IMG/VR virus record: IMGVR_UViG_3300037583_000002
Location: 1-55,558 of that record
Source of the DNA: a virus
Taxonomy: Duplodnaviria; Caudoviricetes
Length of the DNA stretch: 55,558 bases
Strand: one strand, 5' to 3'
Shown here piece by piece: positions 1 through 55,558 of this stretch (positions are counted from its first letter, which is position 1; every line of letters starts with the position of its first letter). Below the pieces are notes generated by a model, which saw only the letters and a program-made list of their open reading frames with translations, had not been told where the DNA came from and did not search any database. The translations under genes were made by a program, and so were the position numbers.

Positions 1-116
1 TCCCGTCTGTTAGCATTAATCTTGGCATGTAGGTTCGGTGTAAAGTTTTCTGGCGAATTCAATTATACCTTATCTTCATGCTGTTTGTTTTTCATACCAC
101 AAAGATCAACACGCCC
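1..116 (-). mobile_element. Left end of an IS5-family (IS427-like) insertion sequence, truncated by window edge
   Basis: Minus strand begins GGGCGTGTTGATCTTTGTGGTA at 116 (19/22 match to the repeat at 55435), flanked by TA. ATG at 28 gives MPRLMLTDG, typical of IS5-family transposase N-termini. Confidence 0.85.
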
Positions 117-222
117 TAATCTAATTGAGAATTTTAACGCAGGTAGCGACATGTTTAGCCACGCAAAATGATTGAGTATTACGGATTGGTATTATTATGG
201 CTTTTATAAAAAACATAGGTAT

Positions 223-250
223 AAAAAAAGGCGCCTTAAACAGCGCCTTT
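223..250 (-). terminator. Intrinsic terminator downstream of integrase
   Basis: AAAGGCGC/GCGCCTTT stem with T-run on minus strand. Confidence 0.75.
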
Positions 251-298
251 GGATTCAAGTATGTGTGCTTAAAACATATCTTTTTAGGAGAAGATTCG

Positions 299-1480
299 CT
301 AGATAACTGAAATCATTGAATTTTTAACGATTTCAATTTTTGCGGGGTCATCAAGGGTCCAAACCGGTTTAGCATCTGGAATGAATTTCCCATACACCTT
401 ACGAATCATTGCGGTGTCAGTATGCCCTAAATGGGCTGCAACTGTCGACTCCGGTTCACCAGCTTTTAGCATCCAACTGGCGAAACTATGTCGAGTAGTG
501 TAAGGCGCTAGGTAGGCTAAGCCTGCCTTGTTAAGTATTCCCTTCCAATGTTTGGTCGTGAACAGCCTTGACGACGTGTAAGGTTTCCCCATGCTCGTTA
601 CCCAAGCCCTGTCTGAATCGTGAGTCAGCAATTCTTGTTCTAAGGCCAATCTCGCGGAGGACGGAAGGTATATCTTTCTCGCTCGGCCACTCTTCGGCGA
701 TTGTTCTTCTCCGTACTGGGTTAAAGTGCGTTTCACAATTATATAGGGTAGACATACGTCCTCTCTCCTTAATGCTGCTGCCTCCCCTGGTCTTAAACCA
801 GACCAGAAAAGAAATGTAACTAAACGTTTACGGCTCTCACTGGTACAAGCTTTTACAATTCGCTCTGCTTCGTCAATCGTGAACACCTCATTGGACTCTA
901 TACCTTTATGTAGACCTTCGAGTGTTAGCGCTTTTGACTTCGACTCCACGGAATCTAGCATAGGACCAAATCTGTCCTCCTCAAGAACAAGTGCTCTAAC
1001 GGCGCGAGTCACAGCAAAACGTATAAGCCAAAGTCTAAAAGATGCCAACTCTGGTGAGGGCGACTTACTAATAATACCCTCCCTAAGTTCCATAGCCTGT
1101 TTTGGTGTAACGTTCGCCGCGTCTATATGGCCGTAATTCTCTATGACCCATTCCGCGCGTATTGTATAGGTATTATGGGTTGAGCCTTTAACCCTACCTT
1201 TTTTAGCTTTGATGAAGTGCTCTTGGATAACAGCACCCAGCGTTCGCTCGTCTTTTTTCAAACTTGGATCGTTTGGGAAATACTGCGCTAAATCAAACTG
1301 GCCTAAGCTAATATCCCGCCTTATAGCATTCAACATTTGCTCTGCGGCCTTGATATTTGCTTTAGTCGGTGGTATTCCTAATGATCGTTTCCACTGATTC
1401 TTTTCATTCGGTGGGCGAAATGCAATACGCAGCTTGTCTCTGTGTATTGTAATACCCTTGGGTAATTCTAAATCACTCAT
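299..1480 (-). CDS. int: Tyrosine integrase with N-terminal arm-binding domain
   Basis: SGLRPGE (R), SPKS (K), YTTRH (H/YxxR), HLGH and KVY catalytic motifs; CAGGAG RBS. Confidence 0.95.
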   Translation of the reverse strand: MSDLELPKGITIHRDKLRIAFRPPNEKNQWKRSLGIPPTKANIKAAEQMLNAIRRDISLGQFDLAQYFPNDPSLKKDERTLGAVIQEHFIKAKKGRVKGSTHNTYTIRAEWVIENYGHIDAANVTPKQAMELREGIISKSPSPELASFRLWLIRFAVTRAVRALVLEEDRFGPMLDSVESKSKALTLEGLHKGIESNEVFTIDEAERIVKACTSESRKRLVTFLFWSGLRPGEAAALRREDVCLPYIIVKRTLTQYGEEQSPKSGRARKIYLPSSARLALEQELLTHDSDRAWVTSMGKPYTSSRLFTTKHWKGILNKAGLAYLAPYTTRHSFASWMLKAGEPESTVAAHLGHTDTAMIRKVYGKFIPDAKPVWTLDDPAKIEIVKNSMISVI

Positions 1481-1518
1481 ATGTCTATACTCCTGACAGT
1501 GATTACCCCCCGCTATTT

Positions 1519-1547
1519 AGATTAAAGTACGGGGATCTGTGTGTCTA
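1519..1547 (-). promoter_or_regulatory. Candidate sigma70 promoter of integrase, lacking the 17-bp operator
   Basis: TAGACA-17bp-TAATCT on minus strand. Confidence 0.5.
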
Positions 1548-1559
1548 CGTTTTTGACAT

Positions 1560-1598
1560 AAAAAAGCCCCGCCTAGAATGCTACTAGGCGGGGTTTTT
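1560..1598. terminator. Bidirectional terminator ending the structural operon
   Basis: AAAAAGCCCCGCCTAG-loop-CTAGGCGGGGTTTTT. Confidence 0.85.
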
Positions 1599-1611
1599 CG
1601 GTTATGGGCTA

Positions 1612-1770
1612 CTAGCCCTCTAACGCCTCTTTGATCATCGCATGCAACTCATCATCCCACTTTGGTTTTGTGCTCTTGACGAGTTTACCTGAGACAAAAA
1701 GTACAAACTTTACAAAAAACTTTGTCGTAAAAAGCTTAGTAGCTAAGAACGAAAGTAGTTTTCTAAGCAT
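1612..1770 (-). CDS. 52-aa cationic amphipathic peptide (not in ORF track), possible lysis accessory
   Basis: MLRKLLSFLATKLFTTKFFVKFVLFVSGKLVKSTKPKWDDELHAMIKEALEG; start overlaps upstream gene end, AAGGA RBS, stop just before terminator. Confidence 0.75.
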   Translation of the reverse strand: MLRKLLSFLATKLFTTKFFVKFVLFVSGKLVKSTKPKWDDELHAMIKEALEG

Positions 1771-1963
1771 CAGCTTCTTCCTTTTTATCTACTACTGGCA
1801 CAGCTTCTACGAGTTCAGCTAGGCTTTGGCCTTTGAAGCCAACACGCTGCGCAATCTGGCCTAATACTTCGCTAAGCCCCTTACCTTCGTCTTGGGCGTC
1901 GAGTACGCGAGCTTTCAGGCGAATGACCTGAGCCTGTAGTTCGTTTACCTTGTCGTCACCCAT
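1763..1963 (-). CDS. Hypothetical coiled-coil protein
   Basis: TAATG coupling to upstream gene; heptad pattern. Confidence 0.75.
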   Translation of the reverse strand: MGDDKVNELQAQVIRLKARVLDAQDEGKGLSEVLGQIAQRVGFKGQSLAELVEAVPVVDKKEEADA

Positions 1964-2316
1964 TATTCGACCCCGATTACTTCAGTCTTACAATGAAGCT
2001 CTGCCGCCTCTTCTGCGCTCAGTCCGCTGTACTGCTCTGCGGGTAACGCGTAGCTGGCAAAATCTGCGTTGTACGTTTCAGTATCGATAAGGATATAAGG
2101 CGCTGCGCCATTGTCCTTTGCTGTCTGCGACGGCCAGTAGCCAATGCGGTAGTTAAGCGAGAAGCTGGCCGATTCTGACTCAATCTCACCGCTGCCTTCA
2201 CGAATGTCATATACATAAGCTTCGCTTGTATTTGCCGTAAAATCTGAGCGAAGAACCTGAAACACGGCTGCCTCGAACTCAGTACCCTGTGGGTCAGTAA
2301 ATGCTGCTGTAAACAT
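1963..2316 (-). CDS. Acidic hypothetical protein, possibly tail fibre assembly
   Basis: GAGG RBS, upstream TATAAT, position after fibre genes. Confidence 0.7.
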   Translation of the reverse strand: MFTAAFTDPQGTEFEAAVFQVLRSDFTANTSEAYVYDIREGSGEIESESASFSLNYRIGYWPSQTAKDNGAAPYILIDTETYNADFASYALPAEQYSGLSAEEAAELHCKTEVIGVE

Positions 2317-2373
2317 TTTTAAGCCTCTTATTATTAGTGAGCCACGATTATAACGCCCTACTACTCATTAAAA

Positions 2374-2390
2374 AAGTAGTATCACTGTTA
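2374..2390. promoter_or_regulatory. 17-bp operator copy
   Basis: AAGTAGTATCACTGTTA, upstream of a minus-strand TATAAT at 2347-2352. Confidence 0.7.
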
Positions 2391-2403
2391 AAATAAAATA
2401 TAG

Positions 2404-3657
2404 CTACGTGCCTACTGCGCGTACCGTAACACTGGCCGTAGTGCTTAGTGTCTTATCTGGGTAGTCCTTGTGCCTAGCGTACATTCTCACTGTGCAAGTC
2501 ACCCTAAATTCTTCACGTTTTTGCGCTGTAACCGTGACACTCACCGACTTATTCGATGATGACCAAGTGCCTGGGCTGCCAGTATTTGACGATAACTTGG
2601 GTTTTACAGCGGGGTTAGTCGTTCCATAGCCACTGCCGAACTGATAGCTCAGTGTGTACCGAAACTCCGCGTTGTCTTTGATGAACTTACTATACCCTAA
2701 GTCCCAATCGTCAACTTCACCGCTCCATATGTTCCAGCCTACGCCCACACTTCTTGTGCCATAAGAAGTGCTCAGCTGACGGAAAGGTTTATCGGATGGG
2801 TGGAAAGCAATAAAAAACGCTGTAGCCGAGCCCCTAAAGTCTGTGATTCTCAAGGTTCCCGATGTAGGTATGCCAGAATTAGCCGCCATATCAGGGACAT
2901 TACGCCCCTTCCTGAAATAGTCCCTAAGATTGCTGCCGCCCCCGAAGAAGTTTTTAATATTAAGCAGCGATATGTTGCCCGACGTGCGCCCCATGCTAAT
3001 AACGTGATGGCTTGATGGAACAAGCTCGCTACTCGTGCTAAGGCTAACACTGTACACACGACTGCCTATGCGAACCGTTACTGTCTTGCTCGCCAGAGCT
3101 TCCGTAGGTGCTCTATATGCTATTTGGAAATCTCGGCGATAGACTGAATTCATGAATAAGTCAGTAACCCAATTCCCCTCAAAATCACCATCTATAAGCC
3201 TGAAACGAACTTCGGGGTTATCACTGCGCAAGTGCACCACTGTCCTACTCTCTGTTGCAAGCCTGTAGGTTTGGCTTACAACGAACTCGTTTGCGTTAAG
3301 ACCCGAGTATGAAGTGTCTATGGTGCTTGGTGACATCCAATAAGGGTTTGGTTTGTCGATAGAGGAAACAACCCTAATAACAAAACTTCGAGTGGAGCCG
3401 TTGCTGGGGTCGTACACCTCTAGTTGGTCTGTGCTGTAAGGCGCTGAACTCTTGATACGGTATGCTTTTGGTGCACCGTTCTCAACTACCGCAGTAGACG
3501 TGCTAGTCCAGTAGCTGCTAGAGAACCCCCTCACATGTAGCGCCGTTGAGGCGCTAATGTTGGCGAACCTGACAAGGGTGTCACGCTCAACGTTAATTTC
3601 ATAAGGAACATCGTTGAGACGCCCCCTATCAATCTCTATCTCGATGGTGTCTGACAT
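2404..3657 (-). CDS. Tail fibre-associated adhesin / receptor-binding protein
   Basis: Coupled to long fibre; contains SGNISL..I..FFGG..L.DYFR..IPTSGTL.ITDF.G motif seen in phage fibre-tip proteins; Ser/Thr beta-rich. Confidence 0.65.
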   Translation of the reverse strand: MSDTIEIEIDRGRLNDVPYEINVERDTLVRFANISASTALHVRGFSSSYWTSTSTAVVENGAPKAYRIKSSAPYSTDQLEVYDPSNGSTRSFVIRVVSSIDKPNPYWMSPSTIDTSYSGLNANEFVVSQTYRLATESRTVVHLRSDNPEVRFRLIDGDFEGNWVTDLFMNSVYRRDFQIAYRAPTEALASKTVTVRIGSRVYSVSLSTSSELVPSSHHVISMGRTSGNISLLNIKNFFGGGSNLRDYFRKGRNVPDMAANSGIPTSGTLRITDFRGSATAFFIAFHPSDKPFRQLSTSYGTRSVGVGWNIWSGEVDDWDLGYSKFIKDNAEFRYTLSYQFGSGYGTTNPAVKPKLSSNTGSPGTWSSSNKSVSVTVTAQKREEFRVTCTVRMYARHKDYPDKTLSTTASVTVRAVGT

Positions 3658-6600
3658 TACACCTCCTGTAGTTTACGGATACTTTCCGCTTGCGTGTTGA
3701 CGATCTCTTTTAGCTCCTTGACAGCTTCGACTAGCAGGCCGATAACGCCATTGTGCGCAACCTGCAATCTGCCCTCTGTCTCTGTCACTGCCTCTGGTAG
3801 CACTTCCTGTACTTCTTGTGCGATAACACCCGCCGATTGCTTGTCGTCCATATCTTTTCGCGTGTAGGTGTTACCCGTTAGCTTACAGACTTTGCTCAAG
3901 GCGTCAGGGATAACCTTAACGTTGTCCTTAACACGTCTATCAGAAGTCGCTATTAAGTCAGTCGCGGCTACTGTGCCCGATGCAACACAGTTACCTCTAT
4001 AGTCCATGCGGAAATAGCCATCAGTACCATTGCTAGTCCGCGAATTGGTGTACGAAAAGAAACCGAAATAACGGTTGCCCAACCCGCCTACTGACCATGT
4101 ATAGCTAGCGTGCCTCTGTCTTATCGCGGCAGCATACGAGTCCGTTTTAACCGCGTCAGAGTTGTAGACAGCCACTTGGGTACTGTCACGCTGAGAAATC
4201 CATGAGCTACCGTTGTTATCCCTACGAAATCCTTGGTTGGCATGGACTCCACCTGTGGTGCGGATAGACGATGTGCTGCCATTAGTGATGTACAGCATTT
4301 TATTGCCGTATGCGCGTATCCAGTTAGTGTCCGTCATGCGCCAGCCACCACCGTAGGAACTAAAGTAGATACCTTGATCACCTTTAGTGCGCACCCAAGT
4401 ATCGCTACCATTTAGTATGGTATGGCCGTCCTGTTTCAGCCCTCCTTGGGCATCCACAGCGCCTGAGAACTTAACAGTTTGACCACTTACGTCCACGTTC
4501 ACGTAATCAGAACCATCGTACCAAGCATGTTTGAATGCCCTTGTCCCTCCCGATGTAGTTTGGCCGTACCAATGCGCTCTACCTTCGTCCCCCTCGTCCC
4601 GTGTGTCTACTCGCTGATTAGCGCCATTGCTAGAAAATATACGTATGATGTTTCTAACGTACATAGACCCAAGGAACACAGTAGATGAATTAAAGCTTGT
4701 GGTGCTGTACAGGGTTGTTGAACCGTCCTGCTTTGCGCTAAATATACTCTTAGGTGCGCCCTGATTAGTCGACTGTATGAGTAGCGCATTATCGTTTCCG
4801 CCCTTAGAGCCTTGGTACACGAAGTAGAACCCGTAGTCACCTATGGAGTTACCTATGTACATGCTAACGTCGGCGCTATTTTGCTTAGTAGAACCGCCAA
4901 GCGTAAGAACCGTACCTGTTGCGTCTATTTTTTGCCCTGTGGTGAACACGTTTGCGCTAGACTTTTTAGCAACCGAGCCTGTGTTGCCGTTATGCCAAAC
5001 ACGATTGCCGTTAACGTCCAAGTCCTTATTGAAGTAGAAACTTGGGCGGTCTGTGTAGATATGCGCATATGACTCGTTTGCGGGGCCGAAATCGATATAA
5101 CCATATTGGTTGATTGAACGTATACCACCCCACGTGTTAGCCCCTAGCCCAGTATGACCATGATTACTACGCGAGAATGAGGAGGCGTGAAGGCCATCTA
5201 GCTTATCAGCATTACTCGCGTTGACTGCGGTAGCCGTCTTACCAAGATATTTAGACGACAATGTTGTACCGCCTTCAGTGATACTAGGCGCAGACACGTT
5301 GTGGTTAAACACAGCTTCCCCTGTTCTATTCAGTTGGAAAGCTATAGAACCACCATCATATCTAAACCCTAGTACACCGTTTTGGTGGTCAAACTGCCAG
5401 TAGTGATCGCTGTAAGTAGTATCTACAAGATTTAACTGAACATTAGTGTGCCTAATACTCAGCGGCCCCTCAATTGCCCCCCCTTGGTCACTCCGCAGGA
5501 ATTGACTTGAGTTAAGTCCATCTAGCTTATCAGCATTACTCGCGTTGACTGCTGTAGCGCTCTTACCTAAGTACTTAGATGACAACGCTACGCCATTCTC
5601 ATAAAAGTTAACCGAGTGTATTTCTTTAAACTTCCATGAACTCGTACCTAGCAAGCTGTTGCCATTACTGTAGGGCAGTAAGCCACCATTAGTCGCAGGC
5701 ATGCGTAGCCATATATTAGATGACGCTGGATTATTACCAGCGAACATACGCGGGTATGAACTACTGCCCGCCGTATCTAGTGCCACAAAACTAGGCTGTT
5801 CCTTGACCTCTGACCAGCGAACGTCCGTAATGAAACCACCACTAGACACCGTAGGCTCTGAGACAGAGATTGAGAATTGCAGCTTGCCCGCATAGTTATA
5901 CGTGGACGTGGTAGCAGGGCTAAACGACATATTGGAGATAGTGAACTCGTACGTGTACTCATTGCCCTTCGTTGGCGCGGGGAGTATCACCGTATCTTCA
6001 AAGTTGAATGACGTTCGGTATATTCTAAAGCCCTCATCTTCCTCCGAGTACGTAATGGTAGACTCTAATCGGATCTTAGATTGGCCGCTACTGAAATTGT
6101 AAGGCGCGCCATTTACCTTCATTTCTAGGTCGAAACGAACGTCTTTGCGGTTTACTTCATTCGGACCCACTACGCTAATAGTCATCTTCTGCGCGCTACC
6201 ACCTGACTTCAACACAGGCACGGTAATCTTCTTGCCTTGGCCTATACCCGTTGACGACACCGACTTAGTACCACCTAAGATTTCAGCGTCGGGGTTCACA
6301 CGAACAATGCCGTCTTTAAACGCTGGGTCAATCATATGCTCACGAACCGCGCCCGCTGGCAATGACAGATTATCCGATAGAAGCGTTAAGCCATCAACTG
6401 CTAAGCTACCACTGTCAATCGTTTCAGCCGACAAGCGTTGGATAGTCGCTTCGTCCAAGTACATGTAGTTTCTATCTTCCGAGAAGTAGAAAGGGAACTT
6501 AGACTTGTCCAGCTCTGAGCTACCATTCCAGTTTGGCGGTACAATCGCAATTTCATCGGCTTGGAAGTACAGCTTGCCGCCTGCCTCCGCGCCACTGCCA

Positions 6601-8852
6601 TTAGCTAGCAGGTGAACACCCGAAACCTTACCGTTAGCGTCGGCCTTGATCACACGTTCAGCCTTTAGCTCACCTGTTTGTTGATCAACATAGGCTTTAG
6701 ACTCATCAGTGACAGCAGCTAGCGCACCACTATGGCTACTACGACTGTAAACAATGTCGCTAATATATACCGGTGGCATAGTACCGCTACCACCAAGTTG
6801 CAAGAACGGAGCTAGACCATTGTAGCCACTGGCTGTATGCGTGTACGTTCCTTCTACGTATACCCACTTACCTGAGCGGTCAGACGTGCGGATAATCGTA
6901 GGCCAACTTGACTGCTCCACGCCGTCAAGAACTTGCCTAAAACCAATGTTAAACGAAACATTAGTGTCCGTAGTATATACCCACGCTGATATATACACCT
7001 TGTCTCCGACACTTATCGGGAACTTAGCGTTGTAGTCATAGCAATCACGAGACGTAAGTTTTAGGACGTACGGGCGACCCGACAATGTAGGGATTCCAAC
7101 GGCCTGCGTTGAAACGACACTACCAGAAGTCCAACCACCACGGCTTAGGTTAGAGCCGAACACGCCACGGGTCACAAGGTTCGCACGGCTAAAGCTAACC
7201 TCATCTACTTTTGTAGCCATTGCCTCTGTTGTGCTTTCAAGGGTGCTGACACGCGACGTAACCGCAGTAACTTTGCTATAAGCCGAATCAGCCTTAGCCT
7301 GTGCAGTATTTGCTTTGCTCACACCACTATTTGCGGTGTTTTGGGCGTTGTTAGCCTTAGTGGTTGCGGAGTTAGCCGTACTTTGTGCTGCATTCGCTTT
7401 ATTAACCCCACTTGTCGCAGTTGTTTCAACAGTGCTCAAGCGTGAAGCATGGCCTTCGCTAGTTTCTTCCAGTGTAGAGACACGGTTAGTTACCTCTGTA
7501 ACCTTCGTATTCGCGCTGTCCGCCGTTTCCTGAGCGTTATCCGCCGCAGTTTGTGCAGCATTAGCCTTTGATATACCACTATTCGCTGTATTTTGAGCTG
7601 CATTTGCTTTTGATACAGCGGTAGTCGCCTTCGTCTCAACATTAGTTAAACGTGAAGCATGGCCTTCGGTAGTTTCTTCTAAAGTAGACACACGGTTAGT
7701 TACTTCGCTAACCGATTCATTCGCGGTATCAGCAGAAGCTTGGGCGGCGTTAGCTTTATTAACACCCGTTGTAGCTTTGGTTTCAACGTTTGTTAAGCGC
7801 GTTGCATGGCCTTCGCTCGTTTGCTCTAACGTAGATACCTTAGACTCGATATCGTCCGCTTTCGTTTCAACGTTCGTAAGCCGAGTAGCGTGAGTTCGCG
7901 TTGTCTCCTCAAGAGCAGCCGCACGGTTCTGAGCATTGGTAGACCTCGTCTCTACAGTAGATAGCCTTGAAGCATGGCTTGACGACGTAGACTCAAGTGA
8001 TGCTATCTTAGAATCCGCTTCTTCACCTCGTGTTTCAAGTGTTCGGATCAAGCTAGCATTCTCAGCATCGGCTTCTTCCAGCATTTTAATAGTAGCGAAC
8101 GATTCACCGTCCCAAACACCAAGACTAGATAAGCGTGTAGCCTGTTCGCCCGACGTTGACTCTAACGAAGCTACACGTGAGCGAGTGCTGCCGTCATTAG
8201 TCTCAAGCACAGCGATTTTTTGCGCTTGTTCATCAGTAGTATTTTCAAGCTGCGTGATAGACGAACCTTGCTCACCACTTAGGCTAACTAGATTTAGCAG
8301 GTCATTCTCGACCTCGCTAATAGACTCATTTAACGAATCCATTGAGCTTGAGAAGTCTACTTGTGCGGTTTGGAGGGCTTGGCTAAGCGCCACATCAGCA
8401 GCTTTTAAGCGAGAATCAGCGTCCGCCAAAGCTTGCTCGACTGTATACAGGCCATCATTAACATCATATAACGAACTATTGTACCCGTCCTGTTTCTCTA
8501 GTATTTCTGCTAAGACTTCGGGGTCTACGTCTTTACCGTCTGCACCTTTGATTAGAGACCAATCGTAAAGCGACGGGTCTGATAGGTCGGGTTCTTCAAC
8601 TCGTTGGCCTACAGCGAAGCCTATGTATTCTTTGCCTTCTGGGGAAAGACTAATACCATTGCCGAACGCATCATCAGCGTATGCCTTCCAAATATGGTAA
8701 GCTGGGCCTTGAGCCTCGGCAGCTAGGTCTATCAGGTGCCAAGCACCGTCTAACCTCGCATACAACGCGGTGTGGTCGTCCCACACCCCGTTTTGTTTTA
8801 TCTTTATTGACGAGACTCGTTGCCAAGTCCCGTTTATTTTTATAGCCGACAT
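3657..8852 (-). CDS. Long tail fibre with coiled-coil shaft, CBM-like domain and C-terminal peptidase S74 chaperone
   Basis: Repeats LEETTEGHASRLTNVETKA; 2x NADKLDGL; C-terminal SDRRVKDN...GVIAQEVQEVLPEAV...LLVEAVKEL. Confidence 0.92.
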   Translation of the reverse strand: MSAIKINGTWQRVSSIKIKQNGVWDDHTALYARLDGAWHLIDLAAEAQGPAYHIWKAYADDAFGNGISLSPEGKEYIGFAVGQRVEEPDLSDPSLYDWSLIKGADGKDVDPEVLAEILEKQDGYNSSLYDVNDGLYTVEQALADADSRLKAADVALSQALQTAQVDFSSSMDSLNESISEVENDLLNLVSLSGEQGSSITQLENTTDEQAQKIAVLETNDGSTRSRVASLESTSGEQATRLSSLGVWDGESFATIKMLEEADAENASLIRTLETRGEEADSKIASLESTSSSHASRLSTVETRSTNAQNRAAALEETTRTHATRLTNVETKADDIESKVSTLEQTSEGHATRLTNVETKATTGVNKANAAQASADTANESVSEVTNRVSTLEETTEGHASRLTNVETKATTAVSKANAAQNTANSGISKANAAQTAADNAQETADSANTKVTEVTNRVSTLEETSEGHASRLSTVETTATSGVNKANAAQSTANSATTKANNAQNTANSGVSKANTAQAKADSAYSKVTAVTSRVSTLESTTEAMATKVDEVSFSRANLVTRGVFGSNLSRGGWTSGSVVSTQAVGIPTLSGRPYVLKLTSRDCYDYNAKFPISVGDKVYISAWVYTTDTNVSFNIGFRQVLDGVEQSSWPTIIRTSDRSGKWVYVEGTYTHTASGYNGLAPFLQLGGSGTMPPVYISDIVYSRSSHSGALAAVTDESKAYVDQQTGELKAERVIKADANGKVSGVHLLANGSGAEAGGKLYFQADEIAIVPPNWNGSSELDKSKFPFYFSEDRNYMYLDEATIQRLSAETIDSGSLAVDGLTLLSDNLSLPAGAVREHMIDPAFKDGIVRVNPDAEILGGTKSVSSTGIGQGKKITVPVLKSGGSAQKMTISVVGPNEVNRKDVRFDLEMKVNGAPYNFSSGQSKIRLESTITYSEEDEGFRIYRTSFNFEDTVILPAPTKGNEYTYEFTISNMSFSPATTSTYNYAGKLQFSISVSEPTVSSGGFITDVRWSEVKEQPSFVALDTAGSSSYPRMFAGNNPASSNIWLRMPATNGGLLPYSNGNSLLGTSSWKFKEIHSVNFYENGVALSSKYLGKSATAVNASNADKLDGLNSSQFLRSDQGGAIEGPLSIRHTNVQLNLVDTTYSDHYWQFDHQNGVLGFRYDGGSIAFQLNRTGEAVFNHNVSAPSITEGGTTLSSKYLGKTATAVNASNADKLDGLHASSFSRSNHGHTGLGANTWGGIRSINQYGYIDFGPANESYAHIYTDRPSFYFNKDLDVNGNRVWHNGNTGSVAKKSSANVFTTGQKIDATGTVLTLGGSTKQNSADVSMYIGNSIGDYGFYFVYQGSKGGNDNALLIQSTNQGAPKSIFSAKQDGSTTLYSTTSFNSSTVFLGSMYVRNIIRIFSSNGANQRVDTRDEGDEGRAHWYGQTTSGGTRAFKHAWYDGSDYVNVDVSGQTVKFSGAVDAQGGLKQDGHTILNGSDTWVRTKGDQGIYFSSYGGGWRMTDTNWIRAYGNKMLYITNGSTSSIRTTGGVHANQGFRRDNNGSSWISQRDSTQVAVYNSDAVKTDSYAAAIRQRHASYTWSVGGLGNRYFGFFSYTNSRTSNGTDGYFRMDYRGNCVASGTVAATDLIATSDRRVKDNVKVIPDALSKVCKLTGNTYTRKDMDDKQSAGVIAQEVQEVLPEAVTETEGRLQVAHNGVIGLLVEAVKELKEIVNTQAESIRKLQEV
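5194..5552. repeat. 35-bp perfect direct repeat in tail fibre (5194-5228, 5518-5552)
   Basis: CCATCTAGCTTATCAGCATTACTCGCGTTGACTGC twice. Confidence 0.9.
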
Positions 8853-8864
8853 TGCGGTTTTCCA

Positions 8865-9242
8865 TTAGGGGGCTGCGACAATCCAAATGTCACCGTCTTT
8901 ACCCTGCCCCGCGCTTGGGGCTGTGGTTGAGACAGTAACGCGATTACCTAGCTTCTCTAATGTATCACTGACTTGCGCTGCAAGACGTGTGTTTGTGGTT
9001 GCTGACACGCTGCGCATAATACCATATAACACATTGTTTTTTGTAGTTAAGTTGTATGGTTTATCGATGCGAATTGTCGAGTCATCAATAACCTCCATTA
9101 CCTCATAAACACGGGTATCAAGTACGAACATATCTCCCTCAGCGGGCTTGTTTGCGGCCGATGCCCAATACGTACCGATGCCCTCAACAATGTCACTATT
9201 TTTAGTTAGATTAACAACACCCGTTCTGTACCATTTACTCAT
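8865..9242 (-). CDS. Tail fibre anchoring protein
   Basis: WYRTG.V.....S..V.G.GT.W fibre N-terminal motif and STTAPS..GKDGDIW C-terminus. Confidence 0.75.
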   Translation of the reverse strand: MSKWYRTGVVNLTKNSDIVEGIGTYWASAANKPAEGDMFVLDTRVYEVMEVIDDSTIRIDKPYNLTTKNNVLYGIMRSVSATTNTRLAAQVSDTLEKLGNRVTVSTTAPSAGQGKDGDIWIVAAP

Positions 9243-9253
9243 TAATTTTACCT

Positions 9254-11185
9254 CTAGTAGTGAAGGCCAGACACGTCTTTGAACGTGCTACCCGTCTTAA
9301 ATACGTCCGCAACAATAGCTGATTGCTGCACTAATATGTTATCGTTTACGTCTGGCCTAAGCTCTACGGCGAATGTATGTTCCGCATTGCCTTTAGGAAT
9401 ATGACAGCCCATTTGCACTGTCACCGACCCTTCTTCCTCAACGTTGTGCGAATGGAACTTCTGCACAACAGAGCCATCGAGCCTTAGATAAACGTCAAAG
9501 TTACTCGTAGAGCCACCGCCGCCTTGGTGGTCTAGCGCAATACCACTAATCACAAGTACGCGTTCTTCGGTCGCACCTAAAAGACCAGGGCTGATTGTTC
9601 CTTGGATCAGGATGTAAACCTCTCTAGGACCAACCTCAATCTCGCGATCAACAACGATTACCGTTCGGTCAACAATATCGCCCTCAATATTCTGCGCGTA
9701 TAACGTACCCTCTATCGTGCAAGACTCATCAATCCGCACATTTTCAAGGTATCCACTCTTGGCCGCTACGTTACCCTCGAAGAAGCCGTCACGGGTTCGC
9801 ATGATCCCATCTTGGCTAACTGAGAACCTGTCGCCAATTGTCAACGTAGCACCGTCAATCGAACCACCAGTAATGCTAGGTGATGAGAATGAAAGACCCA
9901 CTTTAACGCGCTCCGCTACGATGTTAGCGGCCAGCAAGTTGTATATCTCTGCATCTTGAATAAACGCTTTGTCTATAACCGTTTTGCCGTCTTTGATGAT
10001 GAACGGGAACACATTTTCATTGCCCCCAGTGACCGCGAAGGTATGCGCGTCGACAACAAAGCTCGTTTGAGTGCCGTCGTTTAGGAAACCCACGCCACCT
10101 TGGAGGCCAGCGACACTTGTTTTTACACCCCATTGCGCTTCATATATTCCACCTTGTGATGCGGTAGTGCTAGCCAATTGCTGAAGGCTTACGTTTGTGC
10201 CGTCGTAGTCAACAGTGAAGTTTCTAATAGCCTGTGCAATAGCCCCTTCCGAGCTACTAAGCACCGTATCGAACTCAGTTATTTTAGCGTCAACTATTTT
10301 ACCGAGGTCATTCTCCCACTTGGATTCAAGCTCTTGGATACGCAGCACATAAGCTTCGTCCGCGTTGACCGCCGCATGTATGCCCCCCGACAGGCGAGCA
10401 TAGTTTTTAGCGAATTGCTGCTGAATGCTCTCTGTCTGCGTGTGCTTTGACAATGCCTCGCTCATAGCTTGCTCGGCCAGCATATCGCTGAGCGTAGCGC
10501 TTCCGTTGATCAAATCAGCAAGCCCTGAGTCACCTAAACCGCTGCCTTGGAGCGTTCGGTTTATGGTGTCCATTATGCTCAGGTCACTGCGCAGCCACTT
10601 AAAGTTGTTGCTGTCCGCGACTTCCTCGCTGAACTTAACCAGCACTTGCTCTGGGCTTTCAGACGTACTAGCACGTGTACCCTCTGGCGAGCTGATATCA
10701 CCCGCTTGGTAATCACGGTTTAAGTGCCTAGCCCAATAAACAAAAGTTCTAGCTGGCTCAACCAAGTCAGAGAAGAAACCCGTTGCCGACGTACCAACGT
10801 ATTCAGCCTCGCTGAACACTGGCGTAGCCGTTAGGTCATCAGTCACATCAACGCGATAAATCTCTGTGGCCGCGTACCAATCGGCCTTTGGCCTATCCCA
10901 CTCAAGACCTACCATGTTGAACATACCGAATGCCGCAAAGTTAGTTGGCTTCGTCGGCATAGGGTCATTAAACGCCGTAACAACACCTGTCGCGGATTTT
11001 GTAGCGACAGACGATAAATCATCAGTACCTATCGCTTTCTTTAAATCTCTGAACGTTACAGCTCGATCTAGCGTGTTACCACGCCCCATACCCGCCTGTA
11101 TTTGGACAGTTTCACGTAACGAGTTAAGGAACTGCGAAACAGAGCGAGATACGTCTTTAGGAACAGGTGGTAAAGCTCGACTCAT
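9254..11185 (-). CDS. Tail protein with DUF1983 (host-specificity J-like) region
   Basis: QWGVKT...GVGFLNDG..SFVVDA.TFAV...FPFIIKDGKTVIDKAFIQDA. Confidence 0.8.
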   Translation of the reverse strand: MSRALPPVPKDVSRSVSQFLNSLRETVQIQAGMGRGNTLDRAVTFRDLKKAIGTDDLSSVATKSATGVVTAFNDPMPTKPTNFAAFGMFNMVGLEWDRPKADWYAATEIYRVDVTDDLTATPVFSEAEYVGTSATGFFSDLVEPARTFVYWARHLNRDYQAGDISSPEGTRASTSESPEQVLVKFSEEVADSNNFKWLRSDLSIMDTINRTLQGSGLGDSGLADLINGSATLSDMLAEQAMSEALSKHTQTESIQQQFAKNYARLSGGIHAAVNADEAYVLRIQELESKWENDLGKIVDAKITEFDTVLSSSEGAIAQAIRNFTVDYDGTNVSLQQLASTTASQGGIYEAQWGVKTSVAGLQGGVGFLNDGTQTSFVVDAHTFAVTGGNENVFPFIIKDGKTVIDKAFIQDAEIYNLLAANIVAERVKVGLSFSSPSITGGSIDGATLTIGDRFSVSQDGIMRTRDGFFEGNVAAKSGYLENVRIDESCTIEGTLYAQNIEGDIVDRTVIVVDREIEVGPREVYILIQGTISPGLLGATEERVLVISGIALDHQGGGGSTSNFDVYLRLDGSVVQKFHSHNVEEEGSVTVQMGCHIPKGNAEHTFAVELRPDVNDNILVQQSAIVADVFKTGSTFKDVSGLHY

Positions 11186-12972
11186 ACAAGCTCCTCCGGT
11201 GATTGCGCAAGCTGAATGTCACGAACCTCTAACTTAGCCGCTTGGCTTATTGGTTCGACAGCCGTTCGCCATCTAAAGGCACGACTGTTAAACGGCAGAT
11301 AGAAAAACGATGGGCTTTCAACAAGCTTCGTATAGGCCACGGTCTCACCGGTTGTGGCATGGTCATACTCCACACGCACTTTTATGGGGTACGTGTTGGC
11401 TCGTACCTTTGCGATATTGAAGCAAACAGGGTCATTGAACAGGTATGTTTTTGACTCCCAGCCTAATTCCATGAACCCATCCTCTGACGAATCGAAAAGC
11501 ATCAACTCACGGGTATCACTATCAACGTAAGCTAGGTCATTTGTCTCCTCTAGCTCAACGAAGGACTCAGCTCTTAGGTCTACCGTTCTAATACCCGCAT
11601 TTGGGTCTAGCGCATCAAACACAAGCGTTTTATCCACCGTCGGGCAGCGAACAAAAACCTTGTTGTCGTAGTTACCAAGTATCATTGTGCTTGGGTCAAG
11701 CTTGCGCCACGAGTCATTGTCTATAAAACCTGTACTCACGTTAGCAATCGCGTAGCCCTCGATACGGTGCAGCCCTGTTTCACTAGTAAAGTAGACAGCG
11801 CCCGCGACCTCAGTCGAACCTTGTGGGCTTGAGCAAGGAACGGGGTCTGCAAGACGCGCCGCGTCAATCGACTCAGGGTGAACACCTTGCACCACATAAG
11901 GCACACCCGTCGTTAGCACAACAAGGTTTGAACCCGAAGTCTCAATTGTCACAATGTCCTCTTGGAATACCTTGTAATACCTGACAGGCCACGCGTAGAA
12001 AGCGTCTGGCTCAGCAAAGCACAAGATACGTTTATTGTGCCCCACAAGAATATCTGAACCCATAACAACGACCTTCTGCATTGGTCCATTCGGGTAAAGC
12101 TCCGTGTTCAAGTCTGGCGCGCCCACCCAATCTTCATTGATAGGTGAGTCCAATAAGTCACCGCTGTACGTTGTGTCCGTGTAGGTGTTCTGTGTCGCTG
12201 GAATTTCAGCAACGAACTGGTAGACAGCCGTACCTGAACTCGCTAGGTTCGTTCTGAATATGCGAATTTTTGCGTTTGTTCCGCGCAATGGGTCAGTAAG
12301 CAAAAGACTATCTGGTGGCGTAGGGAAAGTGAGCGTAACCGCCGTTGTATTTACGTACTCCCATTCTCGGATTTTTACTATATCCGTAGGGTCTGCCAAC
12401 GCGCTTAAACGCCCCCAAGCGTCAACATAGCAGTAAGAGTATGCAACTTCTGAGTAGTCATACTCACTGTCCTCTGGGTCTTGGTAAGGCTTCAGGCCGA
12501 CGATGCCATCACCATCAGTGTCACCCGTTGAGTCTACGCCCTCCTCTTGGGGTTCGTAGTACCAATGCTCAGCATCACCAGTGATAACAGAGTCGATTTT
12601 GTCAGGAACTGGTACATTCAACGGGTACGTAACCGCAGGATAAGGACCACTGCCCTCCTCTGCATTTAGGTTATACACGACCCGTGGTTCACTATTGGCC
12701 GAAGCAAACAGTGCGTAGTCGTAAGCGTCATTCTTGAGTGGCGCATTAACAGCATACGTAATCTCAGGCCATGTAAACCATTGGTCACGGTACTTGTGCA
12801 TAGACTTAGTATCACTACGACCAAAGCTGCCCAATGACGTAGGGAGCGCCCACGGTTCTAAGATTCCCCGCTCTGACTTAGTGTTGTTCGACAACGTAGC
12901 GTAGCCATCTGGCAATTGCTCATCGTCGAACTTAGGCGCAGTGCCTAGAAAAGCATTAAACAGAATTTTCAT
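11182..12972 (-). CDS. Tail tube/nozzle (stabilisation) protein
   Basis: Size, position, AYSYCYVDAWG and FAEPDAFYAWP motifs of 933W-like podovirus tail proteins; start moved to TAATG-coupled ATG. Confidence 0.75.
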   Translation of the reverse strand: MKILFNAFLGTAPKFDDEQLPDGYATLSNNTKSERGILEPWALPTSLGSFGRSDTKSMHKYRDQWFTWPEITYAVNAPLKNDAYDYALFASANSEPRVVYNLNAEEGSGPYPAVTYPLNVPVPDKIDSVITGDAEHWYYEPQEEGVDSTGDTDGDGIVGLKPYQDPEDSEYDYSEVAYSYCYVDAWGRLSALADPTDIVKIREWEYVNTTAVTLTFPTPPDSLLLTDPLRGTNAKIRIFRTNLASSGTAVYQFVAEIPATQNTYTDTTYSGDLLDSPINEDWVGAPDLNTELYPNGPMQKVVVMGSDILVGHNKRILCFAEPDAFYAWPVRYYKVFQEDIVTIETSGSNLVVLTTGVPYVVQGVHPESIDAARLADPVPCSSPQGSTEVAGAVYFTSETGLHRIEGYAIANVSTGFIDNDSWRKLDPSTMILGNYDNKVFVRCPTVDKTLVFDALDPNAGIRTVDLRAESFVELEETNDLAYVDSDTRELMLFDSSEDGFMELGWESKTYLFNDPVCFNIAKVRANTYPIKVRVEYDHATTGETVAYTKLVESPSFFYLPFNSRAFRWRTAVEPISQAAKLEVRDIQLAQSPEELV

Positions 12973-13346
12973 TAATGATACGTCCAACTAACAGGTTCGC
13001 TCGACACGCGCCAGTCGATATGCAGGAACGAATTAGCAAAGCCGAAGCCCTTTGCGCCCAGCTTTAACGCAAGCTCAACAATCTGCATTCGTTTTACGCC
13101 CCACGGCACATAAATATCAAAAGCGACACCTTTGAAGTGTTGACCTGGTTGTTCTTTTTTCGCCTCTTCGGGGTGTCTAGCACAGCGGTAGGCGCTCGTT
13201 AACGCAAGAGGACCAACCTCATCACGAATTTTTTGAAGCATCCGCAGCGCATATGGATCACATTCGTTCTCCACTTCACCTTTGCAGAAGTCACATTTAC
13301 AGCGTAGCTCCGAAGGCTTGAAGTTTTTTGTTCTTGGTTCTGCCAT
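12972..13346 (-). CDS. Peptidase M15 family endolysin
   Basis: NF..SELRCKC, TSAYRC..H, QH..G.AFDI, FLHID Zn-peptidase motifs. Confidence 0.88.
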   Translation of the reverse strand: MAEPRTKNFKPSELRCKCDFCKGEVENECDPYALRMLQKIRDEVGPLALTSAYRCARHPEEAKKEQPGQHFKGVAFDIYVPWGVKRMQIVELALKLGAKGFGFANSFLHIDWRVSSEPVSWTYH

Positions 13347-13348
13347 GA

Positions 13349-13404
13349 AAAAGCCCCATAAATATTAGTGTTACTTATGGGGCATTATAACAGTATTACT
13401 GTTT
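13349..13404 (-). promoter_or_regulatory. Endolysin control region: operator pair, extended -10 promoter, terminator/RBS hairpin
   Basis: Operators 13363-13379 and 13388-13404; TGtTATAAT; GCCCCATAA/TTATGGGGC stem plus T5 directly before ATG. Confidence 0.75.
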
Positions 13405-16400
13405 TATTTAATTAAATTCTTGACCGACTCGTTGATAGGCTTAGCCATCCAAGGTATCTGGTTAGCCAGCGGCACAACACGGCTCGGCTGCATTTCAAGT
13501 GTCGCCACATCAACAGCAAACTGAGCGGTTGGTCCCATAGCGGCCACGACAGGGTGATTACCATAGGTTGTACCAGCGTAGATAGATTCGGCCATCGTTG
13601 CGGGTCCGAGTAGGCCAGTAGCCGCGAGAACACTGCCGCCCCAATCCACCAAGTCACGCTCACCCTGCCACTTAGGGCGGCCAAACGGATATCTAATCTG
13701 CTCGCGTATAAGCTCCGCAATTAGTGCCAATGGGAGGGCAACCGCCGCTGTAACGGCTACTGCTTTCCAAGGATCGACACTTGAACTTCTGTCCTTAAAC
13801 CCTTTAGCCAACGACTTGTGTACGTTGTCATAGAACCCGTAGAAGAACTTTTTAAGGGTAGTCACGAGTAAGAAACGCGGATCATTTGCCACAAGCGGTA
13901 GCTGCGTAGAACGTGGGTTAGTCACGGCCTCATTAACGAACTGGTGAACCGCATCACGGTAGCGTTTACCAGCTGGGCTTGTTAAGTCTGCGTCCGATGC
14001 GAATGCTTTAACGTCTGCCGCAGTTACGCCTAGCTCTTTTAAGCGCTTCTCCCCATCAGCCCCATCTTCCACAGCACGAACAAGGTAGCGTTCAGCCGCC
14101 TTAGTCGCTATTGTACGTGTCATTTTGGTCACATAGTTTTGGCCGTTGTACTTGAACACAAAGGCTTGGATACCTTGTGAGATACGACCCATAGTTAAGT
14201 CGTTCATGTTGTACATTTCTTGTAGCGAGTGCTCGATAGCGTCATCGGTGATAATGTCAAAATCGCGAGCGACCTTAAACATTTTCTCTCGCCCTACCCC
14301 CGTTAAAACGCTCTTGGCGTCGTCCAGCATTCCTTTAGTATCGCCACGCATACGAGAGTATGTTGCCGCTACCTCTGGCACACTCGCTAGGCCAGTGAAC
14401 CACAGCACCGTAGCCGACTGAAAAGCTAAAGCAGCAGAGTTAAGGTTACGTAGTATAGGCGACATGTTCATGCCTAAACGCCCCGTAACGCCCTGATACA
14501 ACTTAGCGAACTCCTGACGATTGCCCGTATGCACCTCGCTCTGTATGCGATTGAACTCTGCATTAGAATCCCACTTACCGTTTTTAACGCCGCCATGCGT
14601 CTCATTCCATGCAGCCCAGCTAGTTGACGAGTTAACAAGGCGGAGTAAGTGTCTCGGTGCGTCTGTATCCACGTAGCCACCTTCCTTTAGCTTCTCGTAA
14701 AGTGGCTCTAGCACCCTACGCCCCGACCTTGGTTGATTGCTAAGCTCCGGCCTAATTGCGTACTCTGGGTATCCTCGACCATCCAGTATTGAGTCAAGCG
14801 TGGCCTCTGGGTTCTTAACTCCCGCCTCACGAAGTATGGACAAGAAACCTGCTCTGTTTCGTTCAACAGCATGCAAGTCTAGGTGGACCTTAGATGCTAC
14901 AGGCTTGAAGTTTTTATCATGTTTTCTAACGTACGCATTTAGCTGTGCTATGAAAGCCTCGTACTTCTCACGCTCGGGACTTTTAACCTTGTTAATAGAG
15001 TCCTCGTAGCCCTTCTGAATCGCCTTATTGTCTCCTACCTCCTTGCCAATACGTGACGCGAAATACTCCGTAGCGTTTCGTTGTAGTGCAGTGAACCTGT
15101 CCGCCCTCGCCGCAGCATCTGGGTGAATGCGAGCTAGACGTGTGCGCGTCATTTCAAAGAAACGGAACATAGACTTTCTAGCTAGGCCACGGTTGCGCTT
15201 AACCACTTTCTTTAGCTTGCGGTTTAGCTGAATTTTGCGGCCTTTGCTCAAGTCCGTGCCTTTTCCAACTTCTGTATCCTTGTAGCTTTTAAGCGCTAAC
15301 TCAGCCACCTCTAATTTACGTTTGGCCTCCGCTACTAGTTTCGCCTTAACATCAACACCGTCTGCTGAAACTCTATCAGGCCTCCTTACGGCAAGTTGGT
15401 AATCTGCTTTTGCCGACTCTACACTTTGTTCAAGTGACCTTCTAATAGCCGTTTGCGCTCCGCCACCACTTTTGTCCTTGCGCTTGGTCTTACGTAACAC
15501 GCCTCGCGTACTGTTCGCCGTAGAGACTTCATCGCGGTTCGCTATCTCATCATCAACACGCGCCGTGTCGATAGTTAGCTCCCCACCTTCTTTGGCCGCT
15601 TGCTCAAAGTCCTTATCAAACACTCTATTTTTGGCATCGAGTAGTATCTCATCGCCGCGTTCCTCAGTGATTTTATCCTCGTTCACAGCCTTTGAGACCA
15701 ATGAAGCAATATCGTCATAGGACACTTCATCACGGTACACGTTGCCTATATCTTCTGGCATTAAGTCCGACAGCGTTCGGCTCGACCTCAAGTTGTGCTC
15801 AATCGACGAAGTAAGAGAAACCAGCTCTTTAGGCCGTAAATCACCCACCGCTACGGCGTTCTCAGCAGCTGCAATGATCGTACTGAATTCTGGCTTATCT
15901 GACAGCTTAATGCCTATTCTACGCATCAGAGAGCGCTTATCTCTGTCCACATGCTTAGGCTGGACAACATCAACTTTCGTACTGCGCTTTTTGCCTTTGT
16001 AGTTAAGGCCATTGCGGATAGACCCCATAGTCACAGATGCCAGTTTATCGCCATCAACACGGTACACTACAGCGCTATCGCGAATAGTATCTAGGTTAAA
16101 GCTAAACATTGGGCGGCCATCATCAAGCCGCAGATCGGCCAACGCTGAAATACCACTTAGCACCGCAGTAGCAAGCTCTTCGTTGAGATTTATGTCGCCG
16201 TCATTAAGGTCAATTTTGTCCTCACGCAATGCCCATCGAGTAACAGCGTCCAAGTCAACATTAAGTGGTTTACCCGATTCATTGTCACGTACCACAAGGC
16301 CGCGATCACTTCGCTTCTCACCTGAACGTGCGCGAGCTGACCTGTATAGCTTGTTGTTCGCGAACGAATTACGCGCCGCCGAAGCTAGGCGCTCACTAGG

Positions 16401-19400
16401 TGTCATTTTCACTTCACCAATTGTCGCCTCTTTGGGCATAATCCCCGTCTTTTCTAACAGCTTGCCAAACGCTTCTAAATCATCGTTCTCCAAGTGCTCT
16501 TTGAGTCGGTTAACCGTGCCTTTCGATAAGTGGCGAGTATCTGGGCGTTTTTCTTGGTCGCCATAGGTGAACAATGGTTTGCTCGTATCGAACTGGTCAA
16601 ACTGGTTGTCCTTGGTCGTTTTCTGGTTATCAATAGCCTTGCGCTTGCGGGTTCGCTTAGGCAGGCGGTCCCCAAGGGCTGCTTCGCGCTCTGTAGGTTT
16701 TACAGTTTCGCGCATGAACTTAACAAGAGCCGCGTTATTCATACCCTTGATTTTCTTTAGCTCTTTATAGACGCGCCCGGCCATTTGCGTTCTGCGGGTG
16801 TAGTTGGCCGCAACCTCTAGGTCATTATCGCCGGTGTCCACAACACTCTGAACATCACCAACGTTTCGCTCATCGCCGTTCTCATCACGCTCACTGTACG
16901 CGACTTGCTGGTCTGTACGCTCACCCATTTCACGTTGAGACTTCGTTGCTGCAGTCTCCTCGTACATAGAATCCACCGCCTTGCGGAACGACTGAATGAA
17001 CTCGAACTTATCAACACGCGCCTGTAGCTCATCGATTTGCTTAACTATATCTTTATTATCAGCGAACTTAGCGCGCTGTTTTAACGTGTTTCGCGCAGTA
17101 TTGGACAATTTAGACGGATCAACCGCGTCACCATCTTTAACGAACTTGCGGTACTGGTCATGCGATTCCAGCAATTTACCCATATCACCATCACTGGCCG
17201 TACGTGTTCCAAGCTCTTGCTTAAGATACTCAACCTTGCCCTCAGTGGTGGTCGGCTTCTGCGCTTTCTTCTTCGCCTTGGGTTTATCTGGCTTAGTACC
17301 TTCAATGCTGCTATCAACAATCTTGTTCAGCAGAGAAAGCTTGTCGGCCTCAAGCGAACCTGACGACTCGAAGTCATAGTGTTGGCCTACCTCGGCTAGT
17401 TGTTTTGCATTCTTAGCCACCTCGACAGCGAATATATCTCTAGCGGCCTGTGTATTCTTGCCTTTGCCCTGAATAACACTTCTGATGCGGACTTTAAGCT
17501 TGTCCTTCGCGTTATCCAGCATAGCCATCGCTTCATCGATTTCTTCTTTGCTTGGCTTGCGACCTTCTTTGATCCAATCTGGGGGGCTTTTTACGACACC
17601 TTTTGGCTTTTCTTTAGGCGCTTCACCTTCTGGGATCTTAACAGTCGGCGCGTTCTCAATTGACTTCTCGACTTGCGCTTCTTTCTTGATACGTTCACGG
17701 TTCTTTATTCGGTCGCGTTTGATTTTGCTGTAGTCACGAAACATAGCGCGACCATCGAATTGGTTAGCATTGCGATACACAATGTTATTGAACTCTGGGT
17801 TGATAGACCCTAACGCCGCTCTTAACGCGGTATCCGTGCTTTCTTCCTCAGCCTCGGTTAAACGGTTGCGTTCTTGCTCTGTCAGCTTGAGTTTACCATC
17901 ACGAGACAGACGAACTACTTGCTTAAAGACACGGGCAAGTGCCTCATCACCACGAGCCTTGTCATACCCGCCACTTAGCGGAGTGCTTGCGCCATAGTGA
18001 CTATCAGCGGCGTAGCGCGCTAGTTCCTCATTTGTTAGTGTGCCGTTATCAATAAGCGCTCCTACCTGAGACTCATTAAGCGGCTTACCTTTTGGTTCAA
18101 GTATTTCGCGTAGCTCATCGTAGCGGTCACTGCTTAGGTTTGGCACATCACGGGCAGTTAGCGAATCAAATTGGCCTTGGCCTACGACTCCCGTATCATC
18201 TGTTTCTACCTTGGCGTTCGGTTTGCTTTTAGGGCGTTTTTTAGCTGCGCGCTCAACACTCTGCTCCAGCGAGTCGTCACTCGAAAATGGAACGCCGTCG
18301 TCCTCTACTTCCTCAACAGTGTCAGCCCTCCAGCCATCAGCATTTACTTGTTCGTCCTCTGCATCTGCTCCCTGACGAGCTTGGTTGTACTCGCGCATGA
18401 AGCCAACAGCATTACCCGCTGTAGATGCGATACCACCTATACCACCACCGCCGATAACAGCTCGGATACCCGCTTCAACAGCGTCGCGCGTTTCTAGTCT
18501 CCACTCATCATCGCCTACCTCTGTGGCGATAATCTCATCAGTTATAACTTGCGCCGTTTCAGTAACGCCCTCTGCCGCAGCACCGATTGCCGTAGTGCCT
18601 AAAACATCTTTTAAACGCTTAGCAACAGACGGCTTCGATAGCGCATCCATCACTGGTTTTGCAGCCTCATCAGACAGGCCAGTAGCTTTGAGCGATTTAC
18701 CAAGCACAGCAACGAAAGGCAGTGCATTTAGCGCAGCGCCAGCAGCACCCGATAGCGTCGCGGCCTCTGTGTGCTCACCCTCACCTGTGCTGTCCAAACG
18801 GTTCTCCATAGCACCCGCAGACTGTACGAACCCAGATAACGCGGGGCCAGCGTATAGGCCAGCTTTCGCACCTTTCGTGAGCGCTCGACCAGCGGTAGCT
18901 CGCATAGCCCCCATTAGCCCGACACCCGCAGCAGCACCTGCACCACCTGTCACTGCACCGACTGCCACAGTACCAGCAGTAGCTAACGCATCGACTATAA
19001 GACCAGGGGCGGCCTCGCCTAGAGTTTCGACCACATAGTCTAAAGCATCACTAAAGCCCTCAACCTTGTCTACAGACTCGAATTTACGCTTGTTAAGAGC
19101 CGCATCAACACCGTGCCTACGCGCAATCTCCCGACCCTCGGCAGCCCATTCCTCATTGCCGACCATTTCACCGATATAGTTAAGCGCGCCACCTAGCGCT
19201 GCTTTTGTTTCATCAGTACCACGATCAAATGCACGTTCAAACGTTGAGCGTCGGTCGTACACTTTAGACTCTAAAACCGCATTTTCCCACGGCCTGAACT
19301 CATCGTTGCTCTCACGGATTTTCTGGCCTACTGCGTTCATCTTCTCGTCACTTGACGGAGCATAGCCCAACGCTCGACGGGCAATGCCAAGCATTTCAGC

Positions 19401-19787
19401 CTGCGTGGCGTCGACACTTCTATCTGGTGCAGCCGCACCCGACTCAACCATACGCGACGCAATGTCATTGCCATTCTTATCATACATACGTGACAGTGGG
19501 CGCTTGTACCGACCTCGTTCATTGCCTTTTAAAACGTAGCCACCTTCATCAAGCACACCCTGCGTTACGGCCTGCGCGTCACTTGCGTTTGGGTGGTCGT
19601 CATTACGCCAATCATGCGGCTTTTCCACAGTGTTAAAGCCCTCGAAACGCGCATCTTTTGGCTCACCAATACCGCCACTATCGCCATCCCGTAGCTCAAC
19701 ATCATCAATCGCGTCCTCTGGTTTGTTCTTGGCAAAGTCTCCTCTACGCTCGCCCCTTCGGATCAACTCATCTATGAAATCACTCAT
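13404..19787 (-). CDS. Giant internal virion / DNA ejection protein with N-terminal SNase-like domain
   Basis: About 2127 aa, Gly/Ala-rich hydrophobic segments, third gene of ejection cluster; start placed at MSDFIDE because the longer start reads through a terminator hairpin. Confidence 0.8.
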   Translation of the reverse strand: MSDFIDELIRRGERRGDFAKNKPEDAIDDVELRDGDSGGIGEPKDARFEGFNTVEKPHDWRNDDHPNASDAQAVTQGVLDEGGYVLKGNERGRYKRPLSRMYDKNGNDIASRMVESGAAAPDRSVDATQAEMLGIARRALGYAPSSDEKMNAVGQKIRESNDEFRPWENAVLESKVYDRRSTFERAFDRGTDETKAALGGALNYIGEMVGNEEWAAEGREIARRHGVDAALNKRKFESVDKVEGFSDALDYVVETLGEAAPGLIVDALATAGTVAVGAVTGGAGAAAGVGLMGAMRATAGRALTKGAKAGLYAGPALSGFVQSAGAMENRLDSTGEGEHTEAATLSGAAGAALNALPFVAVLGKSLKATGLSDEAAKPVMDALSKPSVAKRLKDVLGTTAIGAAAEGVTETAQVITDEIIATEVGDDEWRLETRDAVEAGIRAVIGGGGIGGIASTAGNAVGFMREYNQARQGADAEDEQVNADGWRADTVEEVEDDGVPFSSDDSLEQSVERAAKKRPKSKPNAKVETDDTGVVGQGQFDSLTARDVPNLSSDRYDELREILEPKGKPLNESQVGALIDNGTLTNEELARYAADSHYGASTPLSGGYDKARGDEALARVFKQVVRLSRDGKLKLTEQERNRLTEAEEESTDTALRAALGSINPEFNNIVYRNANQFDGRAMFRDYSKIKRDRIKNRERIKKEAQVEKSIENAPTVKIPEGEAPKEKPKGVVKSPPDWIKEGRKPSKEEIDEAMAMLDNAKDKLKVRIRSVIQGKGKNTQAARDIFAVEVAKNAKQLAEVGQHYDFESSGSLEADKLSLLNKIVDSSIEGTKPDKPKAKKKAQKPTTTEGKVEYLKQELGTRTASDGDMGKLLESHDQYRKFVKDGDAVDPSKLSNTARNTLKQRAKFADNKDIVKQIDELQARVDKFEFIQSFRKAVDSMYEETAATKSQREMGERTDQQVAYSERDENGDERNVGDVQSVVDTGDNDLEVAANYTRRTQMAGRVYKELKKIKGMNNAALVKFMRETVKPTEREAALGDRLPKRTRKRKAIDNQKTTKDNQFDQFDTSKPLFTYGDQEKRPDTRHLSKGTVNRLKEHLENDDLEAFGKLLEKTGIMPKEATIGEVKMTPSERLASAARNSFANNKLYRSARARSGEKRSDRGLVVRDNESGKPLNVDLDAVTRWALREDKIDLNDGDINLNEELATAVLSGISALADLRLDDGRPMFSFNLDTIRDSAVVYRVDGDKLASVTMGSIRNGLNYKGKKRSTKVDVVQPKHVDRDKRSLMRRIGIKLSDKPEFSTIIAAAENAVAVGDLRPKELVSLTSSIEHNLRSSRTLSDLMPEDIGNVYRDEVSYDDIASLVSKAVNEDKITEERGDEILLDAKNRVFDKDFEQAAKEGGELTIDTARVDDEIANRDEVSTANSTRGVLRKTKRKDKSGGGAQTAIRRSLEQSVESAKADYQLAVRRPDRVSADGVDVKAKLVAEAKRKLEVAELALKSYKDTEVGKGTDLSKGRKIQLNRKLKKVVKRNRGLARKSMFRFFEMTRTRLARIHPDAAARADRFTALQRNATEYFASRIGKEVGDNKAIQKGYEDSINKVKSPEREKYEAFIAQLNAYVRKHDKNFKPVASKVHLDLHAVERNRAGFLSILREAGVKNPEATLDSILDGRGYPEYAIRPELSNQPRSGRRVLEPLYEKLKEGGYVDTDAPRHLLRLVNSSTSWAAWNETHGGVKNGKWDSNAEFNRIQSEVHTGNRQEFAKLYQGVTGRLGMNMSPILRNLNSAALAFQSATVLWFTGLASVPEVAATYSRMRGDTKGMLDDAKSVLTGVGREKMFKVARDFDIITDDAIEHSLQEMYNMNDLTMGRISQGIQAFVFKYNGQNYVTKMTRTIATKAAERYLVRAVEDGADGEKRLKELGVTAADVKAFASDADLTSPAGKRYRDAVHQFVNEAVTNPRSTQLPLVANDPRFLLVTTLKKFFYGFYDNVHKSLAKGFKDRSSSVDPWKAVAVTAAVALPLALIAELIREQIRYPFGRPKWQGERDLVDWGGSVLAATGLLGPATMAESIYAGTTYGNHPVVAAMGPTAQFAVDVATLEMQPSRVVPLANQIPWMAKPINESVKNLIK

Positions 19788-19793
19788 ACTTAT

Positions 19794-19870
19794 AAAAAAA
19801 TCCCTAACACAATTAAGTGATAGGGATTTTAACATTATTACTACTATGTTTTTTAGTAGTGCTACTAATT
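19794..19870 (-). promoter_or_regulatory. Operator pair, extended -10 promoter and terminator hairpin upstream of giant gene
   Basis: Operators 19830-19846 and 19854-19870; TGtTAAAAT; AAAATCCCTATCAC/GTGTTAGGGATTTT stem plus T-run. Confidence 0.7.
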
Positions 19871-21658
19871 TTTATAAAGGTACGTTTCCTTAAATAGCTC
19901 GTCGAAATCGCGTTGGGCTGCTTCATTCCACTGGCCGCCCTTTTGCTCGAACTCCGCACGATCCTCGTTGTACCTGTCGTTATAAACGTCTCTGACTTCA
20001 CTAACGCCAAGTCCTGAGTACGCGCTAACAGCTTTGATTGTATTAGCCGTTTCGGGCTTATACTTAGCCTCAACCGCTGTTATGTAAGGCGTAACACTCA
20101 TCACCGTTAACTCAGCATTTGACTCAGCACGAAGATAAGACTCAATACCATGCGACCACATTGCGGCAAATTCTGGCGTACTCATAGCCTCAACACTGTA
20201 GCGGCCATTAGCCATAAAGCGGTCAGCAAGGATATTAATTTGTGACTCAAGCCCTTTGATTTGCGCAGGTTTAAAGCCTCGAATGCTACCAATATAACCA
20301 GCGACCGACGCGCCAACATCACCGAGGTACTTACGTGTGTCTTTAAGCGCTTTTTGCTGTGACTCTACATTGGTGGTTGTAGCTTTTGCCGCCACCACTT
20401 GAGCGTTAAGCAGCTCTTTACGCGCCTTAATTACCTTAGCGTTAGCGTTCGCCTGCACCTCATAAATATCGGCTCTGTGCTTCTCAATATCATGCGTACT
20501 GAAACGCATATCGCCCGTATCCATGTAGTTACGCATTTGCTTTTCGTTGATATTACCCGTTAGATACAGCTCGCCAACAACAGCTGCGCGCTTGCGCTTA
20601 GCCGCATACTTGTCCTTAATGGCCTGCATCTTCTGCTCAACGTCCTCAACTTGTGCAATTGGCTCTAGGGCGCGATTCACCTTTGGTGGTGCTTCACCCG
20701 ATTGGTCAATCGCTTCCTTAGTCTTGGCTAAGTCCTCAGCTCCCTCGGGAGTGCTAACCTTATTGCTCGGCGTAACTTTCGCAACATCACCCTTAAACGA
20801 CACCCTTGCAGAGTCACCGTGCGCCTTTTTACCGAAAGCTTTTTCCAGCGCAGCAACACGGCCACTAACACCAGCTAAACGACGAGTGCCCTCCCGCTTA
20901 GCCTCATTCGCGGCCTCTTGCCTCGCAGCTGAACGATTGAGGTTTTCTTCAGTAGGAACATCCTCATTCGGTGAAACCTGCTTATCCTGCGCAACATTTA
21001 GCAAACTTTGCTGCTTGAGGTTTTCTTTGAACTCATCGCGTGAAGCCTCGCGCACAACACCGTTCTCGTCTGCAGTAAAACTCGCGCGTACATAAGCTGC
21101 ATGGTGCTCAGGGGCTATGCCGTTTTGTTCCGCGACCTCAATGCTTTTAGCAGCGTGAGCCTGTAGGCGACTTAGATCTTCCTCCTTGGCTCGCAAAGGC
21201 GTACTCGTGTTGTCGTTTGGGTTTACGGTTAATGGCGCTCGTTCGCCGTTAGACTTAAGCACACCAAACGACACCGTACCATCACCATTGCTGGCTACTT
21301 CTATGTCGCCGCCATCGCGCGTTAACGCACGATTAAACCTGTTTAGCTCCGCCCGTTCCTGCTCGTCAATTGAAGCCGTAACATCATCAACATAGCCTTG
21401 TCGTGCGTCCCTTAATCGCTGGCGCTCATCAGCTATTCTTTGGCGCTCAGCCTCTTTGTGGTCGTACTCGCTCATCTGGCGCTCAAACAAGGCACTACTG
21501 CGCTCATCAGCTAGTCGCTGGCGTCGCATGTTCTCTGCGTCTAAGCGTTCTTGTCGCTCACGCTGGTACTCACGTTCTTCGCGTCTTTCCGCATATTGTG
21601 CATACTGGCCTATCGCATTAATAATAGCCGAACCATCACGCATTCCATAACCTGCCAT
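19865..21658 (-). CDS. Internal virion / ejection protein
   Basis: Helical charged protein, GGAGG RBS, position in ejection cluster. Confidence 0.7.
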   Translation of the reverse strand: MAGYGMRDGSAIINAIGQYAQYAERREEREYQRERQERLDAENMRRQRLADERSSALFERQMSEYDHKEAERQRIADERQRLRDARQGYVDDVTASIDEQERAELNRFNRALTRDGGDIEVASNGDGTVSFGVLKSNGERAPLTVNPNDNTSTPLRAKEEDLSRLQAHAAKSIEVAEQNGIAPEHHAAYVRASFTADENGVVREASRDEFKENLKQQSLLNVAQDKQVSPNEDVPTEENLNRSAARQEAANEAKREGTRRLAGVSGRVAALEKAFGKKAHGDSARVSFKGDVAKVTPSNKVSTPEGAEDLAKTKEAIDQSGEAPPKVNRALEPIAQVEDVEQKMQAIKDKYAAKRKRAAVVGELYLTGNINEKQMRNYMDTGDMRFSTHDIEKHRADIYEVQANANAKVIKARKELLNAQVVAAKATTTNVESQQKALKDTRKYLGDVGASVAGYIGSIRGFKPAQIKGLESQINILADRFMANGRYSVEAMSTPEFAAMWSHGIESYLRAESNAELTVMSVTPYITAVEAKYKPETANTIKAVSAYSGLGVSEVRDVYNDRYNEDRAEFEQKGGQWNEAAQRDFDELFKETYLYKN

Positions 21659-21659
21659 T

Positions 21660-22358
21660 TTAACCTCCTATCATTCCGCCTGCTGCGCTACCAATTGACG
21701 CACCCGCAGCCGCACCCGCTGGGCCACCAAATACCCCGCCAATTACACCACCGGCCACGGCACCAACTTGTGACATGAAGCCACCTTTAGCCGCTTTGTA
21801 GGCCGCATCACGCTGCTCTTTAGCTTGGTACGCTTGCGACATTGAAGCCGTACCAGATGACTGTAACTGCTCACTGATAGACATAAGTTGCGTACGTGCC
21901 GCTTGTTGTTTAACACGTTGATCTTCGTAAGCCTGAGTCATAGTAGCTGAGCGGGAGGCCGCTACTGTTCTGTTTTGGCTACGTGCCAGCGCGTTCTGCT
22001 GCGAGGCCAACTGACCACCCATGCTGTACCCTAGTTGACGGTTAGCCACCTCAGACGTTTTGGCATTAAGGCCACTGCTTAGCTGCCTAGACCGATCAAC
22101 GATCGACGTGCTTTCAGATTCCTCCAGCAAGTCATTAATGATCGGAAGAGTGTTCTGCTCGTAGTCAGTGATTTGGTTCTGGTACATGCGCTCAAGCTCT
22201 GCCTCATAATCGAGTTCAGAAGAAGCCTGTGCCTGTGCCTTATTGAGCAACTTATTGACAACCGACGCGGTAGACGACTGAGATATGCTCCCCATGTTCC
22301 AAGGTAGCGACGTAGATAGCTTATTGCTTGAGCTAGTTTCGCTGGTAGTCGTAGCCAT
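21660..22358 (-). CDS. Small ejection (pilot) protein with C-terminal glycine zipper
   Basis: Gln/Ser/Ala-rich with GAVAGGVIGGVFGGPAGAAAGASIG. Confidence 0.75.
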   Translation of the reverse strand: MATTTSETSSSNKLSTSLPWNMGSISQSSTASVVNKLLNKAQAQASSELDYEAELERMYQNQITDYEQNTLPIINDLLEESESTSIVDRSRQLSSGLNAKTSEVANRQLGYSMGGQLASQQNALARSQNRTVAASRSATMTQAYEDQRVKQQAARTQLMSISEQLQSSGTASMSQAYQAKEQRDAAYKAAKGGFMSQVGAVAGGVIGGVFGGPAGAAAGASIGSAAGGMIGG

Positions 22359-22921
22359 TAGTTAAGCGCTCCTAAAATATCCGCGACACTTGCGTTAGCA
22401 TCATTTCCCGACGTTTTACCCGTGTCACCTTTACCACTCTTGCCCGAGTCTTTGCCATACGCGTATGCGCTCACACCCGCGCCTATCAAATCAAAGACTG
22501 CCTGTTTTTTCTTGTTGTCCTCAACAAAGTCGCTCATTGAACGTTGTTGGCCTTCTGCGCCCATGCTACGAGCCACACGTTCTGTGCTTGACGTATCACG
22601 ACGGACAATATCGCCCTCTGTATCATAAGAACGGCCACCCTTACCCGTCGCCGCAATGCCAGCTGACTTAACATCAACACCGCCATCTACAGTCTTGTAT
22701 GACCCTTGGCGACGCGACTCTTGCAATCGCTCTTTACTCACTTTCGCGGACTCTGCACCGACACGAGCCATAAGCTGTGAACGGTTGTCACGTCTATTTG
22801 AGGCCATGAACGAGTCACGCGTTGCCTCTTTTACTTTTGAGCCCTCATCAAACATTTTTGACGCAAGCTCGACCTGTAGTTTTTCACCCTCAGACGTTTT
22901 AGGTTTATCAGGACTAGACAT
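22358..22921 (-). CDS. Putative virion protein
   Basis: TAATG coupling at both ends; position. Confidence 0.65.
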   Translation of the reverse strand: MSSPDKPKTSEGEKLQVELASKMFDEGSKVKEATRDSFMASNRRDNRSQLMARVGAESAKVSKERLQESRRQGSYKTVDGGVDVKSAGIAATGKGGRSYDTEGDIVRRDTSSTERVARSMGAEGQQRSMSDFVEDNKKKQAVFDLIGAGVSAYAYGKDSGKSGKGDTGKTSGNDANASVADILGALN

Positions 22922-23310
22922 TAAAGCTCCTTCACATACGTTATAGATTCAACACTAAAACCAACCTGCTCCGCTACCTTTGACCACCCTTTACGTGGGC
23001 TTGTAAAGGTGAACTTCTTACACCCCAGCTTTTTAAGGTAGGCGGACACACTCGCCATTATTTCAGGCCAATTACCAGCGTGGCCGTTCATTGCTGCAGC
23101 ACACAATACATGCGCCTTGTCGTCAATCCACTGTGCAATAAAAAACGCGTTATCACCGACTAGATGAAGCGTTGCAGCTCGAATAGTCAGAAGGCGTTTA
23201 ATCTCCTCCACAGGGTATCCGCCAAAACAACGATAGAGCCGTTCGATATAAGGCTCTATCACTGGGAACACCATTTCAATATCATCTACTGCAAATGGGT
23301 CAGTTACCAT
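22921..23310 (-). CDS. GNAT-like virion assembly protein
   Basis: A..KKLGCK.FTFTSPRKGW.KV...GF motif of podovirus assembly proteins. Confidence 0.6.
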   Translation of the reverse strand: MVTDPFAVDDIEMVFPVIEPYIERLYRCFGGYPVEEIKRLLTIRAATLHLVGDNAFFIAQWIDDKAHVLCAAAMNGHAGNWPEIMASVSAYLKKLGCKKFTFTSPRKGWSKVAEQVGFSVESITYVKEL

Positions 23311-23918
23311 GCGAAACCCTTATTGAACCTAACAGAACGCTTTGGCCTACTGCGGTCGTCTCTCGCCTCACGCTTGGCTTTTGCGATACCTTCGCGGAAG
23401 TGCGCTTCATAGGTAGCCGCCGCACGTGGGTTTGACCACTCCTTTTCGGGCATAGACAGCAGACGGGCAACAGCTCCACGTCGGATAACGTCGAACCATT
23501 TATCACCTAGCGAGTCAGGTACGCTCTCGATATTTCGGTTGGGCTGCACAACAACCAACACCTCAAGCGTACCCTTCTCAAAAGCGTCTAAAAGGATTCT
23601 ATTGCCACTGTGCGCAAAGCACCCTACGCGCGTTGCGGGGATTAACCGATGGGGTAGCTCACTCACAAGCTTGTAGCGCCCATCTCTGTCCTCTGGCTCG
23701 AAGTAGGCGTATTTGGTAGCAGCGACATACGTTTCATCAGGCATGTTCTCAAGCGGCGCATTGTCCTCTACAAGCTCGATGCGCTCTGTGTGTAGCCATG
23801 CCTCGGACGCTCTGAAAAACTCTTGAATAGCGTACCTAACTTGGCGAGCCACCGTTGTATCCAGTGGCTCAGGCACGTCCATTCTGATGCTATCAACCCA
23901 TTCTTGAACGTTCGCCAT
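23304..23918 (-). CDS. Head-tail adaptor protein
   Basis: AIQEFFRASEAW and GAVARLL.MP.KEWSNP..A motifs; position after capsid. Confidence 0.75.
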   Translation of the reverse strand: MANVQEWVDSIRMDVPEPLDTTVARQVRYAIQEFFRASEAWLHTERIELVEDNAPLENMPDETYVAATKYAYFEPEDRDGRYKLVSELPHRLIPATRVGCFAHSGNRILLDAFEKGTLEVLVVVQPNRNIESVPDSLGDKWFDVIRRGAVARLLSMPEKEWSNPRAAATYEAHFREGIAKAKREARDDRSRPKRSVRFNKGFAW

Positions 23919-23919
23919 G

Positions 23920-24582
23920 CTACGCACCTATTGGGTCACGGGTTTTGGCGTTGTCGCTCTCCATGCTCGTTTGCGTGTCCCCAATCTGCGCCATAAATAC
24001 GTTGTAGTAGTTTTGTGCGCGAGCCTGCATAGACTCTGACTCGGTAAACTTCGCAAATGCACGATGCAGAATGTAGTTAGCCACACAAGCCGCATACATC
24101 GACGGTAGCGGAAACGCGTCGGTTAGTGACTCAACCTCATCTGGCGTAGTACCCGTAACCATCAACAAGCTACCTGTGCCGTCAGCCGGTGGATAAACGT
24201 AGAACGAACGTGGGTCAGTTAAGCTCACACTGTAGCGAAATACGGTGTCAGTCTTGCTCCCCGCCATCCAATTAGGGTCTTCGTTATCCAGCGTTGAGCG
24301 CTCAACGTGACGAACAGCGCGACCCTCTTCGCCATTTTTCATGTTGCAGATAACTTCAAGCACGCGTGACGCGCCCAACGTAGCTACACTCTGCTTTGAG
24401 CCAGCCTGTAACTGAAACGGACCAGTAGTACTGCAAGCCTCTGGGCGAACTCTTGCGACCTCTGCACATGCCTCGTTGAACCATTGGATCAACTCTGGGT
24501 CACGCCACTGTACGCCGCCTTCGTCAATGTCTCGTAGAAGGACACGGACGCGATTTGTTAGTATTGTTCCTACGGTTAACAT
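23920..24582 (-). CDS. Head-tail adaptor protein (DUF6682-like)
   Basis: LLRD.....W...ELI.WFNEA...RP and FYVYPP motifs. Confidence 0.75.
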   Translation of the reverse strand: MLTVGTILTNRVRVLLRDIDEGGVQWRDPELIQWFNEACAEVARVRPEACSTTGPFQLQAGSKQSVATLGASRVLEVICNMKNGEEGRAVRHVERSTLDNEDPNWMAGSKTDTVFRYSVSLTDPRSFYVYPPADGTGSLLMVTGTTPDEVESLTDAFPLPSMYAACVANYILHRAFAKFTESESMQARAQNYYNVFMAQIGDTQTSMESDNAKTRDPIGA

Positions 24583-24597
24583 GACAATATGCCTCTA

Positions 24598-24945
24598 TTA
24601 CTTACCAGCCGCTTTGTTTGCTGCGCGTGTTGCCGCCGCTTTCTTAGCAGCTTCACTTACTTTTGCCTTACGAGCCGCCTCTTCTAGCGCCGCAGCTTGA
24701 TCCTCAGCAGCTTTCGCTTCTTCTTTGGCTTGTGCCTCAGCTTTAGCTTTTTCTTCCGCTAGAATCGCTGCCTCGCGCTCTGTTTGCAGCTCAATATCTT
24801 CTAATGGGACTAGGCCAGCACGAATAGCCGCATCTTCGAGGTGCGCTGGAACATCACGAGTTTCACCCGAACGAACAAGTAATACATGACCACCGATTGG
24901 GGCGGTTACTCGGATTGTTTGGCGTGTAAAATTTTTAACTTTCAT
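24598..24945 (-). CDS. Hypothetical head-associated protein, Ala/Lys/Glu-rich tail
   Basis: Follows capsid; clear ORF. Confidence 0.7.
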   Translation of the reverse strand: MKVKNFTRQTIRVTAPIGGHVLLVRSGETRDVPAHLEDAAIRAGLVPLEDIELQTEREAAILAEEKAKAEAQAKEEAKAAEDQAAALEEAARKAKVSEAAKKAAATRAANKAAGK

Positions 24946-24966
24946 TTGTAATTCTCTTGCATATGT

Positions 24967-24991
24967 AAGGGAGTGGTCGACTCACTCCCTT
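24967..24991 (-). terminator. Hairpin after capsid gene (terminator or stabiliser)
   Basis: AAGGGAGTG/CACTCCCTT stem; weak U tract. Confidence 0.5.
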
Positions 24992-24999
24992 GGCCTAAC

Positions 25000-26139
25000 T
25001 TAGATAGCGAAGTCGATACGTAAAACACCGTAGTCTTGCTTAACATTTCGGTCTAAAGACTTCTTAGCGTCCTTAAACTGCATCTTCTTCATACCGAAGA
25101 TTTTGCCGTAAGCAATACCGTAGTTGTTGCCGTAGTCGAAGTGATCACGCTCATCCCAAGACGGAGTATCTAGGTCAATGAAGCCTAATGCTTGCGCACC
25201 ACATAACAGACCCATACAACCGTCTACGCTGCCATCAGCACCCCATTTAGAGCCGCTAGCTGCACCTAAAGTAGTCGGTACATGGCGGAACTCATGAATG
25301 TGCAGGCCATCAACAATGTATGACTCACCGCCAGCAAATAGCGTGTTGCTATCGCCACGAACACCAGCATGACGCGCGTTTTCTTTGAAGTCTGGGTCTA
25401 GCTTCAATGTCGCTAACGCCATTGGGTGTAGGAACAGGTGGTACACCTCTGAACCGCCGTTACCACGGATACCACGAATGTAGCGAGTCTTAGCAATAGC
25501 TTGTAAACGTACAATGTGGTCGTAGCCCAGCTTGTCGTCAGCGGTGATCGCAGTAGTATCTGCATCAACTACTTTGCCGCCTTTAAGGCACATTAAATGA
25601 CGCTCAGAAGTTGGTGCTAAACCACCTGCAGTGTTGAACGCTAAGTCTGAAAGGTTGTCATCATTCGCGCCCTGACCAGGACGTACTCGACCGTCGTTAG
25701 TTTGCGCGAAATCAAGACCAGCTAATTGTAGGAACGTCATTTGGTCCATACGGTCTGATAGCCAGTAAGCTAGCTGATCACGAGCTTGTTCACGGAAGTT
25801 AACAACTGTTTTTTGATCGTTTAATTTACCAGTGTTTTTAACCGCGTTACGAAGTTGGTCAACCTCAACCTTATCTTGGTGAGCTGTTAGCGTTGCCTCG
25901 TTACCCGTTAATTCGTTGTCACCAACGATACCGTCACCGTGCATATCCGGTACTAATGTCACAATCGCTTCTGTACCGCGCTCTGACTTAGTTAGCTCGG
26001 TAATGCGTTGGATCATTGCGTTCTGGCCTGAGCCCATGAACTTTGACACGAACATTTTTTCGCGTGCTTGGTGCCACGTATCACGTGACCATACTTTTTT
26101 AGCGTCGTCGTCTAACGCTGAGAAATTAGTCTTTGCCAT
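25000..26139 (-). CDS. Major capsid protein (N4-gp56 / DUF4043 type)
   Basis: GDNELTGNE, VDQLRNAV, FREQARDQL..W, CGAQAL, DYGN and DYGV motifs. Confidence 0.93.
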   Translation of the reverse strand: MAKTNFSALDDDAKKVWSRDTWHQAREKMFVSKFMGSGQNAMIQRITELTKSERGTEAIVTLVPDMHGDGIVGDNELTGNEATLTAHQDKVEVDQLRNAVKNTGKLNDQKTVVNFREQARDQLAYWLSDRMDQMTFLQLAGLDFAQTNDGRVRPGQGANDDNLSDLAFNTAGGLAPTSERHLMCLKGGKVVDADTTAITADDKLGYDHIVRLQAIAKTRYIRGIRGNGGSEVYHLFLHPMALATLKLDPDFKENARHAGVRGDSNTLFAGGESYIVDGLHIHEFRHVPTTLGAASGSKWGADGSVDGCMGLLCGAQALGFIDLDTPSWDERDHFDYGNNYGIAYGKIFGMKKMQFKDAKKSLDRNVKQDYGVLRIDFAI

Positions 26140-26312
26140 CTAAAGCATACCCTTCGTTAGTCCCTGAGCCGTTGGCTTTGTCGCGAAACGACTAACAGTG
26201 GACTTATTAAATCCAAATGTTTTGAGTCGTCCCGTAACGTGGGTCTATCGAAATGAATGCACGGCATAACTGAGCTGTGGGGCAGGATTGATTGACAAGG
26301 TATCACCTTGGA

Positions 26313-26363
26313 TAACAGTAATTATATCTTTTACTAATTAACTTTTCAACAGTATTGCTTATA
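26313..26363 (-). promoter_or_regulatory. Strong sigma70 capsid promoter with overlapping operator
   Basis: TTGAAA(26349-26344)-17bp-TATAAT(26326-26321); operator-like 26347-26363 over -35, half-sites at 26313 and 26323. Confidence 0.8.
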
Positions 26364-26372
26364 ATTAAAGGC

Positions 26373-26406
26373 AAAAAAAAAAGGGCCGGCTATCAAACCG
26401 ACCTTT
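26373..26406 (-). terminator. Intrinsic terminator closing the moron
   Basis: AAAGGTCGGT/GCCGGCCCTT stem, T10 tail. Confidence 0.8.
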
Positions 26407-26416
26407 GATGGGGGCT

Positions 26417-26566
26417 CTAGCTCTTAGACTTGCGCCTATGATCTAACACTACCCAAAGTGCAACTACTGACGATACCACACAAGCTGCAGCGAAATTAAA
26501 AAAAGTTGGGTTTGCGTACACATACTCAACGCTCATATACAGATACGACAAAGTTAATGCCTTCAA
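26417..26566 (-). CDS. 49-aa single-pass membrane peptide (not in ORF track)
   Basis: AAGGAG RBS, TTG start; MKALTLSYLYMSVEYVYANPTFFNFAAACVVSSVVALWVVLDHRRKSKS; stop immediately before terminator. Confidence 0.7.
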   Translation of the reverse strand: MKALTLSYLYMSVEYVYANPTFFNFAAACVVSSVVALWVVLDHRRKSKS

Positions 26567-26748
26567 AATTCAAACTCCTTAAGAGCTATTAAATGTTTAC
26601 AATCTGTAGTTAGGCTAAATACTTATCAGTACATAAAATAAAAATTTGCTTAAAATGATCAAAGGTTTGCTTTACTTAGTAGTGCATTCCCTTTACATAA
26701 TAACAAATATGTATTGCATTTAATGTGGGTACCGTTTAACATGCGCAT

Positions 26749-26840
26749 GAAAGTGACGAACATGTCAACGATACTAAAGGCTTCCTACAGCCTTTAAAAG
26801 TAATTAAGCTCACTACTGCTTTTCAGTTTGGGCTTTTTTT
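26749..26840 (+). ncRNA. Candidate ~90-nt three-hairpin sRNA
   Basis: TTGCAT-17bp-TAACAT promoter (26714-26742); hairpins TGAC/GTCA and TAAAGGCT/AGCCTTTA; terminator AAGCTCA..TGGGCTT+T run. Confidence 0.55.
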
Positions 26841-27017
26841 AACTGTTTCCCCGAACAGTAGCTCTATAGTACTACTTAACATACCTTAAGCGCAAATCGT
26901 ACATTATTTTCCAATTGATCATCCATACTAATTACTTAGCCATTTTAAAACTCTTATATAACAATAACATAGAAATAAAAGTACAATGTTTTCAAGCAAA
27001 GTACGTACGAAAAGAAG

Positions 27018-27043
27018 AAAAAAAACCGACATATAATGTCGGC
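27018..27043 (-). terminator. Terminator after scaffold gene
   Basis: CCGACAT/ATGTCGG stem with T8 on minus strand. Confidence 0.75.
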
Positions 27044-27096
27044 TTATTTAATTTAAATGCTAAATTTTATATAGCCTAACTTTCTCCGGCTGTTTT

Positions 27097-28134
27097 TTAA
27101 TCAATATAATCCCCTCTTGCACGCGCTTTGGCCTCAGCACTTAGACCAGCAAACTCGTCATCTGACATACGTGAGATATCAATATCAGGTCGGCTATTGC
27201 CGCCACCTGTACCCGACAACTTGCCACGCTCTTTCTTAGCCGCAGCTAGCTTAGCCTTGGTATTGGTTTTCTTGGTAGGCTTAGCCATATCCGCCTTAGG
27301 TTTAGCTGTACGGTCAACTAAATCATTTTCAAGGGCAACTAAGCGAACCGACTTCTTAAGGGCTTCGGCTGGCGTAAGGCCACGCTCAACATACAGGTCA
27401 CGCATTTCGACAACCTCTTCGATTAGACCTTCGTCCGCCTCGTCGCCAGCACTATCAAGCTCTGGGTACTTTTCAGCTAGTGACTGTGCCGTTTGTTGCA
27501 GCTCAGACATTGCACGGTCTTGGTTAAGCTCATTGCGCACACGTTCTGACACTTCTTGCTCAGCTTTAGCCTGTACCGCTTTAGTTTGGCTAGCCATCAT
27601 TTTGCCAAATAGCTCAAAAGCCTTATCCGTCTCGCCATCAAGCATAGCCTCCTGCATACCCTCAAACTCTTCGCGGGTGAAGCCTACGGGGTCGGTTTGC
27701 TGCTCGCCCTGCGGTTCTTGGCTACCAGCCCCCTTCAAAGCGTCGATTTCCGTACGTAGGTTTTGCACAACAGACTCAAGGTTACGACGTTTCTCGATTT
27801 CCTTGTTCAGTCGTTCGAGCGGGACACGTCGGCCTTTAGCGACCTTAGAAGGTTTTTCAGCAGGCTCGTCCTCCTCACCTTCATCACCATCCACATCGTC
27901 CTCACCCTCAGACTCAGACTCATCTTCTTCTGACTCGCCGTCATCTTCTTCATCTGCTTCTTCTTCGAGTTCATCTGCTTCTTCGTGCTCGTCCTCAAGC
28001 TCATCAACAACATCGTCCGCAGGGGCTTCATCGTCCTCCACGAAGTCACCACGCTCCTCTGGCGTAGGTGGCGTGTAATCATCAAAGATTGCCGATGTTG
28101 CGTTAAGTCCATCAAGGTTACGGTTTGCAGCCAT
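27097..28134 (-). CDS. Capsid scaffolding protein
   Basis: Acidic N-terminus, VPLERLNKEI coil, DISRMSDDEFAGLS C-terminus; between portal and capsid. Confidence 0.85.
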   Translation of the reverse strand: MAANRNLDGLNATSAIFDDYTPPTPEERGDFVEDDEAPADDVVDELEDEHEEADELEEEADEEDDGESEEDESESEGEDDVDGDEGEEDEPAEKPSKVAKGRRVPLERLNKEIEKRRNLESVVQNLRTEIDALKGAGSQEPQGEQQTDPVGFTREEFEGMQEAMLDGETDKAFELFGKMMASQTKAVQAKAEQEVSERVRNELNQDRAMSELQQTAQSLAEKYPELDSAGDEADEGLIEEVVEMRDLYVERGLTPAEALKKSVRLVALENDLVDRTAKPKADMAKPTKKTNTKAKLAAAKKERGKLSGTGGGNSRPDIDISRMSDDEFAGLSAEAKARARGDYID

Positions 28135-28136
28135 TA

Positions 28137-30266
28137 TTAGTCACCTCTGTTATTGTTTTTATTAGTGTTACTGTTAACTTTATTCGACGCATTATACGCC
28201 ATATCCATAGATTTCATAGCGATTTGGCTAGAAATACGCTTATCATTCATAGCGTTCTGGTTCTGATGGCCTCTAGCCGCCAAAGCGATACGAAGTGATA
28301 GCTCTTGCTCTTTAGCTACGCGCTCTTGTTCAAGTCGACGTAGTTCCATTTGAGCTTGATTGAAGCCACTTAATGAGTCGGCCTTAGCCATTTTCTCTTT
28401 AGCAGTCGCAAGTGCCACATCAATGTCTGCATCCACTTTTTCAAGCTCTTTGCGCAGCATGTTGATTTGGTGTTGAACCTGCATTTGTTCAAGCGCCGCT
28501 TGTTCTTCGCTAGGCTCACCAAAGCCTTGACTCTCCTTAAGGAACTCAGCGATTTCACTACGCTTGGTAAGGTTCGAGTGCTGAACGATCACATGGTCTG
28601 GGATAGCCACACCCATCTCACGTAAGCGCAGTGCTTCCTCAAACTCTTGGTCGGCCATAGTACCGCCCGAAGGCCTAAAGCTCACTTCAACGTCATAATC
28701 ACCAACGGTCACGTCATTGATTATGTTTCCGTCCTCGTCTGGCATATTGATACCGACTTCCTCTGTACGCTCCTCGCCATGAAGAATACTACTACCCGTC
28801 ACTTTAAAGTAGCGAGTCTCACTGTAGAAGTCTTGAACCAGCTCAAGTACCTTACGACCAACCATTCGACGAGCGCGTTTTAGGTTACTCACGATCACCG
28901 ACACTTGGATTTGACCACGACTCACAGCGGCCTCCTGCGCACGGCCTGATTGGTCAGCGCGAGCCGTACCAAGCATTGACGCGTTAACAGACGAAATCTC
29001 ACGGATAGTCGCAGCGGCCTTCTGCGAAATACGGTCGATACCTGTTGGTATCTGGTTAGGCTGAATCTTATCTGGTTTCTCGTAGCCACGTTTGTACTGT
29101 AGCACTAGGCCAGTTTCAGCACCGCGTTCCTCCAAGTCCTCCGCGTCCATATCAACCAGCGAGTCCTCTTGCACTACCCAACCGCTATTAGCTGTTGTGT
29201 TAACGATGTGCAACTCTTGCGAGCTGGTCTTGTTAAGTAGGTTCTGCGGGTCGATTAGGTTATCCACTGGACCGAACGGATTACCACGGCGGAAGTACGG
29301 GAAGAACGGCACGATAGTAAACGAGCGGTAGATTGACCAATCATCATGCAGCAGAATGTCGTCCGCTGTGACAGTCATTCGCACTCGACGACCTTTGCGT
29401 TTGATTAGCTCAAGGCCGTACTGCTCTGCGAACGCCTCCATTTCCTCTTTGTCAGTGCCGAAAGGAACTGGGCGCATATTGCCCGTTTTCATATCGACAA
29501 AATGGAACTGCTCATCAACCTCAAAGTGCTGGCGCTCGATAACGCGGACACGTCTTAGTTGTCGGCTGTCCTTCTCGTCCATCGAAGTTGTGCGGTTTGT
29601 GCCACCGAACGTACCTTCAAAGTATTCAAAGTTATCGTCCGTGTTGTAGCTGCTACTATCAACTAGGCGCTCTAAGCCTTCGACTTTCTCCCAGCCATAC
29701 GTAGCGCCAATCTCGTCAAGCGTTAGCCAGCGTGAGATAAACACCTCGTTCCATGTAGACGGGTCTGCGCTTTTCGCTTCACCGTCGGGAACAACGTCAA
29801 TCGGGTCTTCCGACGTAATAGTCACCTCACCTTGTAGGTTTTTCTCGAAGCTCATGCGAACGTCATAATACCCACGGCCTGTGATTAGGCCATCAGCAAA
29901 CACATCTTCTTCGGTATCGTCGAAGTGCGTTACCGCAAGAATACTGCGGGTGATGGCATTAAGCGCGAACGCAGTGCCCTCATCGCCGTAGTCACGCGGT
30001 CGGTAGACAACTTCAACCTTACGCTCAAGCTGCTCACCTATGATGGCGTTCACCGTTGATAAGATCATATTAAGCGTCAAGGCTGGTCGGCCTTCACGGT
30101 CTAGGCGGGCTTTATCCTCTTTGTTCCACTGATCACCTGCGTAAAAGTTGTTGTTACGCACAGCGCGTTTGATAAAGTCCTTATGCTTGGTGTTGTTCGC
30201 TTCCTCAAATCGGGTCTGATTATCACGAGCAACAACCCTCGGGTCTCTTTTCTTATTTCTACTCAT
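28137..30266 (-). CDS. Portal protein (P22/933W-like)
   Basis: FYAGDQW...GRPALTLN, GLITGRGY, LIDPQ..LNK..S, ND.TVG.YDV motifs. Confidence 0.92.
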   Translation of the reverse strand: MSRNKKRDPRVVARDNQTRFEEANNTKHKDFIKRAVRNNNFYAGDQWNKEDKARLDREGRPALTLNMILSTVNAIIGEQLERKVEVVYRPRDYGDEGTAFALNAITRSILAVTHFDDTEEDVFADGLITGRGYYDVRMSFEKNLQGEVTITSEDPIDVVPDGEAKSADPSTWNEVFISRWLTLDEIGATYGWEKVEGLERLVDSSSYNTDDNFEYFEGTFGGTNRTTSMDEKDSRQLRRVRVIERQHFEVDEQFHFVDMKTGNMRPVPFGTDKEEMEAFAEQYGLELIKRKGRRVRMTVTADDILLHDDWSIYRSFTIVPFFPYFRRGNPFGPVDNLIDPQNLLNKTSSQELHIVNTTANSGWVVQEDSLVDMDAEDLEERGAETGLVLQYKRGYEKPDKIQPNQIPTGIDRISQKAAATIREISSVNASMLGTARADQSGRAQEAAVSRGQIQVSVIVSNLKRARRMVGRKVLELVQDFYSETRYFKVTGSSILHGEERTEEVGINMPDEDGNIINDVTVGDYDVEVSFRPSGGTMADQEFEEALRLREMGVAIPDHVIVQHSNLTKRSEIAEFLKESQGFGEPSEEQAALEQMQVQHQINMLRKELEKVDADIDVALATAKEKMAKADSLSGFNQAQMELRRLEQERVAKEQELSLRIALAARGHQNQNAMNDKRISSQIAMKSMDMAYNASNKVNSNTNKNNNRGD
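28160..28176. promoter_or_regulatory. 17-bp operator embedded in portal 3' end, upstream of scaffold
   Basis: TATTAGTGTTACTGTTA; degenerate partner at 28135. Confidence 0.7.
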
Positions 30267-30484
30267 TCACGGTCCAACCTATCGGTTAGTCGGTCAATTG
30301 CGTTAGTAAGCGCTGTGAGCGTTGTATCCAGCTTCGCACTGTCAATTTCGAGTGTGCGGATACTTGTCGCGTTGAGTTTCAGCTCCTCTTTGATGGGTAG
30401 TATGACTAGCTTATGCCACAAGCCAATCACGGCCACAAAAAGCGAGCCTAACGCGATTATCTGTTTTATAGTTTCAGCGTCCAA
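30263..30484 (-). CDS. Small membrane protein, possible holin
   Basis: One N-terminal hydrophobic helix plus coiled coil; TTG start; ATGA overlap with portal. Confidence 0.55.
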   Translation of the reverse strand: MDAETIKQIIALGSLFVAVIGLWHKLVILPIKEELKLNATSIRTLEIDSAKLDTTLTALTNAIDRLTDRLDRE

Positions 30485-30508
30485 GTTTCACGACCTGTTG
30501 TTGTTATT

Positions 30509-30558
30509 ATTATTATTTACTGTTAGCCAATAATAACAGTAGCACTGTTAATTCTCAA
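30509..30558 (-). promoter_or_regulatory. Promoter with operator in spacer (holin-portal)
   Basis: TTGAGA-17bp-TATTAT with TG extension; TAACAGTAGCACTGTTA at 30534-30550; half-site at 30509. Confidence 0.8.
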
Positions 30559-30564
30559 TAAACG

Positions 30565-32289
30565 CTAAGCAGCCATACCGCTTTTATGACGGCCTCTAGT
30601 GCCGCCACCAAACTTACGCAATTTGTCCTTAAACGACTTTTTAGGCTTGGGCTTCTTCTCGTTACGAATACCAAATAGCATGAGCATTTGACCAATCCAA
30701 GCCAACGCATCCACTTGGTCATCATTAGCGCCTAACGGGAACTTAAGTAGCTCGTTCTGTAGCGAACTCATCCACGGTGTCGACTCTATGGTAGGGAAAA
30801 TAACCTTGCCCTGTTCCATACGACCCTGTATCGGCCTAGCACGTGTACCTTTGTCTGCGCCGCGTGTTCTAAGCTTCTCGTAACGAAGTGAGATACCACG
30901 TTCCTGCTCGGCCTTTTGAATGAACGGCTCTAGCGTTAGCTCAATCTGGCCTGTCTCGATACCAAACAGCTCAGGGTTATACTTCGTCTGAATCTCAAAC
31001 ATGCGGTCAATGATACCCAACGAGTTCCATCGGCCACGTATCAGGTCAACAATCCAAATATTCTGCTTACGGTCGATACCGACTACCACAAACACACTGT
31101 AGTCCGCCGTTTGCTTTGTAGAGATAGCCAAATCAGCCGCTGCATACAGACGCATGTCCTCCAACGGTGGTAGCTCGCCAATCTTGTAGTAGCGGAACAT
31201 ATCACGCGTGAAAAAGTCACCGTCCTCAGACACTGGCCTTTGCTGGTAAAGCGCCTCCCAATCTCGCGGTATCATGGCACGTTTTATACGACGTAGCGCG
31301 GGTAACGGATAACGTTCCTCGTGTAGCGCCTCGCCCTTCTTACGGTACTTTTCGTCCTGTGTCGCGATAGCTGGGTACTCAACCAAATCCCATTGGTCTA
31401 CGTCCTCTGGGATAGGTTCGCCCTTCTCCTCCGCCTCTTTTTTCGCTTCCTCAAATACGTTTAATAGCCAACCCGCAAGGTCATCATCGTGCCAGCGAGT
31501 CTGAATTATCAGCACACCGCCCCCTGGTGCAAGACGCGTGTAGAATGCCGATGAGTACCAATCTTTTACCTTTTGGCGGGTAACTTCCGACTCAGCTTCT
31601 TCACGGTTTTTTACGGGATCGTCAATGATACCTAAGTGCGCACCACGACCCGTTATCGGACCACCTACACCCGCCGCAGTGAAGCCACCGCCCTCGGTAG
31701 TCATCCACTTTTTAACGCTCTTAGTATCTGGCGATAGGCGTGTCTTGAACGCCGCCTTGAACTTGTCGGTGTCCAGTAGGTCACGACACTTACGGCTAAA
31801 GTCCTCTGCTAAGTCGCCCGAGTACGAACAGGTGATAACCTCATGCGTAGGGTTACGGCCTAAGTACCAGCTAGGGAATGTTTTAGAGCCTATTTCCGAC
31901 TTACCGTGTCGCGGTGGCATCGTAATCATCAGCCGTGGCGATAGGCCGTTCTCAATGTCCTGCGCGAATTTCTCAAGCCGCATACAAATATCGGCATGAA
32001 CCCAGCCGGGCATGTAAGCGTCATTATGCCGCTTAATGAAGGGTAAAAGACGACGACGAACCAGCTCACGTTCAGCAAGCTCTTTCCTAGCCTCAAGCTC
32101 TACGTTAAACGCCTCTATTTCTTCCTCTCTGACGCGTTTGAACTCATGTTCGATTCGTTGTACTGACTCTTTGTTAGATGGCCTCACAAACGTTCCCAGC
32201 TGCTTTGCGCAACTTAGGCAGTGTTTTTGGTCATACATTTCAAAGTGAGGAACAGTGCGTAAACATTCATGGCAATGCTCAGTCCTCAT
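30565..32289 (-). CDS. terL: Terminase large subunit with N-terminal CxxC-CxxC
   Basis: MPPRHGKS Walker A, GRGAHLGIIDDP, QTRWHDDDL, DLA, DDQVDAL; start placed at MRTEHC overlapping terS. Confidence 0.95.
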   Translation of the reverse strand: MRTEHCHECLRTVPHFEMYDQKHCLSCAKQLGTFVRPSNKESVQRIEHEFKRVREEEIEAFNVELEARKELAERELVRRRLLPFIKRHNDAYMPGWVHADICMRLEKFAQDIENGLSPRLMITMPPRHGKSEIGSKTFPSWYLGRNPTHEVITCSYSGDLAEDFSRKCRDLLDTDKFKAAFKTRLSPDTKSVKKWMTTEGGGFTAAGVGGPITGRGAHLGIIDDPVKNREEAESEVTRQKVKDWYSSAFYTRLAPGGGVLIIQTRWHDDDLAGWLLNVFEEAKKEAEEKGEPIPEDVDQWDLVEYPAIATQDEKYRKKGEALHEERYPLPALRRIKRAMIPRDWEALYQQRPVSEDGDFFTRDMFRYYKIGELPPLEDMRLYAAADLAISTKQTADYSVFVVVGIDRKQNIWIVDLIRGRWNSLGIIDRMFEIQTKYNPELFGIETGQIELTLEPFIQKAEQERGISLRYEKLRTRGADKGTRARPIQGRMEQGKVIFPTIESTPWMSSLQNELLKFPLGANDDQVDALAWIGQMLMLFGIRNEKKPKPKKSFKDKLRKFGGGTRGRHKSGMAA

Positions 32290-32785
32290 CGTGCGCCACC
32301 TTATACTCATCAGGTGACAATTGAATATCTTGTCCAGCCATTTTGAGTAGTTGCTCATCGTCCATAGTTTCCATCTGGCTACGGTTAGTGATGTTGACTT
32401 CGACTTTTTCAGGTGTTGCTAGGCCATGCAGCTTAACGAGCGAATCCACCGCACGTATTTCTTCCATCGCTGTCGCTGACTTGGCATGCGCCTCAAGATA
32501 TAGGGCTGTTGCGTCGTCCTTGGTGAACTCAATAGCCCCCGCTTGGACTGCAACTTGCCTTTGCATTTCGCGCATGTAAGAGATTGCTAGACTTATGTCC
32601 TCACGCTGAGATAACTCAGCCACCGCCCTTGCTGGGTACTTGTAACCCGCCGCACGAGCCGCCGCAGAAGGATTGATCCCCTGAGTGCGGCGTTGAACGT
32701 AGGTTTCTTCTTGTGCTGTTAGGCGGGCAATGCCAAGCGACGCATAACTCCCGCTAAGCGTTGATAGTGAATATTCCCCCGACAT
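32279..32785 (-). CDS. terS: Terminase small subunit
   Basis: LT.QEE.YV...G.NPSAAARAAGY HTH; immediately upstream of terL. Confidence 0.85.
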   Translation of the reverse strand: MSGEYSLSTLSGSYASLGIARLTAQEETYVQRRTQGINPSAAARAAGYKYPARAVAELSQREDISLAISYMREMQRQVAVQAGAIEFTKDDATALYLEAHAKSATAMEEIRAVDSLVKLHGLATPEKVEVNITNRSQMETMDDEQLLKMAGQDIQLSPDEYKVAHDED

Positions 32786-33109
32786 TTACTCACTCCAAAC
32801 TAACGTGTTGTCACCAACAAGTTCCCACTGAGCAATATCAATATCGAAAGGTTCACGTACGAGGATGCGCACTGAGCTGTAGTCAACGCCACCCATACGG
32901 CACTCGCCAACGTACGCTACGTTAGGCGCATGTTTCAAGTTAAGCGTGTCAATCGCCGTCCCAGCGAACATGCCTAGTGGGATAACGAGTTTAAATTCTT
33001 GGGGGTTGCTTCGTGGCGTAACCACGTACTTGGTTTCAATTTCACTGGCCGTGTTCATAAGCTCTACGGCGGTGTTACGCAACGATTCAACAAGGGCATT
33101 TGTTTTCAT
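32786..33109 (-). CDS. Hypothetical protein, first gene of leftward operon
   Basis: GAGG RBS before ATG at 33109 (MKTNALV). Confidence 0.7.
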   Translation of the reverse strand: MKTNALVESLRNTAVELMNTASEIETKYVVTPRSNPQEFKLVIPLGMFAGTAIDTLNLKHAPNVAYVGECRMGGVDYSSVRILVREPFDIDIAQWELVGDNTLVWSE

Positions 33110-33112
33110 TAT

Positions 33113-33166
33113 TATTAGCCTCACTGTTATTTTTCCTAATAGTAACACTGTTAAGTTTTACAGCAA
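33113..33166 (-). promoter_or_regulatory. Leftward promoter with operator pair and LexA-like box
   Basis: TTGCTG-16bp-TACTAT with TG extension; operators 33113-33129 and 33137-33153; CTGT-TAAGTTTT-ACAG at 33148-33163. Confidence 0.65.
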
Positions 33167-33394
33167 AAAATTTAGAAAAAAATATGGGCAAATCCCCCTG
33201 TGAAGCCCCTCCCCCCTTGTTTGTTTTTTGTCCTAGGTCGAAGGCCGCGTTTTCTGTGTCTGTGGTTGGTTGTTCATATGTATGTGCTTTCTCTCAGAAG
33301 GCGCGGTCGGTTCGGATCGAGTTTGATTCGAGTCATTCATAAATCGGGACATTGAACCTACTTAGGAGTCCCAACAACATAAAAGGTAAACATT

Positions 33395-34870
33395 ATGAAA
33401 AACGTACTTATCTCTAACGCAGACACTAAAGGTTTCACAGCTAACGGCCAAGCAGCGCTAAGCATGTCAACCTCAGAGCTAACGAAACAAGCAGTGCTAG
33501 CAATAGATGAGCTATCAACGGTATACGGCCACCGTACGAACTATGTGGTACGTGGTATCGCATGGGCTATCAAGTCAGAGTTAAACAAGATGGTGCGCCA
33601 AGCGGACAACACTATCGCAACGTCAATGGCACTGGCAATCAAGGACGCAGACAGCGAGAGAATACGCAAGATGAGCAGCGCAGTGACCAGCGTGGCTGAT
33701 TGGGCTGAGGAGCTGTTCAAACAGTATCAAGGACATGCTCAAGTGCTTAGTACGCTTGGTGACTACGTGTTCGAGCTTCATCCATTCCAACGCGCTATCG
33801 AGGCTACGTTCGAGGTTAACAACGACCTTGATGATGGTTTCTTAGAAGATGGAGAGCTTAACGACCTTGCAGACCTTGGCTTCTACGAGGAGGACGATGA
33901 GGCCGCAGAATGGCTGGCAGAGAATGAGCTAGTACACGATATGCAGCAACACGACCTACGCAAGCAAAAGGTTAACGTGACACAAGCGATGGATAGCGAA
34001 CGCAAGGTTGTGTACGAGGACGTGAGCAAAGAGGAGTGGATTGATGATCGCCTACACAGAACACCTGACGAGTGGACACAAGGCGCTCAATACGGTGCTT
34101 GGGCAATCATGAAGCAACTACGTGGTAAAGCCATTGCGGATAAAAACTACGGGCTTGTGGTTGAACACATCGGTGATATGCCAGAAAAGAGCATACCATT
34201 CGCTACCAAGTGCATGCGCAAGGCCATCGACTTCTCAAACAAAATCGAACGCCTTGAGGGTAGAAAGCAATACGTACTCGACCAAATACACAAAATGGAT
34301 AACACAAGCGAGGAGCTAACAATCGCTGCAATGTCTAACGCAGTTCGCGACGACGAAGTTACAGAGGTTGATAAGCTACTACGTGAGACACGTATCGTAC
34401 ACGCCTACCTAGAGCACTACGCAGCAGAGTTCCGCAAGTTGCTAGACCTTGTAGAGCTAGACACGCCAGTTCGCGTCTACTCATCATACATGACCTTCGA
34501 CCCTATCGAGTTCCTAGTGGCGCAGATGGTTAAGAAGGCTGGCTACACAGGGACACGCGTTAGTCCACGCAAGCAAGCTGAGTTCCAAGCTGACGCATAC
34601 CGACTGCTGGGCAACCCAACAACAATCGAGTCATTCACAACTGACGACGGTGTTGAGTTCTGGGGTGTTCATTTCACACAAGGTAGCGAGAAGAAGCTGG
34701 CCGAGGCTGCTAAAGAGATAAGCAAAGTACGCGCAATCCAATACCGCCAAGACGAGTTGGCTGCAAGAGCTGCGAAGCTTGAGAAGCTAACGAAATCAAC
34801 AGCAATGCGCAATAAAAAGCCTACTAGCCCGTTAGAGCTAGAGGCTATCACAAACAAATTTCTTTTCTAA
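33395..34870 (+). CDS. Hypothetical 491-aa helical early protein
   Basis: Long ORF, AAGGT RBS; no family recognised. Confidence 0.85.
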   Translation: MKNVLISNADTKGFTANGQAALSMSTSELTKQAVLAIDELSTVYGHRTNYVVRGIAWAIKSELNKMVRQADNTIATSMALAIKDADSERIRKMSSAVTSVADWAEELFKQYQGHAQVLSTLGDYVFELHPFQRAIEATFEVNNDLDDGFLEDGELNDLADLGFYEEDDEAAEWLAENELVHDMQQHDLRKQKVNVTQAMDSERKVVYEDVSKEEWIDDRLHRTPDEWTQGAQYGAWAIMKQLRGKAIADKNYGLVVEHIGDMPEKSIPFATKCMRKAIDFSNKIERLEGRKQYVLDQIHKMDNTSEELTIAAMSNAVRDDEVTEVDKLLRETRIVHAYLEHYAAEFRKLLDLVELDTPVRVYSSYMTFDPIEFLVAQMVKKAGYTGTRVSPRKQAEFQADAYRLLGNPTTIESFTTDDGVEFWGVHFTQGSEKKLAEAAKEISKVRAIQYRQDELAARAAKLEKLTKSTAMRNKKPTSPLELEAITNKFLF

Positions 34871-34892
34871 GATAACTTAGCTAAGAAACTAC

Positions 34893-34923
34893 GAGCAGGG
34901 TGCGGGAACACCCTGCTCATTTC
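34893..34923 (+). terminator. Hairpin/terminator
   Basis: GAGCAGGGTG/CACCCTGCTC stem. Confidence 0.65.
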
Positions 34924-34948
34924 TGAAATATAAAAGAGGTAAATATCT

Positions 34949-35386
34949 ATGTCAACCAACACATTATCACTTGATTCATTATTCGACACTGACGACTTAT
35001 TCGGTAGCGCTGCTGCCTATGAAGCAACACTTAACGCCCTAGATGCACCTGTGGAAACAGAGGAGGAGGAAATAGAAAAAATCCGTATACGCGCCTACAG
35101 CGAGGAGTATTACCAATGGATAGGCAAACGTATACCTACACCCGAGAAAAGCCCTGAGATAAATGCTGTGGAGGCGATAGTTGAGTCTGTAGCTGGTACT
35201 CACTGTAAAGCATGTAACGGAACAGGTCTGTACCGTATCCACAAGCACAACAAAGACATTCCATGCGCCAAGTGTGCTGGCAAAGGTAAAGTGACGGCTA
35301 TTGACGAAGCGCGTAGCCGTGCATACGCAGCACGCCGTGCTAAAGGTCTAGCGATGAGCACAAGCCACACTGACTACTTACACTAA
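34949..35386 (+). CDS. Protein with DnaJ-like zinc finger
   Basis: CKACNGTG and CAKCAGKG; GAGGT RBS. Confidence 0.8.
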   Translation: MSTNTLSLDSLFDTDDLFGSAAAYEATLNALDAPVETEEEEIEKIRIRAYSEEYYQWIGKRIPTPEKSPEINAVEAIVESVAGTHCKACNGTGLYRIHKHNKDIPCAKCAGKGKVTAIDEARSRAYAARRAKGLAMSTSHTDYLH

Positions 35387-35568
35387 TAGCTAGTGTGACA
35401 GTGAGCCCTGGTCTTTAGCCTCTAAAGCCTAGCCTTTCCCTCTAACCCCCTACCTAGTGACCTGCCCTGCTAACACTCACCACCCGCGCCATATGGCCCC
35501 AAAGTATGTTGTTCTGTTATCCCCTACATAGTGAGAAGTGAGGAAGGTGAAGAGATTAGACCTTTTGT

Positions 35569-35610
35569 GTGAGGACGTGAACAGTGAGGACGTGAGAAGT
35601 GAGGACGTGA
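35569..35610 (+). repeat. 15-bp period tandem repeat
   Basis: GTGAGGACGTGA at 35569, 35584, 35599; variant at 35531-35550. Confidence 0.85.
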
Positions 35611-36050
35611 GGATCGTCAAAGGAAAAAGGGCGAGTGTCGGATGGCAGAGGACGAATAGCAGATGTTGGTCATCAATCAGATTCCACGGATAAGACGGTT
35701 TGGAGAGTTCGATAGCGCAATGTGGACAGGATTGAATTGCGTTCTGTTTGGAGAATGGGCTGATGTTGGGATTAAGGGAGCTTAGATTTCGCTTACAGAC
35801 GTTCCACTTAACCTCAACGCTTAGTACGCTAGTACAGCCCGCTACGCTCCTACGCTCGTTCCTCGCTCCGCATGTCCTGCGTCCTGCGTCAAGGTAGATT
35901 CCACGACTGACACGAAAGTCCAAGCAATCACCCTTAATCCTGCACATAAGCCGGAGTCGGGTTCCGATGCTGAATTTATTTTTACGGGGGTCTTAGACGA
36001 CAGAAATTAAGAGGTATCCGAACGACAGAGGCCATTCAACGGGGGGCGCG

Positions 36051-36086
36051 CACTACTCTACGGTCACTACTCTACGGTCACTGCTC
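36051..36086 (+). repeat. 14-bp tandem repeat
   Basis: CACTACTCTACGGT x2 plus partial. Confidence 0.85.
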
Positions 36087-36204
36087 AACACTCATCGAGC
36101 AACGAGCAACGACCACCGACCAACACACATCACTTAACAGAGACCGACTGCTGGTGAGCGGTTGGCCCATAACACAGAGCAACCATTACAGACGGGAGAA
36201 CACG

Positions 36205-36438
36205 ATGCAACCGATAAACGCTTTACACAGACGACTGCTAGCGAGTGGCTATTCGATACTGGACGGGATAGCGCTGAGCTGGCATGCGATTGGCGACTAT
36301 GAGTTAGCGACCGACCTAGCGCGTGAATTGGGAGACCTTCGACTTGCGGCGCGATTAAAGCAGCAGGTATTGAACATCACGTATCAATTGAAAGAGATTG
36401 AGCGTCACATGCAGATTAACTTACAACGTGCGGCATAG
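36205..36438 (+). CDS. Hypothetical protein
   Basis: GGGAG RBS before ATG 36205 (MQPINAL). Confidence 0.65.
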   Translation: MQPINALHRRLLASGYSILDGIALSWHAIGDYELATDLARELGDLRLAARLKQQVLNITYQLKEIERHMQINLQRAA

Positions 36439-36449
36439 GAGACAGACTG

Positions 36450-36644
36450 ATGGGCATGAGTACACAGGACATGAGACAGCGAGCGGGTACGGCGAGGCTA
36501 GCGGCGGAGCAACAACGGGCGGCATGGCAACGGGCGATGAACGAGGGATTACCGGCGAGGGCTAGGCATCACGCGGAGCAGGCTGTGCGATTTGCGAGGG
36601 AGTGCAGACAGCTGATGGCGCGGTCGGGTGCTGTATATTGGTAG
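36450..36644 (+). CDS. Hypothetical Arg/Ala-rich protein
   Basis: AGGAG RBS. Confidence 0.6.
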   Translation: MGMSTQDMRQRAGTARLAAEQQRAAWQRAMNEGLPARARHHAEQAVRFARECRQLMARSGAVYW

Positions 36645-36782
36645 GCGATGGCGAAAGTTGGAAAGCGAGAGACAGATAGCGCTTAGTTATCAGCAACTTA
36701 CGACACAAAACTTATAATTATGAGCCTTTGACGACAAATGAGTGACCTACGGATGAGCGTTCTTTGGCGGTTGTTGGGGGAT

Positions 36783-37183
36783 GGTGGACAGAGGTTGGGG
36801 ATTGGCAAAAGTGTCCACCTTTTTAGGCCACCTGTCCACCTTTTTTCAGCACTGTCCAAGGGGGTTGGACGCCCGAAAGCAGCACCAGCAAAGGCTTTAG
36901 GCCAAAGTGTCCATGTTGTCCAACTTTGTCCGTACCTCTTATTATATATTTATTATTAATTAATACTTATTAAAGAGTAATAACAAAAAACTTTCTCTCA
37001 ATGCTAGGTATCCAAATGTTGGACAACATGGACAAGGTGGACAGACCCCTGTCGGGCGACGGTGCTATATTCTCACACATGCGTCCTAAAGGGGTGCGGG
37101 GTTAATGAGCACTCACTCAAAATTAAAAATAAGTGTCCACCTTTATTTTCAAACTTGGACACCCCTTTCAGAAGGCTGGACAC
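36783..37183. other. Candidate replication origin with TGTCCA(CC) iterons around an AT-rich core
   Basis: 12 TGTCCA/TGGACA hexamers; 17-bp perfect inverted repeat 36908-36924 / 37018-37034 flanking AT-rich 36938-36990. Confidence 0.7.
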
Positions 37184-37307
37184 TTTGTATAAAACGCGAA
37201 CACAGGTCGTGCCAGCGATCAACAACTGACCAGTAACTACTAAATTCTATTCTTTAACGCCCACTGACGGGCAAACACCATAAAACCATAACTTTTAGGA
37301 GACTGAT

Positions 37308-37883
37308 ATGGAACAGACACAAACTAACATGCAACGCGTAGAGCACGGCGTAGACTTCACGACACGTAAGACAGCGGACAACGACTATTCGAATGCAGTG
37401 TTCATTGACTGTAACTTCGAGGGCATGGACTTATCGTTCGCCAGCCTCAAAGACTCATCGTTCATCAACTGTAACTTTAAGGGGGCTGACTTATCTTTTG
37501 CCTCAGTGCAGTCGGCCACTTTCCGTCACTCAGACCTAACAAATGTTAACGTTTACGCCGCATGTATGTTCAGCGCGAACCTTGAGTCATCAACGTTTGA
37601 CCCATGCGATGTGAAGTCTGTCGACCTACGAGCGGCGAGACTACCTGCCAACTATTACGTGCTAGACCGCGCGTTACCGAACGGCGACCCAATCACTGCC
37701 CTGTTAACACCGACTACGCTGCGAGTGAACGAAGAAATTGCAGTACACAGCGTATGGGAAGAGCTAGTTGACGAGCACCCCGACGAGAGCTACCGCAAGG
37801 AAGTGAAAGCCTTGTTAACCTTCGCCCGTACCTTACGTGCACCGTCTGTTGCAGAGCCAGTAGCACTTGAGGAGGCGGCATGA
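37308..37883 (+). CDS. Pentapeptide repeat protein
   Basis: CNFEG MDLSF ASLKD SSFIN CNFKG ADLSF repeats; AGGAG RBS. Confidence 0.9.
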   Translation: MEQTQTNMQRVEHGVDFTTRKTADNDYSNAVFIDCNFEGMDLSFASLKDSSFINCNFKGADLSFASVQSATFRHSDLTNVNVYAACMFSANLESSTFDPCDVKSVDLRAARLPANYYVLDRALPNGDPITALLTPTTLRVNEEIAVHSVWEELVDEHPDESYRKEVKALLTFARTLRAPSVAEPVALEEAA

Positions 37884-38281
37884 GCACAACAGCCTTTCGT
37901 CGAACAAGACAGTACCAACAGCCCTACTTTGATGTTGGTCAGTACAAGTTCCAAATCAGGGGTGCATCATTGAATGGCGCAGGCGACCCAGCGATTAACA
38001 TGCAGGTCATAGAGTCATTCGATGGCCGTCGAGTTGGTGTGTACTACTACCGTAACTTTCACCTTACTGCAGCAACGACCCCTAAGTCGAGAGCTTTGTG
38101 GGAAAGGAAATTAGACATGCTACTTGGGGCTTTAGGCATCCGAGACCTGTCCGATTTAGGCGAGCTTGTCGGGCGTACAGTATTAGTAGAGTTCACGAAA
38201 TCGGGCTTAGAACCCCTGCCCAATTTCTTACCGCCAGACAGAGCTGTTCCCTTGTATACCAACGAGTTGCAAGCAGCTTAA
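37880..38281 (+). CDS. DUF669-like (OB-fold, SSB-like) protein
   Basis: G.Y.F.I N-terminus and L..LL.ALG......ELVGR.V.V pattern. Confidence 0.55.
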   Translation: MSTTAFRRTRQYQQPYFDVGQYKFQIRGASLNGAGDPAINMQVIESFDGRRVGVYYYRNFHLTAATTPKSRALWERKLDMLLGALGIRDLSDLGELVGRTVLVEFTKSGLEPLPNFLPPDRAVPLYTNELQAA

Positions 38282-38294
38282 GTCACTTTATTTT

Positions 38295-38337
38295 TAACAG
38301 TAACACTGTTGACATACGTTAGCAGTGTTTATATTAT
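38295..38337 (+). promoter_or_regulatory. Near-consensus sigma70 promoter with operator pair
   Basis: TTGACA(38309)-17bp-TATTAT(38332); TAACAGTAACACTGTTG 38295-38311; degenerate site 38320-38336. Confidence 0.85.
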
Positions 38338-38364
38338 GCGGCCACTTTTTTAAGCGGAGTCACA

Positions 38365-38481
38365 ATGAAATCAAGATACTACCGTCGCGACGAGCAACGT
38401 CTTACGCGCACCGTTTTGTCGTGTGTCGCTATAGTAGTATTACTGTTAACCAGTGCATTAGCATTTGCTACTAAATACTAA
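38365..38481 (+). CDS. 38-aa single-pass membrane peptide (not in ORF track)
   Basis: GGAG RBS; MKSRYYRRDEQRLTRTVLSCVAIVVLLLTSALAFATKY; contains operator 38432-38448. Confidence 0.65.
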   Translation: MKSRYYRRDEQRLTRTVLSCVAIVVLLLTSALAFATKY

Positions 38482-38522
38482 TAACCACCCTTTAAACACG
38501 AGCAAAACAAAAGGACGAACCA

Positions 38523-39026
38523 ATGAAATACATGATAGAGAACCTTGTAGCTATAGCGAAAATCAAGAACGCGATGGAGAAGCACGAAAGCGACCCTAAA
38601 ATGCTTGAGAAGATGCCGATTTATGTACCACTCACGACAATACTAATGGATGATGCGCACACAATGGACCGCCGAGCGAAAGTGTTAGCATCGACCCTAA
38701 CGAGCTTTGTTGCGGAGACAGCGCCAGCCTACAAAGACTTCAAGCCAGAGCAAGCAAAAGACGCTATTTCGGGCGCATTTGACGAAGCAATCAACATTAT
38801 CAGCCAGCTAAGAGACCGTATTGAAGATGACGAAGGCTTCAAAGCGGTTGTGCTGCGCAACTATGAGAACGACTACAAGGATATTGGCGACGAGCCAGAA
38901 AGTGATGAGGGCGTGACCGTCGAGAAGGTTGACGCGAACCACCCATTACACGCCCTATTCGAGCAGCTAGCAACAGAAATTGAAAAAGCAAAGCGCGATA
39001 CAGACGCTGTTCGCCCTCTGCATTAG
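38523..39026 (+). CDS. Hypothetical protein
   Basis: AAGGA RBS; clear ORF. Confidence 0.75.
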   Translation: MKYMIENLVAIAKIKNAMEKHESDPKMLEKMPIYVPLTTILMDDAHTMDRRAKVLASTLTSFVAETAPAYKDFKPEQAKDAISGAFDEAINIISQLRDRIEDDEGFKAVVLRNYENDYKDIGDEPESDEGVTVEKVDANHPLHALFEQLATEIEKAKRDTDAVRPLH

Positions 39027-39050
39027 AGTACAAAACACGGAGTACCAGTC

Positions 39051-39332
39051 ATGTTTGGAAACAAAGACCAATTAACCAAATTAGAAGAAGCAATCACCGA
39101 ATTACAAGGCCAAGTGCGAGCTTTAGCACGTAACACCAACAAGGCGCACAATCGCATCGACCAAGCCAATCTACGCACGGCGAACATTGAGCACTATACC
39201 GGTATGCGTTCGCACAGCTTTGAGAAAGGCGGCCGTATGTGGGATTACATGCAAATCCACAAAGACATAGCCAGTGGCACACGTCCTAAGTCACTGTTCG
39301 TTACTAAACATCGTATGGCGCAAGCAGCATGA
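39051..39332 (+). CDS. Hypothetical coiled-coil protein
   Basis: GGAG RBS; ATGA coupling. Confidence 0.7.
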   Translation: MFGNKDQLTKLEEAITELQGQVRALARNTNKAHNRIDQANLRTANIEHYTGMRSHSFEKGGRMWDYMQIHKDIASGTRPKSLFVTKHRMAQAA

Positions 39333-39733
39333 CACAGTTAAGCAAATATCAGCATACAGCGAATCGGATACTTGAACTTGAGCCTTTTGATGTGGATATG
39401 GTTTGCTTCTCAAATATCTCTAACCACTCAAGCCTAGAAGATTTAAGACACAGAGCCAACGAATGTGGGACGACATTTTGCATAGCGGGACGCTTAGCAC
39501 ACATAGACGGTTTCCCCGATGAGTACTGGGGCGAAGATCACTTTAACTTTACAGGATACTCGACAGAACTGTGTGGGCACAGTCTCATGAGCGAAGAGTG
39601 GGACTTCCTATTCAGCATGAATTGGCCTGATAGTCTACAAGCAGCGAAAAGGCGTGCAGCCTACGTTCTTGAGCACGATGCCTCCCCCTGTAAGAGTGAA
39701 TGGGAAGATAAATGGGGCTATGGAAAAAAATGA
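39329..39733 (+). CDS. Phage hypothetical protein (CGTxxCxAG family)
   Basis: CGTTFCIAG motif. Confidence 0.75.
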   Translation: MTQLSKYQHTANRILELEPFDVDMVCFSNISNHSSLEDLRHRANECGTTFCIAGRLAHIDGFPDEYWGEDHFNFTGYSTELCGHSLMSEEWDFLFSMNWPDSLQAAKRRAAYVLEHDASPCKSEWEDKWGYGKK

Positions 39734-39780
39734 GTTACGACGACTACCAAGTATTAAAGCAACATATGGGAGCATTTTAA

Positions 39781-40254
39781 ATGTCACGATTTTCAAATTA
39801 CACATTAGAGTCACACGACGTAGAGCGCCTCGAAATGGCAATCGACCTTTCAAGCATTGTTCAAGATGCCGTGGAAGATGGCAACGACATTAGCGAAATC
39901 TTACGTGATGTGAGCGACGACAACCAAATGGAGTACGTTGTTGACTTCATCGAAAGCAATGTTGACGACCAAAGCCTTTACGCCATGTTTAACGAGCGCA
40001 CTCAATCGCACGTCACTCACCGCTTTGTAACCACCCTATCGAACTGTATCACTGACGATGAGGACGAATCAGAGCAGCAGCGCCAAGCCAACCGCAAAGC
40101 ACGTATTGATGGGCTGACATTGGGGCTTGAAATGATAACCGAAGAGTTAGCCAATATTCGCGACTCTCAAGACTCAACACATGCCGAGCGCTTGAAGGCG
40201 CATGACAAACTAAAGGCCATTCAATCTGCCATTGGCGTTTTAGAATCACTTTAA
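39781..40254 (+). CDS. Acidic hypothetical protein
   Basis: GGGAG RBS; clear ORF. Confidence 0.75.
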   Translation: MSRFSNYTLESHDVERLEMAIDLSSIVQDAVEDGNDISEILRDVSDDNQMEYVVDFIESNVDDQSLYAMFNERTQSHVTHRFVTTLSNCITDDEDESEQQRQANRKARIDGLTLGLEMITEELANIRDSQDSTHAERLKAHDKLKAIQSAIGVLESL

Positions 40255-40255
40255 T

Positions 40256-40272
40256 TAACAGTAGCACTAATA
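40256..40272. promoter_or_regulatory. 17-bp operator copy
   Basis: TAACAGTAGCACTAATA; half-site at 40280. Confidence 0.75.
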
Positions 40273-40330
40273 ATTTAGCGAGTAGTGAATAACACACTAC
40301 TCACCCTCTAACCAACACAGGTATTTGACC

Positions 40331-40909
40331 ATGAAAAAACTAAAGCTGGGCTTACGCCTTAACGCCTATAACCGTCGCAAGATAGCACTTGCCGTTGTTA
40401 ACGCGCAGATAGGCGGACGCATCGAAAGCCTTAACCGAGAGCTGGCTGAACTAGGCCGTGACGTGTATGCCGCCCTATTCGATATGTATGGCATAGGTAA
40501 CTTGTGCGCTGACGGTGAGGACGTATCAACCATTATGGACGGCACACTGCCCGTTGCCCCTCACATCACTGTTACAAGCGCTGACAAAGCCGACATTATG
40601 AACTTGGACTTTGGTGGCGAGAAGCCAATCCCTTACTGCTACCAGATTGGCAACGTGAACGACACGCTATTTAACGACCTGCCAATGTTTGAGGAGCGCA
40701 TCATGGGTTTATTCCCTAAAAGTGCCCTTGTTAAGCAGCAAGCCGAAGAAATCGAGCTAAAGATGGTTAAATACCTTGAGACCCACAAAACGCTACGAAC
40801 AGCTGTTGAAGAAACACCAGGGCTCGCTGACATTATCCCTGACGAGTATTGCGAGGAGCAAAAAGAAGGCAAGTCATTAGACAGCATTCTACAAGGTGAA
40901 GTGGCATGA
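40331..40909 (+). CDS. Nmad5-like phage protein
   Basis: RLN...R.KI N-terminus and L...KTL....E.TP....IP C-terminal pattern. Confidence 0.55.
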   Translation: MKKLKLGLRLNAYNRRKIALAVVNAQIGGRIESLNRELAELGRDVYAALFDMYGIGNLCADGEDVSTIMDGTLPVAPHITVTSADKADIMNLDFGGEKPIPYCYQIGNVNDTLFNDLPMFEERIMGLFPKSALVKQQAEEIELKMVKYLETHKTLRTAVEETPGLADIIPDEYCEEQKEGKSLDSILQGEVA

Positions 40910-42957
40910 GCTGCTTCACCCAAGACGATAAGCTAGCGTTGAACGTCATTAAAAAGGCGTTCGACCTAGACATAATCGTGTTCCTTGATTGGGAGACCTT
41001 CTACAAGTCGAAGGCTAACAATGGTTCTAAGTCGTTCAGCTTAAAGTCGTTAACCTACCCTGAGTACATCTACGACCCACGCTTTCATGAAACTGGTTTA
41101 GGCTTAGTTATCGACTTAGACGATCACATTGAGTACGGCCATGGCGGTGCGTTCTACAATGCACAGATGCAGAAGTTGAAAGACGCACGCGCTGATGGTT
41201 TACGTATCGGCCTTGTCGCTCATAACACAGTATTTGACGGTGCGATTTGTAACTGGCGCTATGGGTTGAAGTTCGATTTTTACTTCGACACGATGTTAAT
41301 GCGTAAGTACCTAGCGGCGCATAGACCGAGCAGTCTAAATGCGTGTGCAAAGGACGAATGGCCTGATGACCCTGCCCTTCGTAAAGGTAACGACTTAGCG
41401 GACGTTGACGGTATCAAGTACGAGTACATTAGCGAGGAACAGCACGCGTCACTGGCTAAGTATTGTCGCCAAGACGTTAACCTAATGCGCCGTTTGTTCT
41501 TGGCTTACATACCGCGTATCGGTCTGGCGAACAGCACAGAGCTACGCGCCATGCACATCACCTTACGCGGGAACATTGAACCGCAGTTTGATATTCGCCA
41601 CGACTTGCTTGAGGAAGTTATCGAGGAAGAAAACATCAAAGATGGTGAGGCGGTTGTTGAGGCTATTCGTTTTTGTGCCGAGCATGACATATCGGGTATT
41701 ACACCTAAAACGTTCAGCTCGAACCCGCAATACGAGGAGCTACTAAGACACTTTGGCCTTCGCGTTCCTAAGAAGATTTCTAAGACGACAGGCCTGCTAA
41801 CCCCTGCCCTCGGTAAAGGCGACCCTGAGTACATTCGCCTACAGATAGACAACCCAGAGTACGCGCTGCTGTACAAAGCACGTGAGCGTATGAAGTCGAC
41901 TATCGCCAAGAGCCGTGCAGAGCGAATGATTAGCGTGTCATCCACCTTCCGCAAGCATGGGTTCACTGACGCATGTATGCCGTTTTTCCTTAATTACTAC
42001 GGTGCGGGACAGACAGGTCGTTGGTCGGGTGGGCAGAAGCTAAACCAGCAGAATAACACTCGTGGTGGTAAGCACCGCTTGTCGATGCTAGCGCCTGATG
42101 GCTACCAGATTGGCGTGTGTGACTTATCGAACATTGAGTTACGTGTGAACTTGTGGTTCTGCGGCCAAGAGGACTTGCTAGAAAACTTCCGTAATGACCC
42201 GAACTTCGACCTATACAGTGACATTGCGACGGACATATTCAGCTACAAGGTGACGAAGAAAACGCACCCTGACGAGCGTCAAATGGGTAAGGCTGCGGCA
42301 CTTGGCCTTGGCTTCTCAATGGGTTGGTTTGGTTTCCAGCAGTACCTTGCAAGTGGTCCGCTTGGCATGGAACCGATGTTCAAAGACGATGAGTTTTGTC
42401 GCAACGTAAAGAATGCGTATGACGTTAAGCACTACGCGATTAAGGCGATGTGGCACTTCTTGGCGAACACGGTCATGCCGGTGATTGTGAACGGTGGCGA
42501 GCTTCGCTTTGGGCCAAACGACTTATACATTGCACGAAAAGACCAAGTGGTTCTGCCGTCTGGTCGCGTTCTACAGTATAGCAACGCACGTTATAAGGGC
42601 GAAGAAACGCAGTCAGGTGTTTCGATGAAGGTGGTGTTTGACTCTGACAAGTACGACCGCTGGGGCAAACCTGTTCCTAAATACTTATGGCACGGCCTGC
42701 TTATCGAGAACATAGCACAGGCGACAGCACGTGACATTCTGGCCGAGCAGCTTGTGAACGTAGACCGAGAGCTAGATGAGAAGTATCTGGGCTGGGTGAT
42801 GGGTAGCGTTCACGATGAGCTACTTGCCGCTTTGAAGGAAGGCAGCGAGGACGAAGCGTTTGCAATCATGGAGCGCAACATGTCAAAAGCCCCTGAATGG
42901 GCTATCGGGCTACCGCTAGCGAATGAAGGCGGTTACGCCAAAGAATATTCTAAGTAA
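40906..42957 (+). CDS. Family A DNA polymerase with 3'-5' exonuclease
   Basis: DWET, HN..FD, YC.QDV; TGRWSG; DLSNIELR (A), R...K...LGLGF (B), VHDE (C). Confidence 0.95.
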   Translation: MSCFTQDDKLALNVIKKAFDLDIIVFLDWETFYKSKANNGSKSFSLKSLTYPEYIYDPRFHETGLGLVIDLDDHIEYGHGGAFYNAQMQKLKDARADGLRIGLVAHNTVFDGAICNWRYGLKFDFYFDTMLMRKYLAAHRPSSLNACAKDEWPDDPALRKGNDLADVDGIKYEYISEEQHASLAKYCRQDVNLMRRLFLAYIPRIGLANSTELRAMHITLRGNIEPQFDIRHDLLEEVIEEENIKDGEAVVEAIRFCAEHDISGITPKTFSSNPQYEELLRHFGLRVPKKISKTTGLLTPALGKGDPEYIRLQIDNPEYALLYKARERMKSTIAKSRAERMISVSSTFRKHGFTDACMPFFLNYYGAGQTGRWSGGQKLNQQNNTRGGKHRLSMLAPDGYQIGVCDLSNIELRVNLWFCGQEDLLENFRNDPNFDLYSDIATDIFSYKVTKKTHPDERQMGKAAALGLGFSMGWFGFQQYLASGPLGMEPMFKDDEFCRNVKNAYDVKHYAIKAMWHFLANTVMPVIVNGGELRFGPNDLYIARKDQVVLPSGRVLQYSNARYKGEETQSGVSMKVVFDSDKYDRWGKPVPKYLWHGLLIENIAQATARDILAEQLVNVDRELDEKYLGWVMGSVHDELLAALKEGSEDEAFAIMERNMSKAPEWAIGLPLANEGGYAKEYSK

Positions 42958-42972
42958 CGAACGTTCAAAAGC

Positions 42973-43011
42973 AAAGGGGACGGGTTTTGATATTTTCCTG
43001 TCCCCTTTTTT
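42973..43011 (+). terminator. Intrinsic terminator
   Basis: AAAGGGGACGGG/CCTGTCCCCTTT plus T run. Confidence 0.8.
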
Positions 43012-43038
43012 CACAAACAGATAACAGAGAGGCAGAAA

Positions 43039-43767
43039 ATGACAGTACAAGCCATAGCAGACAGCGCAACTAAGATACTTGAGGACATCGTAGCTGTTGC
43101 AGAAGCACACAACAAAACTGTAGACGAATTTAACGAAGCGGTTGACCACATTGAGGCGCTACAGGCACAGGTTGACGACATGCAGGCTGTCATTAACGAA
43201 AAGAATCGACTGCTTAACAAGCAGAGTGAAGTGATCGACAAAGCTATCGAGCACAAAGAAAAAGACCGCGCTGAGATTCAGCAGTTACGTGCTGAGCTAA
43301 AACTATTGCAGCGTCTTGACCCTAAACGCCTTGAGAAAGTGAACAAGACTCAGAAGGCGAAAATTGCTGAGCTTAAAGCTGACGTTGAAGCAGCTAGAAA
43401 GCAGAAAGTTGAGGCAATGAAGAAAGCGACTGAGCTGAGCCGTACGCTAAAAGCTGAGGGCTTTATGCCATTTTACCAAGACCCTGAAACGGGCAATAGC
43501 ATTCGCGTGATCCCACACATGTATGTGAGCAAAGACAATGAATACAACGGTGTGCCTGATACACCTGTCCTTGAGTTCCACCATAAAGCGCGTGGGATCA
43601 CACGACAAGGCGTACTGTTGAAAACAGGTGAAATCAATTGGGCCATGGCTCAAAACTCATCACCTACTGAAATAGATTCACAAATAGCGAAAGACCACAT
43701 TATGGACTACTGCAAGCGCAATAAAGTGGCGACCAAATTCATCAAAGACATTAAGAAGGCGGCATAA
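43039..43767 (+). CDS. Coiled-coil hypothetical protein
   Basis: GAGG RBS; long heptad N-terminus. Confidence 0.8.
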   Translation: MTVQAIADSATKILEDIVAVAEAHNKTVDEFNEAVDHIEALQAQVDDMQAVINEKNRLLNKQSEVIDKAIEHKEKDRAEIQQLRAELKLLQRLDPKRLEKVNKTQKAKIAELKADVEAARKQKVEAMKKATELSRTLKAEGFMPFYQDPETGNSIRVIPHMYVSKDNEYNGVPDTPVLEFHHKARGITRQGVLLKTGEINWAMAQNSSPTEIDSQIAKDHIMDYCKRNKVATKFIKDIKKAA

Positions 43768-43769
43768 CA

Positions 43770-44129
43770 ATGGCTAAACCAAATAACTTTGCGACAACTA
43801 AACCTACGGTAGTGCTACTAGTGCTGCCTGACGATGAGCCTAAAGTGCTTAAAGACGACAACAACGAAGTCATGGTGTTCCCTAACCTACGTAAAGCGCA
43901 GAAGCACGTAGCGAATAAGGTTGAGCCTGAGTTCCACCCTTTTATTGAGTATGCCAACGAAACGCCTGTTATGGGTGCTGGCGACCGAGAGGAGACGAAT
44001 AATCGCCGCTGTTTGAAGTGCAACGAGTTCCTACGCCCTAGCTACCGCCAAACTAAGTCAGTAATGCCTGACGGTTCAGAGCTGGCCGTTACTGAGCTAG
44101 ATTGCCCGAAATGTGACTTAGGTGAGTAG
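43770..44129 (+). CDS. Hypothetical protein with C-terminal zinc ribbon
   Basis: CLKC...CPKC. Confidence 0.75.
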   Translation: MAKPNNFATTKPTVVLLVLPDDEPKVLKDDNNEVMVFPNLRKAQKHVANKVEPEFHPFIEYANETPVMGAGDREETNNRRCLKCNEFLRPSYRQTKSVMPDGSELAVTELDCPKCDLGE

Positions 44130-44131
44130 CT

Positions 44132-44521
44132 ATGAATAACCATCAAGAGTTTACGAGTGTAACGGCAGACGGTTTACCCTTCATTGGCGTGACGAACCCG
44201 ACACTTTACGAAGGTTTTGACCCTAAACTAACGCCATCCGACCTTGTTGAGTACGCTGGCCTTATCCCGCAGTTACTTTGTAATGGTGATGAGCACAGTA
44301 CATTCAAGCAGAACGTAGATGACAACTACGTTTACGGCCACCAATGGGGGACGCGAGCAACAATTGACGACGATGGTATGTATCACTACCCAGAAGATGA
44401 GCCTCTAGCCCCTATTCTAATGATACTAAACCCACGTACAGGGCAGCGAGCCTTTGTCTATCCTTACGCTCTAGTCGCCATTCAAGACGAAGGTAAATGG
44501 ATTACGACTCGGCTGGACTAA
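44132..44521 (+). CDS. Phage hypothetical protein
   Basis: YP.D.PL.P, VYPYA.V and RLD terminus pattern. Confidence 0.75.
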   Translation: MNNHQEFTSVTADGLPFIGVTNPTLYEGFDPKLTPSDLVEYAGLIPQLLCNGDEHSTFKQNVDDNYVYGHQWGTRATIDDDGMYHYPEDEPLAPILMILNPRTGQRAFVYPYALVAIQDEGKWITTRLD

Positions 44522-44549
44522 CTATTAGAATGCAGCGGAGTTAAAGTTT

Positions 44550-44633
44550 TAGCAGTGTAGCTACTAAAAATAGATTTTATATTGCTGATTATTATTAGTA
44601 ACACTGTTAAAATTCGCAACCTGTTTACTAATA
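44550..44633 (+). promoter_or_regulatory. Extended -10 promoter with operator cluster
   Basis: Sites 44550-44566, 44593-44609 and half-site 44617-44633; TGtTAAAAT at 44605-44613. Confidence 0.7.
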
Positions 44634-44648
44634 ATTAATTTTAACGAG

Positions 44649-44852
44649 ATGCCTGATTACATAGACAAATCAGTTGAGCAGCAGGAGTTAATGCTTGCTG
44701 TTCAGCTTGCAAATGCGAAGGTCAATACCCCTCGCCTGACACCTAAAGAAGCCTGTTACAACTGTGACGAACCGCTGGTGCATGAGCCTGACCGGTTGTT
44801 CTGTGACAAAGATTGTGCAGACGATTTCGAAAAATACCCAAGGGAGGCATAA
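44649..44852 (+). CDS. TraR/DksA-like C4 zinc finger protein
   Basis: N-terminal DxxD (MPDYIDKS) and CYNC.EPL...RLFC..DC. Confidence 0.75.
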   Translation: MPDYIDKSVEQQELMLAVQLANAKVNTPRLTPKEACYNCDEPLVHEPDRLFCDKDCADDFEKYPREA

Positions 44853-44857
44853 AGACA

Positions 44858-47515
44858 ATGAAACTACACTTTGTTTCCGCGCACAGCAAAATAGGCCCGA
44901 TGCGTAAAACGATTGGCCTAGCGGATGGTAGCTCACGCTCGTACCCGCTTGCTGCAAAATTAACGTCGTACGAAGCAGAGTTGAACGTAGAGGAAGAAGG
45001 CTTAGCAGGCTACCGAGAGTTGCTATTAGAGAACGCCCGATATGGTCGTGCGCTTTACAAAGGTTTGTTCATTCGCCCTTTAGCACATGAATCGCGTCGG
45101 AACATGACCGACCAAGACGCTCGCACCGAGTTTATGGTGCTGGACGTTGACGGTTTGAAGTTAGAAGGTGAACTGAAAGACCGCTACCGCTCGTCAGATG
45201 TTAAGCAGGTTGCCGAGTCGGTGATAGAAATGTTGCCTACCGCGCTGCATGACGTTTCTTACGTAGCTATGGCCTCAAGCTCATTTGGTCTGAACCAAGA
45301 TGAAGTGTCGGTTCACATACACTTTTTACTTGAAAATTCAGTGTCGCCCCGTGCGTTAAAAGAGTGGCTAACGTCGCTGAACTACTCACAGTCTGACATT
45401 TATAACAGGTTGAAGCTCACAAAAACAAAGACACGTTTAAAGAGTGTTATTGACCCCTGTCTAGCAGAGCCTGCCCGTCTAATTTATATCGCCCCACCTA
45501 GTTTTGGTCCTAAGCGCACTAATCCGTTTATCAACGATGACGAGCGTTTTGTGCTGGTTAAAAAAGGTAAAGAGTTGCTTAACCTTGACCCTTTACTTGA
45601 GGCCGTTCACGACAAGATGGATGCGATCAACCAGATACGTGATACCAAGATTAAGGAGTTGCAACAAGAAGCGGGAATTGTACGACACAAGCCGAAGTTT
45701 ACGCGCATAAACGTCGATGGCCGTCCGATGAATGTTATGGCTAACCCGCCGACTGTTCGTATGGAGTTTGCGTACGAGGACGACGAGTTTGTTCGCTATA
45801 ACGTAGGCGGTAGTAAGAACAATGCATATTGGGTTGCTCGCTCTAACCCCGAGGTTGTGCGTTGTTTCATACCTGACGAGCCAGCTTTCTTGTTTAAAAG
45901 CGCCGACGCGGAGGCATACGCCAAACATATTGAGAGATATGGTGAAGCGTACGAGGAAGTGAAGGACGACGAAGGTATCGTTCGCAAGGTTCAACGTTCG
46001 ATGTTTATTGACCAGACATCTGACATGTATATGACGATGGAGTACGACAAAGAGAACGACGAAGTAGTTGAACTCAAAGAGCGTAAGAACGCGCAAATTG
46101 CTGCGGAGTGGTTAAAGCATTACGGCCAACTTGTTCCTGACCCTGTTCCTGCTATCCATGTGACCTTGGACCCGAACCGAGGTGAGACACGTTACGCGAT
46201 AGGTGACAAGGACTACATAAACCGTTTCAAGCCATCGGTTTACATGCGCGACAAAACAACGCATGACTACCCTGAGACCCTAACATATGGCAACGCTTGG
46301 ATGCTGCACTACGACTGCCCTGTCATTAGTGAAATCATCTTAAATATGTTGGGTGATGATATGGACTGCTTCGAGCATTTCATTAACTGGCTCGCGTTCA
46401 TCATACAGAAACGAGACAAGACACAGACCGCTTGGCTTGTGCATGGTACAGAGGGTACGGGTAAAGGCTTACTGTTTAAGTCAGTTTTACGCCCATTAAT
46501 CGGCCAGCAGTACGTGGCACAGAACACGCTGCAAGGGATAGCCGACGACCAGTTTAACGGCTGGATGGAAGATTTAATGTTGTTGATGGTTGACGAGTTC
46601 AACATGCGCGGGGCGGCGAGCTTAACAAAAGCAGCGTCACTGTTAAAAACGCGTATTACCGAGCCAACCATGATGCTTCGTAAGATGCAGCAACAACAGC
46701 GAGAGGTTGTTCAACGCCTGAATTTCATCTTCGCGACAAACGACTTGGACGCAATGCCTGTAACCGATAAACGACGCTACAACATTGCACCGAGGCAGCA
46801 GAGAAACCTTGAGGCGCGGCTTGAGTATATCAAATCGCACCGTGAGCATACGGACGAGTTAATTAAGGGCGAGCTACACGCATTTGCCACTTACCTTCGC
46901 TCATTCAAGGTAGACACCCACCAATCTGGTTCAATCATCATGAACCAAGCACGAATCGACACGCAGAAAGCAGGTATGAGCGCATCTGATAGCTTCTTTA
47001 CCGCGCTACGTGACGGTGATTTTGGTGCGTTCATCGGTATTCTTGATAAGTCGACAGCCAACCTTGAGCCTAAAGAGTTTGCACAGTTGACGCGTGTTAA
47101 GACATTCCTGACGGCCAACTTAGAGCACGTGAATACAGGTAAAGCATGTTACTTGCTGCCCGATGATTTACGCATGCTTTATAGCTATCTGGCGGGCAAG
47201 GAAATATCTGAAAACGCCCTATCGCGAATGCTATCTACGCACGATGTTGAGAAGAAACGTAAGTCTCGCCCTGTAGGTGCTAGAGCGCCCCTACCGTCGC
47301 GTCCGCGATGTGTTGAAGTGTTCTGGAACTACAACGACGAGGAAGTGCTTGAGGCTATTAAAGATGCCAACAGCACCCTGCCAAGCAACGTTTCATCAAT
47401 CGACCCAGAAAAAAGAACCAGCGAGGACTTCGAGCGAGCTATGGCTGAGGCCAGAGCTGAGCTAGAAAAATCCGTTGAACCCGAAATATACTCAAATAAT
47501 GGATACGACCTATGA
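44858..47515 (+). CDS. Primase-helicase (AEP-like N-terminus, SF3/DUF5906 helicase)
   Basis: VLDVD and HIHF primase motifs; GTEGTGKG, MVDE, FATN; start moved to ATG after GGAGG. Confidence 0.9.
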   Translation: MKLHFVSAHSKIGPMRKTIGLADGSSRSYPLAAKLTSYEAELNVEEEGLAGYRELLLENARYGRALYKGLFIRPLAHESRRNMTDQDARTEFMVLDVDGLKLEGELKDRYRSSDVKQVAESVIEMLPTALHDVSYVAMASSSFGLNQDEVSVHIHFLLENSVSPRALKEWLTSLNYSQSDIYNRLKLTKTKTRLKSVIDPCLAEPARLIYIAPPSFGPKRTNPFINDDERFVLVKKGKELLNLDPLLEAVHDKMDAINQIRDTKIKELQQEAGIVRHKPKFTRINVDGRPMNVMANPPTVRMEFAYEDDEFVRYNVGGSKNNAYWVARSNPEVVRCFIPDEPAFLFKSADAEAYAKHIERYGEAYEEVKDDEGIVRKVQRSMFIDQTSDMYMTMEYDKENDEVVELKERKNAQIAAEWLKHYGQLVPDPVPAIHVTLDPNRGETRYAIGDKDYINRFKPSVYMRDKTTHDYPETLTYGNAWMLHYDCPVISEIILNMLGDDMDCFEHFINWLAFIIQKRDKTQTAWLVHGTEGTGKGLLFKSVLRPLIGQQYVAQNTLQGIADDQFNGWMEDLMLLMVDEFNMRGAASLTKAASLLKTRITEPTMMLRKMQQQQREVVQRLNFIFATNDLDAMPVTDKRRYNIAPRQQRNLEARLEYIKSHREHTDELIKGELHAFATYLRSFKVDTHQSGSIIMNQARIDTQKAGMSASDSFFTALRDGDFGAFIGILDKSTANLEPKEFAQLTRVKTFLTANLEHVNTGKACYLLPDDLRMLYSYLAGKEISENALSRMLSTHDVEKKRKSRPVGARAPLPSRPRCVEVFWNYNDEEVLEAIKDANSTLPSNVSSIDPEKRTSEDFERAMAEARAELEKSVEPEIYSNNGYDL

Positions 47516-47733
47516 AAAAGCCAATCCTATACACCGCCCGAGGATGTAAATTCTGCCCTGACGTTAAATCATATGCTGAGTTAGCTGGCGTAGAACTTGA
47601 TGTTGTTCGCCTTTCGGAAAGTAATCCACATGGCCTCCGCTCAGCGCCAGCGATTGAGCATAATGGTGAGATTTACATAGGGATAGACGATTGTGCGGCG
47701 TTCATTCGCCGCTTTGCGAAGGAGGCCGCGTAA
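47512..47733 (+). CDS. Glutaredoxin / NrdH-like protein
   Basis: LYT..GCKFC, RSAP.I...G....G. Confidence 0.85.
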   Translation: MKKPILYTARGCKFCPDVKSYAELAGVELDVVRLSESNPHGLRSAPAIEHNGEIYIGIDDCAAFIRRFAKEAA

Positions 47734-48767
47734 TGGACTTTGCTGCCAAACTTAAGGCCAAGGCCGCTGAGTCTGGTCAACAAACAATTCAAGGCAAAAG
47801 CAGTACGCCCAAGCCTTCGGACGCTGTGAAAGCTGATAGCAAGGAGGGTCTAGCAGCAATGCTAGGCGCTCGTGCTAAAGAAACAAAACAAAAAGCGGTA
47901 ATCACGCAAGCATCAAAAAACAACAAGATTAAAAAAGCGGGAGATTTGAATGCTCTATCGGATGCACTTAAACAAGCGAAGCAAACGCGAGAAGATGAAC
48001 GCGGCGCAATGGTCGTCGACTTCCCAACAGCAGCTGTCAAAGCCTGGTCATTCTCAACGCTCAAGAAGTTCGAAAACTGTCAATGGGCAGTCAAACTAGG
48101 CAAAGTAGACAAAATCCCTGTTGAGTCTGGTGAGGCCGCACAACGCGGAACAGTCATTCACGACGGCTGCGAGGCATGGGTTCGTGGTGACGTAGAAGAA
48201 TTGCCAGCGGACAACCGCACCAAATTCGACCAATTCTCAGCGGACTTCTCTAGTCTGCGTGAGGACTACCGTGAAGGTAAAATCACGATGGAAGAAAATT
48301 GGGGTATCCGCAAAGATTGGTCGCCGTGCGATTGGGATGACGACGAGCTATGGGGCCGTGCGAAACTTGACGTGTTTATCCGTGAGAATGAAAACTCTTG
48401 CCGCATCATTGACTATAAAACAGGTCAGAAGTTTGGCAACGAAATGAAACACGCTGACCAAGGGCTAAGCTACGCGCTGCACACGATGTACCGATTCCCT
48501 GAGATTGACGTGTTTAAGGTCGAGTTTTGGTATTTAGACGACGGCACCAAGATGGTTCGCACGTTCAACCGTCGTCAGCTGGGCATGTTATTACTTCGCT
48601 ACCATAACCGTGCCAAGAAACTAACAACGACCAAAGACTTCATACCTACAGCTAACGCGCATACGTGCCGTTTCTGTGAGTACGGCTGCAACACTAACCG
48701 TGATGGTAAAGCATACGGTAACGGCGCATGTGGTTTTGACCACTATCGAGGTTTAGATGTTGCATAA
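47733..48767 (+). CDS. PD-(D/E)XK (Cas4/RecB-like) exonuclease
   Basis: WSFS.L..FE.C, RGT.IH, KLD, IIDYKTG, Q...Y, C.FCEY. Confidence 0.9.
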   Translation: MDFAAKLKAKAAESGQQTIQGKSSTPKPSDAVKADSKEGLAAMLGARAKETKQKAVITQASKNNKIKKAGDLNALSDALKQAKQTREDERGAMVVDFPTAAVKAWSFSTLKKFENCQWAVKLGKVDKIPVESGEAAQRGTVIHDGCEAWVRGDVEELPADNRTKFDQFSADFSSLREDYREGKITMEENWGIRKDWSPCDWDDDELWGRAKLDVFIRENENSCRIIDYKTGQKFGNEMKHADQGLSYALHTMYRFPEIDVFKVEFWYLDDGTKMVRTFNRRQLGMLLLRYHNRAKKLTTTKDFIPTANAHTCRFCEYGCNTNRDGKAYGNGACGFDHYRGLDVA

Positions 48768-50142
48768 AAAAGAGAAACCGACATTTAAGCCGTTCGCCCA
48801 CCAAGAGGCATTTGCTAACTTGTGGGGTGATAAAGAGCGCGTGTTGAACTTCGATGGATGCGGGACGGGCAAAACGCTCGCCTGCATTCATGCAGTGAAA
48901 ACGTACTGGCCTGATGCGCGTGTTCTTGTACTCGCGCCACTATCCATTTTAACGCCAGCGTGGGCTAAAGACCTACGTTTCGGCTGGCCCGAAGCAACCT
49001 ACGCTATCGCTGCGGGTACTGCCGCCAAAAAACGTAAAGCCTTCGAAGGTAATGCCCAATGGGTAATCACGAACCACGACACGGTTAAGATGATAGACAA
49101 CGAGGGCTACGCGCCTAAATTCGATGTCCTCATTGTTGACGAGGGTGACGCCTTCCGAAACAGAACGTCCATGCGTTCCAAGTCAATTAACCGTATAGCA
49201 GGTGACATTGAGAAAATGGCACTTATGACGGGTACACCCTCCCCTAACACCATTCTCGACATTTGGCACTTAGCGTTCCTCATAGACCGAGGTGAGCGCC
49301 TTGGCAAAAACTTCTTTGGCTTTCGTCAACAAGTATGTGATCCACAAGTCATTGCGGGTGCGCCAATTGGGGCAACGAAATGGGTTGATAAAGCCGGTGC
49401 AGCAGACCATGTGACACTGATGCTATCTGACATTACTTCCCGTGTTGCGCTTGATGACGTTCAAGAGTTGCCAGAGACCATTTACCGAGAGGTAACGGTT
49501 GAGCTACCTAAGAAGATACGCCGTGACTACGAGTTCCTTAAACGTGAGTCAGTATTGGCGTTGGAGAGCGGCGAAATGCTGAATGCCGTCCACGCGGGTT
49601 CACGTATGCAGAAGCTACTGCAAACGCTGTCGGGTGGCGTGTACAACGAAGATGGATCAGTCATTAACGTACACAAAGAACGTTATGAGCTGGTGCTTGA
49701 TTTGGTTGAAGAGACAGACCACGCGCTTGTTGCGTTCAACTGGACACATCAGCGTGACGGCCTAATAGCCGAGGCCAAAAAACGAAAGATGACTTACGCG
49801 GTAATAGATGGTGACACGCCATCATTGGAGCGTAACCGAATCGTTCATCAATTTCAGCAGGGCAACATTCAAGTGATTTTCGCTCACCCACAATCAGCGG
49901 GGCACGGTTTGACATTGACTATGGCGAATCGTGTTATTTGGGCAAGCCCTACTTATCGTGCCGACCTATACGAGCAGTTTAACCACCGTATCGTACGAAC
50001 AGGCCAAAAACGTAAGACCGAGATTATTCATATTGCGGCTGAGGAAACGGTAGAAGAAGAAGTCTACCAGAAGATGCTCAACAAGCAGATGAACATGATT
50101 GACTTACTAAACACTATCGCAGGACTGTCGCAAGCAGCCTAA
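48757..50142 (+). CDS. SNF2-like SF2 helicase
   Basis: GTGKT, VDEG, MTGTP, AGHGLTL, Q...RI.R.GQ. Confidence 0.93.
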   Translation: MLHKKEKPTFKPFAHQEAFANLWGDKERVLNFDGCGTGKTLACIHAVKTYWPDARVLVLAPLSILTPAWAKDLRFGWPEATYAIAAGTAAKKRKAFEGNAQWVITNHDTVKMIDNEGYAPKFDVLIVDEGDAFRNRTSMRSKSINRIAGDIEKMALMTGTPSPNTILDIWHLAFLIDRGERLGKNFFGFRQQVCDPQVIAGAPIGATKWVDKAGAADHVTLMLSDITSRVALDDVQELPETIYREVTVELPKKIRRDYEFLKRESVLALESGEMLNAVHAGSRMQKLLQTLSGGVYNEDGSVINVHKERYELVLDLVEETDHALVAFNWTHQRDGLIAEAKKRKMTYAVIDGDTPSLERNRIVHQFQQGNIQVIFAHPQSAGHGLTLTMANRVIWASPTYRADLYEQFNHRIVRTGQKRKTEIIHIAAEETVEEEVYQKMLNKQMNMIDLLNTIAGLSQAA

Positions 50143-50173
50143 CCACAACTTTTACATTATAGAGAGAACCATT

Positions 50174-50545
50174 ATGAGCAACTTACCTTTAAACAAATTC
50201 CAAATCACAGCAGCAGACTTTGACCTTGAAGCGTTCAACGAGGCCGTAAAAGACGTTCGCCACACGCGCAAGCAAGTTGTTGAGTTCGGTAGCGACTTCG
50301 AAGAAACACGCGAGAAGTTAGTTGAAGCTGAAGAAGGTTTAAAAAGCGCTATGGCCGACTTGAACCTTGACGAGATAACGAAGCTAACCGCCGAGTGCAA
50401 ACGACTAAAAGCCAAGTTGCAAACTACGCCAGTAACCAAAGTGCAAGCATTCGACGAAGCGATGGACAAGTTACACGCTTTCTTCGAGGCTGGTTGCCGT
50501 GTCCCAAAGGAATTAGCTGAAAACACAGAACAAGAGGCAGCATAA
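50174..50545 (+). CDS. Hypothetical coiled-coil protein
   Basis: GAGAG RBS; leader complementary to candidate sRNA at 51022. Confidence 0.75.
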   Translation: MSNLPLNKFQITAADFDLEAFNEAVKDVRHTRKQVVEFGSDFEETREKLVEAEEGLKSAMADLNLDEITKLTAECKRLKAKLQTTPVTKVQAFDEAMDKLHAFFEAGCRVPKELAENTEQEAA

Positions 50546-50546
50546 A

Positions 50547-50975
50547 ATGTCAGCAGCAGAGAAGTTAAAAGAAGAATTTGACCTATCAGATATCCCCGCT
50601 AGCGAGCTACCAGACCGTAAGGCTGTAGTTACCGAGTTATTTCGCGTACGTCGCGAGATAGCTCTAATAGAAGCTGAGCAATTAAAAGCCCTGAAAGAGC
50701 GTAAAACCGAGCTTGAGAACTACTTAAAGGCAACCTTAGAAGTAGGCGAAAAAGTGGCTTACGTTGGCATAGGCGCTGTATCTATGAGTGAAGAAACACA
50801 GCCCTCTGTTACTGATTGGGACGCATTGTACGAGCACATTAAAGACAATGATGCATTTTACCTTCTACAACGTAAAGTCAATGCAGCGCCGTTCAGAGAG
50901 CTTATTTCGATGGGTGACTCACTAGCAGGTGTAAAACCTGTTCAAGTGCGAAAACTATCGGTGCGTAAAAATTAA
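50547..50975 (+). CDS. Conserved phage replication-module protein
   Basis: V.DWDALY..I......LLQR.V motif common beside phage SSB genes. Confidence 0.75.
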   Translation: MSAAEKLKEEFDLSDIPASELPDRKAVVTELFRVRREIALIEAEQLKALKERKTELENYLKATLEVGEKVAYVGIGAVSMSEETQPSVTDWDALYEHIKDNDAFYLLQRKVNAAPFRELISMGDSLAGVKPVQVRKLSVRKN

Positions 50976-51016
50976 TTAGTAATACTGTTGACTTGTATTA
51001 ACAGTGATACTAATAT
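50974..51016 (+). promoter_or_regulatory. sigma70 promoter with operator pair
   Basis: TTGACT(50988)-17bp-TAATAT(51011); operators 50974-50990 and 50999-51015. Confidence 0.85.
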
Positions 51017-51021
51017 TGCAG

Positions 51022-51099
51022 CCTCAACTGGTTCTCTCTATGTACTTGTTGTGGTTGCTTGCTAACCCCCTACTTCCTAGTCAGTTGTTGGGGGTTTTT
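51022..51099 (+). ncRNA. Candidate ~78-nt trans-acting antisense sRNA
   Basis: Between promoter and AACCCCC/GGGGGTT+T terminator; no plausible ORF; complementary to 50130-50171 and 53216-53237. Confidence 0.65.
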
Positions 51100-51165
51100 C
51101 GATCAAACTATTTGATCCAATGACTCATTAACGATTAACAAATAACGAATATAAGGAATACCATC

Positions 51166-51870
51166 ATGGCGAATAACACTAACGTAGCTGTTCAAGCGGA
51201 AAAATTCGGCGGTGTAGCAACTCTCGAAGAACGTGGCGATTACGTTGGCCGTGGCTCAGAGAATGTAACCACAGACGATTTAGCCATTCCTCGCTTGAAA
51301 TTGTTACAAATGATCAACCCAGAAGTAGAGCCTGGCAACCCTAAACAAGTTGAAGGTGCGCAAGCTGGTATGATCATGAATAGCGTTACAGAAGAACTGT
51401 ACACATCGCTTTTCCTAATCAATTTAAGCTTTACAAAGAAAATCGTTGTATGGCGTAAGCGTAAGTTAGGTGGCGGTATGGTCGGTTCATACGACACAGA
51501 ACAAGAAGCCCTAGACGCACTAGAAGAACAAGGTCTAGCGGTTAAAGACCATGATATTTCTGAGAACCCTACTCACCTAGTATTACTTCTAGACGACGAA
51601 GGTAATCCGAAATCTGTTGCACTACTTGATATGCCGGGGGTTAAAGTCAAAAAGTCACGAATCTGGAATACCCTGATTAATGACGAAGAAAAACAAGGCA
51701 ACCCTCGCTTTGGTTGTGTGTGGCAATTAGGCGTTGTGTCTGAGTCTAATAGCTCAGGTAATTTCTTCAACTACGACGTATCACTTGTAGCTCATGCTCC
51801 TGACGAGTTATACGATCAAGCTGTTGAAATGTATAGCGCTTTATTTGCTTCAAAGACCGAAGCAGCATAA
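51166..51870 (+). CDS. Single-stranded DNA-binding protein (putative)
   Basis: G.ENV..DDL.IPRLKLLQ...P motif of phage SSB-like family; AAGGA RBS. Confidence 0.7.
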   Translation: MANNTNVAVQAEKFGGVATLEERGDYVGRGSENVTTDDLAIPRLKLLQMINPEVEPGNPKQVEGAQAGMIMNSVTEELYTSLFLINLSFTKKIVVWRKRKLGGGMVGSYDTEQEALDALEEQGLAVKDHDISENPTHLVLLLDDEGNPKSVALLDMPGVKVKKSRIWNTLINDEEKQGNPRFGCVWQLGVVSESNSSGNFFNYDVSLVAHAPDELYDQAVEMYSALFASKTEAA

Positions 51871-51892
51871 TAGCCCTACCACTTTAGGGCAT

Positions 51893-51922
51893 TGGCCGAC
51901 TCGTTTTTGGGTCGGCTTTTTT
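51893..51922 (+). terminator. Intrinsic terminator
   Basis: GGCCGACTC/GGGTCGGCT plus T run. Confidence 0.8.
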
Positions 51923-52109
51923 GTGTAAAATATTAAAGCAAAATGAATGAATGTTTAAAGTTTGATCATAAAAATTTACTATTTTTTGAATCTTTAGTTA
52001 ACAATTAATTTTTTATTAAATTTCATAAAATTAACACTTCAAAACACCTTTACAATACTTTACATTAGCGCCTTAAATTTTTGGTGGCCAATGGTAACAG
52101 GAGAATATA

Positions 52110-52658
52110 ATGGTCAGCGATTACATGGTGGACATCGAGTCTATGGGCACGAACGCAGGTGACGCGATTCTGTCAATCGGCATTGTTCCAATGGATTTAA
52201 AAAACAAAAAGATACACAAAGGCTACTACACTCGTATTAGCCTCGAAGATAGCCAAAAAGCGGGTTTCAACATCGACGCGAGTACCGTCCTATGGTGGCT
52301 ACAGCAAGAGCAAGCAGCGCGTGACGAGTTCAAGGGTAACTACGCACATAAGCCAGTTAAAGACGCACTAATCGAGCTAAGCGAGTTTATCGCTGAACAA
52401 TCGAAAGGTGTACCAGCAGATGAGATACGTCTATGGGGTGATGGTGTAGCAATGGACAATGCTCTGATAGCCGAAGCCTTCAAGATTTGTGGCCTCCCCC
52501 GCCCTTGGTCATACAGAGGCGATATGTGTTACCGCACTATTAAGAACCTAACCCCGCAAATTGAACGAGTTGAGCCAACTGTTGCCCACCACGCATTATT
52601 CGATGCGGAGGCACAAGCGCATACTCTATTCAAACGACTAGAGGCGTTAGGCCTGTAA
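52110..52658 (+). CDS. DEDDh 3'-5' exonuclease (DUF5051-like)
   Basis: MVDIES, T..WW..Q, WG.G..MD, HHAL.DA..QA. Confidence 0.88.
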   Translation: MVSDYMVDIESMGTNAGDAILSIGIVPMDLKNKKIHKGYYTRISLEDSQKAGFNIDASTVLWWLQQEQAARDEFKGNYAHKPVKDALIELSEFIAEQSKGVPADEIRLWGDGVAMDNALIAEAFKICGLPRPWSYRGDMCYRTIKNLTPQIERVEPTVAHHALFDAEAQAHTLFKRLEALGL

Positions 52659-53113
52659 TGATTGAGTCACAGTACACAGCGAACGTCGGCAAAAAGCTGA
52701 GTTCTGACATAATGCGTACGTGGAAAATCAACGATAATTTCGCGGGTGGCGTACCTGACGCATTTTATCGGCACCGCAATGGAAAGCGCCCGTTATGGGC
52801 TGAGTACAAATTCATAAAGACACTACCCAAGCGGCCTACGACGGTCGTTAAGCCCGACTTATCTGCACAGCAGCTATTGTGGCTTAATGAAGCTGTAGAG
52901 TCCAATGAGCTTGCAGTAGTGATCATCGGCTGCGAAGCCATAAAACATCAACGACAAGTTTGTGGTGTTGTCCTAACTGACCCTAGCGAATGGGTTAACG
53001 GCATAACCGCCGAAGAATTTGCCAATCGTGCAGAGAAATTAAACTACACAGCTATAGCAGCATTTATTGAGGAAACTACATTAGAGGGGGGGCTTTCAGA
53101 CCATCGATTATAA
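52658..53113 (+). CDS. VRR-NUC / Holliday junction resolvase-like nuclease
   Basis: GVPD...WAEYK...LS.QQ..WL. Confidence 0.8.
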   Translation: MIESQYTANVGKKLSSDIMRTWKINDNFAGGVPDAFYRHRNGKRPLWAEYKFIKTLPKRPTTVVKPDLSAQQLLWLNEAVESNELAVVIIGCEAIKHQRQVCGVVLTDPSEWVNGITAEEFANRAEKLNYTAIAAFIEETTLEGGLSDHRL

Positions 53114-53181
53114 GGAGGCTAGATCGGCTGGAGGCCACTCCGAATGTGGTGTTCATGTCTTAGCAAACGTTAACATATGCG

Positions 53182-53230
53182 TTGACATGTAACAGTGCTA
53201 CTGTTAAATTATGTATAAGCAACACAACCA
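53182..53230 (+). promoter_or_regulatory. Repressor promoter with operator in spacer
   Basis: TTGACA-17bp-TAAATT with TG extension; TAACAGTGCTACTGTTA at 53190-53206; degenerate site at 53214. Confidence 0.85.
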
Positions 53231-53248
53231 CAACGGGGAATTTTTAAG

Positions 53249-53851
53249 ATGGAATACAGTAATGATGTACTAAAGAAAGTACAGCTTGCATGGTCATCCC
53301 ATAAAGATGCTACGGCGCTAAGTCAGGCCAGAGCAGCAAAGGCTATGGGCATGAACCAGTCGGCTTTCAGTCAATATCTGAGAGGGACGATTCCGCTTAA
53401 CACTGACTTTTTGACTAAGTTCACTGCTTTTACAGGGCTAGAACTATCTGACTTCGGTGCTTCCTCGGACACTGTTCCCGAGAAGCCGTTACGAGTATTA
53501 GCAACACTGTCGGGTCGCAAACCAACGAACCCGTCAGTGCTTGTACAAACCATACTCGAATGCGACGAGTCGTATTTCATAGAAGTGGATTACGACGACT
53601 TCGGCCTAAGAAAAGGGTCAATGCTGCTCGTTAATCCAAAGGGTAACGTACGGGATGGCGACAGAGTGGTTTACCTTCGTAAGAAGGGACAACCAATTGT
53701 GTTTGGTGAGCTATCAGAAACCGAAGAAGGCTGGGAGATCTTGGAACAACTCTGGCAAGGTGGAAGACGCTATTTAGTTGACCCTAAAGACGATGTTTTT
53801 AGAGTCGTGTCTGTATATAATCCGCAAGCTAGGGGGAGAAAATTTAGATAG
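53249..53851 (+). CDS. CI-like HTH repressor with degenerate S24 domain
   Basis: LSQARAAKAMGMNQSAFSQYLRG.IPLN HTH; S24-like C-terminus lacking GDSM Ser and catalytic Lys. Confidence 0.85.
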   Translation: MEYSNDVLKKVQLAWSSHKDATALSQARAAKAMGMNQSAFSQYLRGTIPLNTDFLTKFTAFTGLELSDFGASSDTVPEKPLRVLATLSGRKPTNPSVLVQTILECDESYFIEVDYDDFGLRKGSMLLVNPKGNVRDGDRVVYLRKKGQPIVFGELSETEEGWEILEQLWQGGRRYLVDPKDDVFRVVSVYNPQARGRKFR

Positions 53852-53879
53852 AGTACGAGTGTGTACTAAAGGAATTTAA

Positions 53880-54290
53880 ATGCCTGACTCAGCACAACAA
53901 CACGACATAATAGAAAAATCGCCCCACTACAATACCCGTTCGGTGGAGGCTATTCACTTTATTAGGCATATGGATTTTGCGACAGGTAATGCGTTTAAAT
54001 ATATTTGGCGCTACGGCCTGAAAGACACAACCGACTTGGAACGCGGAAAGAGAAATTACTACATTAAGAACGCCCTTATATACAGACCCAACTTTGTATC
54101 TGAGGACGTTGGTCACTGCATGATTCGCATGTTATCAGCAATGGCCGAAGAATTTGAAAGAGAACAATTCGAGCTTTTAGTTGCCCTTATATCTGCCTCT
54201 ATGGGTGACTATGAAATGCTAATCGCGCGTGCTAGGCAGCTTGAGCTGTTCCCAATCGCCGCAGAACACTTACTGCTGAATGGGGGTTAA
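53880..54290 (+). CDS. DUF3310 family protein
   Basis: PHY....EAI......F..GNA.KY.WR.G.K...DL. Confidence 0.85.
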   Translation: MPDSAQQHDIIEKSPHYNTRSVEAIHFIRHMDFATGNAFKYIWRYGLKDTTDLERGKRNYYIKNALIYRPNFVSEDVGHCMIRMLSAMAEEFEREQFELLVALISASMGDYEMLIARARQLELFPIAAEHLLLNGG

Positions 54291-54474
54291 TATGGCTTTT
54301 AACGTTGAGTGGGTAACGCTTAACGCTATGGCTAAGGCAACGGGTTACACCGTTGCCGCCCTACGTAGCAAAATTAAGCGTGGACAATTATTTGAGGAAA
54401 AGCACTGGCGCAGAGCGCAGGACGGGCGTTTACTCATACATGTAGAAAATTTTAACGACTGGCTTAAACAGTAA
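54280..54474 (+). CDS. Excisionase-like winged-helix protein
   Basis: WV......TGYT..ALR.KI..G...E..HW....DGR..I....FN.W; true start may be ATG 54292. Confidence 0.8.
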   Translation: MGVNMAFNVEWVTLNAMAKATGYTVAALRSKIKRGQLFEEKHWRRAQDGRLLIHVENFNDWLKQ

Positions 54475-54482
54475 CACTAATA
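54466..54482. promoter_or_regulatory. 17-bp operator copy at xis-thyX junction
   Basis: AAACAGTAACACTAATA. Confidence 0.65.
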
Positions 54483-54485
54483 AAT

Positions 54486-55349
54486 ATGATAACAGTAAAG
54501 ATTATTGCAGATTCAATCGCCAATGGCGTACGTATTACAACAGCAGAACTTGAGTACCCTAGATTCATTCACGCGGAGCTTATGACTCATCGTGTCTTTT
54601 CACGAAACAGTGCAAGCTCACGCGCTATACCAACAAAGAAAATGAGACAACAAGTATGGAATACGCCAGAGTTGCCAATACACTGGGGCGCGAACCAGAG
54701 TGGTATGCAAGCCCAGACGACCTTAAAGACCCTCCCGTCATCCTTAGCCCGCGCTTTGTGGAAAGGTGCATCGAAAGCGGCATGCATGTTTCATTGGGGG
54801 ATGGAAAAGGTAAAGCTACACAAGCAAGTCTCGAATCGTATATTAGAAACCTTCCAAACAATGAAGGTAGTGGTTACATCGACGGAGTGGGCGAATTTCT
54901 TATGGTTACGCGACCACAAAGACGCACAGCCAGAGATACGTGAACTTGCGCGCCAAATAAGCACGGCCTTAAATAACAGTGTTCCTAATGAACTAGGCTA
55001 TAAGGAGTGGCACTTACCCTACATTACTGACGAAATGCGTGAGTGCTACGAGCTACAAGAGCTACTAATTCTTTCTGTCTCGTGCTGCGCGCAGGTTAGC
55101 TACCGTACGCTCGATATGTCATTCGAGAAGGCATTGCGCATCTTTGAGGCGTTAACATCAGGCGACCGTGTTCATGCCTCCCCTTTCGAGCACCAAGCTA
55201 CGCCTATTCCTACTTACCATAAGCTTACGAAGGCCAAAGCTAAACGTATTGGCGTTACGCACTTTGACGTAGATGGCGATCGTTGGTCGGGTAACTTCCG
55301 TGGTTGGATTCAGCATAGGCAGCTCATTAAGGGGCATGTTGTTTGTTAG
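54486..55349 (+). CDS. thyX: Phage-type FAD-dependent thymidylate synthase
   Basis: PRFIHAELMTHRVFSRNSASSRAIP, NF..LR....AQPEI, HASPFEH. Confidence 0.88.
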   Translation: MITVKIIADSIANGVRITTAELEYPRFIHAELMTHRVFSRNSASSRAIPTKKMRQQVWNTPELPIHWGANQSGMQAQTTLKTLPSSLARALWKGASKAACMFHWGMEKVKLHKQVSNRILETFQTMKVVVTSTEWANFLWLRDHKDAQPEIRELARQISTALNNSVPNELGYKEWHLPYITDEMRECYELQELLILSVSCCAQVSYRTLDMSFEKALRIFEALTSGDRVHASPFEHQATPIPTYHKLTKAKAKRIGVTHFDVDGDRWSGNFRGWIQHRQLIKGHVVC

Positions 55350-55358
55350 AAAATCATA

Positions 55359-55390
55359 TACACGCTCATATGTGGGCGTGTACATTTATT
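55359..55390 (+). terminator. Hairpin/terminator after thyX
   Basis: TACACGCTCA/TGGGCGTGTA stem then AT-rich run. Confidence 0.6.
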
Positions 55391-55434
55391 ACTCTATTAC
55401 ATTTATTTATTATAAATTTTCTATTTTTCACTTA

Positions 55435-55558
55435 GGGGCTGTTGATCTTTGTAGTACATATATCAATCAGCCCACATTGGTAGCCACATCATAGTAAATG
55501 CTAAAGCGAGCATTGAATGATAATTTCGTTCAAGCTTTTCATACCGCGTGGCTATCCC
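55435..55558 (-). mobile_element. Right end of IS5-family element with transposase C-terminus
   Basis: Minus strand 55558-55463 reads GIATRYEKLERNYHSMLALAFTMMWLPMWAD*; IR GGGGCTGTTGATCTTTGTAGTA preceded by TA. Confidence 0.9.

What the first reader, a model, noticed from the sequence alone, without database searches (positions are those of the whole stretch)
51022..51099. Operator-controlled sRNA antisense to the repressor leader: possible RNA-based lysis/lysogeny toggle replacing Cro
Seen: a promoter (TTGACT-17-TAATAT) covered by two operators reads about 78 nt into a terminator. This RNA pairs with the leader of ORF 50174 in colinear blocks: 13 bp perfect over the RBS (51029-51041 with 50159-50171), 9 bp (51048-51056 with 50141-50149) and 6 bp (51057-51062 with 50130-50135). 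It also pairs with the repressor leader: 10 bp perfect at 53225-53234, extending by G-U/G-C pairs into the GGGG RBS. Both leaders share the layout AAGC-N5-AACCACAAC. Weaker matches precede ORFs 36205 (36178-36201), 37308 (37284-37292) and 39051 (39040-39049). No divergent cro is visible. Inference: the repressor silences the sRNA and the sRNA silences repressor translation, forming a mutual-inhibition switch.
Basis: partly seen in the sequence, partly recalled or inferred. Interest (0 to 1): 0.85.

Follow-up and report, generated by a model that had tools for sequence, protein, structure and literature searches.

The report
Phage leader RNA with anti-RBS complementarity
A repressor-controlled promoter in a marine temperate phage makes a short leader RNA that is complementary to the ribosome-binding site of a nearby phage gene and, in some relatives, to the start of the repressor's own message, so it may be an RNA switch part, but no experiment shows this yet.

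Summary
A promoter flanked by two operators (50988-51016) precedes about 78 nt that end in a GC hairpin plus T5 (51064-51099). Every stated pairing block is at the stated coordinates.

The 13-bp match to the RBS of ORF 50174 is the best complementary site in the whole window. It persists in four lineages, with two compensatory changes in one. In a fifth pair of records (L013/L020) both partners have a different sequence and are still complementary.

The repressor-leader match is only 10 bp in the window, which is chance level there. It is 16 and 13 bp in two sister lineages. It is absent from L013/L020, absent from L033 and weak in L021.

The same stretch is also the 5' leader of the gp34-like gene and the 3' end of the upstream operon. 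A cis long-range helix is predicted in all four lineages tested. An outgroup, L028, has the promoter but no hairpin.

No discrete RNA could be shown.

Verdict: a real, conserved anti-RBS RNA element. The "sRNA toggle replacing Cro" is plausible only for a subclade and is unproven. I rate it a new variant of a known kind, interest 0.6.

The scan had also noted this stretch's seed (e1-6343941) and the operator regulon (e1-6343937) on this same window.

The parts
50975..50989 (.). Operator-like palindrome O1 (2 mismatches to AACAGTNNNACTGTT), abutting the -35 hexamer
   Evidence: 15 sites against 3.05 expected; conserved in relatives
50988..51016 (+). Sigma-70-type promoter TTGACT-17-TAATAT
   Evidence: 9 of 12 matches; -35 invariant and -10 TAATAT or TACTAT in 6 of 6 aligned relatives
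51000..51014 (.). Operator-like palindrome O2, in the spacer and overlapping the -10 hexamer
51022..51099 (+). Predicted leader RNA or short RNA of about 76-80 nt. The start is inferred from the -10 hexamer, the end from the U-run
   Evidence: no transcript data
51022..51054 (+). Predicted 5' stem-loop SL1. CCUCAAC pairs with GUUGUGG, and the anti-RBS sequence lies in the loop
   Evidence: stronger in L011 and L012
51029..51041 (+). Anti-RBS block, 13 nt perfectly complementary to 50159-50171
   Evidence: longest complement in the window; top-ranked site; compensatory changes in L012/L018
51048..51063 (+). G/U-rich core, invariant in 6 of 6 relatives. Complementary to the repressor leader, and to 50141-50149 and 50130-50135
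51064..51099 (+). GC hairpin (7 bp plus inner pairs, loop of 13-19 nt with a conserved TAGTCAGTT) followed by T5. Terminator-like, probably leaky
   Evidence: Not listed by the terminator scan. T-run degenerate in L011, L012, L018 and L020
50130..50173 (+). Leader and RBS of ORF 50174, the main pairing target (blocks 50159-50171, 50141-50149, 50130-50135). It includes the stop codon of the SNF2 helicase gene at 50140-50142
50174..50545 (+). ORF of 123 aa, coiled-coil, no family found
50547..50975 (+). ORF of 142 aa, Pam3 gp33-like (DUF7307 lead). Its start is coupled to the stop of ORF 50174
51166..51870 (+). Pam3_Gp34-like gene (PF23977, E 1.7e-53). It has no other convincing promoter, so it depends on read-through of the hairpin
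51894..51917 (+). Strong intrinsic terminator after the gp34-like gene
   Evidence: 10 pairs, loop of 4, T-run
53182..53210 (+). Repressor promoter TTGACA-17-TAAATT, with a perfect palindrome (53191-53205) in its spacer
53218..53237 (+). C/A-rich 5' end of the repressor leader, complementary to the core. 10 bp at 53225-53234, plus G-U and G-C pairs extending into GGGG, plus AGCAA (53218-53222) after a 2x1 loop
   Evidence: The block CAACCACAACGGG is invariant in 5 of 5 aligned leaders
53249..53851 (+). CI-like repressor (HTH_31/HTH_3, weak S24-like C-terminal part)
   Evidence: RNA-library contigs cover it in 4 of 4 runs laid

Best explanation
**Setting.** The window is a temperate phage whose closest named homologs sit in Pseudoalteromonas. 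The repressor-controlled promoter at 50988 is the promoter of the gp34-like gene.

**Anatomy.** The first 40 nt or so of its transcript carry an anti-RBS sequence (51029-41) displayed in a 5' stem-loop, and a G/U-rich core (51048-63). A GC hairpin with a U-run (51064-99) follows. That hairpin probably stops part of the transcripts, giving a short RNA of about 78 nt. The remaining transcripts read on into the gp34-like gene.

**Inferred action.** This RNA segment base-pairs with the translation-initiation region of ORF 50174 and lowers its translation, and that of the coupled gp33-like ORF. It could do this in trans from its own promoter. It could also do it in cis, because it is the untranslated 3' end of the upstream operon transcript.

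In the window's subclade the invariant core also pairs with the extreme 5' end and SD of the repressor mRNA. Once the prophage is derepressed, or on infection, this RNA could damp new repressor synthesis, giving a double-negative loop.

**What is shown.** Sequence anatomy, conservation, covariation and predicted folds.

**What is inferred.** The transcript ends, termination, pairing in vivo, the direction of regulation, and which protein binds the palindromes.

**My odds.**
- The pairing with the 50174 RBS is functional (cis or trans): about 0.75.
- A discrete short RNA accumulates: about 0.6.
- The repressor pairing is functional in this subclade: about 0.45.
For: **Pairing strength in the window.** The 13-bp perfect complement to the 50174 RBS is the longest in the window. 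It is the top site of an energy scan of both strands. Only 0.0005 of 11102 windows score as well, which is the site itself.

**Seed shuffles that reach the observed energy at the 50174-type leader, of 1000** (Watson-Crick pairs only):
- window 0
- L011 3
- L012 0
- L013 0
- L020 1

**Covariation.**
- L012/L018 carry two double-sided changes relative to the window: target AACCA to AACTA with sRNA TGGTT to TAGTT, and target TATAG to TAAAG with sRNA CTAT to CTTAT.
- In L013/L020 (gp34 66% identical) the leader RNA has a different sequence. It is still complementary to the homologous leader: TCACCCATA, 9 bp, plus GACAA. That is the second-best site in the locus.

**Repressor leader.**
- 16 contiguous bp in L011 and 13 in L012/L018. 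0 of 1000 shuffles reach either. The sites rank first and second in their loci.
- The conserved block of the leader is exactly the complementary part plus the SD.
- The RNA core is invariant in 6 of 6 relatives, while the spacer after the hairpin diverges.

**Architecture.** Promoter, short leader, then hairpin plus U-run is present in 7 lineages with unrelated stems: window clade, L011, L012/L018, L013/L020, L021, L022 and L033.

**Not a coding element.** The 27-codon frame starting at ATG 51040 is ATG-TGA in L011 and L012.

**Temperate context.** Integrase at 299-1480(-), xis-like ORF at 54280-54474 and a CI-like ORF.
Against: **No transcript data for the RNA.** The RNA-library material available was assembled contigs only.

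**Weak terminator evidence.**
- The hairpin was not called by the terminator scan, because of its loop size.
- Its fold z-score is only -1.52.
- Its U-run is degenerate in L011 (CTTATTG), L012/L018 (TTTATTG) and L020 (ATTTAC).
- Within the close clade, stem covariation is modest: 2 of 10 pairs change on both sides, and 54 of 500 shuffles reach the score.

**The window's own repressor match is weak.** It is 10 bp. 24 of 1000 shuffles do as well, 0.008 of windows with Watson-Crick pairs only and 0.09 with G-U. It shows no two-sided compensatory change, because the RNA core never varies.

**The repressor link is not general.**
- L013/L020, L021 and L033 show no convincing repressor pairing.
- L021 and L033 show no pairing to a 50174-type leader either.
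- L022's leader is about 35 nt, a hairpin only.
- L028 has the promoter and no hairpin.
- C/A-rich AAGCA-type repressor leaders also occur in L028 and L033, which lack a complementary core. Conservation of that leader may therefore have its own cause.

**Composition effect.** The seed is G/U- and C/U-rich and the leaders are purine- and C/A-rich. With G-U pairs allowed, energies discriminate poorly. In whole-transcript folds, 9 of 30 shuffled seeds still give 10 or more leader-seed pairs.

**A possible cut or start inside the pairing site.** One RNA-library contig ends at 53230 directly against adapter sequence. This is a weak hint only.
Confidence: 0.5

Rival explanations
1. **Cis-only long-range helix.** The 51029-51062 segment matters as the untranslated 3' end of the upstream operon mRNA (primase to SNF2 to 50174 to 50547). 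It folds back about 870 nt onto the 50174 leader. This closes the RBS, or creates a double-strand RNase site that brackets the two-gene cassette. The promoter serves only the gp34-like gene, and the repressor-leader match has no function.
For: - The minimum-energy folds of the 0.7-1.0 kb RNA from the leader to the hairpin contain the leader-seed helix in 4 of 4 lineages tested: 33, 33, 31 and 17 pairs, with pair probabilities up to 1.0.
- The real sequence exceeds all 30 seed shuffles (maximum 21 pairs). Its energy is -285.4 against -261.4 to -273.7 kcal/mol.
- No plus-strand terminator-like site was found between 50174 and 51064.
- The pairing blocks start at the end of the SNF2 gene and stop one base before the hairpin.
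- The 50174 pairing is the one that is conserved widely. The repressor pairing is not.
- There is precedent for 3'UTR to 5'UTR anti-SD pairing in icaR mRNA (PMC3868564; I saw the title and the start of the abstract in the listing).
Against: - The promoter sits immediately upstream of the seed in every lineage, so the seed is also made as a free 5' end.
- The 16-bp and 13-bp repressor matches in L011 and L012 (0 of 1000 shuffles) and the invariant core are unexplained by a purely cis role.
- Ribosomes finishing the SNF2 gene at 50140-50142 would disturb two of the three blocks.
- Energy models ignore translation and kinetics.
- 9 of 30 shuffled seeds still give 10 or more pairs.
Confidence: 0.25
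2. **Transcription attenuator only.** The conserved unit is promoter plus promoter-proximal terminator, a gate on gp34-like expression. It would be opened by an unknown antiterminator, or simply be leaky. The short RNA is a by-product. Complementarities reflect composition and shared ancestry.
For: - The hairpin plus U-run is kept in 7 lineages, while the sequence 5' of it is not.
- L022 has a hairpin-only leader of about 35 nt.
- L021 and L033 show no leader pairing.
- The gp34-like gene has no other convincing promoter.
- ORF 34949-35386 has a weak hit to a Q-like antiterminator family (phrog_127, E 8.3e-4) and zinc-finger motifs.
Against: - Compensatory changes in L012/L018 and re-created complementarity in L013/L020 at the same target are not expected of a by-product.
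- The 20-nt core is invariant in an otherwise diverging intergenic region.
- The antiterminator lead is far below any curated threshold.
Confidence: 0.12
3. **Host-directed sRNA.** The invariant G/U-rich core is conserved because it targets C/A-rich leaders of host mRNAs (a GcvB-like seed). The phage targets are secondary.
For: - The core is invariant across lineages whose phage targets vary.
- It is G/U-rich, and its phage partners are C/A-rich.
Against: - No Rfam family matches the region at gathering score. At E up to 10 there are only rli38, RNA-OUT and an IRES, all far below their thresholds, and no GcvB.
- No host genome was at hand to test targets.
- L013/L020, L021 and L033 lack this core.
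Confidence: 0.08
4. **Chance or a DNA-level feature.** The complementary blocks would be inverted repeats or a protein-binding site, with no RNA role.
For: The window's 10-mer at the repressor leader is at chance level: four matches of 10 nt or more were seen and about 3.5 are expected. AACCACAAC with up to 1 mismatch occurs 23 times against 14.2 expected, and 2 of 100 shuffles reach 23.
Against: - The 13-mer is the best site in the window.
- 0 of 1000 shuffles match it.
- The site covaries.
- Its position is exactly over an RBS.
Confidence: 0.05

Closest known systems
P1/P7 c4 antisense RNA (immI region)
   Same: A phage immunity-region RNA of similar size. It is encoded in the same transcription unit and on the same strand as its target. 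It pairs through short separated blocks with the RBS region of another gene of that unit. The properties are recalled. The paper by Citron and Schuster (1990) was seen only as a reference-list entry in PMC12197685.
   Different: - In P1 the target lies downstream of the RNA; here it lies about 870 nt upstream.
- There is no sequence or structure match to any Rfam family. That Rfam holds a c4 model is recalled, not checked.
- The target here is a replication-module ORF and possibly the repressor itself, not an antirepressor.
P22 sar RNA and lambda OOP RNA (cis-antisense regulators of ant and cII)
   Same: Short phage RNAs that tune the lysis-lysogeny circuit by pairing with an mRNA (passages of PMC12197685).
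   Different: Those RNAs are transcribed from the opposite strand and overlap their target. Here the RNA and both targets are on the same strand, do not overlap, and share only partial complementarity.
Lambda Cro (protein)
   Same: In the toggle reading, the product of a repressor-controlled lytic promoter feeds back negatively on repressor synthesis.
   Different: - Cro acts on transcription at the operators. Here the feedback would act on translation and would be made of RNA.
- There is no divergent promoter pair.
- The link is confined to a subclade.
icaR mRNA 5'-3' UTR interaction in Staphylococcus aureus
   Same: An anti-SD sequence in the untranslated 3' end pairs with the SD region of the same mRNA (PMC3868564; title and start of the abstract seen in the listing). 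This matches the cis rival predicted.
   Different: Here the helix would span two genes within a polycistronic phage mRNA. The 3' segment also has its own promoter.
Lambda PR'-tR' 6S RNA with Q antitermination
   Same: A promoter followed closely by a terminator gives a short RNA unless transcription reads through into the downstream genes (recalled).
   Different: - No qut-like element was identified, and the only Q-like lead is one weak hit.
- The promoter here carries repressor-type operators.
- The short RNA carries conserved anti-RBS complementarity.
GcvB-type G/U-rich seeds and sRNA-regulator double-negative loops
   Same: A G/U-rich single-stranded core facing C/A-rich elements next to an SD. 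Mutual repression between an sRNA and a transcription factor is a known bacterial motif (for example PMC10746234, title and start of the abstract seen in the listing).
   Different: There is no homology to GcvB by Rfam. No phage example of an sRNA that pairs in trans with its own repressor's mRNA appeared in my searches.

Membership tests
Trans-encoded base-pairing sRNA | Own promoter | tested here: inconclusive
   Consensus match of 9 of 12. The -35 hexamer and both operators are conserved in 6 of 6 relatives. No transcription start data.
Trans-encoded base-pairing sRNA | Discrete short transcript | not testable with these tools
   Only assembled contigs of RNA libraries were available, and these cannot show small RNAs or transcript ends.
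Trans-encoded base-pairing sRNA | Seed complementary to a target translation-initiation region beyond chance, and conserved | tested here: met
   50174 RBS: top site in the window. Between 0 and 3 of 1000 shuffles reach it in 5 records. Compensatory changes are seen. Repressor leader: met in L011 and L012, marginal in the window, not met in L013, L020 and L033.
Trans-encoded base-pairing sRNA | Regulation of the target in trans | not testable with these tools
   Needs reporter assays. A cis helix is equally predicted.
Intrinsic (Rho-independent) terminator | GC-rich stem | tested here: met
   Stem of 7 bp with 5 G-C pairs plus inner pairs. 90% of cells pair across 6 relatives.
Intrinsic (Rho-independent) terminator | Short loop (3-8 nt) | tested here: not met
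   The loop is 13-19 nt in the window clade, and the site is not listed by the terminator scan. The loops are short in L013, L020, L021, L022 and L033.
Intrinsic (Rho-independent) terminator | U-run directly after the stem | tested here: inconclusive
   T5 in the window clade, L013 and L021, and T4 in L022. Degenerate in L011, L012, L018, L020 and L033.
P1/P7 c4 antisense RNA | Homology of sequence and structure | tested here: not met
   No Rfam family reaches its gathering score in the window. None but rli38, RNA-OUT and an IRES appear at E up to 10 in 50950-51200. That a c4 model is in Rfam is recalled.
P1/P7 c4 antisense RNA | The RNA precedes its target in one operon and is processed from it | tested here: not met
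   The target 50130-50171 lies upstream of the RNA. Processing is not testable.
GcvB | Match to the family model | tested here: not met
   no match.
Cis-antisense RNA (sar or OOP type) | Transcribed opposite to and overlapping its target | tested here: not met
   The RNA and both targets lie on the plus strand, 870 nt and 2.1 kb apart.
5'-3' UTR long-range anti-SD helix (icaR type) | A 3' untranslated segment complementary to the SD region of the same transcript | tested here: met
   Complementarity. The helix is present in the minimum-energy folds of 4 of 4 lineages and exceeds 30 of 30 shuffles.
5'-3' UTR long-range anti-SD helix (icaR type) | Both arms lie on one transcript in vivo, with an effect on translation or RNase cleavage | not testable with these tools
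   No plus-strand terminator-like site between the arms. No transcript data.
CI/LexA-type repressor with operators | HTH DNA-binding domain, and palindromic sites at promoters including its own | tested here: met
   HTH_31 at E 3.2e-5 (below the Pfam cut-off) and phrog_4. 15 palindrome sites against 3.05 expected, including a perfect one in its own promoter. A different palindrome accompanies the divergent repressor of L028. Binding itself was not tested.

The most novel reading that the evidence does not exclude
In this group of Pseudoalteromonas-type temperate phages, a repressor-controlled trans-acting small RNA would form a double-negative feedback loop with the phage repressor. It would do so by pairing with the extreme 5' end and SD of the repressor mRNA. 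That makes it an RNA counterpart of Cro. The same RNA would throttle an upstream replication-module gene through a second, co-evolving seed. Its invariant G/U-rich core might in addition reach C/A-rich host leaders.
Probability: 0.28. Interest if true: 0.82.

Novelty: new variant of a known kind. Interest (0 to 1): 0.6.

Why it matters
Known phage lysis-lysogeny RNAs are either cis-antisense (OOP, sar, anti-Q) or act on antirepressor genes (c4).

In my literature searches I found no phage RNA that is switched off by the repressor and in turn pairs with the repressor's own message. If the subclade pairing is real, it gives a minimal two-part bistable circuit, one protein and one RNA, in an uncultured marine phage group.

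The homolog names point to culturable Pseudoalteromonas hosts. That makes the circuit directly testable.

Whatever the outcome for the toggle, the conserved and co-evolving anti-RBS pairing is a clean natural case. One RNA segment can act as a 3' end in cis, as a 5' leader, or as a free sRNA. It is therefore a useful model for telling these modes apart.

Tried and rejected
**Database and similarity searches.**
- Rfam on the whole window at gathering score: 0 matches.
- Rfam on 50950-51200 at E up to 10: only rli38 (20.5 bits against 49), RNA-OUT and an IRES. All rejected.
- blastn of 50100-53900 against phage records: no match.
- tblastn of the repressor against phage records: no match.
- tblastn of the gp34-like protein: 511 records, all under 60% identity. 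None was used for the leader comparison.

**Energy methods that did not discriminate.**
- RNA.duplexfold on leaders, and a hybrid scan with G-U pairs and 2-nt loops, gave -25 to -34 kcal/mol for many unrelated sites. The seed is G/U-rich. I also saw that the greedy ORF set had taken the antisense ORF 50152-50526 in place of ORF 50174.
- I moved to Watson-Crick-only or 1-nt-loop scans and to shuffles.

**18-mer core search in viral contigs.** Of the 5 hits, 2 (L005 and L008) are unrelated AT-rich contigs. I dropped them.

**Small-protein reading of the RNA.** Rejected. The 27-codon frame from ATG 51040 is ATG-TGA in L011 and L012.

**Efforts to get more lineages.**
The 20 or more further lineages could not be fetched.
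- The class-level genome search found the gene in 1 of 400 scored genomes, which was G001 itself. One further genome was not scored.
- The genome-contig scan gave 2 loci, both near-identical to the window.

**RNA libraries.**
- 4 runs were laid, from at most 3 samples and 3 studies. Contigs lie only at 49704-49983 (one run), at 52090-52556 and from 53230, 53241 or 53249 onward.
- There is no cover of 50002-52005. This is no evidence of absence, because contigs drop short and rare RNAs.
- DNA carry-over in these libraries was not excluded.

**Rows left out.**
- L010 and L014-L018, which are near-identical to tested rows.
- L022 and L023, which are fragments without target leaders.
- L028, which has no hairpin.
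- L033 was tested separately. Its best sites (12 and 10 nt) fall inside coding regions and remain unexplained.

**Other points.**
- L035-L054 (gp34 39% identical or less) were not examined.
- The protein atlas gave nothing above 0.77 for the 123-aa ORF.
- Supplementary files of papers were not opened. Supplementary Table S1 of PMC12197685, which lists 38 uncharacterised phage sRNAs, may bear on the novelty claim.
Full report
**Context.**

The window is a 55,558-bp virus record, estimated 88% complete. Structural genes lie on the minus strand up to about 33.1 kb. Early and replication genes lie on the plus strand from 33.4 kb.

The finding sits in a replication module. The gene order is:
- PD-(D/E)XK nuclease (47691-48767)
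- SNF2 helicase (48757-50142)
- a 123-aa coiled-coil ORF (50174-50545)
- a 142-aa ORF (50547-50975), Pam3 gp33-like by the atlas at score 0.96
- the intergenic region in question
- a Pam3_Gp34-like gene (51166-51870; PF23977, E 1.7e-53)
- a strong terminator (51894-51917)
- an exonuclease gene
- a 151-aa ORF
- a CI-like ORF (53249-53851; HTH_31/HTH_3 and a weak S24-like part)

The phage is temperate. It has an integrase at 299-1480(-) and an excisionase-like ORF at 54280-54474. Relative L013 carries an integrase next to the same module.

Names attached to homologs of the gp34-like protein point to Pseudoalteromonas hosts. They are P. espejiana DSM 9414 at 96% identity and a multispecies Pseudoalteromonas entry at 85%.

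**The observation.**

- Promoter: TTGACT-17-TAATAT.
- Operators: two palindrome-type sites flank and overlap the promoter. The motif AACAGTNNNACTGTT, with up to 2 mismatches, occurs 15 times against 3.05 expected. 0 of 100 shuffles reach 15. Nearly all sites are intergenic, and a perfect copy lies inside the repressor's own promoter.
- Hairpin: the predicted RNA ends in AACCCCC...GGGGGTT followed by T5. Its loop is long, so the terminator scan did not list it. The fold is only modestly better than shuffles (z -1.52).

The exact-complement search confirms the pairing blocks.
- The 13-mer over the RBS of ORF 50174 is the longest complement in the window.
- The 10-mer in the repressor leader is one of four matches of 10 nt or more. 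That is about what chance gives in 111 kb.

**Relatives.**

Protein-guided searches gave these lineages:

| Lineage | gp34 identity |
|---|---|
| Window clade: L010, L014, L015, L016, L017 | 98-100% |
| L011 | 85% |
| L012 and L018 | 84% |
| L022 (1.1-kb fragment) | 70% |
| L013 and L020 | 66-67% |
| L021 | 60% |
| L033 | 54% |
| L028 | 54% |

Seven lineages keep the same architecture. An operator or operators plus a promoter lie directly after the gp33-like gene. A leader of 30-80 nt follows. Then comes a hairpin with a U-run. Then comes an A/T-rich spacer and the gp34-like gene.

The stems are unrelated in sequence between lineages. This argues for a conserved structure. Within the close clade, covariation is modest: 2 of 10 pairs change on both sides, and 54 of 500 shuffles reach the score.

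The U-run is degenerate in L011, L012, L018 and L020.

L022's leader is hardly more than the hairpin.

L028 has an operator palindrome of different sequence and a TATAAT box. These run straight into a C/A-rich leader of the gp34-like gene with no hairpin.

I conclude that the promoter is first of all the gp34-like gene's promoter. The hairpin-bearing leader is an addition within a clade.

**Pairing with the ORF 50174 leader.**

This is the robust part.
- In the window it is the top site of a Watson-Crick energy scan over both strands.
- In L012 it is the top site of its locus. In L013 it is second. In L011 it is fourth with Watson-Crick pairs only, and among the top sites with G-U allowed.
- Dinucleotide shuffles of the seed reach the observed energy in 0, 3, 0, 0 and 1 of 1000 trials for the window, L011, L012, L013 and L020.
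- L012/L018 differ from the window by two double-sided changes that keep the helix.
- L011 loses 2 bp through a one-sided change.
- In L013/L020 the leader RNA has a different sequence. It is nevertheless complementary to the homologous leader just upstream of and within the RBS: TCACCCATA plus GACAA.
- L021 and L033 show no such pairing.

**Pairing with the repressor leader.**

The core GTTGTGGTTGCTTGCT is invariant in 6 of 6 aligned relatives, while the spacer beyond the hairpin diverges.

The repressor leader keeps CAACCACAACGGG in 5 of 5 aligned sequences, with variable flanks.

| Lineage | Complementarity to the repressor leader |
|---|---|
| Window | 10 bp, plus 5 bp after a 2x1 loop, plus G-U/G-C pairs into the SD |
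| L011 | 16 bp contiguous |
| L012/L018 | 13 bp, plus 4 bp after a bulge |

In L011 and L012, 0 of 1000 shuffles reach these values, and the sites rank first and second in their loci. In the window, 24 of 1000 shuffles do as well.

The block begins at the predicted transcription start of the repressor mRNA.

There are four counts against this pairing.
- There is no two-sided compensatory change, because the core never varies.
- These three lineages share ancestry.
- L013/L020 (783 and 721 of 1000 shuffles), L021 (14 to 156 of 1000) and L033 lack it.
- C/A-rich AAGCA-type leaders occur in L028 and L033 without any complementary RNA.

**Structure of the RNA.**

In each lineage the 5' part is predicted to form a stem-loop. 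In the window, L011 and L012, the 5' end (CCUCAAC) pairs with part of the core, and the anti-RBS sequence sits in the loop region. In L013/L020, a 10-bp stem presents UUGUC in the loop. That layout is typical of antisense RNAs, but it is a prediction only.

**Cis or trans.**

No plus-strand terminator-like site lies between ORF 50174 and the hairpin. Upstream operon transcripts should therefore carry both arms.

Folding the whole 0.7-1.0 kb RNA puts the leader-seed helix into the minimum-energy structure in 4 of 4 lineages, with 33, 33, 31 and 17 pairs.

In the window this exceeds 30 of 30 mononucleotide shuffles of the seed. The shuffle maximum is 21 pairs, and the energy is -285.4 against -261.4 to -273.7 kcal/mol. 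But 9 of 30 shuffles still give 10 or more pairs, which shows a composition effect.

A purely cis mechanism is thus a serious rival for the 50174 target. The repressor mRNA has its own promoter beyond a strong terminator, so pairing there would have to be in trans.

**RNA libraries.**

The only RNA data available were assembled contigs. In 4 of 4 runs laid (at most 3 samples, 3 studies), contigs cover the repressor gene from 53230, 53241 or 53249 onward, and the 5' part of the exonuclease gene.

This fits a repressor that is expressed where the phage is carried. DNA carry-over was not excluded.

One contig ends at 53230 directly against adapter sequence. That is 13 nt downstream of the predicted start and inside the pairing site. 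It is a weak hint of a start or cut there.

Nothing can be said about the short RNA from these data.

**Mechanism proposed.**

With the repressor absent, the 50988 promoter fires. Part of the transcripts stop at the hairpin, giving a short RNA. The rest express the gp34-like gene.

The 5' segment pairs with the 50174 translation-initiation region. This limits the 123-aa ORF and the coupled gp33-like ORF relative to the rest of the operon. The pairing may occur free, as an mRNA leader, or as the 3' end of the upstream mRNA.

In the window, L011 and L012/L018, the core additionally covers the 5' end and SD of the repressor mRNA. That would damp repressor translation and reinforce the lytic state.

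- Shown: anatomy, conservation, covariation, predicted folds.
- Inferred: everything about transcripts and regulation.

**Comparison and novelty.**

It works most like the P1/P7 c4 RNA: same-strand, same-unit, multi-block pairing with an RBS. In the cis reading it works like the icaR 5'-3' UTR helix. It is a member of neither (see the membership tests).

No Rfam family matches.

The review passages I read list VpdS, PreS, 24B_1, PAK_P4as15, sar, OOP, anti-Q and c4. None is a repressor-controlled RNA that pairs in trans with the repressor message. The listings showed none either. I saw only titles and abstract starts there, and no supplements.

I therefore class the finding as a new variant of a known kind. 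The conserved 50174 pairing is well supported. The Cro-like toggle is an attractive but unproven subclade feature.

**Limits.**
- Few independent lineages were available.
- There are no transcript ends.
- No host genome was at hand.
- Which protein binds the palindromes is inferred, not shown.

Noticed in passing
window 51125-51155; L017 4930-4990; L012 and L018 upstream of gp34; L021 2330-2365: A tandem repeat of 7-8 nt of the TAACGAAT type lies between the hairpin and the gp34-like RBS. Its copy number varies among near-identical strains: L017 has two more copies than the window, L012 has 4, and L018 has 3. L021 has AACACTT four times at the same place. Its function is unknown. It could be a translational enhancer or a binding site.
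   Followed up: partly
window 51076-51084 (hairpin loop): The loop sequence TAGTCAGTT is invariant in 6 of 6 relatives although the stem varies. The segment 51080-51090 is an 11-nt perfect complement of 37220-37230, in the leader of ORF 37308 (pair I19). About 2 such matches are expected by chance. The relatives' homologous region was not fetched.
   Followed up: partly
L012 4267-4797: In L012 the 123-aa and 142-aa ORFs appear fused by a deletion: residues 1-110 of the first are joined to residues 60-142 of the second. Its close relative L018 has both genes whole.
   Followed up: no
L033 4100-4500: A GC-rich, highly self-complementary non-coding spacer of about 380 nt lies between the leader terminator and the gp34-like gene. 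L028 has a similar structured stretch after its gp34-like gene.
   Followed up: no
L033 5417-5428 and 5952-5961: The L033 leader RNA has a 12-nt and a 10-nt perfect complement to the same seed. Both lie inside coding regions downstream of gp34. Unexplained.
   Followed up: partly
window 52090-52556 and 53230-54000: RNA-library contigs from 4 runs cover only these two stretches of 50002-54000. One contig end at 53230 abuts adapter sequence. The AT-rich region 51920-52110 carries a promoter-like site (52031-52059) without a palindrome.
   Followed up: partly
window 34949-35386: A 145-aa ORF with CXXC-type zinc-finger hits (Anti-TRAP and DnaJ_CXXCXGXG, both below the cut-offs) and a weak hit to a Q-like antiterminator family (phrog_127, E 8.3e-4). 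It is a possible partner for the promoter-proximal hairpin.
   Followed up: no
window 38296-38337 and 44594-44635: Two further early promoters share the layout of a palindrome, the -35 hexamer, a second palindrome-like site and the -10 hexamer (family D2). No hairpin-terminated leader was obvious after them.
   Followed up: partly
L028 7378-7396 and 10500-10520: The divergent repressor of L028 (34% identical) goes with a different palindrome. AAACAAG-N5-CTTGTTT lies at the gp34 promoter, and a related ACAAG-N5-CTGTT lies at its own promoter. This suggests that operator and repressor co-vary.
   Followed up: partly
window 55463-55558 and window start: A fragment of an IS-type transposase runs off the right end.
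   Followed up: no
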